A stretch of 64,000 bases of DNA, taken from assembly GCA_002477545.1 (NCBI GenBank), contig DLQJ01000007.1, positions 87,188 to 151,187 on the forward strand, written 5' to 3'. The notes under the pieces were generated by a model. That model was not told the DNA's origin, searched no databases, and was given only the letters and a program-made list of their open reading frames with translations. Made by a program: the position numbers and the translations under genes. This document shows positions 1-64,000 of this stretch, one piece after another. Source of the DNA: Patescibacteria group bacterium UBA7435. GTDB lineage: Bacteria > Patescibacteriota > Minisyncoccia > Phycocordibacterales > UBA918. Each line of letters begins with the position of its first letter. Positions within the stretch are counted from its first letter, which is position 1.

Positions 1-115
1 ATGTCTTCCCTACACTTCCGGTGATGGCAATGATTGTGGGTTTCTTTCGTTTGAGGAGAATTTTGGCCTCAAAGGTAAGGATAGCAACGACAATATTTTT
101 AAGGATTTGTTTCAT
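1..115 (-). CDS. murF: Mur ligase, probably MurF (5' part only; runs off window edge)
   Basis: Manual translation MKQILKNIVVAILTFEAKILLKRKKPTIIAITGSVGKT; ITGSVGKT is the Mur ligase P-loop; lies downstream of ftsI in the dcw cluster. Confidence 0.8.
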   Translation of the reverse strand, partial: MKQILKNIVVAILTFEAKILLKRKKPTIIAITGSVGKT

Positions 116-193
116 TATAGTTTGGCAGGATTATAAGTTTATTTTAACATTTCTTAACTTAGTCTGTGAAATTTAGGACTGTATCAGTCACAT

Positions 194-316
194 CAAACGC
201 AAGAAATTCCTTTAGATACGATGCGGGTGAGGAATTGAGAGCGAGACGAACTTAATGTACGGTGAGTGCTCAATTACCGAAACCAACAAAGTAGATGAGA
301 TAATTTCTTGCATTTG
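194..316. repeat. Structured intergenic element with 15-bp terminal inverted repeats (MITE/REP-like or ncRNA)
   Basis: caaacgcaagaaatt (194-208) and aatttcttgcatttg (302-316), one mismatch; internal stem aattgag...ctcaatt. Confidence 0.55.
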
Positions 317-2035
317 TTACCTATCTGGAGGAAGGTTGTAGTAGTTGATTAAGAATTTTGTTACTTCCATAAACGGCTCAGTCAATGTCTCTGACGCATA
401 GCGAACCTCTTTTGGTTCAACAGTATACAAGAAAACTAAAAATTCAGGATCATAGCTGGGGAAATATCCGAAAAATGAGTGGAGGAACTTATCTTCATAA
501 TATCCACCATCTACTTCGTCAGCAATTTGTGCAGTTCCGGTCTTTGCTGCAACACTGTAATTCTCTAATTTTACATTCCCTCCTCGCAGTGCGTCATCTA
601 CTACAGCAGTAAGCATACGCGAAGCAGTTACACTCGCTTCTTCACTAAATACCTGTTCTCCTTCTGGATATTGCACCTCTTTGACAGTGCCGTCAAGATA
701 TTCAATACGTTTTACAATATGTGGAGTCACCAGCTTCCCTCCGTTGGCTAATGTGGAAAGCGCACGCACGGTCGCAATCGGTGTTAACGCAATTCCTTGC
801 CCAAATGATGCAGTTGCATATTCAACGTCGCGCGGTGAATCAAGGTTAGCAACAAGACCATATGCTTCGTTAGGTAAATCAATACCCGTTTCACTTCCAA
901 ATCTCAACGCTTTGAAATATGTCCGAAATTTCTCCTTCCCCATTTTATCTACAATAAACGCCACTCCGGTATTAAGTGACTGATTAAGCACCTCTTGCAT
1001 ATCCACCGTCCCCCGCCCTTTGCCGTCATAGTTACTAATGGTGTATGTGTCCAGATCAAGTGATCCAGAGTCGTAGTAAGTCGTATCTGGCGTTACAGCC
1101 CCACTATCAAGGCCAACCGCCATAGTTAATGCCTTAATAATAGAACCCATCTCATATACGTTCTCAACAAGCGGATTTTTAAAGTCATCAATGGTCGACC
1201 CGGTTCGATCATTGAGGTCAAATGTTGGAACAGCGTTAAGTGCGTAAATCTCACCATTTCGTGGATTGATAATGATTCCTCCGGTAACTTTACTGTTCCA
1301 TTGTTCCTGAGTCTTTGCTAACTCACGATCAAGCATACGCGCAACAGTGGGCTCAATGGTTGTCACGATGTCTCCGGTACGGGCATCAGTGGTATCAAAA
1401 ATAATACTTCCAAGGTTACTAAAGATCTCTGCAAAGAAGTTAACTGACAATTTACTATTATCTCGCGCAAGCACGTCTTCGTAGTACCGTTCGAGTCCAT
1501 AGCGTCCTGTTACACCAGTACCACTATCCGAAGTGAAACCGACAAAGCCAACCGTGCGAGCTGCAAGATCTTCTCCTGGGTAATATCGCCATTGATCGCG
1601 ATAGAGTTGTACTCCGTTGAGGTCGAGTGCTTCTACGTCATCAGCCTGTGCCTCTGAAAGTTCTGAGGCGATTTCATAATACGTCCGTTCCTTTTTCCCT
1701 GCGCGCAATAAAAAGGTTTCTTCATCAAGCGCGTAAACGCTATTAATTTGTTCGTATGTAAATGCTTCGTCTTCTATGCGTGTTGGATCTATTGAGAGCA
1801 GATACCCTGACTGTACAGTTGCTGCTGATACTTTTTCATCAGCTTTAGTAGAAAAATAGATACTCCCGCGAGAATAGAGATCACGTACGGTATGCACATA
1901 CTGTCGCTCTGCCTTCTCTTGGTAGATGTCATGTTGCATGATCTGTATTTGATACAGACGTACAATTAAAATAAGTGCTAAAAAAAGAACAGCACCAGTG
2001 ATGATGCGTATTCGGATAATTGCGTTCTTTCTCAT
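317..2035 (-). CDS. ftsI: Class B penicillin-binding protein (FtsI/PBP3)
   Basis: N-terminal TM helix, RGSI dimerisation motif, SxxK (GSIIK), SxN (SLN), KTGT; position after mraZ-rsmH-ftsL. Confidence 0.9.
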   Translation of the reverse strand: MRKNAIIRIRIITGAVLFLALILIVRLYQIQIMQHDIYQEKAERQYVHTVRDLYSRGSIYFSTKADEKVSAATVQSGYLLSIDPTRIEDEAFTYEQINSVYALDEETFLLRAGKKERTYYEIASELSEAQADDVEALDLNGVQLYRDQWRYYPGEDLAARTVGFVGFTSDSGTGVTGRYGLERYYEDVLARDNSKLSVNFFAEIFSNLGSIIFDTTDARTGDIVTTIEPTVARMLDRELAKTQEQWNSKVTGGIIINPRNGEIYALNAVPTFDLNDRTGSTIDDFKNPLVENVYEMGSIIKALTMAVGLDSGAVTPDTTYYDSGSLDLDTYTISNYDGKGRGTVDMQEVLNQSLNTGVAFIVDKMGKEKFRTYFKALRFGSETGIDLPNEAYGLVANLDSPRDVEYATASFGQGIALTPIATVRALSTLANGGKLVTPHIVKRIEYLDGTVKEVQYPEGEQVFSEEASVTASRMLTAVVDDALRGGNVKLENYSVAAKTGTAQIADEVDGGYYEDKFLHSFFGYFPSYDPEFLVFLYTVEPKEVRYASETLTEPFMEVTKFLINYYNLPPDR

Positions 2036-2067
2036 ATAAGCATTGTATGTAAAATCACACTGCTACG

Positions 2068-2388
2068 CTAGCGCTGTGCACCATCTGATAACACCAAAGC
2101 TGGTGTTGTTCGATCTATAAATACCTTATGTGACGTCTGTGTATACCCTTGTAATGATGCAATATCAGAACTAACGCGGTGTTGTGCTTCAATAAATCGT
2201 CCTTCTAAAAGACTGATTTCTGAACTTCGCTTCTGTAATTCTTGATTTACCTCTGTTCGTATTACCACATGCACTATTGATGCGCTGATAAAGTAGACAT
2301 ACAACGCAAACAATGCGACGCACACAAACAACATACCTATGCAGATACGCTTCTGTAACATATGTTGTTGTTTGTTTTTAGTAGTCAT
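2068..2388 (-). CDS. FtsL-like bitopic coiled-coil division protein
   Basis: Single TM helix followed by coiled coil; lies between rsmH and ftsI. Confidence 0.65.
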   Translation of the reverse strand: MTTKNKQQHMLQKRICIGMLFVCVALFALYVYFISASIVHVVIRTEVNQELQKRSSEISLLEGRFIEAQHRVSSDIASLQGYTQTSHKVFIDRTTPALVLSDGAQR

Positions 2389-2390
2389 TT

Positions 2391-3290
2391 TTATATTTTT
2401 TCGATCACTCGGTATTTCGCACTACGTGCTCTGGGGTTACTGTTTTGTTCTTCTGCACTTGGTGCCATTGGTTTTTTGAAAACTAAGACTCCTTTTTGAT
2501 CGCGTGCGTACTCCCTAAATGTTTGCTTAACGATCCGATCTTCCAAACTATGGAAAGAAATGATTCCCATGCGCCCACCGGGCTTTAGGACATCCATGCC
2601 TGAAGCTAACAGCTCCTTAAGTGCATCAAACTCATCATTTACTGCAATACGCAGTGCTTGGAATGATTTTGTTGCAGGATGGGTACGTTTTCGCCTGTAT
2701 GGAACTGGCACAGCATGATAAATGATGTCTGCAAGTTGTACGGATGAAGTAATTTCTTCTTCTTTACGCTTCTCAACGATTGCTTTTGCAATGCGTCGCG
2801 AGAAATGTTCTTCACCATATGCATAGACAACATTTGCTATGTCTTCTTCGTCCCATTCATTAACAATGTCGTGTGCAGTAAATGGGTAATCATTTGGTGA
2901 TCCAAAGGTCATGTGTAGAGGCTCATCTTCCTGAAAGGAAAATCCTCTTTTTTCACCTGAAGAACCGTCAAACTGTTCCATTCGCCAACCTAAGTCAGCT
3001 AATACTGCATCAACAGAGTTAATTCCTAGCGTCTCTAGTGTTTGTTTGATATCTCGGAAATTACTGTGTACCAGATGGATTGTTGCTTTGTACTCACTGT
3101 GGAGGTGAGTATTTGCTTCAATTGCCGTTTTGTCCGCATCAAGTCCTATATAAGTACCTTCTTTTCCGATTATCGAGAGGATTGTTTCTGCATGTCCCGC
3201 GCTACCCAAAGTACAATCCACAACAACTGAACCCTTTGACAGGTTCAGTTCATGAGTTGCTTCTTGTTGTAAGACCGTAATATGTCGCAT
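2391..3290 (-). CDS. rsmH: 16S rRNA m4C1402 methyltransferase
   Basis: DCTLGSAGH, DLG, RGFSF, FQALRIAVN, FHSLEDR and NPRARSAK motifs. Confidence 0.97.
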   Translation of the reverse strand: MRHITVLQQEATHELNLSKGSVVVDCTLGSAGHAETILSIIGKEGTYIGLDADKTAIEANTHLHSEYKATIHLVHSNFRDIKQTLETLGINSVDAVLADLGWRMEQFDGSSGEKRGFSFQEDEPLHMTFGSPNDYPFTAHDIVNEWDEEDIANVVYAYGEEHFSRRIAKAIVEKRKEEEITSSVQLADIIYHAVPVPYRRKRTHPATKSFQALRIAVNDEFDALKELLASGMDVLKPGGRMGIISFHSLEDRIVKQTFREYARDQKGVLVFKKPMAPSAEEQNSNPRARSAKYRVIEKI

Positions 3291-3388
3291 AGCGAATTGA
3301 TTACGTGGTCTGTAGGGTAGATGGAAGATCCATGCCCTGCCTCCAACACGACACTTCCCAATGTCGTCTGGTTGTTTCGGGCATAGAT

Positions 3389-3823
3389 CTACAGGACGCC
3401 GATATCGCCAAGTTTCTCAGCAAGCTGATCTGCCTGTGCTTCGATACGTCGTTTGTATTCCTCCCATTGCTTCTCATCCCAAATTTCTACACGATCATGG
3501 ATTCCTGCAAGCGTGACTTTACCGTCAAGATTTGCGAATTCCTTTAAAAAATCTGGAACGAGAATACGTCCAACACTATCTACCTCGACTTCAACCGCTC
3601 CTGATAAGAAGAATCGATTAAAGCTTCTCGTATCCGATTGTCCCAGTGGCAACTGTCCGATTTTCTCGGTAATCACCTGCCACTGTTTCAATGGATATAC
3701 AAAGAGACAATTATCAAGACCTCGAGTAACTACAAGTTTTCTCCCAAGTTCCTTCCGCCACTTGGACGGCATGGACAGCCGTTTCTTAGGATCCAACGTA
3801 TGTTTGTATTCACCGATTAACAT
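3389..3823 (-). CDS. mraZ: Division/cell wall cluster transcriptional repressor MraZ
   Basis: GEYKHTLDPKKR and DSVGRILVP...VEIW repeats; first gene of dcw cluster. Confidence 0.97.
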   Translation of the reverse strand: MLIGEYKHTLDPKKRLSMPSKWRKELGRKLVVTRGLDNCLFVYPLKQWQVITEKIGQLPLGQSDTRSFNRFFLSGAVEVEVDSVGRILVPDFLKEFANLDGKVTLAGIHDRVEIWDEKQWEEYKRRIEAQADQLAEKLGDIGVL

Positions 3824-3930
3824 GTCTTGATAGTTTTGAGTTGGTCTGAAGACCTACTGCAATTAAGTGGAGTAAATTACAGAGGGTATTCAAACCAACT
3901 CATCCCTGTATACTCTATTTCAAGAGTATA

Positions 3931-3995
3931 CCACTATCTCCCACCACGTGCACATTATATACCACTTTACCCCACTGTCTAACACAGTTATACAC
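3931..3995 (-). promoter_or_regulatory. MraZ-binding GTGG box array at about 10-bp spacing
   Basis: CCAC on + at 3931, 3941, 3962 and 3972, with degenerate copies at about 3950, 3982 and 3992; overlaps a minus-strand TATAAT. Confidence 0.75.
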
Positions 3996-4054
3996 AGTGT
4001 CCCGCCACAAGAAGCAAACAAAGGATTTATTACAGCCCTCAAACAAAGGATATT

Positions 4055-4096
4055 CGAAAACAACCACAGAAAACATGTTTTCTGTGGTTGTTTTCG
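4055..4096. repeat. Perfect 42-bp palindrome (possible terminator or cruciform)
   Basis: cgaaaacaaccacagaaaaca|tgttttctgtggttgttttcg. Confidence 0.8.
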
Positions 4097-4347
4097 CACC
4101 AAAGTACGAACATCTGCCATATCCCACCGGTAAAAAAATATGGCTAAAAACAAGGTTCACTTGGACATAAAAAAACACCCAACAATTGTCAGGTATCTGT
4201 ATAGAGCATTGTGCTCAATGGTAGTGCATGCGGGGGCAAGTTTCACCTATACCCCCATCATCAAGCAAAATTTTTGATCCAACGAAAAGTTAGATCAGTA
4301 TCTGAATTCGTCATAATGAACGATTCGCATGAGTTTGGGACTCATTT

Positions 4348-4590
4348 TTATCCTCCTTTTGTTTCACCGGACATGCCGGCTGTTTTAATAATGTGCATGC
4401 CGTTGTTGAAATCGGCACTGTCTATACCTCGTAGTGTGTGCGGTTCTTGCTGACTACCTTCGATGACAAGGTCATCTCCGGCGACAAGGTGTCCGTAAAA
4501 AAACGGATCCTCCTGGGCAAGTCGTTCCCGTTCCCAATCTGGAAGACCAGTGCTAAAACCATCCGTTGATTCCTGTACTGCAGTGATCAT
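4348..4590 (-). CDS. Hypothetical protein (80 aa)
   Basis: ORF with GGGAG upstream; acidic composition; no recognised motif. Confidence 0.45.
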   Translation of the reverse strand: MITAVQESTDGFSTGLPDWERERLAQEDPFFYGHLVAGDDLVIEGSQQEPHTLRGIDSADFNNGMHIIKTAGMSGETKGG

Positions 4591-4748
4591 TCTTCATCTC
4601 CCCATAATTGCTAAATTCCTGATGTATTATACATGATTAATTAGTTTTGTCAATCTTTTACTAACTTAAATTTTATCCTTCCCTACTGGAAAAGGACGAC
4701 TGTGCCAAAGCATGAAAAAACCGCGGACAAATGTCCGCGGTTTTTGCA

Positions 4749-4913
4749 TTATAAACCAAAAGATTTTAATGCATAACCCAATGTTCGCTGATCAAAACCT
4801 CTGCCGATTGTAATCGGAATAAGAAGTGTACGTACAGCTTCAGAAAGTTCTTCTGCTTCTTTGTATGTGTAAACAACCATGACGTGCATCCTTTCACTTG
4901 TGCTTGTGTTCAT
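4749..4913 (-). CDS. Small hypothetical protein (54 aa, not in ORF track)
   Basis: MNTSTSERMHVMVVYTYKEAEELSEAVRTLLIPITIGRGFDQRTLGYALKSFGL; followed directly by terminator hairpin at 4716-4745. Confidence 0.45.
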   Translation of the reverse strand: MNTSTSERMHVMVVYTYKEAEELSEAVRTLLIPITIGRGFDQRTLGYALKSFGL

Positions 4914-4939
4914 ATCAAACTGAATGACAAAACAAAAAG

Positions 4940-5668
4940 TTACACTTTCGTTCTCTGTCCTCCAAAAAGGCGTGAGCTGGGGTCAGCATAGGCGATAATT
5001 TTTTGCAGATGGTCCACTGTGAAATTTGGCCACAAAACTTCAGTTGACACACACACTGATTGAACGGACTGTAGCGGAAGAAATGCTGAACCTCGCCATT
5101 GTGACATCCCGCCACTTGCTTCAGGCATACCGGTGCGAATAATTATGTCAGGTTCGTTCCCTGCTTCTGTATCTAAATGTGATTGTACGTATTGAGCAGT
5201 AACATCATCTGGGGAAATATCATTTTGTAGTGCGTTTTTTACCATGCGGGCAACTTCGTCCACCCCGTCGTAATTCAATGCAATTTGTAATAATGTTCCA
5301 CTATTAGAAACAGATCGACGTTCAGCATCCTCGGATGCAGCAAGTACTGCATCAGGTAATCCTGACCGATCTCCAATAAGCTTAAAACGAACACCATCAT
5401 CTATGAGCCCTTTTAGATGGGTTGTTAAAAATTGTAAAAATAAAATCCAAATGCCGTCCACCTCACTCTTGTCTCTTTTCCAGTTAGCAATAGCGAAAGC
5501 AAACACACTAAGTGTTTGTACTCTGTTTTCTGGGCAAGTCTTAATAAGACCAAGTAACGCCCGAACACCTTCAGCATGACCTTCAAGACGTTCTTTTCCT
5601 TGCTGTGTCGCCCAGCGACCATTTCCGTCGAGAATAATCCCCACATGCAGTCCTTTTTTGATTTCCAT
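4940..5668 (-). CDS. uppS: cis-prenyltransferase (UppS family, divergent)
   Basis: HVGIILDGNGRWA, NWKR, LNY, DIIIRTG, LWPNF, RLFGG. Confidence 0.88.
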   Translation of the reverse strand: MEIKKGLHVGIILDGNGRWATQQGKERLEGHAEGVRALLGLIKTCPENRVQTLSVFAFAIANWKRDKSEVDGIWILFLQFLTTHLKGLIDDGVRFKLIGDRSGLPDAVLAASEDAERRSVSNSGTLLQIALNYDGVDEVARMVKNALQNDISPDDVTAQYVQSHLDTEAGNEPDIIIRTGMPEASGGMSQWRGSAFLPLQSVQSVCVSTEVLWPNFTVDHLQKIIAYADPSSRLFGGQRTKV

Positions 5669-5703
5669 ATTGCTCTTATAACAAACCTATTCTTAATAAA
5701 GTT

Positions 5704-5746
5704 ATAACAAAAGTGTGTAAGGGTAGTCCTTACACACTTTTGTTAT
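5704..5746. terminator. Long hairpin terminator after lysK
   Basis: 19-bp stem ataacaaaagtgtgtaagg/ccttacacacttttgttat. Confidence 0.75.
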
Positions 5747-5755
5747 TGCATGTCT

Positions 5756-7339
5756 TTAGACAACACCGCGCAATCGCTCAAGTACAAAATCTTTATCAAG
5801 TGTACTCATAAACCATCCAACTTTAGGACCACTCTCTTTTCCTAGGAATAATAGATACAGCGCAGTAAAGAATTCTTTTGGGCTCAGCTCTGACTCTTCT
5901 TTCACTTGGTGCGTGAGCTCGTGAATCGCTTGACCATCCATTGTCTCAAGACTCTCTAGCTTATCTGCAAAAAGTTTGATGGCGTTCTTCTGATCATCAG
6001 TAAGCACTAAAGCGGTTTCTGGTACTGCTTCTTGTAGTGCAAAGATAAATCGATCTTCTGCATATTGCGCAAGCCAACGCTTTGCGTATTCGCTTCGCAG
6101 ATCAATCTCAGCACGATCTTCCTCTGTTAATGGAGCTTCTTTCATTTTTTCTACCTCTTCATAGATATCCATGTGTGGCATCTGTACCAAGAATGCAATC
6201 TGTGAGAATCGTGGGAGGAACCGTTTTGGAATATTCGCCCGTTCTTCCGGTAAGTGTGCAAACCTAAATACTTGTGAGTCATCGTCTTCTACCCCACTCC
6301 ATACTTTCTGTGCAAGTCGATCGTATGTATCAAACAATACCGGCACCGCGTCACCCTCAGGATCGAAGTCCAACTGGCGATTAATTGGCGTCTTCAAAAG
6401 AAGTAACCGTAGGATGTGCGGCGGCAGTAGTTCAGTCATTTCCTTTGCCGTTGCAGCATTCCCCTTTGATGAAGACATTTTCTTCCCTCCTACTAAGAAA
6501 AACTCATTAAATACACCATATGGTGGCTGGTGCTCAAGCACTTCACGAGAAATAGCTTCAGCGACTTGCCGTGCGCCTCCCTTAGAATAATGATCCTTAC
6601 CTCCTCCTTCAAAATGCACACCGTTAGCCATGAACTTCGCAGCCCATTCTGGCTTCCATGGAAGTGATGCGTTTCCATCAAATGGAGAGATTCGTCCATT
6701 GTGACCACAGCCCTCTGCCCATTCAATCGTGTCTGAAGAACAGGTGTAGTCCACCATTTCCCCGTCCCAGCCAGTAATACGCGTCGCACTAAGATTCCCA
6801 CAGTTTTCGCACACCACATTAAGTGGGTACCAATCAGCAGCTCGTTCGCTTCCTGAAACTTCTTTATAGATCTTGTGGATGATTTCTTTCTTATCAAGTA
6901 CTGCACGGATTGCATCATTCATACGTCCACTTCTGTAAAGCTCAGTAGCTCGATACACTTCTGCGCCAAATCCGATACGTCCCACTACTTCTACATACTC
7001 CTGTCCGTAGAGTTCAGCAAAATTCTCATACCCTTCTACTGGAGATGGAATTGAATACAGAGGATGTCCCATGTACTTTTTGTACTCAGCTTCGTCCAAG
7101 TAGCCCGGGATACCATCCATCGGATCAAAATCATTAATTTCAAAAAGAAACTTCACCTTAATCCCTCGATCGTTAAGCACGTCAGCAACGATCGCGTGCA
7201 GTGCTGCACTACGAAGTGACCCAACATGTACCTGTCCTGATGCAGTCTTTTCATCTCGTACAATAATAGGTTCGCCTGTATCAATAACATGCTGATATTT
7301 TCGTACTACCTCATCTGCAATTTTATCTGCCCAAAACAT
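5756..7339 (-). CDS. lysS: Lysine--tRNA ligase, class I
   Basis: MFWAD start, SGQVHVGS (HIGH-like), GGGKDH, KMSSSKGN, SGPKVG; start moved to 7339 (TACACT -10 just upstream). Confidence 0.93.
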   Translation of the reverse strand: MFWADKIADEVVRKYQHVIDTGEPIIVRDEKTASGQVHVGSLRSAALHAIVADVLNDRGIKVKFLFEINDFDPMDGIPGYLDEAEYKKYMGHPLYSIPSPVEGYENFAELYGQEYVEVVGRIGFGAEVYRATELYRSGRMNDAIRAVLDKKEIIHKIYKEVSGSERAADWYPLNVVCENCGNLSATRITGWDGEMVDYTCSSDTIEWAEGCGHNGRISPFDGNASLPWKPEWAAKFMANGVHFEGGGKDHYSKGGARQVAEAISREVLEHQPPYGVFNEFFLVGGKKMSSSKGNAATAKEMTELLPPHILRLLLLKTPINRQLDFDPEGDAVPVLFDTYDRLAQKVWSGVEDDDSQVFRFAHLPEERANIPKRFLPRFSQIAFLVQMPHMDIYEEVEKMKEAPLTEEDRAEIDLRSEYAKRWLAQYAEDRFIFALQEAVPETALVLTDDQKNAIKLFADKLESLETMDGQAIHELTHQVKEESELSPKEFFTALYLLFLGKESGPKVGWFMSTLDKDFVLERLRGVV

Positions 7340-7392
7340 AATGTCGTTAGTGTAGCTAATAATAAGGGTTTTGCAAATGTATAGAAACAATA

Positions 7393-7429
7393 AACAAAAG
7401 AACGGCGCCAAAGGCGCCGTTCTTTTGTT
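7393..7429. terminator. Hairpin terminator after greA
   Basis: 17-bp stem aacaaaagaacggcgcc/ggcgccgttcttttgtt. Confidence 0.8.
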
Positions 7430-7436
7430 CTCAGAT

Positions 7437-7904
7437 CTAGTCGATCTTCAACAATTTATATTTCTGCTTCCCTCCTGGTGTCTCAAATTCAATCTCCTCT
7501 CCCTTCTCCTTCCCCATCAATGCTTCACCAAGTGGTGAGAGATATGACAGCTTCTTTGCATGAATGTCAGCTTCTTCTGACCCTACAATTGTGTAGCAGA
7601 TGTTTCCCTTCTCTCCTGTCTTTTGGATACACACTTCGTTTCCGAGTCCTACAACATCTGACTTACTGTTAGTTACAATCTTAGCTTCTTTCATTACCTG
7701 TTCAAGATGTGTAATTCGTTCCTCGATAGCAGCCTGCATATCTCGTGCTTCTTGGTATTCTGCATTTTCAGAAAGGTCTCCCAGACTTCGTGCATACTCC
7801 AGCGATTCAGCAACTTCTTTCCGGCGTACTGTTTTTAAGTTTTCTAACTCTGTCTTAAGCTCTTCGAACTTCTCTTTGGTCAAAAATTCTTGTGTGTCAT
7901 TCAT
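7437..7904 (-). CDS. greA: Transcription elongation factor GreA
   Basis: GDLSENAEY and SPLGEALMG motifs. Confidence 0.97.
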   Translation of the reverse strand: MNDTQEFLTKEKFEELKTELENLKTVRRKEVAESLEYARSLGDLSENAEYQEARDMQAAIEERITHLEQVMKEAKIVTNSKSDVVGLGNEVCIQKTGEKGNICYTIVGSEEADIHAKKLSYLSPLGEALMGKEKGEEIEFETPGGKQKYKLLKID

Positions 7905-7971
7905 ATAAATTTGTTTCGTCCATTATACGCGGAAAAAAATTCCGGTCAAACAGCGAAGTTTTCCACAGGTG

Positions 7972-9669
7972 TTATTCGGTGAGATCTTCAGTGATTTCAA
8001 GATACTCTGGAGCATTCTCGTGAATCCAATCCATAATATCTCCCGCCAAAGTAGTACCTCCAAGACTATTACTGTACGGCGCGTTCTCCATAAGTACCAC
8101 AAAAGAATACTGGGGATCTTCGTATGGCCAGAAACCAGCTGCCCACGTGTTTAAACGTGATTTAGCAGAGTCCAACTCTGCAGTCCCCGACTTTGCAGCA
8201 ATTTTTACATAATCCTTCTCAAGTGACCGAGCGGTACCTCCAGCATAGTAGGTCGTCATATGCATTCCTTCACGTACGATATCAAGTGCCCAAGGATCGA
8301 GTGCAACTTCACGATATTCACCAACCTTTCCTTTCTCTACATGTGGCACAAAAAACTTTCCACCGTTTGCCAAACCACCATAGGCAACAAGCATCTGCAA
8401 CGGTGTCACCTGCCAACCATACTGACCGATTGAGGTGAAGTAGGTGTCTCCCAGACGCCAGTCATCATCGAAATGCTCCCGCTTCCAATCCGGATTTGGA
8501 ACGGTTCCTGACTGCTCGTTTGCCAAATCAACATTTGTTCGTTCTCCAAATCCAAAGAGTGAGAAATACGTATTTATTTTCATAATACCAAGACCCTCCT
8601 GATCACGAAACCCGCCTCCAATAATATAGAAATACACATTCGACGAAAACGCGATAGCTTCTTTCATGGTCATCTTTCCGTGCGCTCGCCAGTCTCGGAA
8701 GACCGATGGGTTATTTGGATTGTATGGATTTGGAATCACAATCTCCCCAGTACTGACAATTATCTTGTTTGGACTGATGACATCTTCAACAAGTGCAGCG
8801 TATGCAACAAATGGTTTCACAATAGAACCAGGAGTGTATACACCTGCAAGTACTTTATTAAGAAATGGGAATCGTTCATCTGTATTGTATTGTGCGATGA
8901 GGTCTATATCATCTCCATCGGCCATTACTTCTGGGTCATACGATGGATAGCTTGTCATGGCGATAATTTCACCAGTGTGGATGTCCATAATAGCTGCTGC
9001 ACCACTACGAGAACCTGATTGTGCTGTAGAGGTCGCAATGATGTCGTGCATCGCTTCAGAGAGCCGTACATCAAGCGAGAGAGTTAGTTCCTTACCTGAC
9101 TTTGGTTGTTCTACAATGTGTTCCCCAATTACTTCACCTAATGCATCGGTTTCAATGAGTTGTTGTCCATTTTTACCACTAAGTAGCTCATTAAATGAGG
9201 ACTCAACTCCATTGCGCCCAATGTATTCAGTACGGTAATAAAAACCTCTTTTATCTTTCAATGGATAACTTACATACCCTATAAGTTGCCCTAATCCATT
9301 ACGATCGGTGTATGCGCGCACAGGAAAAGAATACGCTCCGTCTTTATCAGGTTCATTCCATGCGAGCAATTCTCCATTACGGTCATACACTACACCTCGC
9401 TCGGCGATAATGACTGTTTCATCAAGACTATTATTTTCACTAATGTCCCTAAACTCTGCACCTTGGGTTATCTGCAAAAGAAATAACTTACTCAAAAACC
9501 ATAACGCGATAAGTACAAAAAGGACCGCAACAACACCAACGTTGTAGCTGGTAATAGGGAGTTCTTTTTTCCCCTCCATACGTCCTTGATTAAAGGAAGG
9601 TAAATTTGAAGAATCCAATAAAATTTCTTCAAAAGAAACATCTTTTTTGTTTTTTCGTTTCCAAAACAT
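7972..9669 (-). CDS. mrdA: Penicillin-binding protein 2 (elongasome class B PBP)
   Basis: RGVVYDRNG, GSIVKP, SSN, KSGTAE; downstream of mreBC. Confidence 0.9.
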   Translation of the reverse strand: MFWKRKNKKDVSFEEILLDSSNLPSFNQGRMEGKKELPITSYNVGVVAVLFVLIALWFLSKLFLLQITQGAEFRDISENNSLDETVIIAERGVVYDRNGELLAWNEPDKDGAYSFPVRAYTDRNGLGQLIGYVSYPLKDKRGFYYRTEYIGRNGVESSFNELLSGKNGQQLIETDALGEVIGEHIVEQPKSGKELTLSLDVRLSEAMHDIIATSTAQSGSRSGAAAIMDIHTGEIIAMTSYPSYDPEVMADGDDIDLIAQYNTDERFPFLNKVLAGVYTPGSIVKPFVAYAALVEDVISPNKIIVSTGEIVIPNPYNPNNPSVFRDWRAHGKMTMKEAIAFSSNVYFYIIGGGFRDQEGLGIMKINTYFSLFGFGERTNVDLANEQSGTVPNPDWKREHFDDDWRLGDTYFTSIGQYGWQVTPLQMLVAYGGLANGGKFFVPHVEKGKVGEYREVALDPWALDIVREGMHMTTYYAGGTARSLEKDYVKIAAKSGTAELDSAKSRLNTWAAGFWPYEDPQYSFVVLMENAPYSNSLGGTTLAGDIMDWIHENAPEYLEITEDLTE

Positions 9670-9670
9670 A

Positions 9671-9931
9671 TTATTGTTGATACATCAGCAGATACGGTTT
9701 AAGTGCTTGGATACATAGAAGTCCCACCCCAGTTACAAGCGTATACACATACATTCCACTACCGCCATATCCAAAATATGCGTCAATTATTGCAGCAAGT
9801 ACAATCAACTCAATTCCTGCATACAAAAATGCGTAGATTACAGCGGATACAACAAATACGACAACAGGGCCAGTGAGGCCAAGCACCGCCACCAAAACAA
9901 AAAGTGAAAATTGTAATGCGTTATTCTTCAT
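9671..9931 (-). CDS. Small membrane protein in MreD position
   Basis: 86 aa, almost fully hydrophobic; lies between mreC and pbp2. Confidence 0.6.
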   Translation of the reverse strand: MKNNALQFSLFVLVAVLGLTGPVVVFVVSAVIYAFLYAGIELIVLAAIIDAYFGYGGSGMYVYTLVTGVGLLCIQALKPYLLMYQQ

Positions 9932-10880
9932 TTTCTTCTTCAGTTACGTCACTGGTACTCGACGTGGTTGTCCCATTTTCTAAATCAACCAAAATCGTGT
10001 CTGGCACTGGCACCGTAAACAAATCAGACTTTATCTCAGTGAGAATTGCTTGTGCTTCTTCAAAAGAAACACTCTGTATTGGTGTGATTCCAACCGACAC
10101 TAAGCGGATACTCGACAGAGGAACCTCTGGCGAAACATAACCATACTGCTCTGGACGTGATGCTTCAGATTGCACCACACTCACTTCACCATACACTCCT
10201 GAAGTGATAGACGGGAGTACCACCAAATCACCTTCTGAAATCTCAATTCCTTGTGGTACTCCCACACGTAATTGTCCACCACCGATCCCTACAGCATTAG
10301 TGTAAATGTCAGGACCTATGATGTATACCGTTGCTTCAAAGCCGGCAGTTGTTGCAAGCTCCACAAGCGCACTGTGTGCTGTGGCATGCTTCACAATTCC
10401 AATGACCGTATTTTCTCCTATAAATACTGGAGCACCGGTGACTACACCCTCTTGCGTTCCTCGATCAATCATCAGGGTGTCGTAGGGCAAAACACCTGGT
10501 CTTCCAATTACTCCTGCAAGTACCCGTTGTTCTCCATGGTCTCCCAAAAGACCTCGTAATTCTTTATTTTCTTTTACTAATGTATTGAGTGTAAAAATAT
10601 CACCCCCGACAGTAGCAAGCTCTTGTCGCAAAGTATGTATCTCATCAACTAACTCAGTTCGGTTACGTAAATACATTGGCAAACTTCCACCTGACTCTGC
10701 AACCCACGTCTTTACACCATTTATTGGTGCCACAACAACACTAAATACTACATGGAGCGCTTTAGGCACGAGAAAAAGGAGCACAAGACAAACAAGCGTA
10801 GTAACTACTATGCGTGTGAGATTCTTATTCTGAGAGGTGCGGCGATAATTCCCCCTCGTTATCGACGAGAATTTCTTCAT
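9921..10880 (-). CDS. mreC: Rod shape-determining protein MreC
   Basis: TM helix, coiled coil (ENKELRGLL), IDRGTQEGV beta domain; follows mreB. Confidence 0.9.
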   Translation of the reverse strand: MKKFSSITRGNYRRTSQNKNLTRIVVTTLVCLVLLFLVPKALHVVFSVVVAPINGVKTWVAESGGSLPMYLRNRTELVDEIHTLRQELATVGGDIFTLNTLVKENKELRGLLGDHGEQRVLAGVIGRPGVLPYDTLMIDRGTQEGVVTGAPVFIGENTVIGIVKHATAHSALVELATTAGFEATVYIIGPDIYTNAVGIGGGQLRVGVPQGIEISEGDLVVLPSITSGVYGEVSVVQSEASRPEQYGYVSPEVPLSSIRLVSVGITPIQSVSFEEAQAILTEIKSDLFTVPVPDTILVDLENGTTTSSTSDVTEEENEE

Positions 10881-11898
10881 AATTGTCCAAGTTCTCTAAT
10901 ACAATACCAGTTCCACGAACAACTGCACGCAATGGGTCAGGCACAATATATACAGGCACCTGCATAACTTCTTGCAAAAGAGATGCTAGACCAGGAATAA
11001 GCGCTCCTCCTCCGGCGATATGAATACCTCGCTGCATTACATCAGCAAGTACTTCTGGAGGTGTTTTTTCAAGCACCGAACGCACCGCCTCAACAATCGA
11101 ATCAACCGAGTGTGAAATTGCTTCTTTAATATCAGTGTCAGTAATAATTACCTCACGCGGGAGTCCTGTTACTACGTCACGCCCGCGTACCACCATTTCC
11201 TTTTCTTCATCATGACTAATAGATGCAAGCATTACCTTCGCATCTTCAGCTGTCTTGTCTCCAACGAGCACTTTAAATTGATCTCTGATGTAACTGATAA
11301 TTGCAGCACTTAAATGATCTCCCGCCACTCGAAGATTTTTTGCAACCACAATTCCATTAAGTGAGATTACTGCAATGTCTGTATTCCCACCTCCTATGTC
11401 TATAATCATGTTTCCAATAGCCTTCCCAACAGGAAGCTTTGCACCAATAGCAGCAGCCATTGGTTCTTCAATTAAAAATACTTCACGTGCCCCAGCATTA
11501 CGAGCCGCATCGCGTGCCGCCCGCATCTCTACATTCGTAATTCCCGACGGAACGCCTACAAGTACACGAGGAGCGATAATACTACGCGTGTCACTACGCA
11601 CTTTATTAATAAAGTACGCAAGCATTTCTTCGGTTACTTCAAAGTCCGAGATCACTCCATCAACCAGTGGGCGAATCACTTGAATATGGTTTGGCGTGCG
11701 CCCCATCATAACTTTCGCTTCGTTACCCACTGCAACAAGTTGCCCTGTTTTTTTATTCATTGCAACGATCGTCGGTTCATTTAACACAATGCCTTTACCC
11801 TTTACATACACAAGTGTATTTGCTGTCCCAAGGTCAATACCAATATCAGTTGATACCGCTTCCACCATTCTATCTATGTGTTTGAGTATTTTTTTCAT
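10825..11898 (-). CDS. mreB: Rod shape-determining protein MreB (copy 1)
   Basis: IGIDLGTANT, EEPMAAAIGA, DIGGG, AGGGA. Confidence 0.95.
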   Translation of the reverse strand: MKKILKHIDRMVEAVSTDIGIDLGTANTLVYVKGKGIVLNEPTIVAMNKKTGQLVAVGNEAKVMMGRTPNHIQVIRPLVDGVISDFEVTEEMLAYFINKVRSDTRSIIAPRVLVGVPSGITNVEMRAARDAARNAGAREVFLIEEPMAAAIGAKLPVGKAIGNMIIDIGGGNTDIAVISLNGIVVAKNLRVAGDHLSAAIISYIRDQFKVLVGDKTAEDAKVMLASISHDEEKEMVVRGRDVVTGLPREVIITDTDIKEAISHSVDSIVEAVRSVLEKTPPEVLADVMQRGIHIAGGGALIPGLASLLQEVMQVPVYIVPDPLRAVVRGTGIVLENLDNYEEILVDNEGELSPHLSE

Positions 11899-11908
11899 TA
11901 CAGTATAT

Positions 11909-13162
11909 TTACACAGCAAATTTGCTGTACAGTTCATCTTCAGTCATATAGGACACATCTCCAGTTGCGCGTGCAACCACTTCAAATTTTCCCTCCTCTT
12001 TCATTTTTTTACTTACCACTACACGATACGGCATACCAAGTAGATCCGAATCAGCAAATTTCTGCCCTGGTCGTGCATCACGATCATCATACAACGTTTC
12101 CACTCCTCGCTTTTGCAATGCACTATAAATACCATCAGCCCAATCTTTAATTTCTGAATCATCACCATTAAGACCAATGAGGTGCACTGTAAACGGAGCA
12201 ACACTTTCCGGCCAGACGATTCCTTTGTCGTCAGAAAGAAGATCAACCACCGTACCCATAGCGCGAGCAGGTCCAATACCGTATGAACCCATAATAACGG
12301 GTTGATCATTTCCTTCTTCATCTTTATACATAAGACCAATGGCTTCTGAGAATTTGGTTCCTAAAGAAAAAATATTTCCAACCTCAATACTCTTCCGTTT
12401 TTCTAAATCATCTTTAGTAACGCCAAGTTCTGAGAGGTCAGCTTCTTCAAGCACTTCTTCGTTTACTGCGATACCCTTCTCTTGATCTACATACACAATA
12501 TCTTCCCCAGCTTCAGCAAGTGTTTGAAACTCGTGGGAGAATTTTGTAAATGCACCTCCGGATGCAAATGTTTTGTATGTCACTTCTCCAATACCAATGC
12601 GGTCAAAAATCCGTGCATATGCCTGCGCACACGCTTCGTAAAATTCGTCATGCTGTTCTTGGGTTGCACAGAATGAATACAGATCTTTCATTGCAAACTC
12701 ACGGGTTCGCATGATTCCACTTTTAGCTCGCATTTCATTACGGAATTTCGTTTGAATCTGGTATGCAAAAAACGGCAGGTCTTTGTACGATGAAACATAC
12801 TGTCGCATCAGATCAGTAATCACCTCTTCATGAGTCCAAGCAAGTCCCACCTCACCACCTGCTTTAAGCTCAGACTTAAACCATACGTCAACATTCTCAT
12901 CACTCCACCGATCTGAAGTTTTCCAAAGTGCTGGATCTTGTAAAGATGGCATATGCATCTCTTGCCCTCCAATACCATTCATTTCTTCACGAATAATAGT
13001 ATTGATTTTTTCAATCACACGAAGACCTAATGGGAGAAATGAATACGCTCCAGCCATATTCTTGTAAATATATCCTCCTTGAATAAGTAACTGAGCATTT
13101 TTTGCTACCTCATCTGACGGTGCTTCTTTTTTTGTTTTACTAAAAAGTTGTGATTGTTTCAT
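11909..13162 (-). CDS. proS: Proline--tRNA ligase (no INS editing domain)
   Basis: QTKFRNEMR, RTREFAMKDLYSF, SHEF, IEVGNIF, MGSYGIG and anticodon-binding domain. Confidence 0.95.
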   Translation of the reverse strand: MKQSQLFSKTKKEAPSDEVAKNAQLLIQGGYIYKNMAGAYSFLPLGLRVIEKINTIIREEMNGIGGQEMHMPSLQDPALWKTSDRWSDENVDVWFKSELKAGGEVGLAWTHEEVITDLMRQYVSSYKDLPFFAYQIQTKFRNEMRAKSGIMRTREFAMKDLYSFCATQEQHDEFYEACAQAYARIFDRIGIGEVTYKTFASGGAFTKFSHEFQTLAEAGEDIVYVDQEKGIAVNEEVLEEADLSELGVTKDDLEKRKSIEVGNIFSLGTKFSEAIGLMYKDEEGNDQPVIMGSYGIGPARAMGTVVDLLSDDKGIVWPESVAPFTVHLIGLNGDDSEIKDWADGIYSALQKRGVETLYDDRDARPGQKFADSDLLGMPYRVVVSKKMKEEGKFEVVARATGDVSYMTEDELYSKFAV

Positions 13163-13179
13163 GTGGTTATAAATTAGAG

Positions 13180-13252
13180 AGAGGGCCAAAAGCTGTGCTT
13201 TTGGCCCTCTACACAGTTCCACTATAATACCCTTCCTTACCCGTTCTGACAA
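13180..13252 (-). promoter_or_regulatory. Sigma70-like promoter and 14-bp leader hairpin upstream of proS
   Basis: TTGTCA-17-TATTAT on minus strand (13252-13224), then stem agagggccaaaagc/gcttttggccctct. Confidence 0.5.
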
Positions 13253-13268
13253 TTTTAACGCTCGGGAG

Positions 13269-13511
13269 CTACGTCTCTTTTTTAAACGTCTTAGAAAAGG
13301 AATACGCTGAAGCGACTGCCCAGACTACATTCAAAATCAGGAACGGGACACTGTCGAGCAATATTGCATACACCACCAATATTCCAGGCCCCACAACATT
13401 CAGCAAATCATATATTCTTGATTTTGTAGAAAGAATGCCAAACTGATTGAGAACAAATCCAAAAAGCACAATTCCTGCTCCTGTTATTCCTAGTGTTGTA
13501 GTGAAATCCAT
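13269..13511 (-). CDS. Small 3-TM membrane protein (CBU_0592-like)
   Basis: G..G..I...F...Q, Y..LN..G and F..LN.VW pattern. Confidence 0.7.
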   Translation of the reverse strand: MDFTTTLGITGAGIVLFGFVLNQFGILSTKSRIYDLLNVVGPGILVVYAILLDSVPFLILNVVWAVASAYSFSKTFKKET

Positions 13512-13512
13512 A

Positions 13513-14607
13513 CTAGAAAATTTTAGTCAGGTCATTGAAAGTGACAAGAATCATCAGTAGCATAAGCAGCATGAACCCAGCAATATTCAATCGTGCAACC
13601 CACACTGGATTAATGGGCTTTCGTGTTACCACTTCAACACCCACCATGACCAAACGTCCTCCATCAAGTGCTGGGAACGGTAACATATTAATAACAGCAA
13701 GATTCAATGAGATCACTGCAGTAAACATAAGGAGTGACGTCAGACCAAACTCAGCTGCATCTCCTACTAATCCCACAATGCCAATTGGTCCTGCAACCTG
13801 TGAAAAGTCAGCAGTTCCTTGTACGCTTTGTCCGAGCAGTGTAGCAATTCCAATGGTGATCGCTTTAAGTGAAAACACAGTCGTCTTCGTTGCACTCCAA
13901 AGTGCTTCATGCACAGGCTCTTTCACCGTTTCAACAAGTGACAACGCTACTCCTACAGCAGCTCGTTCAGGATCATCAAGAATCAAACCTTTCTCTGGGG
14001 TTATTATTGCTTCTGCAGTCTGCCCATCAAGCGTGTACGCGATAGTCACTTCGTTTTCACCATTTGCCTGCGTAAATTCTGCAAACGCTGAGGGTGTAAG
14101 TTCGTCAGCAGCATCTCCATTTACTGAGAACCCTGTAACCTGTGCCCCAACAGGAAGCAGTGCAACGTCAGCAGGGCCTTCGTGCACCACGTGTACCACG
14201 GTTAATCGTGCACCATCAGTAGCAACATCTTCATCAACCGCCGTAGGAAGACCTACCATAAACACAATTGCGAACAAGAACCATGCAAAGATGATATTCA
14301 TTGTTACCCCTGCAATCAGTACTGCAGCCTGTGCCCATTTACTCTTTGCAGTAAAAGAGTCAGAAGGAATATCTCCATCGACAGTAACATCTTCAGCATT
14401 TTCACCTGCAATTCGGACAAACCCTCCAATAGGCAGCGCATTAAACGTGTACTCGGTTCCCCGCCATTTCTTACCAAATAATTTCGGTGGAAATCCAATA
14501 CCAAACTCATCTACCCGCATTCCTGTTTTCTTAGCAACAATAAAGTGCCCCCATTCATGTACTAGAATAAGTACAAAAAGTACCAGGAAGAATAATAGAA
14601 TAGTCAT
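13513..14607 (-). CDS. rseP: Site-2 intramembrane metalloprotease RseP (M50)
   Basis: HEWGH, GIGFPP, PIGGFV, NMLPFPALDGG. Confidence 0.95.
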   Translation of the reverse strand: MTILLFFLVLFVLILVHEWGHFIVAKKTGMRVDEFGIGFPPKLFGKKWRGTEYTFNALPIGGFVRIAGENAEDVTVDGDIPSDSFTAKSKWAQAAVLIAGVTMNIIFAWFLFAIVFMVGLPTAVDEDVATDGARLTVVHVVHEGPADVALLPVGAQVTGFSVNGDAADELTPSAFAEFTQANGENEVTIAYTLDGQTAEAIITPEKGLILDDPERAAVGVALSLVETVKEPVHEALWSATKTTVFSLKAITIGIATLLGQSVQGTADFSQVAGPIGIVGLVGDAAEFGLTSLLMFTAVISLNLAVINMLPFPALDGGRLVMVGVEVVTRKPINPVWVARLNIAGFMLLMLLMILVTFNDLTKIF

Positions 14608-14609
14608 AA

Positions 14610-15149
14610 TTAGCGAGAGATTTCAATTTCTTTCTGTGTGTAGAGCGCTTCCAATTGTGTATTGATAGCTTCAACTTTCTTTTGGGCAGATTCCTTTTGT
14701 GTAAACTTCTCATCCTCACTAATATCTCCGTCTTTTTGTTGCTTCTCCAAGTCTTTCATAAACTCATCACGCACAGTACGTACTGATACACGTGCATCCT
14801 CAAGCTTACTTTTTCCAAGTTTCAATAATTGTTCACGTCGATCTGAGGTCAGTTCTGGGAAAATAACTCGCAAACCAGCAGAATCAGTCGCAACTGAAAT
14901 ACCTAAATCTGCTTCTCGTAATGCAGTTTCTATAGCAGTGATACTCCCTGCATCCCATGGAGAAATACGAAGTGTTCGTGCATCCTCAACACCCACTGAA
15001 CCAACTTGGTTTAATGGCATCATACTTCCGTAGTTCTCTACCTTAATACTATCCAAAAGTGCAGGCGTTGCCTGTCCTGTTCGAATACCAATATATGCGG
15101 TGCTTAACCACTCTAAAATTTCTTTTCCTCGTGCATCAATGTCTATCAT
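14610..15149 (-). CDS. frr: Ribosome recycling factor
   Basis: IRTGQATPALLD, LTSDRREQL, ARVSVRTVR, ISEDE. Confidence 0.95.
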   Translation of the reverse strand: MIDIDARGKEILEWLSTAYIGIRTGQATPALLDSIKVENYGSMMPLNQVGSVGVEDARTLRISPWDAGSITAIETALREADLGISVATDSAGLRVIFPELTSDRREQLLKLGKSKLEDARVSVRTVRDEFMKDLEKQQKDGDISEDEKFTQKESAQKKVEAINTQLEALYTQKEIEISR

Positions 15150-15185
15150 ATGTATCAATTTATTTACGTATATATAGTAGCACAG

Positions 15186-15809
15186 CTACTGTTTTGGTAG
15201 TGCTAATGCTAACTCTTCACACAACATCTTCGCAGAAGCGCCCGGAGTTTTACTGTATTCTCTGATAAATAATACTGTCTTTAACAACAGTGCATTTTTT
15301 TGTGTATCTCCAGAAGCATACACTTCAGCTCCACAAAGCACATCCTCAAAAAATTGTATTTCTTTTTTCTTAGCCGCATCAGCAATGGAAGCGAGGCGTC
15401 CTGCATAATCATCTGCGACAAACATATCAAATGTATCATTGCTTAGCATTGCTATTGCACTGTCTGAGCTGATAATGGCTACACGTGATCGTAGTGTAGG
15501 AATAAGCATTCCCTCTTGTGGTATGACCAAATAAAATTGCGCGAATTCTGGTGGGTCTTCAAACAGTTTCAGTAAGGCGTTTTGTGATTCAATAGGCAAT
15601 ACTTTAACCACCAATACAAACACGCGCATATCTTGTTCAATTGGTTTTTGTAGTGCGTCAGTTGATAAGGTACGTGCATCAGCAATACTAAATCTATCAA
15701 GGACTATATGCGTAACATCACTTGATGATTTTTTATAAGCTTCAGGTACTCCAGAAGCTTCTAGGGTGGAAGCTATACAAACATTTGCGTGATGATCATC
15801 AGTAGTCAT
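15186..15809 (-). CDS. holB: DNA polymerase III delta-prime-like subunit (short)
   Basis: SQNALLKLFEDPP and LIPTLRSR motifs; no P-loop or Zn module. Confidence 0.7.
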   Translation of the reverse strand: MTTDDHHANVCIASTLEASGVPEAYKKSSSDVTHIVLDRFSIADARTLSTDALQKPIEQDMRVFVLVVKVLPIESQNALLKLFEDPPEFAQFYLVIPQEGMLIPTLRSRVAIISSDSAIAMLSNDTFDMFVADDYAGRLASIADAAKKKEIQFFEDVLCGAEVYASGDTQKNALLLKTVLFIREYSKTPGASAKMLCEELALALPKQ

Positions 15810-15873
15810 GTCGATAAGTATACCAAAGGAAACCCCACAGTACGATTACTCGTACTGTGGGGTTGGTACTTAG

Positions 15874-17448
15874 TTATGCAACGGGTGTGTCGGTAAATTT
15901 TTTACCCAGAATGTGTTTAATAACGCGGCGCAGGTAATGTTCAAATGTCTCTCCATGTTCATGAAGAATTCCTTCTTCATACCGCCAGCCGTTCATATAA
16001 TCAGTGATACTGCGCTTGATTTGTGGTGTAGCTTCATCAAAACGTCCTGCGACAATCGCTGACATAGTCAGTTGTGAAAGTTTTTTATACAATGGGTGCT
16101 CAACTCCGCTTGGCCCTGTACCAAACAGTCCACTACTCTTAAACAGTCCCCATTCTGAAATAAGTTGATTCAAACCGTTTGTTACGTCAGGGGTCATCAG
16201 CGGATCAAGTGAAGCAATCTCAGCATCTTTTCGTTGCTTGTCAGTAACTGCAGCTTCTTGTTTTTGTGAAGTTAGAAGGTCCGCAATTTGTTTCTCTTTT
16301 GCAACTGACAGCATGTCTGAGGATGCATTTTCCACTTCTGGAACTACGGGGGCAACATTAGGCACGGGAGTAACTGCTAGTTTAGCAACTTCAGGGCTTG
16401 ATGCTACAGCAGGAGCAGGTGATGTCTCAACAACCGGTGATACCGTTTCTGCAACCACCTCTGGTACATGTGTTTGGTGTACCGAAGCAAAACCTGATAC
16501 CGCAGGAGCCGTAACGGGCGCCACGGGTTTCGAAGCATCGTCTGGCGCAATAGCAGCAGGTGTCGGTTCGACAATTGGTTCTGCTGGTACTTGTTCAATC
16601 TTTTTATTGGCTGAAGTTTCAGATACTGGTGCTGTTTTTTGTTCTGGGGGTACAGTATCTTGCACAATACCCTTTGAACCCACTGTTACTTGCACTGACG
16701 CAAATGCAGTCTCAAGACGCACCATTGCTGCTTCAACTTCTCCAGATGATCCGCCGTTAGTCTTCTTCATAGCGTCCAATAACGCACTCATGTACTCACG
16801 TCCAACTTCATTATTAACATCAATAAGATTTACCGGATTCCCAACCAGTGTATTAACTTCTTTTTTAATTTCTTTGATTCTATCTGCTGTTGATGTTGTT
16901 GATTCAGATCCAGAAGCCACAACTGGTTCTGGAGTAAGTACGTCAGGCACCTCTGCAGCAGGTTCATTAATAGGCTGTTCAGCTATCGGTTGCTCAGGTT
17001 CTGAAATTTCGACCTTTGTTGGTTCTACTGATTGAGCTACGGGTGCGACACGTGATGTTTGTGACGCTGTAGATATTGATGCTGGAGTAAATCGTGGTTG
17101 CATCCGAGTATTCCCCATACGATTCAAAGGTTTTTGTGTCTTCACTACTTCAGGAGTAAACACTTCCGATAATTCTTCCACAGCTGTAACGGCTTCTTCC
17201 TCTCCAAGTACCGTAAAACCATACTCAGCAAAGGTAGTCCGTAATGTGTCAGTTACTTGAGCATCAGGAACTGCGCGGAATGAAAAAATCATGTCACGCA
17301 ATTCATTTTTGGTGTCTACCGGTAGAATACTGTGGTGAATCTTTTTAAGAAGTTTGAGTACTGAAATTTCATCACGCAGGTAAAAGGCAACGCTTACTTT
17401 TTGCGTTGAAGAACCAATGGATGAAGAACCTCCTGTCATACTCGACAT
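15874..17448 (-). CDS. Hypothetical protein: helical domains joined by Pro/Ala/Val-rich linkers
   Basis: Long ORF, low-complexity linkers, globular C-terminal domain; TATACT -10 upstream of ATG 17448. Confidence 0.8.
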   Translation of the reverse strand: MSSMTGGSSSIGSSTQKVSVAFYLRDEISVLKLLKKIHHSILPVDTKNELRDMIFSFRAVPDAQVTDTLRTTFAEYGFTVLGEEEAVTAVEELSEVFTPEVVKTQKPLNRMGNTRMQPRFTPASISTASQTSRVAPVAQSVEPTKVEISEPEQPIAEQPINEPAAEVPDVLTPEPVVASGSESTTSTADRIKEIKKEVNTLVGNPVNLIDVNNEVGREYMSALLDAMKKTNGGSSGEVEAAMVRLETAFASVQVTVGSKGIVQDTVPPEQKTAPVSETSANKKIEQVPAEPIVEPTPAAIAPDDASKPVAPVTAPAVSGFASVHQTHVPEVVAETVSPVVETSPAPAVASSPEVAKLAVTPVPNVAPVVPEVENASSDMLSVAKEKQIADLLTSQKQEAAVTDKQRKDAEIASLDPLMTPDVTNGLNQLISEWGLFKSSGLFGTGPSGVEHPLYKKLSQLTMSAIVAGRFDEATPQIKRSITDYMNGWRYEEGILHEHGETFEHYLRRVIKHILGKKFTDTPVA

Positions 17449-17510
17449 ATCCCACACAGTATACACCAAAGAGGTACGAGCTGTGCTCGCACCTCTTGTG
17501 GATACCTTTT

Positions 17511-17819
17511 CTAAACTCCCTGACTTTGAATACGAGAAACAAATTGTTGCATAAACGAATGCTGTTCTTCCTGCAGGATCGTGTTGAACGATGGATATGT
17601 TTGCTGAATATGGGCAAGTGTTGCATCAAAAGTGTCATACGATTCAATGGCATGTGTAAATGCATGCAGCTGATCTTCGGTTAGTGTATCCATCAAACGC
17701 ATAATGGATGCATCAAAAACTAATCCGCCAATTTTAGCCACAAATGCAGCTCGCTGTGTTGGTACATAATTCTCAATCCCAAGTACCTGTAGTTGTTCTG
17801 TTGTAAGTTGCACTGACAT
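17511..17819 (-). CDS. Small helical protein (DUF5663-like, CPR-typical)
   Basis: LGIE......F..KIG.LVF.....RL...LTEDQ pattern; tightly coupled to upstream gene. Confidence 0.6.
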   Translation of the reverse strand: MSVQLTTEQLQVLGIENYVPTQRAAFVAKIGGLVFDASIMRLMDTLTEDQLHAFTHAIESYDTFDATLAHIQQTYPSFNTILQEEQHSFMQQFVSRIQSQGV

Positions 17820-17820
17820 A

Positions 17821-19416
17821 CTATATATACTTAGTTACACTTTCAAAAAATGGCTGCAGGTTAATGCCGTTTTCATCCCCCTGAAAAACGGTGTGTATAT
17901 CTCCTGAATCAATTCCCATCTTTTTTGTAAGTTCGGTGTGTGCATTTGGATTTTTTTCTACATCAGCAATAAGTGCCCACATACCGGCAAGGAATTGTGC
18001 ATTGGAAACATCAAGGCCTTCAGCTATAGAATGGTCAGCTTTCCATGTTTCAAAAGCAGCTTCGGAAACTGTATCAATCACTTTACCTTCAGCGTTCTTT
18101 GCTCCCGAGAATACATATGAGACCTCTTGTTCACCTGGAGACATCTCAGAGGGAGCTGTATAGGTAGATGAAATACCTTCAGCTGAAACATGCGTGTTCA
18201 TTTCTGCTGCAGAAGTGAACATTGAACCGTCCAGTGTGGTAATGACGTCAGTCTGTTCTATAACCGTACCTTCTTCATTTATGGAAGATATCTGCTCTGA
18301 TTCAACTGACTGATTACCTATGTGTTTAATTCCTGAATCTGGTGTGGAAATATCATTTGTTGATGCATGTGCAGTTGGAACTTTAGGTATTGAAAAAGCT
18401 GGGTTAGACATATCTTCGTTATTAAGCATCGTTGGAAATGTCACTAAAGCAGCTAACCCTATGGCTTTGGCAGTACTCCAGAACCCCTTTCTGTCTTTTT
18501 TTATTTCACTAATTTTTTCAAAATATCCTCGTTCTGAAGCTCTTGTCTCAAGCGTAGCTTGCATCTCATTGAGTACTTCTTCAGGTTTTTCATTCTCAGA
18601 TAATTCGACCTTTTCAATAGGTTCACTTTCACTAGAAAAACCAACGAACTGATCGTCAGTCGCATCCTTAACACGCATATCGGGTGTTAACACAAGTCGT
18701 TCTGATTTTTTATTTTCCCCATCTGCTTCAGGTCCAACATTCTGAGAAAGTTCGTTAAGACGTTTAGTCTCAGACAGTTGAAATGCTTCAAACCCCTCTG
18801 CCGTATGCTTCATATCTGCATTATCATCTTCAGGAAGATCAAGATCACTTTCCACAGAAGTGACAGGTTGATCATCACTCAGGGCTAATGAGTCAGGTTC
18901 TACAATCTCTTGATTGACAGAATCTTCTTCATCTTCAGGAATAAGTGTTTCTAACTGCACTCCATTTTTTCTTGCAAAAGTTTCAACACGGTTACGCAAT
19001 TTTACCAATGCATTAAATTTAGTTTGTATATCTTGGACATCATCTTCCGTAAGAGCTGCATCACCTTGCTCTTTTGCTTTACGTGAGACTTCACCAAGCG
19101 CTTTCTTTAATTTTGCATACTGCATGCGAAGCGGGAAGTTTCCTTCCACTTCTTCTTTCGAGAGCCCCAGTCGGGGACTTTCATATCCTAAAGCAGTACG
19201 TATCTGATATCCTTCTGTAAAAAGTACAATTGCAGATTTAAACATCTCTTTTCTTCCTTCTTCAGTTTCTAAAGAGACCATTGGCATCTCAACTGCTTCT
19301 TGAGCAATTTTTGATTGCTCAGGTTTATCGCCTCCCGAACCAGAACCTTTCTCAGGTTCGTGTACCACGGAAAGATTAAACTCACCGTACCGTTTTTTGA
19401 AAGATTCTAAACCCAT
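17821..19416 (-). CDS. Bitopic membrane protein, acidic N-region, possible degenerate LysM-like C-terminus
   Basis: Single hydrophobic segment AIGLAALVTFPTML; C-terminal DTVSE...MGIDSGDIHTVFQGD. Confidence 0.7.
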   Translation of the reverse strand: MGLESFKKRYGEFNLSVVHEPEKGSGSGGDKPEQSKIAQEAVEMPMVSLETEEGRKEMFKSAIVLFTEGYQIRTALGYESPRLGLSKEEVEGNFPLRMQYAKLKKALGEVSRKAKEQGDAALTEDDVQDIQTKFNALVKLRNRVETFARKNGVQLETLIPEDEEDSVNQEIVEPDSLALSDDQPVTSVESDLDLPEDDNADMKHTAEGFEAFQLSETKRLNELSQNVGPEADGENKKSERLVLTPDMRVKDATDDQFVGFSSESEPIEKVELSENEKPEEVLNEMQATLETRASERGYFEKISEIKKDRKGFWSTAKAIGLAALVTFPTMLNNEDMSNPAFSIPKVPTAHASTNDISTPDSGIKHIGNQSVESEQISSINEEGTVIEQTDVITTLDGSMFTSAAEMNTHVSAEGISSTYTAPSEMSPGEQEVSYVFSGAKNAEGKVIDTVSEAAFETWKADHSIAEGLDVSNAQFLAGMWALIADVEKNPNAHTELTKKMGIDSGDIHTVFQGDENGINLQPFFESVTKYI

Positions 19417-19420
19417 ATCC

Positions 19421-22195
19421 CTACATCATACCAAATGGATCGTCGATTTTGACTTCTGGTTTTTGATAACGCTGTGCGATATCTGCCTCAACCTCAGCTC
19501 TGGGCTTCCCGTACTTCTGGTAACTCATCTCGATCATTCGTGCAACTCGTGCATGATCAGTATCCTGTGGCGCATGCGTTGCCATACTAAATGGCTTTGT
19601 TGGAGTTCCATTGGCAAGTACTCGCATATACGCAGTACGATTAGGTACATTCATTAAGTCAGCACTTTCAAACGTTGGTGCAAATTGAGATTCAAGATAC
19701 TGTGCGTCCTCAGGTCCCGTACGGAACACCGCCATGGATCCAACGTTTCCAAATACTGCGTCTTTAATATCTTCATCAAGCTGTGCAATAAACTGGTGTG
19801 CAACGGTAAGACCAAGTTTATATTTTCGGGCTTCTGAGAGAATTGCGGAAATAGAATTTGTTGAAATATTCTGGAACTCATCCATGTGTAAGTAGAAGTC
19901 AGGGAAGCTCTTGGTAGGATCATCTACGCGCGAAAGAGCAGCCATAAGAATTTTTCCCACCATAATCATACCAATGAGATTCGCATTGATTTCACCAAGC
20001 CGTCCCTTTGAAAGATTTACCAACAGAATTTTCTTTTGATCCATCACCTCACGGAAATCAAACGCTGATTTCTGCTGTCCAATAATTGGACGCATGTAAT
20101 CGTTCGCGGTGAAGACATCAAATTTTGAAACAATGTAGGGCACAATATTTTCAAGTGAGGCTTCCCCTCCTGCCTTAGTTGCAATCTCCCTCCAGAACTG
20201 GACCACCACAGGGTTCTTAGCTTTCTCAAGTTTCATGCGACGGAATTTCGCATCAACCATGACGCGTGAGATGTCCATCAACGTACTTCCACTATCAGGA
20301 TCCTCCATAACCAACAATGTTGCATTACGAAAGTACTGCTCAAACATAGGACCCATGGATTCTGGATTTCCTCCATACAACTTTTGGAATATAGAAAAGA
20401 GTTCATTCACCACAAAGGTCTTCTGCTCAGGCTTATTAATATCGTATTCAAGCATATTAAACCCAACCACACGGTCCATACGTGACGGGTCAAAATAAAT
20501 CACGTCCTTCTCACGTTCAGGTGGAATTGAGCTCAAAATATCTTCAATATCCGTTCCATGAGGATCGATCATACACACCCCAGCTCCAGAAGCGATGTCT
20601 TGCGTGATCATGTTCTTCATCAATGTCGTCTTTCCTGTTCCTGTCTGTCCAATGATATAGAAGTGACGCAGTCGATCTTCTTGCGAAATGTATACAGGCC
20701 GATCAGAACCACGGTGCGAGTTGGTCCCAAGTAGCGTTCCGTCATGAGGCATCTCACTTGGTGCAGCAGCTGTCTTTGCGCGTGATTGCTTAAATTCGGG
20801 AGATGAATCAATGCCATCTGCAGGAAAGTGAACCATCGTCGCAAGCTCAATCAAAGAAAGAGGTAACGCACGCTTTGTTAAAAATTCACGAAATGAGAAG
20901 GCTTTTATTTCACGTTGCAGAGCCGTGCCTGAAAGATGTGTAAACGTAACCTTGTTTCCCCGTGTGTGCTCAAACTGATTAAAAGTAGCTTCAACCTCAC
21001 TAAGAATTTGCGTAGCTCGTGCACCATCTTTTGCCGAAACAGCAACACGAATATTTGCTTCGACAATCGGTGCAGTTCGTTTTTCTGAAAAGAGATCAAT
21101 AACGTCTTGGTCAGATTGTGCAGTAGGAAGGTGTTCGTCATTTTCTTTTTTCTTAGCACTCCCAGACACTAAGTCCTTCACACTCACAAACATGTCCCCA
21201 CTAAACGTACTACGTGCGATAGCTTCCTTAACCTTCATTCCTTTCTCAACACGCTTGATGATTCCTTCGTACTGCCCTTTGTATTTACCAGGCGCAGTTT
21301 TGATAACCACTTGTAGTGCAGCACCTCCTCCATCTTTCTCTATTTTTGAAAATGCGTTTAGAAGTACTGCAAACGGATCAGTTTCAAAATTTTCTTTTGA
21401 ACGAATTGGGTAAATTGGATGCTTAGCAAGCTTCGCCACTGCAACTTTGGAAGTCCCGCCTTCAACAAAGACATTGTAATCGTGTTTTTGTTCGGTAAGA
21501 ACCACGTCTGGGTAGAGGGAGAGAATCTGTTTTTGGAACAAGTCTATATATTGCGTTGGTATTGCCACATAAAAAATGATGTGATCACTCCCCTCTGGCG
21601 TGGCAACTTCAAGTACATAATGCTCATTTTTAGTATGTTGCCCTATAGCCTGCATTCCTGCATAAAATTGTTCCATCATGCCAAACAGCTCAGAGAGTTG
21701 TTGCTCATGTCCCTCTTTAGTGCGTATTTCAGGAAGTGCAACTTCAAAGAGTGTCATATGCAAAATATGCCATGGCGCAATGCCTTCTTTTAAATCCTGC
21801 ATTTGTGCACCTTCCTTAATAAGTTCAACTAAACGTCGATGTACCTCATCGGTTTCAAATGGGTTGTTACTCTTCTCCAGGACAGACAGTGCGTTGTGAA
21901 TTCCCTTTTCAAGTGCCAGTTGCAGCACTTCTTCAACAACATTGGTAGACGTAGTAATGTGCTCTGCGTGAGAAGTCACATCTTCGGGCTCCATTTGATG
22001 CTCAGAAGATAAAACCGTATTTGGGGTAAATGTGCCATATTCAAAAAGCTCCTGCTTTCCCACCGTTTCGAGTTCAAGTGTATCGGCCTCTGGAGCACGG
22101 TCTAAAAGCGTTCGCTCTTTCTCAGCGATCTGTTGACGTAAGTATGAAATTTCCTCCTCGGGAGAAGAAAATTGCTTGGGAACACCCTCGAGCAT
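19421..22195 (-). CDS. VirD4/TraD/HerA-like P-loop ATPase (type IV coupling-protein family)
   Basis: RHFYIIGQTGTGKT (Walker A), IDPHG, LHMDEFQN (Walker B), EARKY, AHQFIAQL, VFGNVGS. Confidence 0.9.
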   Translation of the reverse strand: MLEGVPKQFSSPEEEISYLRQQIAEKERTLLDRAPEADTLELETVGKQELFEYGTFTPNTVLSSEHQMEPEDVTSHAEHITTSTNVVEEVLQLALEKGIHNALSVLEKSNNPFETDEVHRRLVELIKEGAQMQDLKEGIAPWHILHMTLFEVALPEIRTKEGHEQQLSELFGMMEQFYAGMQAIGQHTKNEHYVLEVATPEGSDHIIFYVAIPTQYIDLFQKQILSLYPDVVLTEQKHDYNVFVEGGTSKVAVAKLAKHPIYPIRSKENFETDPFAVLLNAFSKIEKDGGGAALQVVIKTAPGKYKGQYEGIIKRVEKGMKVKEAIARSTFSGDMFVSVKDLVSGSAKKKENDEHLPTAQSDQDVIDLFSEKRTAPIVEANIRVAVSAKDGARATQILSEVEATFNQFEHTRGNKVTFTHLSGTALQREIKAFSFREFLTKRALPLSLIELATMVHFPADGIDSSPEFKQSRAKTAAAPSEMPHDGTLLGTNSHRGSDRPVYISQEDRLRHFYIIGQTGTGKTTLMKNMITQDIASGAGVCMIDPHGTDIEDILSSIPPEREKDVIYFDPSRMDRVVGFNMLEYDINKPEQKTFVVNELFSIFQKLYGGNPESMGPMFEQYFRNATLLVMEDPDSGSTLMDISRVMVDAKFRRMKLEKAKNPVVVQFWREIATKAGGEASLENIVPYIVSKFDVFTANDYMRPIIGQQKSAFDFREVMDQKKILLVNLSKGRLGEINANLIGMIMVGKILMAALSRVDDPTKSFPDFYLHMDEFQNISTNSISAILSEARKYKLGLTVAHQFIAQLDEDIKDAVFGNVGSMAVFRTGPEDAQYLESQFAPTFESADLMNVPNRTAYMRVLANGTPTKPFSMATHAPQDTDHARVARMIEMSYQKYGKPRAEVEADIAQRYQKPEVKIDDPFGMM

Positions 22196-22361
22196 ATCTC
22201 CCTCTATTATAGGTGCTTAGTACGTAAATGACGTAGAGTGTAAGTGGAAAAGAAATAACGATGCAGGATTGCGCCGTTATAATTCACAAAGATGAAGGCA
22301 TACATCATTGCGGGCGTGAGTTCAACAATCTAGCCATCATCTCACCATCAAACTCTCAATT

Positions 22362-23375
22362 TTACCGCTTCGTTAGGATTGTGCGCTTGTAGGTGTCTAG
22401 ATGTTCCAGAGCCACCCCAGTCCCCTTCGCGACACAAAACAGTGCCTGATCTGCAAGAAGTGCTTTCACTCCGGTACGGCGTCGGATCAATTCTGGAAAA
22501 TTCCGTAACTGTGACGTTCCTCCAGTCATAATAATTCCGTTGTCAATAATGTCTGCAGCAAGCTCAGGTGGTGTTTCTTGAAAAACATCCTTAATTGCCT
22601 TAACCATTTCTCGTAGTTCTCGCGAGATCGCACGCACAATTTCATTAGTTTTGATTTCTGTAGTTCGCGGTAGACCCGAAAGTAAGTCCCGTCCCTTAAT
22701 ATCCATAGTGATCTCTTCCTCAAGTGGCAACGCTGAACCCACCTTAATCTTTATGTCTTCCGCAGTTTTTTCTCCAATAGCAAGATTTCGCGTTTTCTTT
22801 ACATAATCAATGATCGCTGCGTCAATTCGGTTTCCTGCGCACTTTACTGAGTTCGCAGCCACAATACCGCCAAGTGAAATCACCGCAACATCGATTGTCC
22901 CTCCACCTATATCTACAATCATATGTCCCTGCGCTTCATATATAGGCACTCCCGCACCAATAGCAGCGAGAATTGGCTCCTTCACCACGTATGCATTTTT
23001 TGCACCAGCTTTTGCTGCTGCTTCTACTACCGCACGCTTTTCTGTAGAAGAAACTCCAGCTGGTACGGACACCATCACTTCAGGTCGAAAAATATTGTAT
23101 TTACTAAGTGTCTTCTTAAGAAAGTACCGGAGCATTGCTTCAGTCACTCGGTAGTCAGCAATCACTCCATCCTTCATAGGTCGGTACGCACGGATACTTT
23201 CCGGAGTTCGTCCAATCATACGCTTTGCTTCAGCACCTACAGCAAGCACCTGATTATCGTCAGAGACCGCCACCACTGACGGTTCGTTAAGTACCACTCC
23301 CTCACCAGGAACAAACACCAGTACATTAGTTGTACCTAAATCAATCCCAAGTTTTGGAGTAAATGATGAAAACAT
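22362..23375 (-). CDS. mreB: MreB/Mbl actin-like protein (copy 2)
   Basis: LGIDLGTTN, PMKDGVIADY, DIGGGT, TGGTS. Confidence 0.93.
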   Translation of the reverse strand: MFSSFTPKLGIDLGTTNVLVFVPGEGVVLNEPSVVAVSDDNQVLAVGAEAKRMIGRTPESIRAYRPMKDGVIADYRVTEAMLRYFLKKTLSKYNIFRPEVMVSVPAGVSSTEKRAVVEAAAKAGAKNAYVVKEPILAAIGAGVPIYEAQGHMIVDIGGGTIDVAVISLGGIVAANSVKCAGNRIDAAIIDYVKKTRNLAIGEKTAEDIKIKVGSALPLEEEITMDIKGRDLLSGLPRTTEIKTNEIVRAISRELREMVKAIKDVFQETPPELAADIIDNGIIMTGGTSQLRNFPELIRRRTGVKALLADQALFCVAKGTGVALEHLDTYKRTILTKR

Positions 23376-23444
23376 TGAGCCTCAATAGTAGCCTGTTTTA
23401 GGAAAAAGAAAAGGGCGGATTAAGTATCCGCCCTTATCGTCAAA

Positions 23445-23666
23445 CTACGCAGCTTTATGTTTTCTTAAGACCTCGTCGAAGGTCCCCTTACAAACCAAAA
23501 AATTTACTGCGTCGGTTGTTTTAGAAGCAGTAAGATCAGCTGCAACTACAACACAAGCTTCTTCAGAAAATTTCCCGTTCGTATCAACAGGAAATAAATT
23601 TTTTCCGTTATTTTCATCACGCACTACACACCATATTTCCTGTGCTACATCACTACCATCATCCAT
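23445..23666 (-). CDS. Hypothetical protein (73 aa)
   Basis: ORF with GGAGGT SD upstream and terminator-like hairpin downstream. Confidence 0.55.
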   Translation of the reverse strand: MDDGSDVAQEIWCVVRDENNGKNLFPVDTNGKFSEEACVVVAADLTASKTTDAVNFLVCKGTFDEVLRKHKAA

Positions 23667-23735
23667 TTTTCTACCTCCGAATCTGTAATGAAAAGACTAT
23701 ACCACAATATTTTTGATAGAGCAATTAATACTGTA

Positions 23736-23755
23736 TATAGCGTTTGTGCTATAGT
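23736..23755 (+). promoter_or_regulatory. Extended -10 (TGcTATAGT) overlapped by TATAGC-N6-GCTATA inverted repeat
   Basis: Sequence tatagcgtttgtgctatagt, 8 nt before the murA ATG. Confidence 0.5.
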
Positions 23756-23763
23756 GCAGATAT

Positions 23764-25263
23764 ATGGATAATATTGGAAATCGAATCGCTTCCCTGCGCG
23801 AACAGGCACGCTTTACACAATCTGTCTTAGCAGAAAAAATCGGCACCACACAAAGTGCGGTGGCACGAATGGAAACAGGAAATCAAAATATCTCAACTGA
23901 AATGGTACGAAAAATAAGCAAAGCGTTAAATAAAAATCTCTTGACCGGAACACCTGGATCAGTAAATCTTCAAATTGAAGGTGGGGAGACGCTCTCGGGA
24001 ACTATCCAAACCAATACTTCGAAAAACGGTGCGGTTGGTCTTTTGTGTGCGTCATTACTAAATACAGGAACTACTACCCTACGTCGTATGCCTCGTATTG
24101 AAGAAGTATATCGCTTGATCGAAGTGCTTGAGAGTATCGATGTAAAAATCGAATGGGAGGGTGATCTAATGAAAATTACCCCACCGAAGAAATTCGATCT
24201 TTCGAAGATCAACGTAGAAGCAGCCCGCCGCACACGAAGTATCGTAATGTTTATTGGTCCACTAATGCATCACCTTAAAAAGTTCTCACTTCCACAATCG
24301 GGAGGTTGTAAACTTGGCAGTCGAACAGTGAGACCTCACTTCTACGCACTTGAACACTTTGGTGTGAATATCGAAACAACTGAGGACGCATTTGAAGTAA
24401 CTGCATCACCCGTATGTCCAAGTGAAATTATTCTCTACGAATCAGGTGATACGGTAACTGAAAATGCACTTTTTGCTGCAGCACTCTCCCCGTGCACAAC
24501 GACGATTAAATACTGTTCGGCGAACTATATGGTACAAGAAATGTGTGCCTTCCTTATTGCATGCGGGGTAAAAATTGAAGGAGTTGGAACCACAACACTT
24601 ACCATAACAGGTATACCTGAACTGGCACTGGATATTGAATACACACTGGCAGAAGATCCAACCGACTCGATGTTCTTCATTGCAACTGCGATTGTTACCA
24701 ACTCAGAACTCACTATCACACGTTGCCCTATTGATTTCCTTGAACTTGAGCTTCTGAAGCTTGGGAAGATGGGATTCAAATACACGCAATCAGAACCGTA
24801 TCTCAGTGATAATGGACTAACGCGTTTAGTAGACCTTGTAACCAAACCCTCTAAACTCACCTCACTGCACGAAAAAGTGTACGCTCGACCTTACCCAGGT
24901 CTGAATATCGATAACCTTCCCTTCTTTGCAGTTATTGCAACCCAAGCGGATGGGCAAACGCTCATCCATGATTGGGTATATGAAAAACGAGCAATTTACT
25001 TCACTGAACTTGATAAGCTCGGAGCTGAAACCATGCTTGCTGATCCACATCGCATCTACATCACCGGACCAACAAAACTACGAGCAAACGAGCTCGTATG
25101 CCCTCCTGCACTACGTCCTGCAACCATTCTGCTTATCGGAATGCTTGGCGCAACCGGAACATCAGTACTGCGTAATATCTATAGTATCAATCGAGGATAT
25201 GAAAATCTTGTAGAGCGCTTGCAGTCACTTGGTGCGAAGGTGTCGTATCTTGAGGAATTTTAA
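23764..25263 (+). CDS. murA: UDP-N-acetylglucosamine 1-carboxyvinyltransferase with N-terminal XRE HTH
   Basis: aa 1-60 XRE HTH (TQSVLAEKIGTTQSAVARMETG); SKNG, GGCKLGSR (catalytic Cys), YEKR, INRGYE. Confidence 0.93.
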   Translation: MDNIGNRIASLREQARFTQSVLAEKIGTTQSAVARMETGNQNISTEMVRKISKALNKNLLTGTPGSVNLQIEGGETLSGTIQTNTSKNGAVGLLCASLLNTGTTTLRRMPRIEEVYRLIEVLESIDVKIEWEGDLMKITPPKKFDLSKINVEAARRTRSIVMFIGPLMHHLKKFSLPQSGGCKLGSRTVRPHFYALEHFGVNIETTEDAFEVTASPVCPSEIILYESGDTVTENALFAAALSPCTTTIKYCSANYMVQEMCAFLIACGVKIEGVGTTTLTITGIPELALDIEYTLAEDPTDSMFFIATAIVTNSELTITRCPIDFLELELLKLGKMGFKYTQSEPYLSDNGLTRLVDLVTKPSKLTSLHEKVYARPYPGLNIDNLPFFAVIATQADGQTLIHDWVYEKRAIYFTELDKLGAETMLADPHRIYITGPTKLRANELVCPPALRPATILLIGMLGATGTSVLRNIYSINRGYENLVERLQSLGAKVSYLEEF

Positions 25264-25283
25264 GAAATTGATGGCAACACAAC

Positions 25284-25324
25284 AACAAAAGACCCGAAAG
25301 TCGAAGACTTTCGGGTCTTTTGTT
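25284..25324. terminator. Hairpin terminator after murA, overlapping priA -10
   Basis: 19-bp stem aacaaaagacccgaaagtc/gactttcgggtcttttgtt. Confidence 0.8.
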
Positions 25325-25338
25325 ATACTACCTATATT

Positions 25339-27225
25339 ATGTTTATTATCGAAGTGATTCCCCTATCTCGTGCTGGCATGATCGAATCACTTTCGTACTA
25401 CTGCGCTACAGCCTATCCTATAGGATCGTTCATCAGTGTCCCTGTGCGCAAAAAAGAAATCCAAGGTGTAGTTATTGGCACCAAACCTGTGTCTGCAGCA
25501 AAAACTGCCATCCGTGCAGCGACTTTTTCACTAAAAAAAATAGCTACTGTAGAAAACCCACCAGCGCTCCCAAAGAGCCTTATGGAAACCGCGCAAGAAC
25601 TCGCAAAAAATACCCCTGCACATATAGGAAGCATTCTCTTTGCATTACTGCCCCCTGATGTACGTTCTGGTGTACGCGAATACCCATACAGCACTAACTA
25701 CAGCAACAACGAAAGTTACACTCCATCGATTCTCACCGGAGTATCTAATGATCGTTTCATCTCGTATCGTAGCCATATACGTCAATGTTTTGCACATCGT
25801 GGATCAGTACTATTTGTTGTACCAACCTCAGCCTCCGTACACAGCGCAAAGGCAGCACTTGAAAACGGCATCGAAAAACGGGTGGTTACCTTCTCGAGCA
25901 CTCACACAAAGAAACAGATTGAAAAATCCTATGAAGCGTTCTCTGATTTAAGTACCGCAAAACTTATTATCACCACACCAAATTTTGCATTCTTAGACCG
26001 TCATGACATCACCAGTATTATTGTTGAAGAATGTGGATCTAATCATTACAAAACACGAACGCGCCCTTATCTAGATGCACGCGAGATCCTTAAGACGTAT
26101 GCCAAGGTAACAAAGCGGACTATCTTAATGGGAGATATACTACCTCGCACTGAAGAAGAAGCACTACGCCGCGATGACGTATACGAAACTCATGATGAAC
26201 ACCCCAAGCGATTAAGTATTGAAAGTTCCTTTACTGTTAGTGAACACGAAAAAACGGAAAGGGTAAAAGAATTTGCAATCTTTACACCTGAGCTTATTGA
26301 TTCTGTTAATCGAACTATCAAGGCCAAAGGAAGTGTATTCCTTTTTGCCGCTCGAAAAGGCCTTGCTCCATTGATAACCTGCTATGACTGTAGTCACATT
26401 TTCCGGTGCCCTGATTCAGGAGCTCCATACTCACTACTGCAGACCTATGAAAAAGGCGAAGAAAAACGTTGGTTCTTCTCATCTACCTCAGGAAAGAAAG
26501 TACGTGCTGACGATACTTGCCCGAAGTGTGGCTCGTGGCGCTTGCGTGAGCAAGGTATCGGCATTCAACAAGTAGTCATGCAAGCTCGAAAGTACTTTAA
26601 GGATGTGCCGTTGACCATCTTCGACCACACTTCAGCAACTACACATGTAAAAGCTAAGAGACTCACGAAACAATTTTATGAAGAGAAAGGTGCAATCATG
26701 ATTGGTACCACTATGGCGTTACCGTATCTCACCAAACCCGTAACTATCACCGCAGTTACATCATACGAAGCAGCACGCGCAATACCTACTTGGCGTGCAG
26801 AAGAAACATTGCTCAGTCTTCTGTTGACCTTGCGAGAAAAAACAACTAACGAATGTTTTGTACAAACGCGAACTGATCCTGATCAGCTTCTAAAATATGC
26901 AGGACGTGGATTAATTGACGAGTTCTATACCGAAGAGATCATGATGCGTCAGGTTCTTTCCTACCCTCCCTATGCCGTTTTCATTCTCCTTACGTGGGTA
27001 GGTACCCCAGAACAAATTCGTGAAGCAGAGGGATATATACAAACACAAATTCTCGGACATGAGATGCAGTGTTACAACGCACCTACTGTAACTACCAAGG
27101 GAATCACACGCTACGGGTTGATCCGTATTGCAAAAGAAGACTATCCTGACGCAAAACTTATCGATCAGTTGCGTCAACTTCCTCCTTCGGTAAAAATTGA
27201 GATTAATCCTGATAAAATTATTTAA
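25339..27225 (+). CDS. priA: Primosomal protein N' (PriA), degenerate helicase
   Basis: N-terminal 3'-binding domain, RKGLAP-CxxC...CPKCGS, GIGIQQV, QTR, YPPY, C-terminal INP. Confidence 0.85.
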   Translation: MFIIEVIPLSRAGMIESLSYYCATAYPIGSFISVPVRKKEIQGVVIGTKPVSAAKTAIRAATFSLKKIATVENPPALPKSLMETAQELAKNTPAHIGSILFALLPPDVRSGVREYPYSTNYSNNESYTPSILTGVSNDRFISYRSHIRQCFAHRGSVLFVVPTSASVHSAKAALENGIEKRVVTFSSTHTKKQIEKSYEAFSDLSTAKLIITTPNFAFLDRHDITSIIVEECGSNHYKTRTRPYLDAREILKTYAKVTKRTILMGDILPRTEEEALRRDDVYETHDEHPKRLSIESSFTVSEHEKTERVKEFAIFTPELIDSVNRTIKAKGSVFLFAARKGLAPLITCYDCSHIFRCPDSGAPYSLLQTYEKGEEKRWFFSSTSGKKVRADDTCPKCGSWRLREQGIGIQQVVMQARKYFKDVPLTIFDHTSATTHVKAKRLTKQFYEEKGAIMIGTTMALPYLTKPVTITAVTSYEAARAIPTWRAEETLLSLLLTLREKTTNECFVQTRTDPDQLLKYAGRGLIDEFYTEEIMMRQVLSYPPYAVFILLTWVGTPEQIREAEGYIQTQILGHEMQCYNAPTVTTKGITRYGLIRIAKEDYPDAKLIDQLRQLPPSVKIEINPDKII

Positions 27226-27287
27226 TTATTGACATACCAACTAATTAGTGTTTAATTATGCTAGTAGAAGAAAGTTAGGAGAATGCA

Positions 27288-27653
27288 GTGCAGTTTGAAA
27301 AATTTCGTCTCGAAATAATCGTTCCTTATCACGGTGAAATGAAAGGCATCAAAAAAGCTATCTTCGTCGGCTTGGTGGACTTATATGTTACCCAAATACC
27401 GCGTATCGGAGAATTAATTAACACTGAAAATCTTACTTTCCCTGGATTTTCTGGTGATTTGATTGTGACAACAATTGAACACACCCCACTTTTGGCTGAA
27501 TCTAAATTAAGTATTGATAGGCCTCATATCTGGGTTACAGCACAACTCGAGAATGAAGAAAGGGCAGACACGAAGGAGATTTACGACTACTTAGAAAAAA
27601 ACGATAAATCTACCGAGAAAGATCGTCATTGGGAGTATTCAGGTGACCAATAG
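27288..27653 (+). CDS. Hypothetical protein (121 aa)
   Basis: GTG start with AGGAG SD, upstream TTGACA, downstream terminator. Confidence 0.65.
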   Translation: MQFEKFRLEIIVPYHGEMKGIKKAIFVGLVDLYVTQIPRIGELINTENLTFPGFSGDLIVTTIEHTPLLAESKLSIDRPHIWVTAQLENEERADTKEIYDYLEKNDKSTEKDRHWEYSGDQ

Positions 27654-27725
27654 GTTGTGTCAGTCAGAAAAGGCTGTTCACAGCCTTTTCTTTTTTATAT
27701 TAAAACGTTATAGTACCAATCATAT

Positions 27726-28256
27726 ATGGCTACACTCGTCCCAGAAAATCACCCAGTACTACATGCTATTGCGGAAGAAGTAACGCAGAAGGAAATTGAG
27801 AATGGTTTTGTAGACAAGTTGATTAAAGACATGAAAAAGGCACTCAAAAGTTACAGTGTCGATGGTTTTACTGCGGTTGCAATTGCTGCGCCCCAAATTG
27901 GCGTATCAAAGCGCGTATTTATTATCGAAGATCAGAGCAATGATCGCGATGCACTTCCCTCTTTTGCTGCAATAAATCCTCAGATTATAAAGACCTCAAA
28001 GAAAACACACATCGTTGGGGAAGGATGTCTGTCACTGCCTGAAATGTACGGAGAGGTAAAACGGCACAAGAATGTCACCATGCGGGCACTGGATGAAAAC
28101 GGAAACGTCTTTGAACGTGGTGCTGGTGGACTACTCGCTCAAATCATCCAACACGAAAACAATCACCTGGACGGAATTCTCTTTATCGACATTGCCGAAA
28201 AGGTGTATTCAAAAGAAGAGATGAAAAAACGTGGGTTAAGTGAAGCTAAAGGATAA
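27726..28256 (+). CDS. def: Peptide deformylase
   Basis: IAAPQIG, EGCLS, QHENNHLDG. Confidence 0.96.
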   Translation: MATLVPENHPVLHAIAEEVTQKEIENGFVDKLIKDMKKALKSYSVDGFTAVAIAAPQIGVSKRVFIIEDQSNDRDALPSFAAINPQIIKTSKKTHIVGEGCLSLPEMYGEVKRHKNVTMRALDENGNVFERGAGGLLAQIIQHENNHLDGILFIDIAEKVYSKEEMKKRGLSEAKG

Positions 28257-29143
28257 TGTCAGAACAATCACCAAACTTTGTATACTTCGGAGGTGAACCT
28301 ATTGGTGTACCTGTATTAAACGAACTTGAAGCATGTGGCTTGGTTCCCTCACTGATTGTTTGTAATCCTGACCGACCTGTTGGACGTAAACAAGTCTTCA
28401 CTGCCCCGCCGGTTAAACAATGGGCTCTGGAACGAAATATCGAAGTACTGCAACCTGAGACACTCAAAGAAAAAGAGGCCTTAAGTGCAGTCACAGAAAG
28501 ACAATTCGATTTGTTTGTTGTGGTCGCATACAATAAAATAATGCCCAAGTGGCTGATCGATAGCCCTACTCGTGGAACGCTTAACGTACACCCTTCTCTA
28601 TTACCACTACTTCGTGGCGCAAGTCCAATCCGCTCTACGATCCTTGGCGACATGCGGCAACAGTGTGGCGTGAGTATCATGCAAATGGATGAAAAAATGG
28701 ACCACGGGCCGATTGTGGCCCAACAGATCATGGATATAGAAGAAGCACAGTGGCCAATACACGGCAATGAACTTGATATTGCACTGGCAAATATCGGTGG
28801 AGCACTCCTTGCAAGCATTATCCCTCAGTGGATGGCGGGTGATATCGATCCGCAGGAACAGGATCACGATCAAGCAACGTTTTGTGGAAAACTCGATCGC
28901 TCCTCCGGCGAACTTGAATTAGATCCATGCAATCTCCCTACTGGCAAGGAAGCATACCAAACACTGTTGAAAATACGTGCATTTGAAGGATACCCAGGGA
29001 CATTTTTTATATATGAAAACAAGCGCGTTAAGGTAATTGATGCAGTACTCAGTGAGAGTGGCACACTGGAAATAAACCAGGTAGTTCCTGAGGGTAAAAA
29101 ACAAATAGCGTTCCAATTATATTTGGACGGGCTAGCTAGATAA
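28256..29143 (+). CDS. fmt: Methionyl-tRNA formyltransferase
   Basis: PDRPVGRKQ, NVHPSLLPLLRGASPI, MDEKMDHGPI; coupled to def. Confidence 0.96.
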   Translation: MSEQSPNFVYFGGEPIGVPVLNELEACGLVPSLIVCNPDRPVGRKQVFTAPPVKQWALERNIEVLQPETLKEKEALSAVTERQFDLFVVVAYNKIMPKWLIDSPTRGTLNVHPSLLPLLRGASPIRSTILGDMRQQCGVSIMQMDEKMDHGPIVAQQIMDIEEAQWPIHGNELDIALANIGGALLASIIPQWMAGDIDPQEQDHDQATFCGKLDRSSGELELDPCNLPTGKEAYQTLLKIRAFEGYPGTFFIYENKRVKVIDAVLSESGTLEINQVVPEGKKQIAFQLYLDGLAR

Positions 29144-29145
29144 AC

Positions 29146-29520
29146 CTATTGTACAAATAATTCACTGAAATACCCCCTATGGACTTCTTGTTGCATATAT
29201 TTTACTTTATCAACGTCAGAAAAGTATTCCTTGCTCATTGTCCGTCGTAACTCACTGCGGACTTGAGAAATTGCACGTGAAAAACGATGTGAATTTGAAA
29301 CAGCATAGTACGTTTGTGTATCAGTCTCCAGACGCACTAAGACACAATATACGACACCACTCCATGTACGAGTGATTTTACGAATAACAACATCACACAC
29401 AGCCCCCCTGCCTCCATTAACCAGACGTGTTAACGGGGTTAGCTTTTTAATAATTTGAAGATTTTGATCATCAGTAAGCTCTACGTTTATTACTTTTATG
29501 TGCACCTTTTGAGATAGCAT
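29146..29520 (-). CDS. Divergent HPF/RaiA-fold protein
   Basis: Same beta-alpha-beta-beta-beta-alpha pattern as neighbour (NVELT..., YYA.S....F..AI..VR.EL.R). Confidence 0.6.
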   Translation of the reverse strand: MLSQKVHIKVINVELTDDQNLQIIKKLTPLTRLVNGGRGAVCDVVIRKITRTWSGVVYCVLVRLETDTQTYYAVSNSHRFSRAISQVRSELRRTMSKEYFSDVDKVKYMQQEVHRGYFSELFVQ

Positions 29521-29706
29521 AGGCAATAAACTTATTCTACTAATGCGAAACGAATCGGAATGATACGTAAAGGGAGTGGTAGTCAAGATCAGGTCGAGAC
29601 GTTTGTACCTAAAGTATGACACATTTTATTTCTAAATAAAACTTTGAAATACTTTTTGTCATATGTCAAAAAAAGACGGGTTGGAAACCCATCTTTTCTA
29701 TTTAGA

Positions 29707-30078
29707 CTACTGAGAGCCAAATCGCATCATTTCTTTGATTCTTCGACCCCCACGCTTGAGCATCGTTTCTTTCTTCTTATTAGAACGGCGGAGTTCTTTA
29801 TCAAGTTCGTTACGTACTTCATCAATTGCTTCTTCAAATGTCGTTTCAGTTGATTCTGCTCGGTAGAGCGTACCATCGATATAGAGATTCACCTCAATAC
29901 GGTATATTTTACCTGAAGTTTGCGCAGTCACTTTTTCAAACTCAGCTTGGCAAGTGAGATCAGTCTGATCTTCAGCAATATATTTTGTAAGTGAATGAAG
30001 TTTTTGCTCTAGAATATCTTGCAACTCTCCGATTAGTTCAGTATTGGTTGCTTTAAATTGAATCATTGGAAATGACAT
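29707..30078 (-). CDS. raiA: Ribosome hibernation factor HPF/RaiA
   Basis: IQFKATNTEL, YRIEVNL, YRAES...FEEAIDEVRNELDKELRR. Confidence 0.88.
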   Translation of the reverse strand: MSFPMIQFKATNTELIGELQDILEQKLHSLTKYIAEDQTDLTCQAEFEKVTAQTSGKIYRIEVNLYIDGTLYRAESTETTFEEAIDEVRNELDKELRRSNKKKETMLKRGGRRIKEMMRFGSQ

Positions 30079-30107
30079 AATCTATATATTATTGTAGTAA
30101 TCTGCTT

Positions 30108-30416
30108 CTACTGGCATGTATCGCACGCCTCCTCACTCTTGTGCACCTTCACACCGTTAAAGTCATCAGAGCTCGTTCCGTCTTTGTAGTGCTCTTGCAA
30201 ATATGTGACGATATCTCCCGATTCATACATTCCAACATTACGATCGGAATCAACTAAATACGGCACCATGCGCTTTCCTCCACGCTCAATCAATTCATTA
30301 GCAAGAGCTGGATCTGCTGAAATATCTTTTAAGTCAAATTTAACACCCAAGTCTTCAGCTTCGCCTAATACGCGCTGGCAGAAAGGACAAGTGGGTTTAA
30401 AATATAATGTAAGCAT
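30108..30416 (-). CDS. Glutaredoxin/GST-N-like protein with extra C-terminal CxxC
   Basis: CPFC, GGKRMVPYL, MYESGDIVTYL; terminal CDTCQ. Confidence 0.85.
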   Translation of the reverse strand: MLTLYFKPTCPFCQRVLGEAEDLGVKFDLKDISADPALANELIERGGKRMVPYLVDSDRNVGMYESGDIVTYLQEHYKDGTSSDDFNGVKVHKSEEACDTCQ

Positions 30417-30471
30417 ACGTTGTGTAGTTATCTTGATAAGTACCTATACAGTATACTACGCATCACAAAAA

Positions 30472-31107
30472 TTATTGTGTCATGCGCGTATAGTACCCGA
30501 CAAGTTCAGCGTTTTGAAGCATATGTTGTTTTGCACGATCTTCAACCTCATCAAGCGTTGGTGTTTTATCAAACATAAGCATTTTTGACAACGCATATAC
30601 ACGAAAAACATATGCGTGTGTCTTTGGTTCGTATTGTGGAGGAGGACACGGGCCTGAGTATTTCTCTTCCCCACGTGAATTTTTTCCTGCAATACCAATA
30701 GGCTCAATCTCAGGATTGTTATAGTAATTCTCAGGCAATAATTCCCCGTCTTCAGTGATAGGAATGTTGTACTCAACCCAGTGGTTGAATTTAGTAATAC
30801 CCATGGTGTTTTTTATCTCTTGTGGGAGATCAGAATCGTCCATGACTACCACAAACGATTTAGTTCCTTCAGGAACATCACTGACTGAAAGTGGCGGGTT
30901 GGAACCCTCACCGTCACAGGTGTATTTAGATGGAATAGTAGCTCCGTGCTCAAACGCTGTCGATGTAAGTTTCATTGGCATAGTATTTTCAATTACCCCT
31001 AATAACTCCTCATCCACCGTGGGAGCATGTGCTTGGTTAAGCAGTACAAACGCACCACCAAATACAAACAAAAATGTCATTCCCAACAGTGTGTACGCAT
31101 TTTTCAT
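30472..31107 (-). CDS. YbhB/YbcL (PEBP) family protein, membrane-anchored
   Basis: IPSKYTCDG, NPPL, FNHWV, YSGPCPP, HAYVFRVYAL. Confidence 0.9.
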   Translation of the reverse strand: MKNAYTLLGMTFLFVFGGAFVLLNQAHAPTVDEELLGVIENTMPMKLTSTAFEHGATIPSKYTCDGEGSNPPLSVSDVPEGTKSFVVVMDDSDLPQEIKNTMGITKFNHWVEYNIPITEDGELLPENYYNNPEIEPIGIAGKNSRGEEKYSGPCPPPQYEPKTHAYVFRVYALSKMLMFDKTPTLDEVEDRAKQHMLQNAELVGYYTRMTQ

Positions 31108-31159
31108 ACCTATTTAGTATACACAAAATAAGCGAACATAATATAAAAACCCACCAAGC

Positions 31160-31597
31160 TTAGCTTGGCGGGATTTTCTTCATAAAGTCTTCATCAAAAA
31201 TTCGATGAGAGACATACACGTTGATCAGAATATATATACAATTCATAATTGCCTGCGCAAAAGTTGTATTCATATGATAATACGCAATCAACACATGCAA
31301 TCCCGCAAAAGTGAGGAATTGGTTTGATAGGTGTAGTGTTACGTGTTGAAGCATCTCTTTTCGTAGTTCACCTTCACTTCTAAACGCTACATATCTAATG
31401 AAAACAAAATTCACTATCCAGTAGCAGACAAAAGCCACAGCTGATGAAATCATGTAATGAGCGCCGGTAGCATCCATATACAGAAAAACAATCCAAAAGG
31501 TAAAAAACGGTGGAATTCCTGAAAGAACATAGCGGGTCAACCGATATGCACTAACTTTAGTTATATGCATATCGCTCTCCTGTTTAAAACTAGGCAT
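31160..31597 (-). CDS. GtrA-like 4-TM protein
   Basis: RYVLSG..., HYMISSAVAF....VNF...RYVAFR pattern. Confidence 0.75.
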   Translation of the reverse strand: MPSFKQESDMHITKVSAYRLTRYVLSGIPPFFTFWIVFLYMDATGAHYMISSAVAFVCYWIVNFVFIRYVAFRSEGELRKEMLQHVTLHLSNQFLTFAGLHVLIAYYHMNTTFAQAIMNCIYILINVYVSHRIFDEDFMKKIPPS

Positions 31598-31730
31598 ACA
31601 CTACCTTATTAGCTTTAGTTTTCCTAACAAAAACAAGCAATGAACACACCCAGTTGAAAAAATAACAAAACGCTGTACAATACCACTACTCAATTACCGG
31701 TGGTCATTGAGCACCAAGAAAACCACACAT

Positions 31731-31803
31731 TCCGGCGTAGCTCAGCTGGTAGAGCAGTTGACTGTTAATCAATTTGTCGCAGGTTCGAGTCCTGCCGCCG
31801 GAG
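31731..31803 (+). tRNA. tRNA-Asn (GTT), CCA not encoded
   Basis: Acceptor TCCGGCG/CGCCGGA, D arm GCTCAGCTGGTAGAGC, anticodon loop CTGTTAA, T arm GCAGGTTCGAGTCCTGC. Confidence 0.97.
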
Positions 31804-31860
31804 CAACGAAAATGAGCCCCAATTACAGGGCTCATTTTTAGTAGGATAGTTGGTGGTTCG

Positions 31861-31901
31861 AACCTAAATGTATTGACATACGTTTAGGTTATATGTACAG
31901 T
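31861..31901 (+). promoter_or_regulatory. Sigma70 promoter TTGACA-17-TACAGT with 30-bp inverted repeat centred on the -35
   Basis: aacctaaatgtat-tgac-atacgtttaggtt (13-bp arms, one mismatch). Confidence 0.65.
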
Positions 31902-31958
31902 CTTGTTAGATTCAGCGATTTGCTGATGGAATACCGTTCAACAACAGGGGAATATACC

Positions 31959-32462
31959 ATGTTCAGATTTAGTCGTGACAAACGATTTTATTCCAGAATC
32001 TCATTCGAAGAGTTCTTTCAGGTGGCAACTACACTCGTAGCAATGGTCAAGAAAGCGAGGTCAAGTGCAATCGTAGAAATCCTTACGACCGAGGACACTC
32101 ACACCCACCTGTACTCGCAGGTCACCTTCATGGCAGACGAGGTCACTGAGGCGCTCAAGGGACGAAAGTCTTACTCACTCGAAGAATTCACCAATGAAGT
32201 CTATAGTCGTTCGATGAGTGTGCAATTGACACTCAAGGATGAAGCTGACTCGAAACCTTTTATGATTTGTCTTTCGCTGGACAAGGATGAGTCACGGAGT
32301 ATGAAGTTCTACGGACAAGCTGTTGAACAGGAACTCGTCAACCTCATCCACGACTCCTTCTCCAGCCCAAGCTTCTTCTACAAGGTTGGCGACGGCTATT
32401 CGAAGCCCTCGGCTTTCAACTTTGCTTTCGGTCAGAGACTCACAGGTATTCGCTTGAAGTAA
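31959..32462 (+). CDS. Hypothetical protein inserted behind tRNA-Asn
   Basis: Start moved to ATG 31959 (AGGGG SD, promoter upstream); own terminator at about 32477-32505. Confidence 0.75.
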   Translation: MFRFSRDKRFYSRISFEEFFQVATTLVAMVKKARSSAIVEILTTEDTHTHLYSQVTFMADEVTEALKGRKSYSLEEFTNEVYSRSMSVQLTLKDEADSKPFMICLSLDKDESRSMKFYGQAVEQELVNLIHDSFSSPSFFYKVGDGYSKPSAFNFAFGQRLTGIRLK

Positions 32463-32590
32463 GTCTCATAACATTATCCTCATCGCTCAGGCGGTGGGGT
32501 TTTTTACACCAGAACTCCATCATCTTGCAGGTCAGGAAGCATCACATTGATATCATTTTGAGCATAAAAAGTTCGAACAGCCTCAAAGGT

Positions 32591-32750
32591 CCGGAGCAAT
32601 ATAAAAGTCCCCTTTTGGGGGCTTTTTTACTTGTTCCGGCGGAGAAAGTGACTAAACGTCAGTTTCGCCAGGACTCGAAAAGGTTGCCTGGCATTTTCTT
32701 TAGAAAATGGCGACAACCTATACTGCGCCTGTGAAGCGAGAACCCTGCCC
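32591..32750 (+). repeat. tRNA-3'-related structured element, copy 1
   Basis: Direct repeat ccggagcaa of tRNA end, terminator, then tccggcgg-[26 nt]-caggactcgaa (split antisense of tRNA 3' end), aggttgcc/gcgacaacct hairpin, closing gcgagaaccctg. Confidence 0.75.
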
Positions 32751-32811
32751 CCCATCGAAACAAGTAAAAGTAAAACATAGCCAGAAATCACAATTAATGT
32801 ATACTGCTGGC

Positions 32812-32937
32812 ATGGCAAAACGATCAACAAAATTAACGCAAACATATGGGTCACGACATTCCCATAAAACAAAGAAGCGTCTAGAAACAAAATACGAAAT
32901 GCTTGCTGAAAAAGCGAGTAAAGGAAGCAAGAAGTAA
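32812..32937 (+). CDS. Small basic protein (41 aa)
   Basis: MAKRSTKLTQTYGSRHSHKTKKRLETKYEMLAEKASKGSKK; TATACT 6 nt before ATG; terminator right after. Confidence 0.65.
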   Translation: MAKRSTKLTQTYGSRHSHKTKKRLETKYEMLAEKASKGSKK

Positions 32938-32974
32938 GCTAAAACCACCGTTAGGGTGGTTTTTTCGTTTTGGA

Positions 32975-33049
32975 TCCAGTGGAAAAGTGACTAAACACCA
33001 CCTTGACTAAGACTCGAACCGACAATGAATGATACCGGCGAATACCCTG
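32975..33049 (+). repeat. tRNA-3'-related structured element, copy 2 (degenerate)
   Basis: tccagtgg-aaaagtgactaaac...-gactcgaacc...gcgaataccctg; shares aaagtgactaaac and gactcgaa with copy 1. Confidence 0.7.
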
Positions 33050-33105
33050 TACATAAATCATTGAAATAGTAAAAAGGGCTGCACATGTGCAGCCCTTTCT
33101 GTTTT

Positions 33106-34638
33106 TTATAGACGCTCTTCTGCCAAAGTAGCAAACGCACTGCGTTCACCGCTTTGGAGCGTAACGTGTCCCGTAATCATTGCAGTGCGCAATGTACGGA
33201 TGTATACCGACAAACCACAGGTATGTTCTGTCAGATACGGGTCATCAATCTGGGCTACGTTGCCTAGAAAAACTATTTTTGAATCCATTCCTACACGCGT
33301 TGAGATCATTTTCAACTTCTTGACGGTGAGATCTTGTGTCTCATCAACAATAATCAGCGTGTTGGCGATACTGCGACCCTTCATGAAATTCAGGGCCTTG
33401 ATTTGAATAAGCTTTCTGATTGCTTCGTCTGAAGCATTCTGCTCACCTTCACCACGCAGTTCTAACAAAGACTCTAGATTGTCATAGAGTCCACCCATCC
33501 AAGGAGCAAGCTTCTCTTCTTCAGTTCCGGGTAAAAATCCAATGTCTTCATCAGACCCAAACATGGAACGAGTAAAAATGATTCGCTTGTACACTCCTCT
33601 CCTTAGTAGATGTAGACCAGCAGCAAGTGTCAAAAATGTTTTACCACTACCAGCCTTACCTGCGAGTGACACTGCAGGCAAATTTATATCAAGTAACAGT
33701 TGCAATGCAATTGCCTGCTCAATATTCCTAGGAACAACATTAATCTCCTTAAGGTCAGAGTGATGAGAGAATGTCTGCGCAACCACATTTGTCGTGCTAT
33801 TTTTTGAGATAACACGAAGTGGCTCTTGCTCAGGAATGAGCAAGAACTCATTACAGGTAACCTTAGCCAAATCAGGATGCTCAAATGTGTATTGAGAAAC
33901 ACCCTTGGCACTTTCAGGATTACCAACATTGCTGTCGAAGAAATCTGACGGCATAGTATGGAAACCTGGAGTGAGATCTTCCTCACCCTCAACAAGACCT
34001 ACCGTGTCACTAAGATACTCCTCAGCATCTAAGCCAACAACACTTGCCTTAATCCGGCAGCTACCATCGTTTGATACCAAGACAACTCGTTTTCCTTCTT
34101 CCTTAAGCGCCAAACAAATCAGAATAATCCGATTGTCTGGATGATTAAGATCCAGATCGAACTCCTTGTGAGCCACCGGTTTAGTGAAATCAAAGTGAAG
34201 TGTCCCAGTGTGTGGCTTCCCATTGATCAACTCAGATGGGGGTACTAGTTGTACTCCTTTCTGAATATCTTGCGTGGACTTGCCTTCAAGCAGTGTGCCG
34301 ATTGCTCGGATTGCTTGCCGGACATTCCATGCTTCTGGGGTGTGACCTTTCTTATGTGTATCAAGCTCCTCAAGAACCTGACTTACAATACACACATCAT
34401 GTTCTTCGAACTTAAACAGCGAATCCCATGCAGACATGATCACGTTCGTATCAAGTACGTAAGTAATTACGCTCTTTGTGTCAACTGATATGCGACGAAA
34501 CTTAGCTGGGATACTTTGCTTTGTATGCCAGCTTTCTGCCTGAGTCTGCCTCTTACTCACTTTATGGTGAGGTGGTTTTCCATTTCCTTTGCCCCGAGGT
34601 GAACCGCCCGGGTTCTTCATTCCATTTGTGTGTGGCAT
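33106..34638 (-). CDS. PIN domain + PhoH ATPase (PhoH2/YlaK-like)
   Basis: VLDTNV, EELD, PDNRI, LVSND (PIN); GKAGSGKT, IGFLPG, MKGRS, VDETQD, GNVAQID (PhoH). Confidence 0.92.
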   Translation of the reverse strand: MPHTNGMKNPGGSPRGKGNGKPPHHKVSKRQTQAESWHTKQSIPAKFRRISVDTKSVITYVLDTNVIMSAWDSLFKFEEHDVCIVSQVLEELDTHKKGHTPEAWNVRQAIRAIGTLLEGKSTQDIQKGVQLVPPSELINGKPHTGTLHFDFTKPVAHKEFDLDLNHPDNRIILICLALKEEGKRVVLVSNDGSCRIKASVVGLDAEEYLSDTVGLVEGEEDLTPGFHTMPSDFFDSNVGNPESAKGVSQYTFEHPDLAKVTCNEFLLIPEQEPLRVISKNSTTNVVAQTFSHHSDLKEINVVPRNIEQAIALQLLLDINLPAVSLAGKAGSGKTFLTLAAGLHLLRRGVYKRIIFTRSMFGSDEDIGFLPGTEEEKLAPWMGGLYDNLESLLELRGEGEQNASDEAIRKLIQIKALNFMKGRSIANTLIIVDETQDLTVKKLKMISTRVGMDSKIVFLGNVAQIDDPYLTEHTCGLSVYIRTLRTAMITGHVTLQSGERSAFATLAEERL

Positions 34639-34881
34639 TTGTACTCCCTTTCAAAATTGCAGTCTGCATCCACAGTACCCCCAGTGGGAAGTATTGGCAA
34701 GAGCCAGCAATAAATGTTGTATCCATTTGCTCACCATTTCTATGGACCGCATGATGCATGTAGTGCATTTATATTTGACAAAGTGTTAATACGTGCTATA
34801 GTGTGTCTAATCAGATACAAGCTGAGTTTGACGGCACAGTATTCAATGTTTGATAACTTAGTAAACTAATTTCTAATTAAT

Positions 34882-35082
34882 ATGCAATCAGGAAAAATCG
34901 CAAATGTAACAGACCGAGGTTTTGGTTTTATCTCTCAAGAAGGTGAGGAGAAAGAACTTTTCTTCCACTCAAACGAGCTTAAGAACGTACAGTTCGACGA
35001 GCTACGTGAAGGTGACGAAGTTACATTTGAAGTTGCTGAAGGTCCAAAAGGGCTAAACGCAATCAACGTAAACAAGGCGTAA
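34882..35082 (+). CDS. Cold-shock protein
   Basis: RNP1 RGFGFI, RNP2 LFFH, GPKG; upstream TTGACA...TGcTATAGT promoter. Confidence 0.95.
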   Translation: MQSGKIANVTDRGFGFISQEGEEKELFFHSNELKNVQFDELREGDEVTFEVAEGPKGLNAINVNKA

Positions 35083-35143
35083 GCCTAAAAATAAAACCCC
35101 TGCCATTGGCAGGGGTTTTATTTTATTGATTTCCCTCACTCAC

Positions 35144-35386
35144 CTAGGCCTTCTTTACATATTCTGGCTTGATATAAATTCCCTTCATGCCGTCGATTTT
35201 CCCCGTAAGTCCTTCTAATTCATCAGTCAGGCGTATATTCTTTACTTTCGTCCCACGTTTTAACCCTGAAGAACTCCCTTTGACCTTCAAATCCTTGATT
35301 ACCAGAACCGTATCTCCATTTTTTAGAATGTTTCCATTGCCATCTTTCACCCCTAACTCCCCTATTCCTTCATTTTCATCTTCCAT
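35144..35386 (-). CDS. PhnA/YjdM C-terminal domain protein
   Basis: [38 protein letters not shown]. Confidence 0.85.
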
Positions 35387-35477
35387 ATATAATTCTAGAT
35401 TATTCGTAATTGTGTGCAGTATATACCAATTACACTTTATATTAATGCTAGTATAAATGGAGTAGAGCGTTATAAGT

Positions 35478-35663
35478 TTAGATATCACATTTTATGTCTA
35501 CATTATTTATGCTGTTTAATATTGCGGTGTTGCTCATTGGTTTGATGATGGTTCTGAAGCACAGCTCCAGAGGATGGATGACCCCACCTGTACTTAGCGG
35601 AATCGCTTTTATACTCATTGCACTTCCCAGTGTCCTGATGTATTTAGGATTGTAGAAGATCAT
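35478..35663 (-). CDS. Possible small protein (strand uncertain)
   Basis: 61-aa ORF; a hydrophobic + strand frame ([16 protein letters not shown]...) overlaps it and is followed by a hairpin, so the coding strand is unclear. Confidence 0.25.
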
Positions 35664-35798
35664 ACGTCACATCAAAAAAACACCGGCAGGTTCCTGACGG
35701 TGTTTTTGTTTTATTTTAAAAGTAGTGAATTCTCTCCAAGCTACAGAAAATACAACTCAGCACACTCAGAAAATAACGAGTGCTGGTATACTTAAACC

Positions 35799-36197
35799 AT
35801 GAACGATACATACAACTGGTACCAAACGCTTATGAAGCCTGAATGGGCACCTCCCTCTTGGTTATTCGGACCGGTATGGAGTGTATTGTACACCATCATT
35901 GGTATTTCTTTTGGATATGTAGCATACATATATTTCAAAGGCGGTATTCCTTTTATTGTACTCCTACCTTTTATTCTCAACCTTATTTTTAACGCTGCGT
36001 TCACACCACTTCAATTTGGACTACAGAACAATCTACTTGCCTCATTGGACATCCTATTGGTTCTGGGAACATTAATCTGGGCGCTGTATGCAATATATCC
36101 ATACATTCCCTTGGTTACATACGTGAATATCCCCTACCTTTTATGGGTTTCATTCGCGTCTGTCCTACAGCTAACTATCACCTATTTAAATCTATAA
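35799..36197 (+). CDS. tspO: TspO/MBR family protein
   Basis: WYQTLMKPEWAPPSWLFGPVWSVLY, PYLLWVSFA. Confidence 0.93.
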   Translation: MNDTYNWYQTLMKPEWAPPSWLFGPVWSVLYTIIGISFGYVAYIYFKGGIPFIVLLPFILNLIFNAAFTPLQFGLQNNLLASLDILLVLGTLIWALYAIYPYIPLVTYVNIPYLLWVSFASVLQLTITYLNL

Positions 36198-36200
36198 TAT

Positions 36201-36608
36201 ATGTCATCACTTCATTTCGTCTATCTCTATCTACTGACTATTCCAATATTAGCGCTACTTGATATTCTTTGGCTTGGTTTTATAGCAAATGATTTTTATC
36301 AAACTCGACTAATGCATTTACTTGGTCCGGTACAATGGCCTGCTGCAATTGCTTTTTATTTTATATTTATTGCTGGGTTACTGTTCTTTGCAGTGGCCCC
36401 TGCACTAGATGGACAATCACTTAGTAAAGCAATAATTTTAGGCACTCTCTTTGGATTCTTTACCTACGCAACCTACGACCTTACTAATCTTGCAACACTT
36501 ACAGACTGGTCGTTATCGGTAGTATTTGTAGACATTATTTGGGGAGCGATACTTTCAGGCTCTATTGCAGCAATAAGTTACAGTATTGGTAAATGGTTAT
36601 TCCTCTAG
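36201..36608 (+). CDS. DUF2177 family membrane protein
   Basis: LDILWL, YATYDLTNLATL, DIIWG. Confidence 0.85.
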   Translation: MSSLHFVYLYLLTIPILALLDILWLGFIANDFYQTRLMHLLGPVQWPAAIAFYFIFIAGLLFFAVAPALDGQSLSKAIILGTLFGFFTYATYDLTNLATLTDWSLSVVFVDIIWGAILSGSIAAISYSIGKWLFL

Positions 36609-36618
36609 TAAAAGTGCG

Positions 36619-37122
36619 ATGAAGACCATAATTGTCACAGACGCGATGCAATCACACTACACATACACCCGAACAGAAAAAGTTGGGAAGAATTTTCATA
36701 CTGATTTCAAACCGCACCTTACCCCACAAGAAATGCTCTCTATGGGTATTTTTGGCGGCCTGTATTTTAGTGACACACCTGATGAATTCCCGAAAGCTTG
36801 GTTTGCAAAAGCACCGCTTTCCCCAGACAAGAAAGTCCACAAGGAACTTAACTACTACAAAGTAAACGCCAGTCAAGATCTCTCTATCTGGAAAGTGAAG
36901 GGTTGGATCCATACAGATGATCCCCGGGGATGGTTTCAGTGGTACTGTAGATACTACCTCGGGCGTCGACATGAGGACGATGCACGTCAAATTAAACGGT
37001 GGAAAGCTATCACCCGACATGCTTCACAGATAGTGCACAACTGCCGTCCTGGAGATCAGCACTGCCGTCCCAGACAACGTCAAGCCATACTGCACTGGTC
37101 GTATGATGCGCGCAATCTATAA
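36619..37122 (+). CDS. Conserved hypothetical protein
   Basis: TPQEML.MGIFGG.Y, GWI..DDPRGWFQWYCRYYLGRR, RQIKRW, RQAILHW. Confidence 0.8.
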   Translation: MKTIIVTDAMQSHYTYTRTEKVGKNFHTDFKPHLTPQEMLSMGIFGGLYFSDTPDEFPKAWFAKAPLSPDKKVHKELNYYKVNASQDLSIWKVKGWIHTDDPRGWFQWYCRYYLGRRHEDDARQIKRWKAITRHASQIVHNCRPGDQHCRPRQRQAILHWSYDARNL

Positions 37123-37181
37123 CTATGCGTGATGGCGCTAGTTTGGTATATTTGAAAGATATTGGTTAACCCACTAACACT

Positions 37182-37388
37182 ATGAAAACTATGAAATGTG
37201 ATCTATGTGATCACACTGCACAAGGAGAGACGTTTGAAGAATGGATGAACGCACTAAAGCCACACTACATGACTGCTCATGCAGATGTGATGGCACAGCA
37301 CGCTGGGAATCCTGAAGAGATGAAAGCAAAAATGGGGGCATGGATGAAAGAGAATCAAGAACGATTCAATGCAGCTATAACGACATAA
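37182..37388 (+). CDS. Small putative metal-binding protein (DUF1059-like)
   Basis: CDLC...H...AH pattern; terminator downstream. Confidence 0.7.
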   Translation: MKTMKCDLCDHTAQGETFEEWMNALKPHYMTAHADVMAQHAGNPEEMKAKMGAWMKENQERFNAAITT

Positions 37389-37504
37389 ATGCTAGTTGAA
37401 AAGACACCCGAAGGGTGTTTTTTGATAGTTACAGAATAAACTTGACACAATAATTAATAGTGTTATTGTACCTTTAGTACATGTTCTAACTTATGGAGGT
37501 ACCT

Positions 37505-38488
37505 ATGAAAGGTATAGCTTTACAAACACTAAACAGTTCCCTTCATGCCGTGTCTGAAGCAAACAATGCAAAGCCCTCAAATGAGGTTCCGGATCTCATT
37601 TGCCGCCTGCGACGGTGGCGCAGCGCTTCTGAATATGGCGAACTGATTGATCAAAAACTTCGTGAGGAGTATCATCGATTCCCTCTTGACGCATTCGCTG
37701 CATTCTCATTTGATGAACTATGCAAACTGAAATATTCGACCATTATGATGATGTCTCGAAGTGTCGATGAGTTGTTTGGCAACCCAAAGGAGGATGCCGA
37801 TTTCGCTGAACATGAGGTAGTCCGAAAAGTTGAAAACTCAATGTGGCGATACTCATTTGCCGGCGACAACTGGAATGAGGTGGTGGAAGCACACACAGCA
37901 ATTCGCAATTTTTCACTTGATTTTGGTTCTGAATTTGAGATTCGTCTGGATTATACAACGGGATGTAATCAGTTTGGTTACTCTCAATTCAGCCGAACAT
38001 TTCTCGATGGTGTGTTTGGTTTTCTGGTACACCATAAGGGTGTTCACGTGATGACTATTGGTTTTTCAGTCCTCGCAGACAGAAAAATTCTACTACAACA
38101 GGTACAGTTGAAGGAAAGGCTGGGGAATCGCTGGTTATACAAACTATCAAAACCACGTCTTGAACTTGTAGTGGGTGCATTCTTGCAGAGTTTCCCTAAG
38201 CATAAGGTATATCTGGTTGATGGTCGCTCACTACACTCAAAAACAATAGGCGACTACCGAGATGCACTGCATCGCACTGAAGAAAAACGTCGTCGTAGTC
38301 CGCATGACAAGGATTACGTGGAAGAATGTCGTCTACTGAATGAATGTCTTTCCCATTTAAGTGAATCAAAGGAGCGAATAACGCGTTTCTATGCGGACGC
38401 AGGCCGGTTCCATCTTGGAGAGATGCTTGAGTCAATTGCTGGGCTACGGTACTATAAAATCGAAAACAACGTAGCAATAGCTGCCTAA
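37505..38488 (+). CDS. Hypothetical protein, possibly VirK/YbjX (DUF535)-like
   Basis: GGAGGT SD, TTGACA promoter, own terminator; MTIGFS...ILLQQVQ segment. Confidence 0.7.
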   Translation: MKGIALQTLNSSLHAVSEANNAKPSNEVPDLICRLRRWRSASEYGELIDQKLREEYHRFPLDAFAAFSFDELCKLKYSTIMMMSRSVDELFGNPKEDADFAEHEVVRKVENSMWRYSFAGDNWNEVVEAHTAIRNFSLDFGSEFEIRLDYTTGCNQFGYSQFSRTFLDGVFGFLVHHKGVHVMTIGFSVLADRKILLQQVQLKERLGNRWLYKLSKPRLELVVGAFLQSFPKHKVYLVDGRSLHSKTIGDYRDALHRTEEKRRRSPHDKDYVEECRLLNECLSHLSESKERITRFYADAGRFHLGEMLESIAGLRYYKIENNVAIAA

Positions 38489-38563
38489 GCAACTAAAACC
38501 GTTCATACTATGGGCGGTTTTTTTGATGATATACTAAAATCATAATAACTAACAAGTAACGAT

Positions 38564-38947
38564 ATGGAAGAAATTATCGCAAACGTCAACTGGATTGCAG
38601 TTGTTGTAGGTGCCGTGGTCTCCTTCGCACTTGGATGGCTGTGGTACTCTCCAAAAATGTTTGGAGAAAAATGGTTGCACGGTATCGGTATCTCATTTGA
38701 TGATCAAACATCAATGATGCCGGCAATGATCACCCAAATAGTAGGAACATTTCTCTTTGCATGGGTTATTGGATTAACGGCCACAACTGATTCATTACTC
38801 ACGGCAATACTTATCACGCTCACTATTGCAGTGCTTATTAAGGCAAATGGCTTATTTAGCAAAAAAAGTCACTATGCAATTAAGGTTGAGGTTGGATTTA
38901 TTATTGTTATGGCAATTATTATGATCGCGACACACGCAGTCATTTAA
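38564..38947 (+). CDS. DUF1761 family membrane protein
   Basis: NWIAVVVGAVVSFALGWLWYSPKMFG..W. Confidence 0.85.
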   Translation: MEEIIANVNWIAVVVGAVVSFALGWLWYSPKMFGEKWLHGIGISFDDQTSMMPAMITQIVGTFLFAWVIGLTATTDSLLTAILITLTIAVLIKANGLFSKKSHYAIKVEVGFIIVMAIIMIATHAVI

Positions 38948-38953
38948 TAATTT

Positions 38954-39000
38954 CATATATGACAAAAAGAACGCCTTTGGCGTTCTTTTTGTCATATATA
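38954..39000. terminator. Very long perfect hairpin
   Basis: tatatatgacaaaaagaacgcc-ttt-ggcgttctttttgtcatatata. Confidence 0.75.
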
Positions 39001-39028
39001 GAGAAACACTAGATGCTATACTGAAATT

Positions 39029-39541
39029 ATGAACACACTATGGAATTCAGTAACAAAACTATCCCAAATACTTGCGATAGTTTTAGGACTCTGTATTTTT
39101 GCACTTGGTTTCTATCTGGGACAACAATCAAACAAAGTTGTTGAATCAGAAATTGAAGGTGCTTTATACAATGCACAAATTGATGAGCTGGAGAACCAAT
39201 ACGTTGGGAAAATCACTACACTTAAGGAACGTGCTGATGCACCAACCGAATATCCAGAAACGTCTTCAGAAAGTACCGGCACCATTGCGGTCTCTGCATC
39301 AAATACAACGAGCGTTGCAGTCACAATTATCGGTGAAAATCAAACCAACCCTGCAGAACTTGTTGCAACGGTAGTACATGGAACAGTGACCGAAATTCAT
39401 ATTATCAGCGGAGGATCTGGTTACACACAGAAACCAACGCTTGAAATACCCGGTCTTGGAATACTCGGTGCTGACATCACTCTTTTATCATCCGGAGATG
39501 CTGACCTAGACGGATCGATTGAAAGCGTTACGCTAAAGTAA
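39029..39541 (+). CDS. Membrane-anchored protein with GGSGYT beta-repeat motif
   Basis: N-terminal TM helix, coiled coil, ATVVHGTVTEIHIISGGSGYTQKPTLEI. Confidence 0.75.
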   Translation: MNTLWNSVTKLSQILAIVLGLCIFALGFYLGQQSNKVVESEIEGALYNAQIDELENQYVGKITTLKERADAPTEYPETSSESTGTIAVSASNTTSVAVTIIGENQTNPAELVATVVHGTVTEIHIISGGSGYTQKPTLEIPGLGILGADITLLSSGDADLDGSIESVTLK

Positions 39542-39959
39542 CTACTTCTCTTCCCCATCCGGTGGTACTCCACATCCTCTCGTGTACATAATACAGTGAT
39601 AGTTTCGTCACTACTTCAACACTTCCAATGGAAGCAGCTATTCCTACATCACCGGTAACAATGATTGCCAATGTCATAGTGTCTAATGCACCCAGCAAAC
39701 GCCATGTTATCGCTTTAAATGCACCGGTGCTCCACAACGGTACCTTAGGAGCCTTCTTCTGCCATATCCGTGGGATACGCACCCAAGCTCGTTCGTGTAC
39801 GTAATAGAGCGCTGATTTAGTAATCAACTCAAGTGAAGCAATGGTAAGTGCAGCAGTAATACTTCCAGTAAAAATCCATGAGAGCAGCAACGTGTCGGTG
39901 CTTGCGATACATCGCCACGTAATTCCTTTTAGGAGACTTCGTCTTTTCGTGTCTTGCAT
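39528..39959 (-). CDS. Tandem DUF2061 membrane protein
   Basis: Two repeats of K.ITWR....DT...K..LYYVHER.W. Confidence 0.88.
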   Translation of the reverse strand: MQDTKRRSLLKGITWRCIASTDTLLLSWIFTGSITAALTIASLELITKSALYYVHERAWVRIPRIWQKKAPKVPLWSTGAFKAITWRLLGALDTMTLAIIVTGDVGIAASIGSVEVVTKLSLYYVHERMWSTTGWGREVVTLA

Positions 39960-40061
39960 AGAGATTTACTGAAAGTAGTAAGGCTCCATAGTACCATGAT
40001 GAAGTCATTTCAATTTATTAAAAACCGTCGGATTTCTCCGACGATTTTTCTTTCATTCTAC

Positions 40062-42095
40062 CTACAGCCCACTTTGCCCTGCCGGGAATGATGTCGTTGG
40101 TGGACCAACTCGAATCATCTGTCCATCTTCATGATCTTCTGTAGGTTCAACGTAGTTAGGATCTTGCACGATTCGAATCTCAACCTCACCTACCTTACCA
40201 AACCCACAACCATTGGGAGCCGGGTCAGGCGTTGGATAACCCATAGTATTAACTGCAGCACCAGCACCGGGATGATAATGATCACCGTCACAGTTTGGTG
40301 CGTGCCCCGTAACAACGTCAAGATTACCCAAGGGAATTTCATAATCCATATACATCAACACTTGAATCTCTCCAGGTAATAATGAGATATAATCTTCTTC
40401 TTTAGTAATAGATAGACAAATGTTTCGTCCATCCTCGCCGTCTTTACCATCGTCTGCACCACCTTGGCCGCCTTTACCTCCCTTTCCTTCAGTACATCCA
40501 TCACCCCCGTTTCCACCATTTCCTCCATCATCTCCAATTATCCCACCGTCGGGAGCACGTCCATTTTTACCAAAGCCACCTTTACCGTCTTTACCATTAC
40601 TATCACCACCTTTGCCTCCATCGCCACCTTTTGCAGTCTCGTCACACGACCCACCGGTACCTCCAATTCCACCATAGGAATCAACTAACCCTCCAGCACC
40701 ACCAATATCATTAGCCACATCCATTCGTCGTGCACCGCCGGAAACAGTCAGCCTAGCGTCTCCACCGTCGCCACCTTTAGCTACAGCTTTACCACCAGGT
40801 CCACCAGCAACACCACACGTATCAGCGTCACCACCAGCACCCCCTTCAGCTATGGCTGTACCACCAAGTCCACCAACTGCGTCACCAAACTGTACATTAC
40901 TAGTACCTGCAACTGTTCCACTTACCGTTAACTTCTTTTTATTATCTGAACCTTCTCCTCCTGTTGCGTTTGCGTCACCTCCTTTTTCGCTAGGTTCACC
41001 AACTTTTCCTTTAGCGGTTGCACTCCCTCCTGCCCCTCCCCATCCTGGATGAATAATAAATGCACCCGTGATAGAGAAATTCTGACTTCCGACCATCCGG
41101 AAGTTTCCAGGTTTTCCACCTTTACCACCCTTAGCTTTCGCATCATCACACCCATCACCTGTAACTGCCTCACCCCCCTCTCCACCATCACCAAGAATCA
41201 GTGTAAAGTTGTTAACCTCTAGGTTCGGTGCAAAGGCGTTAAATCGAAATGCATCTTCACCGTCTTTTCCTATTACATCACATGAACCAGTATCAGCATC
41301 TCCAGCACGTCCCTTCGGACCTTCTAATTCAAAGTCTTGCACGATTACCTCAGGAGTATTTGGAAAATCAAAAACTACTATTCGACGTGATCCCTGTGGT
41401 GGTGTATCAACTTTAATTTTCCCGCTGACCCGGATCGGTTCGCCAGTAAGATTTACCGTGGTTGTACCATTATCTACCTGAGCATGCGCCACATTCACAA
41501 ATGGGAACATCCAAGATACCGCTTCATTAGTACTGGGATCATCAGCTTCCTCCGGAATAGTGTCAGATGAGCCATCATCAGCCAACAACGGCCCCACTGA
41601 AACACCAGTATCTGATACTGTCTCTGTTTGATCATACAAAGCATCTAATTCTTCATTGGAACGTACAGATGAAAGACTATCGACAATCTGTACATTACCC
41701 GTAGCAATAATTTCTGCGTCCGGCGCCATAGTAAGTCCGCCAGTAGCCACAATAGTCACATCTCCACCTTCTTCAGACTCGCATACAACCAGATCATTGA
41801 TAGTGAGTGCTCCGCTTGTGACCACCGTGAGTGACCCATCACGACAACCAAGCGCACCATCAATAATAAGGTCAGCTTGACTGGTTAACTGTGCACCGCC
41901 AATTAGCACAGTAGCTTCCCCGGCAATAATCGTTGTATCTACAGTTAACTCGGCATCAGCTGCATACACCACTGTTTCAGTATATGCAGTAAGCGCCAGT
42001 TCTTTGACCTCTTCTGATTTCTTATTAAAAGATAAATACCCACCTAATAACACCAAAAGTGCTATTACAACAAAAAGAATATGTTTAAGATTCAT
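40062..42095 (-). CDS. Membrane-anchored glycine-rich (PGRS-like) surface protein
   Basis: N-terminal TM helix; about 300 aa of GGxGGxGG repeats with periodic Cys; C-terminal CDGDHYH...CGFG domain. Confidence 0.85.
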   Translation of the reverse strand: MNLKHILFVVIALLVLLGGYLSFNKKSEEVKELALTAYTETVVYAADAELTVDTTIIAGEATVLIGGAQLTSQADLIIDGALGCRDGSLTVVTSGALTINDLVVCESEEGGDVTIVATGGLTMAPDAEIIATGNVQIVDSLSSVRSNEELDALYDQTETVSDTGVSVGPLLADDGSSDTIPEEADDPSTNEAVSWMFPFVNVAHAQVDNGTTTVNLTGEPIRVSGKIKVDTPPQGSRRIVVFDFPNTPEVIVQDFELEGPKGRAGDADTGSCDVIGKDGEDAFRFNAFAPNLEVNNFTLILGDGGEGGEAVTGDGCDDAKAKGGKGGKPGNFRMVGSQNFSITGAFIIHPGWGGAGGSATAKGKVGEPSEKGGDANATGGEGSDNKKKLTVSGTVAGTSNVQFGDAVGGLGGTAIAEGGAGGDADTCGVAGGPGGKAVAKGGDGGDARLTVSGGARRMDVANDIGGAGGLVDSYGGIGGTGGSCDETAKGGDGGKGGDSNGKDGKGGFGKNGRAPDGGIIGDDGGNGGNGGDGCTEGKGGKGGQGGADDGKDGEDGRNICLSITKEEDYISLLPGEIQVLMYMDYEIPLGNLDVVTGHAPNCDGDHYHPGAGAAVNTMGYPTPDPAPNGCGFGKVGEVEIRIVQDPNYVEPTEDHEDGQMIRVGPPTTSFPAGQSGL

Positions 42096-42188
42096 ACGTA
42101 CACGAATGTTAACAAGTAATAGTCTTACCCTACTCCTCAGACAGCATATTGGCAATGGTGACAGAATACTTGGTATACTGTATTTATT

Positions 42189-42509
42189 ATGGCTGGTTTA
42201 TTTTCTCAACGTGTCACCGAATTAGCACTTTCTATTCCCGAAGGCAGGATCACTACATACGGTGCCCTAGCTAAAGCTGCCGGAGGTGGAGGTCAGGCTG
42301 CGCGGAGTGTGAGCAGTATTCTCAGCAAGTATCCAAACCAAGGCGTTATTCCATGGCACCGTATTGTATACGCAGGAGGGAAAGTGTGGATCACTCCAGA
42401 ACGTGAAGCGCGAAGAAAAGAACTCTATGAGCTGGAGGGTATTTTCATAAACGAAAAAGGCATTATTCAAAATTTTGAAGATGTCTTTTACGATTGCACT
42501 GGTGACTAA
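42189..42509 (+). CDS. Alkyltransferase-like protein (ATL, MGMT family, Trp replacing Cys)
   Basis: IPEGRITTYGALA, ARSV, IPWHRIV. Confidence 0.9.
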   Translation: MAGLFSQRVTELALSIPEGRITTYGALAKAAGGGGQAARSVSSILSKYPNQGVIPWHRIVYAGGKVWITPEREARRKELYELEGIFINEKGIIQNFEDVFYDCTGD

Positions 42510-42524
42510 GTTAAGAGTTTGGTG

Positions 42525-43733
42525 TTATCCTGGCACACAGGCTAATGCACTACTATTCGGAGGCATTTTGCACGTACCAGAGAGCGTCCCCTGTGGCGTG
42601 GTAACTGTGCAGCTGCTATTTGATGATTTACCAGAACATGCAGTAATTGCTTCAGCTGGAGGTCCGTCGTTGCTTGAGGAACCAGTCTGTCCTTCTGGCG
42701 CAAGAGCTGAACCGCCTGCTTGTCCGCCAGTATCAGGACCTTTCTGGAAAGTGCTATCAAGCGTACCGTGTACGCACCGTGTAATACGTGGGAACGAGTC
42801 AGTCATAATATATACGTATTCCCCATCGATGTATGTCCCATTACACTCATCAAGATTACCCAACCCTTTCACATATTCATAATCTTGAGTATATTTTCCA
42901 TCATATACTCCTCCGGGCCCACTTGGTCGAGTTCCGGACTTAACCTGATAGCTCGCACTATACGCATTGGATTGCGAGTAGTACATCGGGAACCCATCAG
43001 CAGCCCACGCGAGATGAATCATGTCTCCCGACTGATCGGTAAGTGCCGTCTCGAGTAGACCTTCAGGTGTTGCGTGATAATGATAGGTACCACCTGGTTG
43101 CACGTGCGCATTTGACCAGTCGATACCAAGCCCTGCAACTCCGTTATAGAAAGCTTCTTCATTCCAGCCTGAAGTTCGGTCGTTGTTGTAGAATTCTCCT
43201 GTTCCAGCCTCAAGCGGAATTCCATTAAGTGCTACTCCTGCAAGTTGTGCATTGGTGACTGTTGATTTGTACACTGGTACCATTGGCACCTTATAGTCAT
43301 GATCTTGGGCACTTATTGCATTAGGATTGCCACTATTAGGAAATGTGCCTGGCTCATGTTCTGGAATACCGTCTGAGGTAATGTACCGATAGATGCCATC
43401 AGTAGTAATAACTGCAGACCCATATCCACCATTTTTTATAAACAATGAAGGAGTAACTGCCGGTTCTGGAACGACATCTTGAATATCTTCAGCTTGTACC
43501 TCAGGTGTCGTTTCATTTGGTGTTGATTGAGTAGTTACCTCCTGTTGCAACACCCTATCTTTCACAGCGATATACTCACTATGAGGATGTTCATGTGTAT
43601 CCTCATAATCTTCATGCACAGCTTGATGATCATAGGCATCTTCATTTTTTTCAGCAATTAGTTCGTAATAAGCGAGTGCCCCGACTGCTCCAATAAGAAG
43701 TACGAGAATATACACAAGAATTTTTGTAATCAT
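42525..43733 (-). CDS. YHYH-domain exported protein
   Basis: TM anchor, GIPEH, GVALNGIP, AHVQPGGTYHYH, WAADGFPMY, LDECNG; Cys-rich C-tail. Confidence 0.9.
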   Translation of the reverse strand: MITKILVYILVLLIGAVGALAYYELIAEKNEDAYDHQAVHEDYEDTHEHPHSEYIAVKDRVLQQEVTTQSTPNETTPEVQAEDIQDVVPEPAVTPSLFIKNGGYGSAVITTDGIYRYITSDGIPEHEPGTFPNSGNPNAISAQDHDYKVPMVPVYKSTVTNAQLAGVALNGIPLEAGTGEFYNNDRTSGWNEEAFYNGVAGLGIDWSNAHVQPGGTYHYHATPEGLLETALTDQSGDMIHLAWAADGFPMYYSQSNAYSASYQVKSGTRPSGPGGVYDGKYTQDYEYVKGLGNLDECNGTYIDGEYVYIMTDSFPRITRCVHGTLDSTFQKGPDTGGQAGGSALAPEGQTGSSSNDGPPAEAITACSGKSSNSSCTVTTPQGTLSGTCKMPPNSSALACVPG

Positions 43734-43826
43734 ATACAGGTAATAGTACCATTCCAGTCATCACAACATTGACATCCATGTATATATACTAGATACTGCT
43801 TTTGAAACAGAAGGAGAAACAGGCAG

Positions 43827-43994
43827 ATGAAAACAACTAGTGTACCAACTGATGACGGCGTCGGGTATTGTATACACAAAGAAGAAAGAGGACATTCTCG
43901 GGCCACCCAGAGGTTCTTAAGTATTCTGTTTCTTTTCACTGTACCTTTATGTATATGTGCAGAGGAAATATACGAATATTTCAAGAAAAAGTAA
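43827..43994 (+). CDS. Small putative membrane protein (55 aa, not in ORF track)
   Basis: MKTTSVPTDDGVGYCIHKEERGHSRATQRFLSILFLFTVPLCICAEEIYEYFKKK; AGGAG SD and TTGACA upstream. Confidence 0.45.
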   Translation: MKTTSVPTDDGVGYCIHKEERGHSRATQRFLSILFLFTVPLCICAEEIYEYFKKK

Positions 43995-44021
43995 CTTAAA
44001 TAGGCTCACCACTTGGTGTGT

Positions 44022-45170
44022 CTATTCTTTTATTTCAAAATCTAGCGATTCATGCTGTACACCGTTTATCTGCAGAGTTAATCTATGCTTCCCTGGATAT
44101 AATGTAAATGTTGTTGCGTTAGCAAGCAAACGGTGATTCTTACTAATCTCGACACATTCCCCTTTTTGTATATCAATTTTCTTAAGTTTAAATACTTTTG
44201 GTTTTGTCTGCCCATTAGCCTTCACAAAATCAATCACGTAGTCAATCATCAGTTTTTCATTCTTTTGTGCCGTTACTGTAAACGAAAAAGTGAGGGGATC
44301 CCCGGGAACGATCTTCTTTGAGTCAGAACTTAAAGAAAATTGTTCTACTGTAATCTTAGGCTTTGTGTGATATCCCAATAATTCTAATGCCCCACTGTGA
44401 CCCTGCTTAAGTAATGTACGCAGCGAATGTCGAGTCATCCAATCAAGCTCCATTACATCTTGCTTTTCTTCCTTTTTCCACCGCAACAGTGTCTGGACAA
44501 CCAAATCTGATTCAATTTTTGCGATGTCGTTCATATGATTCGCAATCGATCGGGTGACGTATCGGGTACCATCCGCGTGGAGTGCATCGAGAAATGGCAA
44601 CGGTACGCTAACGGGAATATTCAAGCGCCCCGACCAAGGTAACAAGGGTCGTGTTCCTTCACTTACCAAACGTCGTACGTGATAGCTTGTGTGTCCTATC
44701 CATGATTCCAATTCTTGAAGTGTATCTTCTTCAAATGTATTGATAAAGTAACGAATAGAATCTTCCATCGAAAACCGCTGGGTAATCTCCTGCAGTGTTG
44801 CAAGTGAAGTGGCGACATTATTTTTCCGCAATCCATTACGCACAACATACTCTCCAAGTGGGGCAAATATAAAATCACCAAAATCGTCATCAGTTTTTGT
44901 CGGATCAAGAGGTGGTGGTAATGCTTTAATGATGATTTTGCTTGCTTTTTTAAAATCTTTTGGTAACTGTGCCTCAAGACCTTCGGTAATACATACAACC
45001 CTTTGCTTAAGTTCAAGTACAGGTAATGTAGTCATCACTTTTTCTACAAATATTTCAGCGTTAAAATTTACGTCTACCGCAGCAAAGCGATCCCCCAGTC
45101 CCCGAACTTTTTGTTCATTAAAAAGATGATCCTTGAGACTAAATCCCTTTCCGTTTGTATTACGAGCCAT
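44022..45170 (-). CDS. alkC: HEAT-repeat alkylpurine DNA glycosylase, AlkC type with C-terminal Ig-like domain
   Basis: FSMEDSIRYF, HVRRLVSEGTRPLLPW, YVTRSIANHMNDIAK, KPKVFKL...YPGKH. Confidence 0.8.
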   Translation of the reverse strand: MARNTNGKGFSLKDHLFNEQKVRGLGDRFAAVDVNFNAEIFVEKVMTTLPVLELKQRVVCITEGLEAQLPKDFKKASKIIIKALPPPLDPTKTDDDFGDFIFAPLGEYVVRNGLRKNNVATSLATLQEITQRFSMEDSIRYFINTFEEDTLQELESWIGHTSYHVRRLVSEGTRPLLPWSGRLNIPVSVPLPFLDALHADGTRYVTRSIANHMNDIAKIESDLVVQTLLRWKKEEKQDVMELDWMTRHSLRTLLKQGHSGALELLGYHTKPKITVEQFSLSSDSKKIVPGDPLTFSFTVTAQKNEKLMIDYVIDFVKANGQTKPKVFKLKKIDIQKGECVEISKNHRLLANATTFTLYPGKHRLTLQINGVQHESLDFEIKE

Positions 45171-45282
45171 AATTACTACAGTATACAGAAATGTGTAAGA
45201 AATGTGATTCTCATGCGTCATAGATGTCGGCCAGAGAACATCTCTGGAAACAGTTCAACAACATCGACAAGGAATTTACGTA

Positions 45283-45750
45283 ATGACGAAGACTATTTTA
45301 GGTGCACTCTTGGTTTCCCTGCTGTGCATTTCTTCAGGAAAAGCACACGCTGAAGCTCAGTATGCACACCTCTATGCAGATCCAGACGCGCAAACTGCGT
45401 TTATGAAAGAAAAAATCCGCATAACGTTCCAAAAATATGGGGAGCGTGTCGTCCGGCAAGCTATACGCGTCGCTTCATGTGAAACAAGTGGCGTGCCAAA
45501 TGGACACATACTCCAATGGGATGCAAAGGGTAACCTTCTTCCAAACAAGAAAGGTGGACAAGCTCGGGCATCTTTTCAAGTAATGAGCAGACTACACAAA
45601 CCAGACTTTGACCGCAAAGGTCTCAAGATTGAAGTACTTGCTGATTACCTCGTTTTTGTTGAATATCTTTTCAACAGAAATAAAAATAGTTTTCAAGACT
45701 GGTACCCATCTAAACATTGCTGGCGCAACGTACAAGTTGCGCAAAAATAA
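45283..45750 (+). CDS. Secreted lysozyme-like/lytic-transglycosylase-like protein
   Basis: Signal peptide ending AHA; AIRVASCETS, SFQV, W.PS.HCW. Confidence 0.6.
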   Translation: MTKTILGALLVSLLCISSGKAHAEAQYAHLYADPDAQTAFMKEKIRITFQKYGERVVRQAIRVASCETSGVPNGHILQWDAKGNLLPNKKGGQARASFQVMSRLHKPDFDRKGLKIEVLADYLVFVEYLFNRNKNSFQDWYPSKHCWRNVQVAQK

Positions 45751-45842
45751 AATAAAGGCGGCGAGAATTTCTCGTCGCCTTTTCCTGTTACCCTCCTCAA
45801 ACTGCTGAAAGACATATGGTACTATGCGCGTAGTAACATAAT

Positions 45843-47216
45843 ATGCATATCATCAAATCAAATGTCCTGGTGCTGGGAAGCGGTACTGCAGGAAGTAACG
45901 CGGCTCGTGCGGCTGTTAAAGCAGGAGCTGAAAAGGTAATAATTATACAACCTCGAGGTCTTATTAACACCTGTGTGGAGGAAGGTTGTATGCCCAGCAA
46001 GAGCATTCTTGCTGGAGCACACCAAAATCTCTCTTTAGAACAAGTGCTTAAGGATCGTGATGCTCATATTACTCGTCTGAAAAAGGCTTTAACTGACGGC
46101 TTGGAAAGCGAAGCATTTGAAATAGTTCTTGGTACTGCAGTATTCATTGATAATCATACTGTTGCAGTCACTGACCAAAAAAATGTACAACACTACACCG
46201 CAGACAGTATTATCATTGCAACAGGATCTCGTCCATTTGTTCCAGTAATCGAAGGACTTGATAGTATCGGAAGCTCTCTTCTAATAAGTGACGACGTTGT
46301 TTCAAACAAAGCGCAATTTACTGCAGTACCCAAAAAGGTACTCACTATTGGTGGCGGGCCTATCGGTCTTGAGCTTTCAACATTCTTTCACGATATGGGA
46401 TCGCAGGTACGCGTACTACAACGTAAAGCTGCACTTGGTCTGTTTGACCCAGAATTTGGGGATGAACGAGTGCGTGCATCAAAAGACTCCACAAGCTTCC
46501 CTATTGATCTTAATGCTAATTTAGTAAAAGTAGAAAAACACGATGGTGCGGTCTTTTGTCATATTCAATGTAATGAAGATATACGTGTTGAGCAATATGA
46601 TGCTGTCTTAGTGGCAACAGGACGGCGAGCGAACACGGACACATTGAACCTCGAAAAAACTGGTGTCTCATTGGATGCACGTGGAAATATTGAACACAAT
46701 GAACAAATGCAAACATCGGTTCCTTCTATATATATTGCAGGTGACGTAACAGGACATCACCAGATCCTTCACTTCGCTGCGGAGATGGGCAAGATCGCAG
46801 GATATAATGCAACAAATCCAGAAGATCCTATCAGCATGGACTACGATCGGCATATGCTTGCAGTTTCATTCGACCAATTCCCTTCAGCGTTAATTGGTTT
46901 AACCGAACAAGAAGCAATTAAACGTGGGATGGATGTCATAAGCGCGAGCAAGGAATTTAAAAGTATTGGTCTTGGAATTCTTAAGCGGCAGGAGTACGGT
47001 CTGTGGAAAGTAGTAGCCGACGCTAAGACGGGTGAAATTCTTGGTTCACAAATTCTTGGACCAGACAGTTCGGGTGAGCTTATCCAAATTCTGGTACCAA
47101 TTCTCGCAAATGCAAACACGTATGAAGATATTCTGCACATGACCTGGTATCACCCCACGTATGCAGAAATATTAAAATCAATCGCACGTGACCTTGAGAA
47201 GAAACACGTTACATAA
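45843..47216 (+). CDS. Pyridine nucleotide-disulfide oxidoreductase (dihydrolipoamide dehydrogenase family)
   Basis: GSGTAG, CVEEGCMPSK, GGGPIGLE, IAGD, HPTYAE. Confidence 0.9.
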   Translation: MHIIKSNVLVLGSGTAGSNAARAAVKAGAEKVIIIQPRGLINTCVEEGCMPSKSILAGAHQNLSLEQVLKDRDAHITRLKKALTDGLESEAFEIVLGTAVFIDNHTVAVTDQKNVQHYTADSIIIATGSRPFVPVIEGLDSIGSSLLISDDVVSNKAQFTAVPKKVLTIGGGPIGLELSTFFHDMGSQVRVLQRKAALGLFDPEFGDERVRASKDSTSFPIDLNANLVKVEKHDGAVFCHIQCNEDIRVEQYDAVLVATGRRANTDTLNLEKTGVSLDARGNIEHNEQMQTSVPSIYIAGDVTGHHQILHFAAEMGKIAGYNATNPEDPISMDYDRHMLAVSFDQFPSALIGLTEQEAIKRGMDVISASKEFKSIGLGILKRQEYGLWKVVADAKTGEILGSQILGPDSSGELIQILVPILANANTYEDILHMTWYHPTYAEILKSIARDLEKKHVT

Positions 47217-47252
47217 CAAAAGACCATGCGCATGCGCATGGTCTTTTGTTAT
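47213..47252. terminator. Perfect 40-bp palindrome between convergent genes (bidirectional terminator)
   Basis: ataacaaaagaccatgcgca|tgcgcatggtcttttgttat. Confidence 0.8.
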
Positions 47253-47266
47253 AAACTCTTCCTATA

Positions 47267-47725
47267 TTACATCTGTTCATTCATGTGCTGTGGAGCTTCG
47301 GGGGTTTCTGGTACTGGTCGCGCAGTGACCACTGTTTCAGGAACCTCAGCGTGCGATTTGATCATGAGTGCAGCACCAATCATTGCCATCGCCACAAAAA
47401 ATTCTCGTACATCAAAGTATGAACTCATGACATTTGAAAAAATCGCCATGGCAAGCCACACAAGAGCAATAGCAGTCGCGCTTCGAGAGACCGCCTTGTT
47501 TACTGCGATACCGAACCCAGCGCCCGTGAAAATACATCCAACAAGAACCACCAGCAATGGTGCCAGCATATCAGGCACAAAACTGGGAGCCCAGCTGGCA
47601 AATGATTTTGCGTTAAGAATACTGTACAGCCCCAGCGCAAGAAAAGAAATACCAAACATCACTCTTCCCTGTACCATACTCGAGCCGAAGTCCTGTTTCA
47701 TTGCTTCATTAATTACGTCTTTCAT
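47267..47725 (-). CDS. DoxX-like 4-TM membrane protein
   Basis: GRVMFG..F...G, P..VP, terminal AMIGAALM. Confidence 0.7.
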   Translation of the reverse strand: MKDVINEAMKQDFGSSMVQGRVMFGISFLALGLYSILNAKSFASWAPSFVPDMLAPLLVVLVGCIFTGAGFGIAVNKAVSRSATAIALVWLAMAIFSNVMSSYFDVREFFVAMAMIGAALMIKSHAEVPETVVTARPVPETPEAPQHMNEQM

Positions 47726-47819
47726 AGAGAATATAATTAACTAATAACTCTCTATACCCTACTCCAATACATGGGTATTGCAAGGCATCTTCTGACCCAA
47801 TGTGCCGTATACTAAATAT

Positions 47820-47888
47820 ATGAAACAAGTCATTATTGCAGTAGGTTTGTTTATTGCATTACTCATCGTCAATGCATATCTTTCGTAG
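47820..47888 (+). CDS. Putative 22-aa hydrophobic micropeptide
   Basis: MKQVIIAVGLFIALLIVNAYLS; TATACT 6 nt before ATG. Confidence 0.4.
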   Translation: MKQVIIAVGLFIALLIVNAYLS

Positions 47889-47947
47889 ACACTACAAAAG
47901 AAATAATGTGTGATACTATAGCCGCCTAATAACAATAACTACCTACA

Positions 47948-48913
47948 ATGGACGAATACGCCATATCCCTTCTACTGATATTACTCTCTGCCCTTTTCTC
48001 GGGTCTTACCCTCGGGTATTTCACCCTCAACACGCAAAACCTTAAACGTCAGGCGAAACTTGGTAATGCAGAAGCTATTGCGATCCTTCCAGTGCGCACA
48101 AAAGGCAACCAGCTTCTTACCACCCTCCTTCTTGGAAATGTTGCGGTAAACGCAGCTCTTTCGGTTTATCTATCTTCATTGGCAAGTGGCCTTGTAGCGG
48201 CTCTTTCGGCGACTGTACTCATCTTCCTCTTTGGGGAAATTATTCCACAGGCGGTGCTCTCACGTCATGCCATGTGGTTTGGTTCTCGAGCTGCACCGTT
48301 TATTAAAATAGTGATGTTCATAACCGCTCCTGTGACACTCCCCATTGCTTGGGCACTTGACCGTCTCCTTGGTGAAGAAATGCAAACAACATACAGTGCT
48401 CACGAACTTATGGAAATTGTTTCTGAGCACGAAGATTCAGAACATAGCACGATTGATGAAGACGAAGAACGAATCGTGCATGGCGCACTACAATTCTCAC
48501 ACCGTACGGTACGTGAAGTGATGACATCCAAAGAAAAGGTTATTTCTTTTGAAATTAATCAGCGTCTTACTGAAAATTTTTTTGAGCTCGTTACTGATCA
48601 TGGTCACTCTCGGTATCCTATATATAGCGGAAATACCGAAAATATAACTGGTATGCTCTTCACTAAGGAACTCCTTACTGAAGACGACGGTATAACCATC
48701 GAAGAAACTGACGAAGCATACGAGGACACGTACATCACTGCACGTCCAAACGAAAAACTTGATGTGGTCCTAGCGCGCATGCTTAAAAAACATCAGCACA
48801 TGTGCATTGTGAAGAACAAGAACGACATGTTTATGGGAGTTATCACCCTTGAGGACATCATTGAAGAGATCATACAACAGGAAATTACCGATGAAGATGA
48901 TGAACCAAAATAA
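47948..48913 (+). CDS. CNNM/DUF21 + CBS domain protein (CorB/C-like)
   Basis: SALFSG, LLTTLLLGN, FGEIIPQ, GHSRYPIY, GVITLEDIIEEI. Confidence 0.92.
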   Translation: MDEYAISLLLILLSALFSGLTLGYFTLNTQNLKRQAKLGNAEAIAILPVRTKGNQLLTTLLLGNVAVNAALSVYLSSLASGLVAALSATVLIFLFGEIIPQAVLSRHAMWFGSRAAPFIKIVMFITAPVTLPIAWALDRLLGEEMQTTYSAHELMEIVSEHEDSEHSTIDEDEERIVHGALQFSHRTVREVMTSKEKVISFEINQRLTENFFELVTDHGHSRYPIYSGNTENITGMLFTKELLTEDDGITIEETDEAYEDTYITARPNEKLDVVLARMLKKHQHMCIVKNKNDMFMGVITLEDIIEEIIQQEITDEDDEPK

Positions 48914-48947
48914 CAAAAAGGCCACTCTCTGAGAGTGGCCTTTTTTA

Positions 48948-49421
48948 CTATCGGAGATTATCTTTTTCAAACTCCTTCTGTGAGTCTTTCTTTGACTTCA
49001 CAAACGTTTCGTACTTAAAGGCATACACCGCCACCAAACCAAGAGCCAGGCCAGCAAGGACCATCTGCATGTGTTCAGTGTAGGTCACAGAGTTGAAGAG
49101 TAACTCAAGGATACACGCGATGATACCGATTTCAAGCATAAACTTCATATCTATATGTCGAAACCTCATGTACTCAACGAGAATCCGATACGCCTTCATC
49201 AAGACAATCAAGACCGCAACGTTGTGAAGAAAATCTCCGTTAATAGTGTTAAAGATAGCCTGTCTCTCAGATGGTTCTAGGAAAACCGTATCAAACATTA
49301 ATAACGACACATCGAACATTCCTGATACGAATGCAATTAACATATAAACTACAAGAGCAAGTGCGGTGACAAATGCCACAAACGAAATACATCCGTTCAA
49401 AAAAGGTACTGTTCTTTCCAT
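48948..49421 (-). CDS. PsiE-like membrane protein
   Basis: 4 TM helices, Y.R..HI....LEIGIIA pattern. Confidence 0.65.
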   Translation of the reverse strand: MERTVPFLNGCISFVAFVTALALVVYMLIAFVSGMFDVSLLMFDTVFLEPSERQAIFNTINGDFLHNVAVLIVLMKAYRILVEYMRFRHIDMKFMLEIGIIACILELLFNSVTYTEHMQMVLAGLALGLVAVYAFKYETFVKSKKDSQKEFEKDNLR

Positions 49422-49510
49422 ATGTGTACTATCCTATCACGAGGTGATCCCTGTACGTCTTATTTTTTCCACGGTACACTTATAGTATATTATTTAACTA
49501 TATAAAAGTT

Positions 49511-49996
49511 ATGAAAGAGATTGCATCGTGGCGTCGAAATAAAAAGTCTCGACTCGGAATCATTGTTGGTCTATTGGTACTTGTAGCAATCATCGGTTTC
49601 TTCTTTGAAGCCACAAGAATCTGGATGATTGGAGTTGGCCTAGTGCTCTTAGTTGCACTTGGATTTGAGGCTGCTAATACTGATGTTGATCTTAACTCAG
49701 TAATGCAGGGCGAATCAATTTCTGACTCAGTTATTGAGCGGGATATTGATGGAAATCTAAAAGCATCAGAAGATGGTGGTTTCTTAACACGAGTATTGCG
49801 AGACAGAGAAGGTAACGTCGTAACTGAGGGTTCTGCAAATGCAAAGTACACGGATGAATACAACTGTGACGACTTCAATACACAACCTGAAGCACAACGC
49901 TTTTATGAAAAAGCCGGCGGTGTTGAAGGAGATGTAAATAGACTCGACGGCAACAAAGACGGGGTTGCCTGTCAAGCACTTCCAGCAGGAACATAA
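49511..49996 (+). CDS. Membrane protein with Excalibur Ca-binding domain
   Basis: 2 TM helices; YNCDDF.TQ.EAQ.FY...[11 protein letters not shown]. Confidence 0.85.
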
Positions 49997-50071
49997 ACAC
50001 ATTAAAAACCGCCTCATCACGAGGTGGTTTTTCTGATACAATAGATTTCTATCAAAATAGTAATACAAGCT

Positions 50072-50479
50072 ATGTCATATTCAATTGAAGAAGTTGAAGG
50101 AATTGGACCAGAATTTGGTCAAAAACTACGAGCTGTAGACATCCAGACTACAGAGGATTTACTACGACGTTGTGGAGACAAAAAAGGACGAGAGGGGGTT
50201 TCCACAGAAACGGGTATCAGTGAAAAGCATTTACTGGAATGGGTAAACCTTTCCGACCTTATGCGCATCAATGGTGTTGGTGAAGAATTTGCTGACCTAC
50301 TTGAAGAAGCAGGTGTAGATACGGTAAAAGAACTCGCTACGCGTAATGCAGAAAATCTAGCAGTTGCACTGGCGGAGTGTAACGAAAAGAAGAATCTGAC
50401 TAATCGTGTACCTTCTGCTGAAACAGTTCAGAAGTGGATTGATGAGGCCGGAACTATGGATGCTGTTGTGAGTCACTAG
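50072..50479 (+). CDS. DUF4332 helix-hairpin-helix protein
   Basis: IEEVEGIGP, DLMRINGVG, LLEEAGVDTVKELATRN. Confidence 0.9.
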   Translation: MSYSIEEVEGIGPEFGQKLRAVDIQTTEDLLRRCGDKKGREGVSTETGISEKHLLEWVNLSDLMRINGVGEEFADLLEEAGVDTVKELATRNAENLAVALAECNEKKNLTNRVPSAETVQKWIDEAGTMDAVVSH

Positions 50480-50602
50480 TTCAAACAGACAAAAGTAAAT
50501 GGCTGAGAGTTTCACTCTCAGCCATTTACTTTTGGTATTAAATATGTTATAATACTTTCGGAAAGCTGGTACGAAAATCAGCTAAAAAGAGAGGCAGCTC
50601 CA

Positions 50603-50995
50603 ATGATTAATGTATTATCACTAGGCACAATCGTGGCTCTACAGTGCTTATGTCCAGAATGGGATGGTGTGACTACTTATCCCTATGTTGAGGATGTTAT
50701 CTATCCTGATGACGGACTTGAGTATCGTGAGTTGCAAAAACCCGTGATTACAGGTGTACACCCAAAGTTCGTTGAAACTATTGGTGACACCGACTACATC
50801 ACCTGCGAACTAGAGATCGATTATCGAGTTCTTGAAAAGGGTGAGGGTATCTACACTGAAGGAGATAGTTTCGGTGAAGTGGAGTATCTTGGAATTTTTC
50901 ATCACCCTGATGACATTCCGGCATATGTCGCAACCTACGGATGTGAACTTACGGAAACCCCTGATCTTGAAGGACAGGATGTCTCACAAGAATAA
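50603..50995 (+). CDS. Hypothetical acidic exported protein
   Basis: GAGG SD, hydrophobic N-terminus, own terminator. Confidence 0.65.
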   Translation: MINVLSLGTIVALQCLCPEWDGVTTYPYVEDVIYPDDGLEYRELQKPVITGVHPKFVETIGDTDYITCELEIDYRVLEKGEGIYTEGDSFGEVEYLGIFHHPDDIPAYVATYGCELTETPDLEGQDVSQE

Positions 50996-51098
50996 CGAAA
51001 AAGGCGCTCCGATTTGAGCGCCTTTTCCATTAATTTTAAAGAAATCAACTGTACAAGAAAATGGATCTGTGAGAAGGTTCAACTAAGGAGGATTTGAA

Positions 51099-51374
51099 AT
51101 GAAAAATATTATTGTAATACTTGCGTTGTTGTTCACAGTGAACATGGCACATGCGGATATCATTTTTGTGAAAATATCTGGTGTTTCAGTTACACGAGTA
51201 GAGTTATATGATATAAAAAGCTACCATGGCAACCACTGTTTAGCTCAGCTTGCTTTTCCCAAAGAGAAGACACTAGACCATAAAATATACAGAGGCGAAG
51301 TGGCCTACACGAGCAAGCAACAAATCATTAACGCAATAGATGCAGAATCGTGTAAAATGAAAGACGGTTCATGA
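51099..51374 (+). CDS. Hypothetical secreted protein
   Basis: AAGGAGG SD, signal peptide ending AHA, two Cys, own terminator. Confidence 0.7.
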   Translation: MKNIIVILALLFTVNMAHADIIFVKISGVSVTRVELYDIKSYHGNHCLAQLAFPKEKTLDHKIYRGEVAYTSKQQIINAIDAESCKMKDGS

Positions 51375-51426
51375 TACTAAGAGCGACCCCTGGGTCGCTC
51401 TTTTATATATATGGTACGCTACACGC

Positions 51427-52242
51427 ATGCAAAAGTATTTATCTCTAGAAAAAAAAGTCGGACAGACTCCCCTGCAATGTGTTGAACTATACAAATCTAC
51501 ACACCCAGAACTACAAGGTGTGTCTATGTCGTATGCGGGACGTCTAGACCCAATGGCTTCAGGAACACTTCTTATTCTATTGGGTGAGGAATGTAAGAAT
51601 CAAAAGGAGTATCATAATCTTGATAAAGAATACGAATTCGAAATTCTTTTTGGCCTTTCTTCTGACACCGCTGATGTACTTGGTCGACTTACTGAAAATA
51701 CTGAGCTTCCTACAATCACTCAGGAACAAATCAAAAAAGTGACCAAAGGACTTATTGGTGAGCTAGACCTTCCCTACCCACACTTCTCTTCCAAGACGGT
51801 ACAGGGGAAACCATTACACACATGGACACTTGAGGGTCGTATTGATGAAATAGAAATCCCTACGAAAAAATCACAGATTCACACACTAACATGCACTAAT
51901 CTATACAAAGAGACACGAAAGCAGGTGTACACATATGCAAGTACTAAAATTGAAACAATTCCTCCAGTTACTGAACTACGTAAAGCTATTGGTAACGACT
52001 TCCGCAGAGTTGACGTCCGTAAGGATTGGGAGACATTTATTGAAAATGGTTCCTTTGAAGATATCTTTTATGTTGCAACGTTTACCTGTACCGCTTCTTC
52101 AGGTACATACATGCGCACGTTAGCTGAGGTCATCGCAAAAGCGTGTGACACTACGGGACTCGCATATGCTATCCACCGAAATACCGTAGGTACATACAAG
52201 AAACTTCCCTTGCTTGGTGGAATTTGGACTAAGAAATATTAA
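51427..52242 (+). CDS. truB: tRNA pseudouridine(55) synthase TruB-like
   Basis: YAGRLDPMASG, KEYEF, TADVLG, SSGTYMRTL. Confidence 0.85.
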   Translation: MQKYLSLEKKVGQTPLQCVELYKSTHPELQGVSMSYAGRLDPMASGTLLILLGEECKNQKEYHNLDKEYEFEILFGLSSDTADVLGRLTENTELPTITQEQIKKVTKGLIGELDLPYPHFSSKTVQGKPLHTWTLEGRIDEIEIPTKKSQIHTLTCTNLYKETRKQVYTYASTKIETIPPVTELRKAIGNDFRRVDVRKDWETFIENGSFEDIFYVATFTCTASSGTYMRTLAEVIAKACDTTGLAYAIHRNTVGTYKKLPLLGGIWTKKY

Positions 52243-52994
52243 TACGGACGATCACCATTGTTGCCCGATGGATTGTACTGACAGACCCACATTTGAGTTA
52301 AGCGATCACCATCATCGCACACTGACACTCCACATCCAACTTGTGTTGTTTCTTTCCAAACTGCCTGAGTGTAATGTCCACATTGCTCACCTGCCTGACA
52401 GGTGTTTTTGCTGTAATTGTAATACTGCTCTTCATCAAGCCACCAGAAAACAGCTTGGGTTGGGTCGAGTGTCTGAGTCTTTGCGGTAGTCCAACTGAAA
52501 TACAAGTTTTCTCCATACGGCCCATCACTGTGCTCAAGAATACAACCTCGACCAGCTAGATTATCAGCCCATGCTTGGGCACTTTTAGCCACTGAAGGTG
52601 CATAGGTCAATGGAGACAGGCCTTTGCCTGCACGAGTAGTGTTATGTCCAGCAAGGATGCTCTGAATATGTACCGAAGTGACTCCAGACATCGAAGGAGT
52701 AGGTACAGGGGATGGTGGCACAATCTCCTCCTTCTCTTGGTTTGGTGTAACGGGAACCACCATAGGGACAACCGCAGACTCAGTCTCCTGTGTCTCTAAA
52801 TCAAGCACAGAACTTGATGCCGAACTATGTATAGCATCAGTTGTTGTAGTCAGAGATGTTTGATCCTCAATCTTGTCAGAATCGGAGATAACGGCAGTTG
52901 TATCAGTTGTATTTTTACCAAAAATAAATATAAGCACCATACACAATACTGCAAGGACAATAAGTATTTCCCAAATATATTTTGATACCTTCAT
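52239..52994 (-). CDS. Membrane-anchored CAP/PR-1 domain protein
   Basis: HNTTRA, EHS..YGENL, CGHYTQAVW, VGCG, VCQYNPSGN. Confidence 0.92.
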   Translation of the reverse strand: MKVSKYIWEILIVLAVLCMVLIFIFGKNTTDTTAVISDSDKIEDQTSLTTTTDAIHSSASSSVLDLETQETESAVVPMVVPVTPNQEKEEIVPPSPVPTPSMSGVTSVHIQSILAGHNTTRAGKGLSPLTYAPSVAKSAQAWADNLAGRGCILEHSDGPYGENLYFSWTTAKTQTLDPTQAVFWWLDEEQYYNYSKNTCQAGEQCGHYTQAVWKETTQVGCGVSVCDDGDRLTQMWVCQYNPSGNNGDRPY

Positions 52995-53034
52995 ATCTTT
53001 CTAAAATACCACAACTGGTACCTCTTGGTAAGAA

Positions 53035-55011
53035 CTATTTTTTTTCTGAAAGCTCAGCATGTTTCTTCAAATACTCGTCAACAGTAATAACAAACTCAGC
53101 ATGACTCCACGTCAACGGTGCAGTAGAAAGATGTTCGCCGGTGTGCGGGTGCATCTGCTCAGCAAGTACGCCACTTTCAGTTGCATGCTCGCATGTCCAT
53201 TCTAAAATCTGGTACGCTTGCTCTAAGCCTTTAAGACTCTCTGCGGCCATAATGCAGTACTGTGCCATCCATAAGGTTGTAATCACCCAAGGGTTTGGAG
53301 TCCCCGTGTCTTGCAGAGTGTAGTAGGTATCATTTTCATACCGTACATATCCGATGCTTTTGGCATCTACTCGTAATCGGTCTTCAACGGTCTGTAGTGC
53401 TTTACGTACACGCGGATCATGTGGCTCTACTACTCCGAAGTACACGGGGCCAAAGAAACTACTCATATCAACCGTCGTGTCTCGAACATCGTCTTTATCA
53501 TCATATGCACGAATCTGCTTAATGAACATCCCCTGCTCTTCATCATATAAATGTTCCATGATCGCACCTTGGATTCGCTGTGCCACAGCACTATAGGTAC
53601 GTGCAGCTTCTTCTTTACCAAGCATATTTGCAAACTGTGCTGCGCTACTTAACGCAGCGTACACGGACGATGCTGTATAGGTTGAAATACCAAACTTTTC
53701 TTCCCAGAGATCAAATGAATTATTTGGAAGACCCAGACGTGACTCTACAAATTCGGTCATGAAGTCTGCTGCTTTTTCGATAAACGGATTATAGAGTGAT
53801 TCAATATATTCCAAGTCTTTAGCGATCTCATAGTGCTTCCAAAGCATATGAAGCACCAACGCAGTTTCGTCTTCTTGAATTGGAAACTCTGGTTCACCTT
53901 CAATAATCCACGGATGCCAAGAACTTCCTAGACATCCATCAGAACGATACTTGTGCATGAAATATCCACCGCGCTCCAACTTGTCCGTCATAAACGTAAA
54001 GAAGCGTCGAGCGACATCAGAGTGTCCTGTGCGATCAAGTGAGTTAGCAATCAAAGCAGCATCGCGTGGCCACACATAACTATATGTGTCTCGGCCATGA
54101 TGCAACATATCGGTGTCACTTGAGGCAATGATTCCCCCTCGGTTATCAGTATGTACACGAATAGTGGTGAGCGAACGTTTATAGAGTGTTTGCAACGGTA
54201 CAGATAAGAGCGAGAGATCACGCTCGTCAGCATCCACCCACGCCTTCCAATAGTTTTCCGTTGATCGCAACAAACGTTTTGGTGTTTCTTCTAACACATA
54301 CGCATTAAGGTCGTGTGCTTCTGCCATATCTTCAGCGCACACAATCCAATAATCAATATCAGCAGATTTTTTTGCGTTTAGTTTAACTTCAACGCCGATA
54401 ACTGAATCAACCGACCCATGTTCAATAGGATTCTTTTCAAGAATGCCATCATTGGCGTCAAAATAGGTACCTTCTCTTCCTTCAATACCAAACAGTCCAA
54501 TATTGTATTCAGTGAATTGCTTTCCCTCATGCATGGCGTTCATAAGAAACGTATGCTTTCCTTTATAGTGAATTACCGCATTTACTCGAGGATCATAAAA
54601 ACCAGTGTCTCCCCTGCGCGATTCTGAAATACGAAACTGCTGTGAGAAAAATACTTTCACCGCGCGCGTATCTTTAGTCATATTTGTGACCGTAAATGAG
54701 CGGATAAAAACGTTCTTTTCATTATGTACAATATCAACACTTGAAAGCGTAATACCTAGTTCGTTGTTTACCGCACTCATAGTACCCACCACTGTCTCAG
54801 CGTCACACCCTACGGTGATCTGCCACTGTGGGTCATCTAACCATGAAATAGTATCATCAACGTAAATACCGATACGGTGTACAAAACTTCCACTTGCTCC
54901 ACTGATATGGTTGCTAAACCCGACAAACGGATAGTACAGATCACGAACCTGCCCACGGTAATCTAACCCGACAAGTATGTTTCCGTTTCCTAATGTGACT
55001 GCTCGTGACAT
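53035..55011 (-). CDS. GH15 glucoamylase-like protein
   Basis: IIAS, YSYVWPRD, QEDET, DLWEE, LAEQ, PLTWSHA. Confidence 0.93.
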   Translation of the reverse strand: MSRAVTLGNGNILVGLDYRGQVRDLYYPFVGFSNHISGASGSFVHRIGIYVDDTISWLDDPQWQITVGCDAETVVGTMSAVNNELGITLSSVDIVHNEKNVFIRSFTVTNMTKDTRAVKVFFSQQFRISESRRGDTGFYDPRVNAVIHYKGKHTFLMNAMHEGKQFTEYNIGLFGIEGREGTYFDANDGILEKNPIEHGSVDSVIGVEVKLNAKKSADIDYWIVCAEDMAEAHDLNAYVLEETPKRLLRSTENYWKAWVDADERDLSLLSVPLQTLYKRSLTTIRVHTDNRGGIIASSDTDMLHHGRDTYSYVWPRDAALIANSLDRTGHSDVARRFFTFMTDKLERGGYFMHKYRSDGCLGSSWHPWIIEGEPEFPIQEDETALVLHMLWKHYEIAKDLEYIESLYNPFIEKAADFMTEFVESRLGLPNNSFDLWEEKFGISTYTASSVYAALSSAAQFANMLGKEEAARTYSAVAQRIQGAIMEHLYDEEQGMFIKQIRAYDDKDDVRDTTVDMSSFFGPVYFGVVEPHDPRVRKALQTVEDRLRVDAKSIGYVRYENDTYYTLQDTGTPNPWVITTLWMAQYCIMAAESLKGLEQAYQILEWTCEHATESGVLAEQMHPHTGEHLSTAPLTWSHAEFVITVDEYLKKHAELSEKK

Positions 55012-55014
55012 ATA

Positions 55015-55479
55015 TTAAAAACTGTAATTACGTAAGGTGCGTACTATGACTGTTCGCGCTGAAGATGGCTTGCGACTTCGACGTAGCTCATCGGCACAAG
55101 TTTCATCTTTAAGAATATGCTCTACCCAATCTGCGAAGTCATTTTTTTCTTTAGTTACATGGTGCAGAAACACTTCCTCCTGCATAGATCCAAACGCCAT
55201 CTGTAGATGATTAAGATCTTCCAAAACTTTTCCGTCAGTTGTCCAGAAGCAATGTTCAGGGTCGGCACACACTAGAGCTCGCACTTGTTTCTTATTTCCG
55301 GATACCTTCTTTGCAGGTGCCTTCTTTGCTGCTTTTTTGACAGCTTTTTTAGGAGTTGATTTCTTCACAGTTTTCTTAGCTACTTTTTTTACAGCTGTTT
55401 TTTTCACTGCTTTTGAAGCAGTTTTTTTAGGAGCGATTTTCTCTCCCACTTTTTTTGAAACTTTTTTAAATATAGACAT
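55015..55479 (-). CDS. Histone-H1-like Lys/Ala-rich region fused to DUF5752-like domain
   Basis: KKxxxKK repeats aa 5-65; FW..DG.....L..L......F.HHV...NDFADWV. Confidence 0.8.
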   Translation of the reverse strand: MSIFKKVSKKVGEKIAPKKTASKAVKKTAVKKVAKKTVKKSTPKKAVKKAAKKAPAKKVSGNKKQVRALVCADPEHCFWTTDGKVLEDLNHLQMAFGSMQEEVFLHHVTKEKNDFADWVEHILKDETCADELRRSRKPSSARTVIVRTLRNYSF

Positions 55480-55484
55480 AAGAA

Positions 55485-56816
55485 CTAATTAGAAAACTTG
55501 ATAAAGAGTAACGCGCGCGTCACGAGGTGTTTCAGATACTGCACGATACGTTCGTACCATGGCATCATCACCTCCTGAGAATCCTCTGCATTAATCATCT
55601 CTTCTTGTTGCTTTTGAGCAACTGCATGTTGTACTCGTAATTGTAAGTCACTTAAGGCATTCATGAAAGCGACATACGCATCATATGGGGATTCGTATGG
55701 AGAGAAATACGCATGCACATCTCCATCATCTGACCACTTTGTACACATATAGTAGAAATGATCGGAAGTTTGTAACTTACGCCAGACTTCAACAAGTTCG
55801 GTATCTCCCGTAGACATCACATCTTTCTCCATTCCATAGATTGCCGCTATGGCATCTTTTTGAATGTCGTTACCTGTCCATGCAGTTAAATCGCGGTCAG
55901 TATCTGCCCACGTAAGAATATCTGGTACATCAATCTCCCCTACTGAATCATAGCTTTCAATGGTTTCTGATGGAGTTTTAAATGAAGTGTCTGGGTGACG
56001 TAATAAAATTTCGGGTAATGCACTAATGAAATTAAAAATTCCTGTGTCCTCCCACTGGTGTTCACCAAAGGTCTCATAATCCATAAAGAGGTTAATTGTA
56101 TTCCCATCCCCATGATGTGCATGAATCCAGTCAGCGTACGTCTCAGCGGTTAGAGGATGACTTGCCCATCCTTTATTACCAAAACGAAAGGCTACGTCAT
56201 CAGAGAGCTTATAGTTCTTAAGCAGTACCTTGATACGATTACATCCAACCGGTGAGTACACATGATTAGGACTACGCCATCCTAAGACCGGGTCCCAACC
56301 CTCAGCCATGATCCCTAGGTACCCATTGTCTTCACACCATTTAGCCAGATCGTTACGATACGACAGCTCTGTATTGCGGAACACACGCGGTGACACTCCA
56401 AACAACTCATGTACACGCTTTGCGTGTTGCGCTACTTGTCGTTCAAATTCAGGTACTGAGTAGAAGAATGCAAGTGAGTGATGATAGGTATCTGCAAGAA
56501 TTTCAACACGTCCGGTTGCTACTAGCTTTTGAAAACTTTCCAAAACATCAGGTGCATACGCCTCAAACTGGTCGAGTACAGTTCCAGAAAATGAAAGTGC
56601 GAAACAAAACTCGGGATGCTTCTCGAGAAGTTCCATAAGCTTTGCGTTCATTGGACGGTATGACTTATGTGCCACTTTCTCTATAATCTTCCGATTATTC
56701 AAATCAGCTTCAGAAGAATCATTAAAATACTCGTTATCGTTACCTATATCAAAAACCCGGAATTTCTTAATCCGATACGGTTGATGTACATGAAAATAAG
56801 GACAGACAGTTAACAT
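55485..56816 (-). CDS. GH57 alpha-amylase-like protein
   Basis: HVHQP, TYHHSL, FRNTEL, MDYETFGEHQW, QTSDHFYYM. Confidence 0.93.
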   Translation of the reverse strand: MLTVCPYFHVHQPYRIKKFRVFDIGNDNEYFNDSSEADLNNRKIIEKVAHKSYRPMNAKLMELLEKHPEFCFALSFSGTVLDQFEAYAPDVLESFQKLVATGRVEILADTYHHSLAFFYSVPEFERQVAQHAKRVHELFGVSPRVFRNTELSYRNDLAKWCEDNGYLGIMAEGWDPVLGWRSPNHVYSPVGCNRIKVLLKNYKLSDDVAFRFGNKGWASHPLTAETYADWIHAHHGDGNTINLFMDYETFGEHQWEDTGIFNFISALPEILLRHPDTSFKTPSETIESYDSVGEIDVPDILTWADTDRDLTAWTGNDIQKDAIAAIYGMEKDVMSTGDTELVEVWRKLQTSDHFYYMCTKWSDDGDVHAYFSPYESPYDAYVAFMNALSDLQLRVQHAVAQKQQEEMINAEDSQEVMMPWYERIVQYLKHLVTRALLFIKFSN

Positions 56817-56817
56817 A

Positions 56818-58029
56818 TTATTTTACCCATTCTAACAGATGCTGATATAAGTCACGGACTTTGCTTGCTACGCCTTTCCAAGAAAGTCGTTTCACTTCAC
56901 GTTGACCTTCCCGAACCAATTGTTGATGCATTACCGGATACCGCATTGTGGCAAGAATTTTATTAGCCATATCCTCAACATCCCAAAAATCAACTTTTAG
57001 TACATGGGTTACCACCTCAGCAACACCGGACTGTTTGGAAATAAGCGACGGTGCACCGTGTTGAATTGCTTCCAGTGGCACCAAACCAAACGGTTCAGAT
57101 ACTGATGGCATCACCACCAAATCGACACTCTGATACATTTGATCACGTTCTTCGTACCAAAGTGCCCCTGCAAACAAAATATGTTGTGAAAGACCCAGTG
57201 CCCCCACCTGTCGCATGATCTGTGCAGTCATGTCCCCTTTGCCTGAAATGACAAAGATAATATTTGGATCATGCTCAATTACTTTCTGTGCAGCTTGGAC
57301 AAAATAATCCACCCCTTTTTGAATCGTGATTCGTCCGTGATACAGAACAATCTTTTTGCCTTGTGCTCGCAGTTCTTGTAGCGTTGGTTCATGTCGCTTT
57401 GGCTCTTGGACATGTACCCCGTTATGCATAACCTGCACTTTCTCTGGATCAGTACCGTACTTATCAACGATAATATTTTTAGTAAATTGACTTACTGCAA
57501 TAACTCGATCGGCCGCATTAAATGCTTCCTGCTCTATACCAAACACCGTTGGGTCAACACTGTTTCCGGCAGCCTGATCAAATGATGTCGCGTGTACGTG
57601 GAGAATCAATGGTCTTCCTGTAGCAACTTTTGCTGCAACTCCAGCAAGATACGAAGTCCAATCGTGTGCATGAATAAGATCAAATGTTTCATTTTTTGCA
57701 ATCTCTGATGCTTTATGAGCAAACGCATGCACTTCAGCAATAAGAGTACTCTGGTACATGCGCCGCACCCCATACTCATCATATACATCCATGCGCGTTT
57801 CTGAGCCTAAATACGGTGCAATAGAAGAGTTAACCTCGTGCACACGGACCATGTGTTCAATGTCAGCAAAAATGAAACGGCCTGACCCTTCTACTGCTTG
57901 TGTTTTTGGCAATACAAAAATAACCTCAACGCCTTGTTCGGCGAGTTCACGTGTCAGACCTTGGCATGCTACGCCGAGTCCTCCTGTTGTGTGTGGCGGG
58001 AAATCCCAACCAAAAGTAAGAACTTTCAT
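56818..58029 (-). CDS. GT4 glycosyltransferase (glycogen-synthase-like)
   Basis: WDFPP..TGGLG, HAHDW, HVHAT, GRITIQKG, SEPFGLVPLEA. Confidence 0.92.
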   Translation of the reverse strand: MKVLTFGWDFPPHTTGGLGVACQGLTRELAEQGVEVIFVLPKTQAVEGSGRFIFADIEHMVRVHEVNSSIAPYLGSETRMDVYDEYGVRRMYQSTLIAEVHAFAHKASEIAKNETFDLIHAHDWTSYLAGVAAKVATGRPLILHVHATSFDQAAGNSVDPTVFGIEQEAFNAADRVIAVSQFTKNIIVDKYGTDPEKVQVMHNGVHVQEPKRHEPTLQELRAQGKKIVLYHGRITIQKGVDYFVQAAQKVIEHDPNIIFVISGKGDMTAQIMRQVGALGLSQHILFAGALWYEERDQMYQSVDLVVMPSVSEPFGLVPLEAIQHGAPSLISKQSGVAEVVTHVLKVDFWDVEDMANKILATMRYPVMHQQLVREGQREVKRLSWKGVASKVRDLYQHLLEWVK

Positions 58030-58147
58030 TGCACTAATACACAGATATCACCTTATATAAATTATACATAAAGCGGCCGTCTCAGACGACGCTGTAAGCA
58101 CATTTTAGCATGTACACAGTCTTTATATATTCTCCTTAGTGCGCGTA

Positions 58148-58176
58148 TTGACTCTGGCCACCCACTCTGGTAGTAT
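58148..58176 (+). promoter_or_regulatory. Sigma70 promoter TTGACT-17-TAGTAT, 9 nt before rpmG ATG
   Basis: Read directly from sequence. Confidence 0.65.
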
Positions 58177-58185
58177 TTCGCCACT

Positions 58186-58365
58186 ATGTCACAAGATAGA
58201 CTCATTAAGATGATAACAAAGGGAGACGCCAAAGGCGTTGGTAAAGGTCACGTGTACTACACAGTTTTCAATAATAAAAATAAAAAGGATCCAGGAGCGA
58301 AGCACACAGAACGAAAATACAATCCAGTAGCTAAAGCGCATACAGACTACACACAGAAAAAATAA
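58186..58365 (+). CDS. rpmG: 50S ribosomal protein L33, Cys-free form (not in ORF track)
   Basis: MSQDRLIKMITKGDAKGVGKGHVYYTVFNNKNKKDPGAKHTERKYNPVAKAHTDYTQKK; YYT..NK and RKYNPV..H motifs. Confidence 0.85.
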   Translation: MSQDRLIKMITKGDAKGVGKGHVYYTVFNNKNKKDPGAKHTERKYNPVAKAHTDYTQKK

Positions 58366-58610
58366 ATAAAGGCCCGCAAGGGCCTATTATTTATTTTGCT
58401 CCCGATTTGTACCATCCTAGGACAAATCGCTGGAACCGGAAGTGCAAAATTACGATGAAGATCCATTTACTAACCACAAAGAAGGCCACAAATACAATGA
58501 TAACCAAAAGAAAAGACTCATAGTTGTGTGTCTTTTTTTTGGTTATTTCTTTTGCATTCTTTCATATATTTTGCTATTGTTCAAAATAGAAATTGACCGA
58601 AGGATGAACT

Positions 58611-58964
58611 ATGCATATAGTAAAAAAAGTATCCCCCAGTGGCGTTTGGTGTGAATTTCGCTTTCCCTTCAGAATCGGAAAAATTGAGGAGAACCGATAC
58701 TGGCAACGTTTTTCCACAACATCGCTTACCGGTGGACTGACGAAAAATGAAGATCAACTGATGGCCATCGAAAAACTTAAGATTTTTGGGGAATTGCTCA
58801 AAATATCAAGATTGCCTGTTGACAGAGTCGATATTTGTAATCAGTTCGATAATGCTCTCGAAGTAAAAATTGAAGATGGTCCCAATGCAACTGCCGTAAT
58901 CATATTCAGTGCCGTGGATAAACTTTTAGAACAAGCTTTCCAGCTGGAGGTTACGGTTAAGTAA
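58611..58964 (+). CDS. Hypothetical protein (117 aa)
   Basis: ORF with AAGGA upstream; ends near shared terminator at 58993-59018. Confidence 0.55.
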   Translation: MHIVKKVSPSGVWCEFRFPFRIGKIEENRYWQRFSTTSLTGGLTKNEDQLMAIEKLKIFGELLKISRLPVDRVDICNQFDNALEVKIEDGPNATAVIIFSAVDKLLEQAFQLEVTVK

Positions 58965-59024
58965 CTGTTTTATATTGGCACGATACATAGCAAAAAGGCC
59001 TCCTTGGAGGCCTTTTTTAGAATC

Positions 59025-60053
59025 TTATGCTTCCATCGATGGGTCGTATGTTCCCTGATCCGCCATACTATTCAATCGTAATCGTTTAAGCAAGGCTTCT
59101 TGTGCTGCAGGGATATTTTCATCTTTCCCCATCCAGGCTTGCTGTACCGGCTGTTCGATTCCTCGTGAGAATGAAAATGCGAGCTCCCATGGTAATCCTC
59201 CCATCTGTTCCTCTTGCTCAGCTAATGCGTCAAGATTCTCTGTAGCTCGCTGTGGTGTCTGTCCTCCTGAAAGAAAGACAATTCCCGGTACTGTATCTGG
59301 CACAGTCTTCTGAAAGGTTCGGATAGAGGCTTCAGCGACACCTTTAGGGCTGGTTTGATCTGGATGTTCACTTCCGGCAAGTACCATACTTGATTTAAGG
59401 ATCACTCCTCGTAAATCAACCTTGTACCAAGACATAATTTCAAAAAGTTTCTTCAGTACCTGTGTAGTCACTTCTTCAGCCCGTTCCAATGAATGAGGTC
59501 CGCTAAAGATAATCTCAGGCTCTACAATTGGCACAATACCAACTTCGTGACACAGTGCTGAATATCGCGCTAATGTCATACAGTCGAACAGTGTATTTTG
59601 CTCTGTTGGTGTCGTGTCTGAGATATTAAATACTGTACGGAATTTTGCACCGCGTGCACCCATATCATAATATTCCTGTAAACGATCCTGCAGTCCATCA
59701 AGTCCTTGAGTAACCACCTCCCCTTCAAATCCGTGATGTGGGACTGTTCCCGTATCTACCTTGATGATTGGAATAATTCCTTTAGCAACAAGTAGGTCAG
59801 AAAATTGAACCTGGTCATCAGTGTGGTTACGAATGGTTCCATCATGCAAAATAACACCAGTAACAAATTCTTCGATACCTGGAGTGGTAAACATTAATTG
59901 TCGATACTTCCGTCGGAGCTCAGCTTCAGGTGGTAGCCCTAGGGCTTCAAGTTGTTTATTCATCGTTCGTGGACTCTGGTCCGCTGCTAAAATACCTTTG
60001 TGTGGCGACACGAGCTGCAATGCGATCTCATGGAGTTTTTCTATGTTTGACAT
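59025..60053 (-). CDS. Class I fructose-bisphosphate aldolase
   Basis: KGILAADQS, IKVDTG, GAKFR, VPIVEPE, ILKSSM (Schiff-base Lys), FLSGGQ, FSFSR. Confidence 0.93.
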   Translation of the reverse strand: MSNIEKLHEIALQLVSPHKGILAADQSPRTMNKQLEALGLPPEAELRRKYRQLMFTTPGIEEFVTGVILHDGTIRNHTDDQVQFSDLLVAKGIIPIIKVDTGTVPHHGFEGEVVTQGLDGLQDRLQEYYDMGARGAKFRTVFNISDTTPTEQNTLFDCMTLARYSALCHEVGIVPIVEPEIIFSGPHSLERAEEVTTQVLKKLFEIMSWYKVDLRGVILKSSMVLAGSEHPDQTSPKGVAEASIRTFQKTVPDTVPGIVFLSGGQTPQRATENLDALAEQEEQMGGLPWELAFSFSRGIEQPVQQAWMGKDENIPAAQEALLKRLRLNSMADQGTYDPSMEA

Positions 60054-60067
60054 GCTTATAGTGTATC

Positions 60068-60316
60068 AGTAGAACCCTCTCTCGTTAGGACTCCCTGTGG
60101 GTACAAAATCTAACGGGCCAAGTTTCTAATTCATTATATTCATAAGAACTTCCTTTCTTACAGAAACTGTTTAGGTTGTCGCTCTGAAGATCTGGCAACC
60201 TCTTGCGAAAGTATTTTGATACTTTCTCACCCGGCCTCGACTGTTTTTATATTGTGAATAATAAAAACATGTCTCCGACTGTCAAAAGAGTCCAAAAGCA
60301 AAACTGTTTGCTTTCT
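60068..60316 (-). repeat. Multi-hairpin structured element, same family as the 32.6-kb element
   Basis: Minus strand: agaaag...ggactc...aggttgcc/gcgacaaccta...gagtcc; at least five stems; starts right after a terminator. Confidence 0.65.
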
Positions 60317-60357
60317 AGAATAAAACCTGAATTCGTATGAATTCAGGTTTTATTCTA
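60316..60357. terminator. Hairpin terminator after ABC permease
   Basis: tagaataaaacctgaattc-gtat-gaattcaggttttattcta. Confidence 0.8.
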
Positions 60358-60360
60358 CTC

Positions 60361-61122
60361 TTACGACCTAATCTTCCATCCAATCTTAAATAGATGATTG
60401 ACCAGCGATGCCAGCCCAACAACCAATCCAATGATCAAGAATGCACCAAACGTAGTATCCGCTTCACTTACACCGATCATACTGCTACGAATACCATCTG
60501 CAAAGTAGAAAAATGGATTCCAAAGTGTAATTGTCTGAGCGACCTCTGGAAGCATTGTAATTGAGTAGAAAATACCACCTAAGTATGTCAGCGGTGTAAT
60601 TACAAACGTATTGAGTACTGTCAGCTGTTCAAAACTCTCAGCCCATAATGCGACGATCAATCCCAGCATAGAAAAGATCGCAGCAATTGCAGACACGTAG
60701 AGAATAAAGGCAATTGGGTTAACGAGTGTAACCGCGCCAAAGAAAAGTCCCGTGATAAGAATCAAGAATGCCACCATTAGTGAACGAGCGATTGATCCCG
60801 CAACAAATCCAAAGATCATCTCAAGATATGAAAATGGCGCGATCAAAATCTCCTCAAGTCCTCGTGTAAAGCGCATAAAGTACAGCGAAGATGATGCACT
60901 AGAGAATGATGCATTAATAATTGAGAGCATCAAAACCCCCGGAAATACAAAGGAGATGTATGGCACTCCCGCAATACTATCAATTTTTGATCCAATAACT
61001 GTTCCAAAAATAAAAATGTACAGCGCTGCTGAGATTACCGGTGCAATCAATGTTTGTACAACCACACGGAATGTCCTTTGTACCTCACGTCGAATCATCG
61101 TGTATAAGCCTATTCCATTCAT
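60361..61122 (-). CDS. ABC-2 transporter permease (YadH-like)
   Basis: QTLIAPVIS..LY..IFG, PLTYLGGIFYS, NPFFY..DGIR. Confidence 0.92.
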   Translation of the reverse strand: MNGIGLYTMIRREVQRTFRVVVQTLIAPVISAALYIFIFGTVIGSKIDSIAGVPYISFVFPGVLMLSIINASFSSASSSLYFMRFTRGLEEILIAPFSYLEMIFGFVAGSIARSLMVAFLILITGLFFGAVTLVNPIAFILYVSAIAAIFSMLGLIVALWAESFEQLTVLNTFVITPLTYLGGIFYSITMLPEVAQTITLWNPFFYFADGIRSSMIGVSEADTTFGAFLIIGLVVGLASLVNHLFKIGWKIRS

Positions 61123-61124
61123 AA

Positions 61125-61877
61125 TTACGATTTTTTATTATCTTCGCGAGTAATTGCAAGGTATGCATCTTCAACTGATTTACCGTCTTTCATAAAGCTT
61201 TCCTTAGTCCCCTGTGCCACAATCCGTCCATGATTGATAATCGCAATGTCCTTACATAGATACTGAATCTCTTCCAAATAGTGTGAGGTAAGAATAATGG
61301 TCTTCCCTCGTTCGTTCATTTCCTTCAGGTATTCCCAGAGATCATGCCGTTGCTCAACATCAACTCCAGCAGTAGGCTCATCAAGAATCAGTAGGTCGGG
61401 TGTATGAATAAGTGCGCGCCCGAGCATTGCTCGCCGTTTCAACCCTCCTGAGAGTTTTTGAAACTTCATATGACGATGATCCTGAAGGTCAAATCGTTCA
61501 ATCATTTCATCAATACGTTCCTGTCGTTCCTTTGCAGGCACACCATAGTATCCGCCCATATAATCCATGAGTTGTTCTGGTGTTGCGAAAATATCCACAT
61601 TGAATTCCTGTGGTGAAAGTCCAACTTTTGTTCGTGCTTCCTTGTAGTCCTTGACTACATCCGTTCCATCAATAGTGATCGTTCCTGAAGTAGGTTGTGC
61701 AATTCCTGTAATACAATGAATTGTCGTGCTCTTCCCTGCCCCATTGGGACCAAGGAGTCCAAAGAAACTCCCCTTTGGAATAGACAATGAAACATTATCT
61801 ACCGCCGTCTTCTCATCCTTCCCCTTCCCATATTTCTTCACGAGATTAGTAATCTCAAGCATTGGTATATCTGACAT
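61125..61877 (-). CDS. ABC transporter ATP-binding protein (YadG-like)
   Basis: GPNGAGKST, LSGGLKRR, LDEPTAGVD, SHYLEE; start moved to 61877. Confidence 0.95.
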   Translation of the reverse strand: MSDIPMLEITNLVKKYGKGKDEKTAVDNVSLSIPKGSFFGLLGPNGAGKSTTIHCITGIAQPTSGTITIDGTDVVKDYKEARTKVGLSPQEFNVDIFATPEQLMDYMGGYYGVPAKERQERIDEMIERFDLQDHRHMKFQKLSGGLKRRAMLGRALIHTPDLLILDEPTAGVDVEQRHDLWEYLKEMNERGKTIILTSHYLEEIQYLCKDIAIINHGRIVAQGTKESFMKDGKSVEDAYLAITREDNKKS

Positions 61878-61984
61878 GGTAGTAGTATAGCAAAAAAGTA
61901 TCTGGGCGCATCTATGGAGAATTTCTACAGTGATTAGTTTGTTTGATTGACTTTCATTCACTTAAAACGCATAGTTCCTAGACT

Positions 61985-62710
61985 ATGGATCAAGAAGAAC
62001 AGTGGCTACTTACTGAAAAGTACAAAGGCATGGAAAGCGAAGCTTTCCATGCCGACCTGACGCGTCTGCGCGATGGTGAACCGCTTGGGTATGTTATTGG
62101 CTCTGTTCCATTTATAAACTGTGATATCGCTCTTGATTCACACCCGCTGATCCCACGAGTAGAGACTGAATATTGGACTGAAAAAGCCATTACTGAAATA
62201 CAAAAAACAAAAAACTCTACAATGCTCGATCTTTGTGCTGGTTCTGGAGCTATCGGGACGGCGGTTGCTAAAGCAATTCCCGATGTACACGTCACCTTTG
62301 GTGAAATTGATCCTGTACACCTCCCTACTATAATCAGAAATGCTGAGCTCAACGAAATCACACCTGAACGTCTCACTGTAACTGAAAGTAATCTCTTTAA
62401 AAACATTTCGGGGACTTTTGATTTTATCCTGACCAACCCGCCATACATAGACCCCGCGGTTGATCGTGCGGAAGACTCGGTAAAAATGCACGAACCGCAC
62501 CTTGCGCTGTATGGAGGAACTGGTGGGATGGAATGTATTACTCGTATTATCGAGGAAGCTCCGCAGTATCTAAATAAAGACGGACAGCTTTGGATTGAAC
62601 ACGAACCGGAGCAATCAGAAGCCATTACCGCCCTTGCAAACAAAGCTGGATTCCACTGCATTACACACAAAGATCAATACCGTATAGAGCGTTATTCGGT
62701 GCTACAATAA
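61985..62710 (+). CDS. prmC: Release factor glutamine methyltransferase PrmC/HemK
   Basis: GEPLGYVIG, LIPRVETE, DLCAGSG, NPPY, EPHLALYGG. Confidence 0.93.
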   Translation: MDQEEQWLLTEKYKGMESEAFHADLTRLRDGEPLGYVIGSVPFINCDIALDSHPLIPRVETEYWTEKAITEIQKTKNSTMLDLCAGSGAIGTAVAKAIPDVHVTFGEIDPVHLPTIIRNAELNEITPERLTVTESNLFKNISGTFDFILTNPPYIDPAVDRAEDSVKMHEPHLALYGGTGGMECITRIIEEAPQYLNKDGQLWIEHEPEQSEAITALANKAGFHCITHKDQYRIERYSVLQ

Positions 62711-62714
62711 ACCC

Positions 62715-62933
62715 ATGATAGACAACACATTTATTACCGATATGCTTCCTATGTTATTTGAAGGAAGTTTTTTTGTGGTTATGCTTGTATTTGTAGGGTT
62801 TTCTTTAAGTATCGCCTATCACTGGTTTTCATACAGTTCAAGTAAATCAACAACAATGATCGCATTATGTGTATACCTCGCAGTCAGTGCAGTATTGTTT
62901 CTTACCATGGCAATAACACTTAACACACTATAG
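62715..62933 (+). CDS. Small 2-TM membrane protein
   Basis: Hydrophobic 72 aa with YHW motif; operonic spacing. Confidence 0.7.
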   Translation: MIDNTFITDMLPMLFEGSFFVVMLVFVGFSLSIAYHWFSYSSSKSTTMIALCVYLAVSAVLFLTMAITLNTL

Positions 62934-62935
62934 GT

Positions 62936-63505
62936 ATGTTATACGAAAAAATTCAATTAGAGCGTGATGAAAAAATCATTAAAATTGCACACCGTCACTG
63001 GTTTATATTTTTCACCATAACGTTTAACATTGCCGTTGTATCACTTGCTCCACTACTGGCATGGTTCGCACTGAGTATGCTGACACAAAGTTACGATGCG
63101 ACCATCCACATAGATCTATCTCTATACACCAACTATTTTGTATATTTCTATAGCTTCTGGCTGTTGCTTAACTGGATGACTCTCGCGCATTTATGGACCA
63201 CGCATCATCTAGATATTTGGGTGATTACAGACCGTCGTCTTATCCTTATCGAGCAGATTTCTCTCTTTAAGCGACAGATAGGGAGTTTCCGACTTGAAAA
63301 ACTACAAGACGTTAATATAGAAGTAAACGGTATTATTGCCACCTTCCTTGGGTTCGGAACTATTGAGGCACAAACTGCTGGTGGAAGTGAGACTGAATTT
63401 AGAACCAAACATCTCCCCCGCCCTCGAGAACTTAAGTCGGTCATTCTAAAAGCAGCTGATGAACGCATGAACACACAAAGTGACGTTGACCGAAATGGTG
63501 AATAG
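62936..63505 (+). CDS. Membrane protein with bacterial PH (bPH_2-like) domain
   Basis: HRHW, 2 TM helices, WVITDRRLI..EQ.SLF, LQDV, GFGTI..QTAG. Confidence 0.85.
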   Translation: MLYEKIQLERDEKIIKIAHRHWFIFFTITFNIAVVSLAPLLAWFALSMLTQSYDATIHIDLSLYTNYFVYFYSFWLLLNWMTLAHLWTTHHLDIWVITDRRLILIEQISLFKRQIGSFRLEKLQDVNIEVNGIIATFLGFGTIEAQTAGGSETEFRTKHLPRPRELKSVILKAADERMNTQSDVDRNGE

Positions 63506-63541
63506 TTTGCAATACTAATCTTACTCAACTAAAATCTATAC

Positions 63542-64000
63542 ATGACTAAACTAACAACCAATCCGTATAAAGGCGTACGAGATTTCTATCCTGAAGATAT
63601 GGCAGCACAGCGATACATGTTTGATGTATGGCGAATGACTGCTGAGCATTTTGGTTTTGAACAATACGATGCGTCTATTCTTGAACCTTCAGAGCTCTAC
63701 AAGAGCAAAGGTGCAGTAAATGAGGAAATGGTTAACGAACAAACGTATACATTTACCGATCGTGGGGACCGTGAAGTGACACTACGTCCTGAGATGACAC
63801 CGACTGTCGCGCGGATGGTTGCACACAAACGCCGTGACCTACACTTCCCCGTTCGTTGGTACTCAATTCCAAACCTCTTCCGATACGAACGTATGCAGAG
63901 AGGACGCCTTCGTGAACACTGGCAGTTGAACTGTGATATTTTTGGTGTGGATGATGTTTCTGCTGATATTGAAATCATCTTGCTTGCGAACGAAATCTTC
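63542..64000 (+). CDS. hisS: Histidine--tRNA ligase (5' part; runs off window edge)
   Basis: Manual translation MTKLTTNPYKGVRDFYPED...YTFTDRGDREVTLRPEMTPTVARM...FRYERMQRGRLREHWQLNCDIFG. Confidence 0.95.
   Translation, partial: MTKLTTNPYKGVRDFYPEDMAAQRYMFDVWRMTAEHFGFEQYDASILEPSELYKSKGAVNEEMVNEQTYTFTDRGDREVTLRPEMTPTVARMVAHKRRDLHFPVRWYSIPNLFRYERMQRGRLREHWQLNCDIFGVDDVSADIEIILLANEIF

Follow-up and report, generated by a model that had tools for sequence, protein, structure and literature searches.

A one-gene cassette at a tRNA-Asn gene, probably placed by a large serine recombinase acting in trans, and a separate antisense trailer repeat behind it in a Patescibacteria genome

The window analysed here is the whole stretch of 64,000 nucleotides taken from contig DLQJ01000007.1 of a Patescibacteria group bacterium (assembly GCA_002477545.1). 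The genome under study (G000; 863 kb, 94% complete) has 34 tRNAs. Other G-codes denote comparison genomes, and C7, C8, C15, C16 and C19 are contigs of G000. A tRNA-Asn gene in the window is followed by a small gene, a repeat with tRNA-like arms, a second small gene and a second repeat, with the following features:

31731-31804, + strand: tRNA-Asn(GTT), from the tRNA calls.
31783-31801, + strand: putative host-type (B) half-site, the part of the tRNA from the T-loop to the 3' end, with its motif (31783-31791) at -19 to -11 from a presumed crossover at 31801/31802.
31798-31806, + strand: left CCGGAGCAA copy of a 9-bp duplication (attL core), placed by the empty site in G002 and G010.
31807-31870, + strand: left end of the cassette, a terminator-like hairpin and a conserved tail with a terminal GTTCGAA motif.
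31873-31901, + strand: sigma-70-like promoter of the cargo gene (TTGACA-17-TACAGT), a consensus match only.
31959-32462, + strand: cargo gene, an ORF of 167 aa.
32478-32505, + strand: terminator-like hairpin of the cargo gene (hairpin proper 32478-32499).
32503-32568, + strand: conserved extension of the right end of the cassette, common to cassettes with other cargo in G034, G002, G490, G495 and G506.
32569-32597, + strand: putative 29-bp element-type (P) half-site, with its GTTCGAA motif (32571-32579) at -24 to -16, 5 bp further out than in the tRNA.
32591-32599, + strand: right CCGGAGCAA copy of the 9-bp duplication (attR core).
32600-32630, + strand: AT-rich terminator-like hairpin, originally the trailer of the tRNA, with a stem that continues into the antisense arm.
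32631-32679, + strand: antisense tRNA-Asn copy, with the acceptor strand at 32631-32642, a side hairpin at 32643-32668 and the T-arm at 32669-32679.
32681-32738, + strand: shared module core, a hairpin (32681-32719) with a conserved 3x2 internal loop and a small hairpin near 32723-32738.
32739-32749, + strand: truncated sense copy of the tRNA end (module core and sense copy together, 32681-32749).
32812-32937, + strand: basic ORF of 41 aa with its own promoter-like site.
32941-33049, + strand: terminator-like hairpin and a decayed second module without a fold signal.
60068-60316, - strand: another member of the module family, flanked by two protein genes and with no tRNA adjoining.

The locus is two separate things stacked on one another, a one-gene cassette and a split antisense repeat. 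All feature coordinates of an initial annotation of this DNA are confirmed, and its unit of about 790 bp between direct repeats measures 793 bp from one CCGGAGCAA copy to the other, with a promoter-like site, an ORF and a terminator-like hairpin inside. That annotation proposed, as one of two readings, a non-autonomous unit at a tRNA 3' end that needs a recombinase in trans, which still stands, but it merged this unit with the antisense repeat and took the repeat for the cassette boundary. The boundary is instead the 29-bp half-site at 32569-32597, before the second CCGGAGCAA copy, which it had missed.

The 793-bp unit is an insertion between the tRNA-Asn gene and its structured repeat. The site is empty in G002, where tRNA-Asn is joined directly to a trailer 85% identical to 32591-32725, and in G010 the order of tRNA, module and small ORF is that of the window minus the 793-bp unit. 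The comparison with relatives that the initial annotation had proposed also turns up further copies and other cargo. The same cassette occupies the same site in a relative's metagenome contig (L091), with 81% protein identity, and in another metagenome contig the cargo gene stands behind a module instead. Both cassette ends recur with different cargo in relatives, and the left end (31807-31870) is possibly the decayed tail of a recombinase gene. In one relative's contig the right end runs through the core into the left end, as would be the case in either a circle or a tandem junction, and a chromosomal junction of right end and left end exists in G506.

The cargo protein has 28 database matches including itself, its relatives come from Paceibacterota/Paceibacteria assemblies, and DNA of the locus is present in marine sequencing runs, which suggests a host of the Parcubacteria type. 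It has no Pfam family above the cut-off and is not an integrase. Its structural model is a confident alpha/beta fold (pLDDT 93) with no Foldseek match at E<=0.001, and the best VIA match (Z 8.0, rmsd 2.9, 84 aligned) is uninformative. Of 60 genus genomes, 8 have the 41-aa ORF, as a rule behind tRNA-Asn, and in G004 it lies between decayed sites and before a module; it is likely an older cassette or a fixed neighbour.

Further along the window, a PIN + PhoH gene (33106-34638) is in reverse orientation; it stands forward behind a module in G034 and is skipped in one relative's contig. The three genes at 35799-37122 have no cassette ends in the window and lie between cassette ends in G034 and G002. 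In several relatives an insert of about 300-600 nt interrupts tRNA-Asn itself near the anticodon (L018/L042 in G027, L041 in G011, L045 in G035, L047 in G006 and L036 in G022), and the split matches suggest that these are likely group I introns.

A pattern for the 29-bp site, run on 128 genus genomes, matches in 27 of them, compared with 1 for the reversed pattern used as a control. Nine of the 27 have only coding or RNase-P-like matches, and 18 genomes with real sites remain. A stricter pattern matches in 5 of 401 genomes of the order, two of them in other families. The sites form rows behind tRNA-Asn and are oriented as the tRNA, with one real inverted exception in G073. The rows have up to 8 sites and no integrase, and the 29-bp site punctuates them: G505 has 8 sites on two contigs, spaced 0.5-1.4 kb, G014 has 5, and G504 and G506 have 4 each. 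Site arrays are found in G505, G504, G506, G014, G034, G033, G372 and G476, plus G398 of another family. Conservation is limited to the 29 bp in an alignment of 61 junction rows, about 17 of which (counted by eye) then carry a module. The window cassette keeps att-like ends and has no integrase, and such units are in tandem at the target gene in relatives. In the G073 cassette (L176:93-803) an inverted site and the tRNA-Asn end face each other with a short palindrome between them, and the far end has a second site.

The tRNA-Ala(TGC) locus of G000 (C16:30870-31968, minus strand) is an internal replicate of the whole tRNA-Asn layout, with a cassette and a displaced module. Its single ORF, of 148 aa and membrane-like, is followed by a half-site shifted by 6 bp and then by two modules, the antisense arms of which are specific for Ala.

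The geometry of the sites indicates that the enzyme for the cassette is most likely a large serine recombinase (LSR), and not a tyrosine recombinase or HUH nuclease. Relative to the tRNA end, the cassette site has 5 additional bases between GTTCGAA and GGAGC. Across 34 loci with 263 motif occurrences, partly selected by a site pattern that permits 13-18 nt, motif and GGAGC are 10 nt apart in 18 cases, 15 nt in 48 and another length in 2. In the serine integrases of Listeria LI/A118 the ZD motif is described at 16-24 in attP and at 11-19 in attB (passages of PMC3783163). The 5-bp offset matches this signature of attP versus attB, which suggests the LSR reading, with a probable crossover at the GA of CGGAGC.

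LSRs are encoded in 94 of the 128 genus genomes, and many of their genes extend into a tRNA 3' end on its antisense strand, tRNA-Asn included. The two that were tested have all three domains (resolvase, recombinase and zinc ribbon). The serine recombinase genes L139, L142, L143, L145, L188, L189, L190, L194, L198, L201 and L209 end in codons that read the target tRNA in antisense (Arg, Val, Glu, Gln, Asn, Ser, Leu, His), and excision would therefore alter the C-terminus. Three of six LSR elements examined at tRNA-Asn (G461, G479 and G004) have a 5-bp-shifted site at the far end, which in G479 is nearly the cassette consensus; no far-end site was found for the tRNA-Asn elements of G267, G035 and G027. 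Among 12 LSR elements at other tRNAs, 4 have a far-end site (shifts of 5, 5, 6 and 6), 2 have none and 6 could not be anchored. Further sites stand behind the LSR element in G461 and G479. G004 shows the displacement seen in the window: behind a 15-kb LSR element come first the site and then a module that matches G004's own allele. After the core, the 61 junction rows have no conserved second (P') arm, so the sites are lopsided relative to a textbook attP. A weak palindrome centre is seen in 2 of 3 autonomous elements, being best in G461 and second in G004, and is absent in G479.

Genome searches of G000 (94% complete) find no LSR and no resolvase, and the cassette has no recombinase gene. The genome does encode a single Xer-type tyrosine recombinase, one Y1 HUH gene and one long GIY-YIG protein. 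The initial annotation had named a HUH or tyrosine-type enzyme as a candidate partner, which does not agree with the closing of LSR elements by the same site, nor with the absence of the module from all 30 HUH/Y1 and all 30 tyrosine recombinase loci searched; the 12 GIY-YIG loci also lack it.

It is likely that the one-gene cassette was inserted in trans by an LSR at the tRNA-Asn end, and that the antisense repeat belongs to a separate family of trailers, displaced here. We consider it unlikely that the cassette is an immobile relic, that is, an autonomous LSR element that lost its interior and is inherited vertically, with the rows as fossils of successive insertions. The same cassette at the same site in L091, at 81% protein identity, would agree with a relic, as would the resemblance of the left end to LSR gene tails, the absence of an LSR from G000 and the statement, in the sections of PMC3146451 drawn on here, that such islands may be fixed. 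Rows of many short single-gene units in the same orientation with near-identical sites (8 in G505) and the use of the same ends for different cargo argue against it, as does the contig in which a right end and a left end meet at the core, though that contig also fits a tandem junction. An integron, or a Xer-driven system served by the single tyrosine recombinase of G000, is very improbable. The layout is integron-like and such a tyrosine recombinase occurs in 107 of 112 genus genomes, but the enzyme scores 143 bits against an integron-integrase cut-off of 265, passes a XerA-type model and is encoded far from the arrays, the junctions have no conserved palindrome, the cassettes have their own promoter-like sites, and the 29-bp site closes LSR elements. 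A dif-like reading of the site was rejected, as the GC-skew switch is about 80 kb away with no similar site there. A quasi-palindrome near that switch (C15, about 42640-42670) may be a dif site. A viral scan gave one chance match, inside a gene.

The antisense repeat has the layout found behind most tRNAs of G000, in which an AT-rich hairpin is followed by an antisense acceptor strand and T-arm, a shared core and a sense copy. The stem of the trailer hairpin runs into the antisense copy, which is often split by a side hairpin, and a few core types are shared. The arms track the adjacent tRNA, as the initial annotation had suggested checking: when the 300 nt downstream of each tRNA are scored against all 34 tRNAs, the antisense arm is best for its own tRNA in 21 of 34 cases compared with 3 of 34 in the upstream control, and the sense copy in 9 of 34 compared with 1 of 34. 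In 13 of 34 cases the own tRNA does not have the best antisense match.

The window antisense arm has one mismatch to the tRNA and is split by a 26-nt hairpin. Among the 34 tRNAs, tRNA-Asn has the top score over 32600-32900 (33.5, with the next at 28.6), so the match is above chance, and the split antisense tRNA copy already noted at 32631-32679 is real. The closing sense copy has lost its acceptor part in the window and is intact in G002 and others. Fold z-scores are -8.2 for the intact G002 copy and -2.2 for the window copy, which is a displaced, decaying copy of the tRNA-Asn trailer. The second copy proposed at 32975-33049 does share sequence with the first, but it has no fold signal (z +0.8) and tRNA-Asn is outside its five best antisense matches. 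The copy at 60068-60316 does belong to the same family, though without the adjoining tRNA.

Core profiles (E<=0.01) find 25 A-type and 16 B-type cores in G000. Eight A cores are behind tRNAs, one is the displaced window copy and two are in tRNA 5' fragments; of the remaining 14, 10 have an upstream gene on the same strand, which in one case is far away. Nine B cores are behind tRNAs, and 6 of the other 7 are behind same-strand genes. The protein genes that precede modules include some that we take, from their N-termini, to be fusA, rplJ, rpsF, rpsI, rpsB and nusB. Across 28 A cores, after removal of a spurious row from 29, the helices covary: the outer helix swaps whole, the inner helix varies freely and the 3x2 internal loop is kept; 18 G-T and 0 A-C pairs are present on the tRNA-sense strand, under a search that itself accepted G-T. 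Antisense arms could be parsed in 10 of 33 distinct tRNA-Asn loci (partly LSR-selected), and by eye 7 fit their own allele and 3 resemble another. Rfam at gathering thresholds and at E<=5 gives only tRNA and sub-threshold hairpin matches, and none for the module. Modules are present at 3 of 40 LSR loci, two of these being one gene and one a tRNA trailer. Cassettes also stand directly behind module sense copies, which implies that modules either are second docking sites or travel and insert among the cassettes.

Some modules are upstream of tRNAs, set in a copy of the tRNA 5' part just past the D-loop (L033:2753-2880, C7:9258-9350 and C19:3731-3821). The convergent tRNA pairs Leu/Cys (C8:24825-25154) and Thr/Asp (C8:87527-87898) have a module for each tRNA, back to back. 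A region of about 900 nt without a long ORF (C7:40500-41300) has two modules and other repeats. No tmRNA is called in G000 at default settings.

Among the readings of the module, that of an RNA is most likely, followed by a single-stranded DNA element and then by a switch of tRNA maturation. The fold, the orientation and the likeness to the tRNA-linked repeats of E. coli place the RNA first. By analogy with these repeats, the module may be a co-transcribed RNA that is processed like a tRNA end, a reading for which we see an even balance. It is possible, though doubtful, that the module is mobile DNA in its own right, a small element folding as single-stranded DNA that a HUH enzyme or recombinase inserts at gene ends, with the target end copied twice. 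Its copy number in a single genome (25 A cores and 16 B cores), the tandem and interleaved copies, the 3 of 10 parsed antisense arms that resemble another tRNA-Asn allele and the folding of both strands are consistent with mobility. However, the 30 HUH/Y1, 30 tyrosine recombinase and 12 GIY-YIG loci have no module nearby, no reverse transcriptase was found in G000, and the copies are mostly in the sense of the upstream gene. A REP/REPIN element with a RAYT was rejected, since none of the 30 Y1 loci has a module and the Y1 gene of G000 has other short repeats; this Y1/RAYT-like gene (C15:160400-161050) is flanked by its own short inverted repeats.

A fold-back switch on the pre-tRNA that controls its maturation, which was also among the initial proposals, is improbable. 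In the predicted minimum-energy fold of an intact locus the cloverleaf is open and the arm is base-paired to the tRNA 3' end, and the arms do track their own tRNA. On the other side, the arm is beyond the T-run of the terminator, the same core is also present after protein genes and within tRNA 5' fragments, insertions between module and tRNA are tolerated, and 13 of 34 tRNAs have no match of their own. For the window copy the proposal is unsupported, since 830 nt and two terminator-like hairpins separate the tRNA from the arm.

In the preferred reading of the locus, an LSR from another element would insert the unit with the tRNA 3' end as its docking site. The cassettes may be deletion or capture derivatives of autonomous elements that kept both ends, and each new arrival at the tRNA would shift the trailer and the older units further downstream. 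On the transcribed strand, the module core would be closed into a branched fold by its antisense and sense copies, and the sense copy may also regenerate a half-site of the tRNA type, so that modules and cassettes become interleaved. A more speculative and rather doubtful extension is that Parcubacteria have an integron-like form of gene capture on borrowed serine recombinases, in which cassettes dock again at T-arms and the fold-back module supplies fresh half-sites, renewing the array and sparing the tRNA.

No description of either family in these bacteria was found in the literature searched, in which subscription journals were thinly covered. Tandem accretion by LSRs is already known, and this and the decay of the window copies reduce the weight of the locus. 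The trailer module, a structured repeat that follows most tRNAs and many strongly expressed genes, is undescribed. Through such cassettes, ultra-small bacteria that have few mobile elements would have a concrete means to gain and swap single genes. The enzymes (of the G461, G479 and G004 type) and the 24-bp half-sites are named and testable in E. coli, and recombinases that read the universal T-loop and an acceptor-end core could be useful tools.

Integrons have the integrase IntI, palindromic sites of the attC type and promoterless cassettes. The window locus and its relatives are like integrons in having a row of small cassettes in the same direction that grows from one anchor, but they have no IntI and no palindrome of the attC type, the cassettes have their own promoter-like sites, and the sites have the double-stranded geometry of the serine type.

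The large serine integrases of Listeria LI/A118 share the offset of the 9-bp motif (16-24 in the element half-site, 11-19 in the host half-site, as described in parts of PMC3783163), and three-domain enzymes at the same target, tRNA-Asn, in relatives are a further likeness. In contrast to LI/A118, only one arm is conserved here, the host motif is the tRNA T-loop, the cassette has no enzyme, the sites stand in tandem rows, and in relatives the recombinase C-terminus is encoded by antisense tRNA.

The ssrA islands of Dehalococcoides are described as tandem elements behind a stable-RNA gene that accrete by a serine recombinase, 15 of them without an integration module (sections of PMC3146451). 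These islands and cis-mobilizable elements resemble the present locus in their tandem layout and enzyme-less members. Their boundary is described as a 20-bp direct repeat of ssrA, whereas here it is a distinct element-type half-site, and the units are of 0.5-3 kb, often with one gene. Tycheposons of Prochlorococcus are also anchored at tRNAs, new arrivals push older elements inward, and a minority use LSRs, according to the portions of 10.1101/2020.12.28.424599 used here. As described there, Tycheposons encode an integrase (of the tyrosine type in 910 of 937) and often replication genes, whereas the present cassette has no enzyme.

For the module, the closest comparison is with the TLR/RtT repeats of E. 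coli, which lie behind tRNA or rRNA genes and end in a copy of the 3' end of the upstream gene, three of them being described as transcribed and processed (parts of PMC8144298). The module shares the direct copy of the 3' end of the upstream RNA gene, and it has no homology in sequence or structure to the TLR/RtT family in Rfam. Compared with TLR/RtT as described in those parts, it adds a split antisense copy and shared branched cores, and it also stands behind protein genes.
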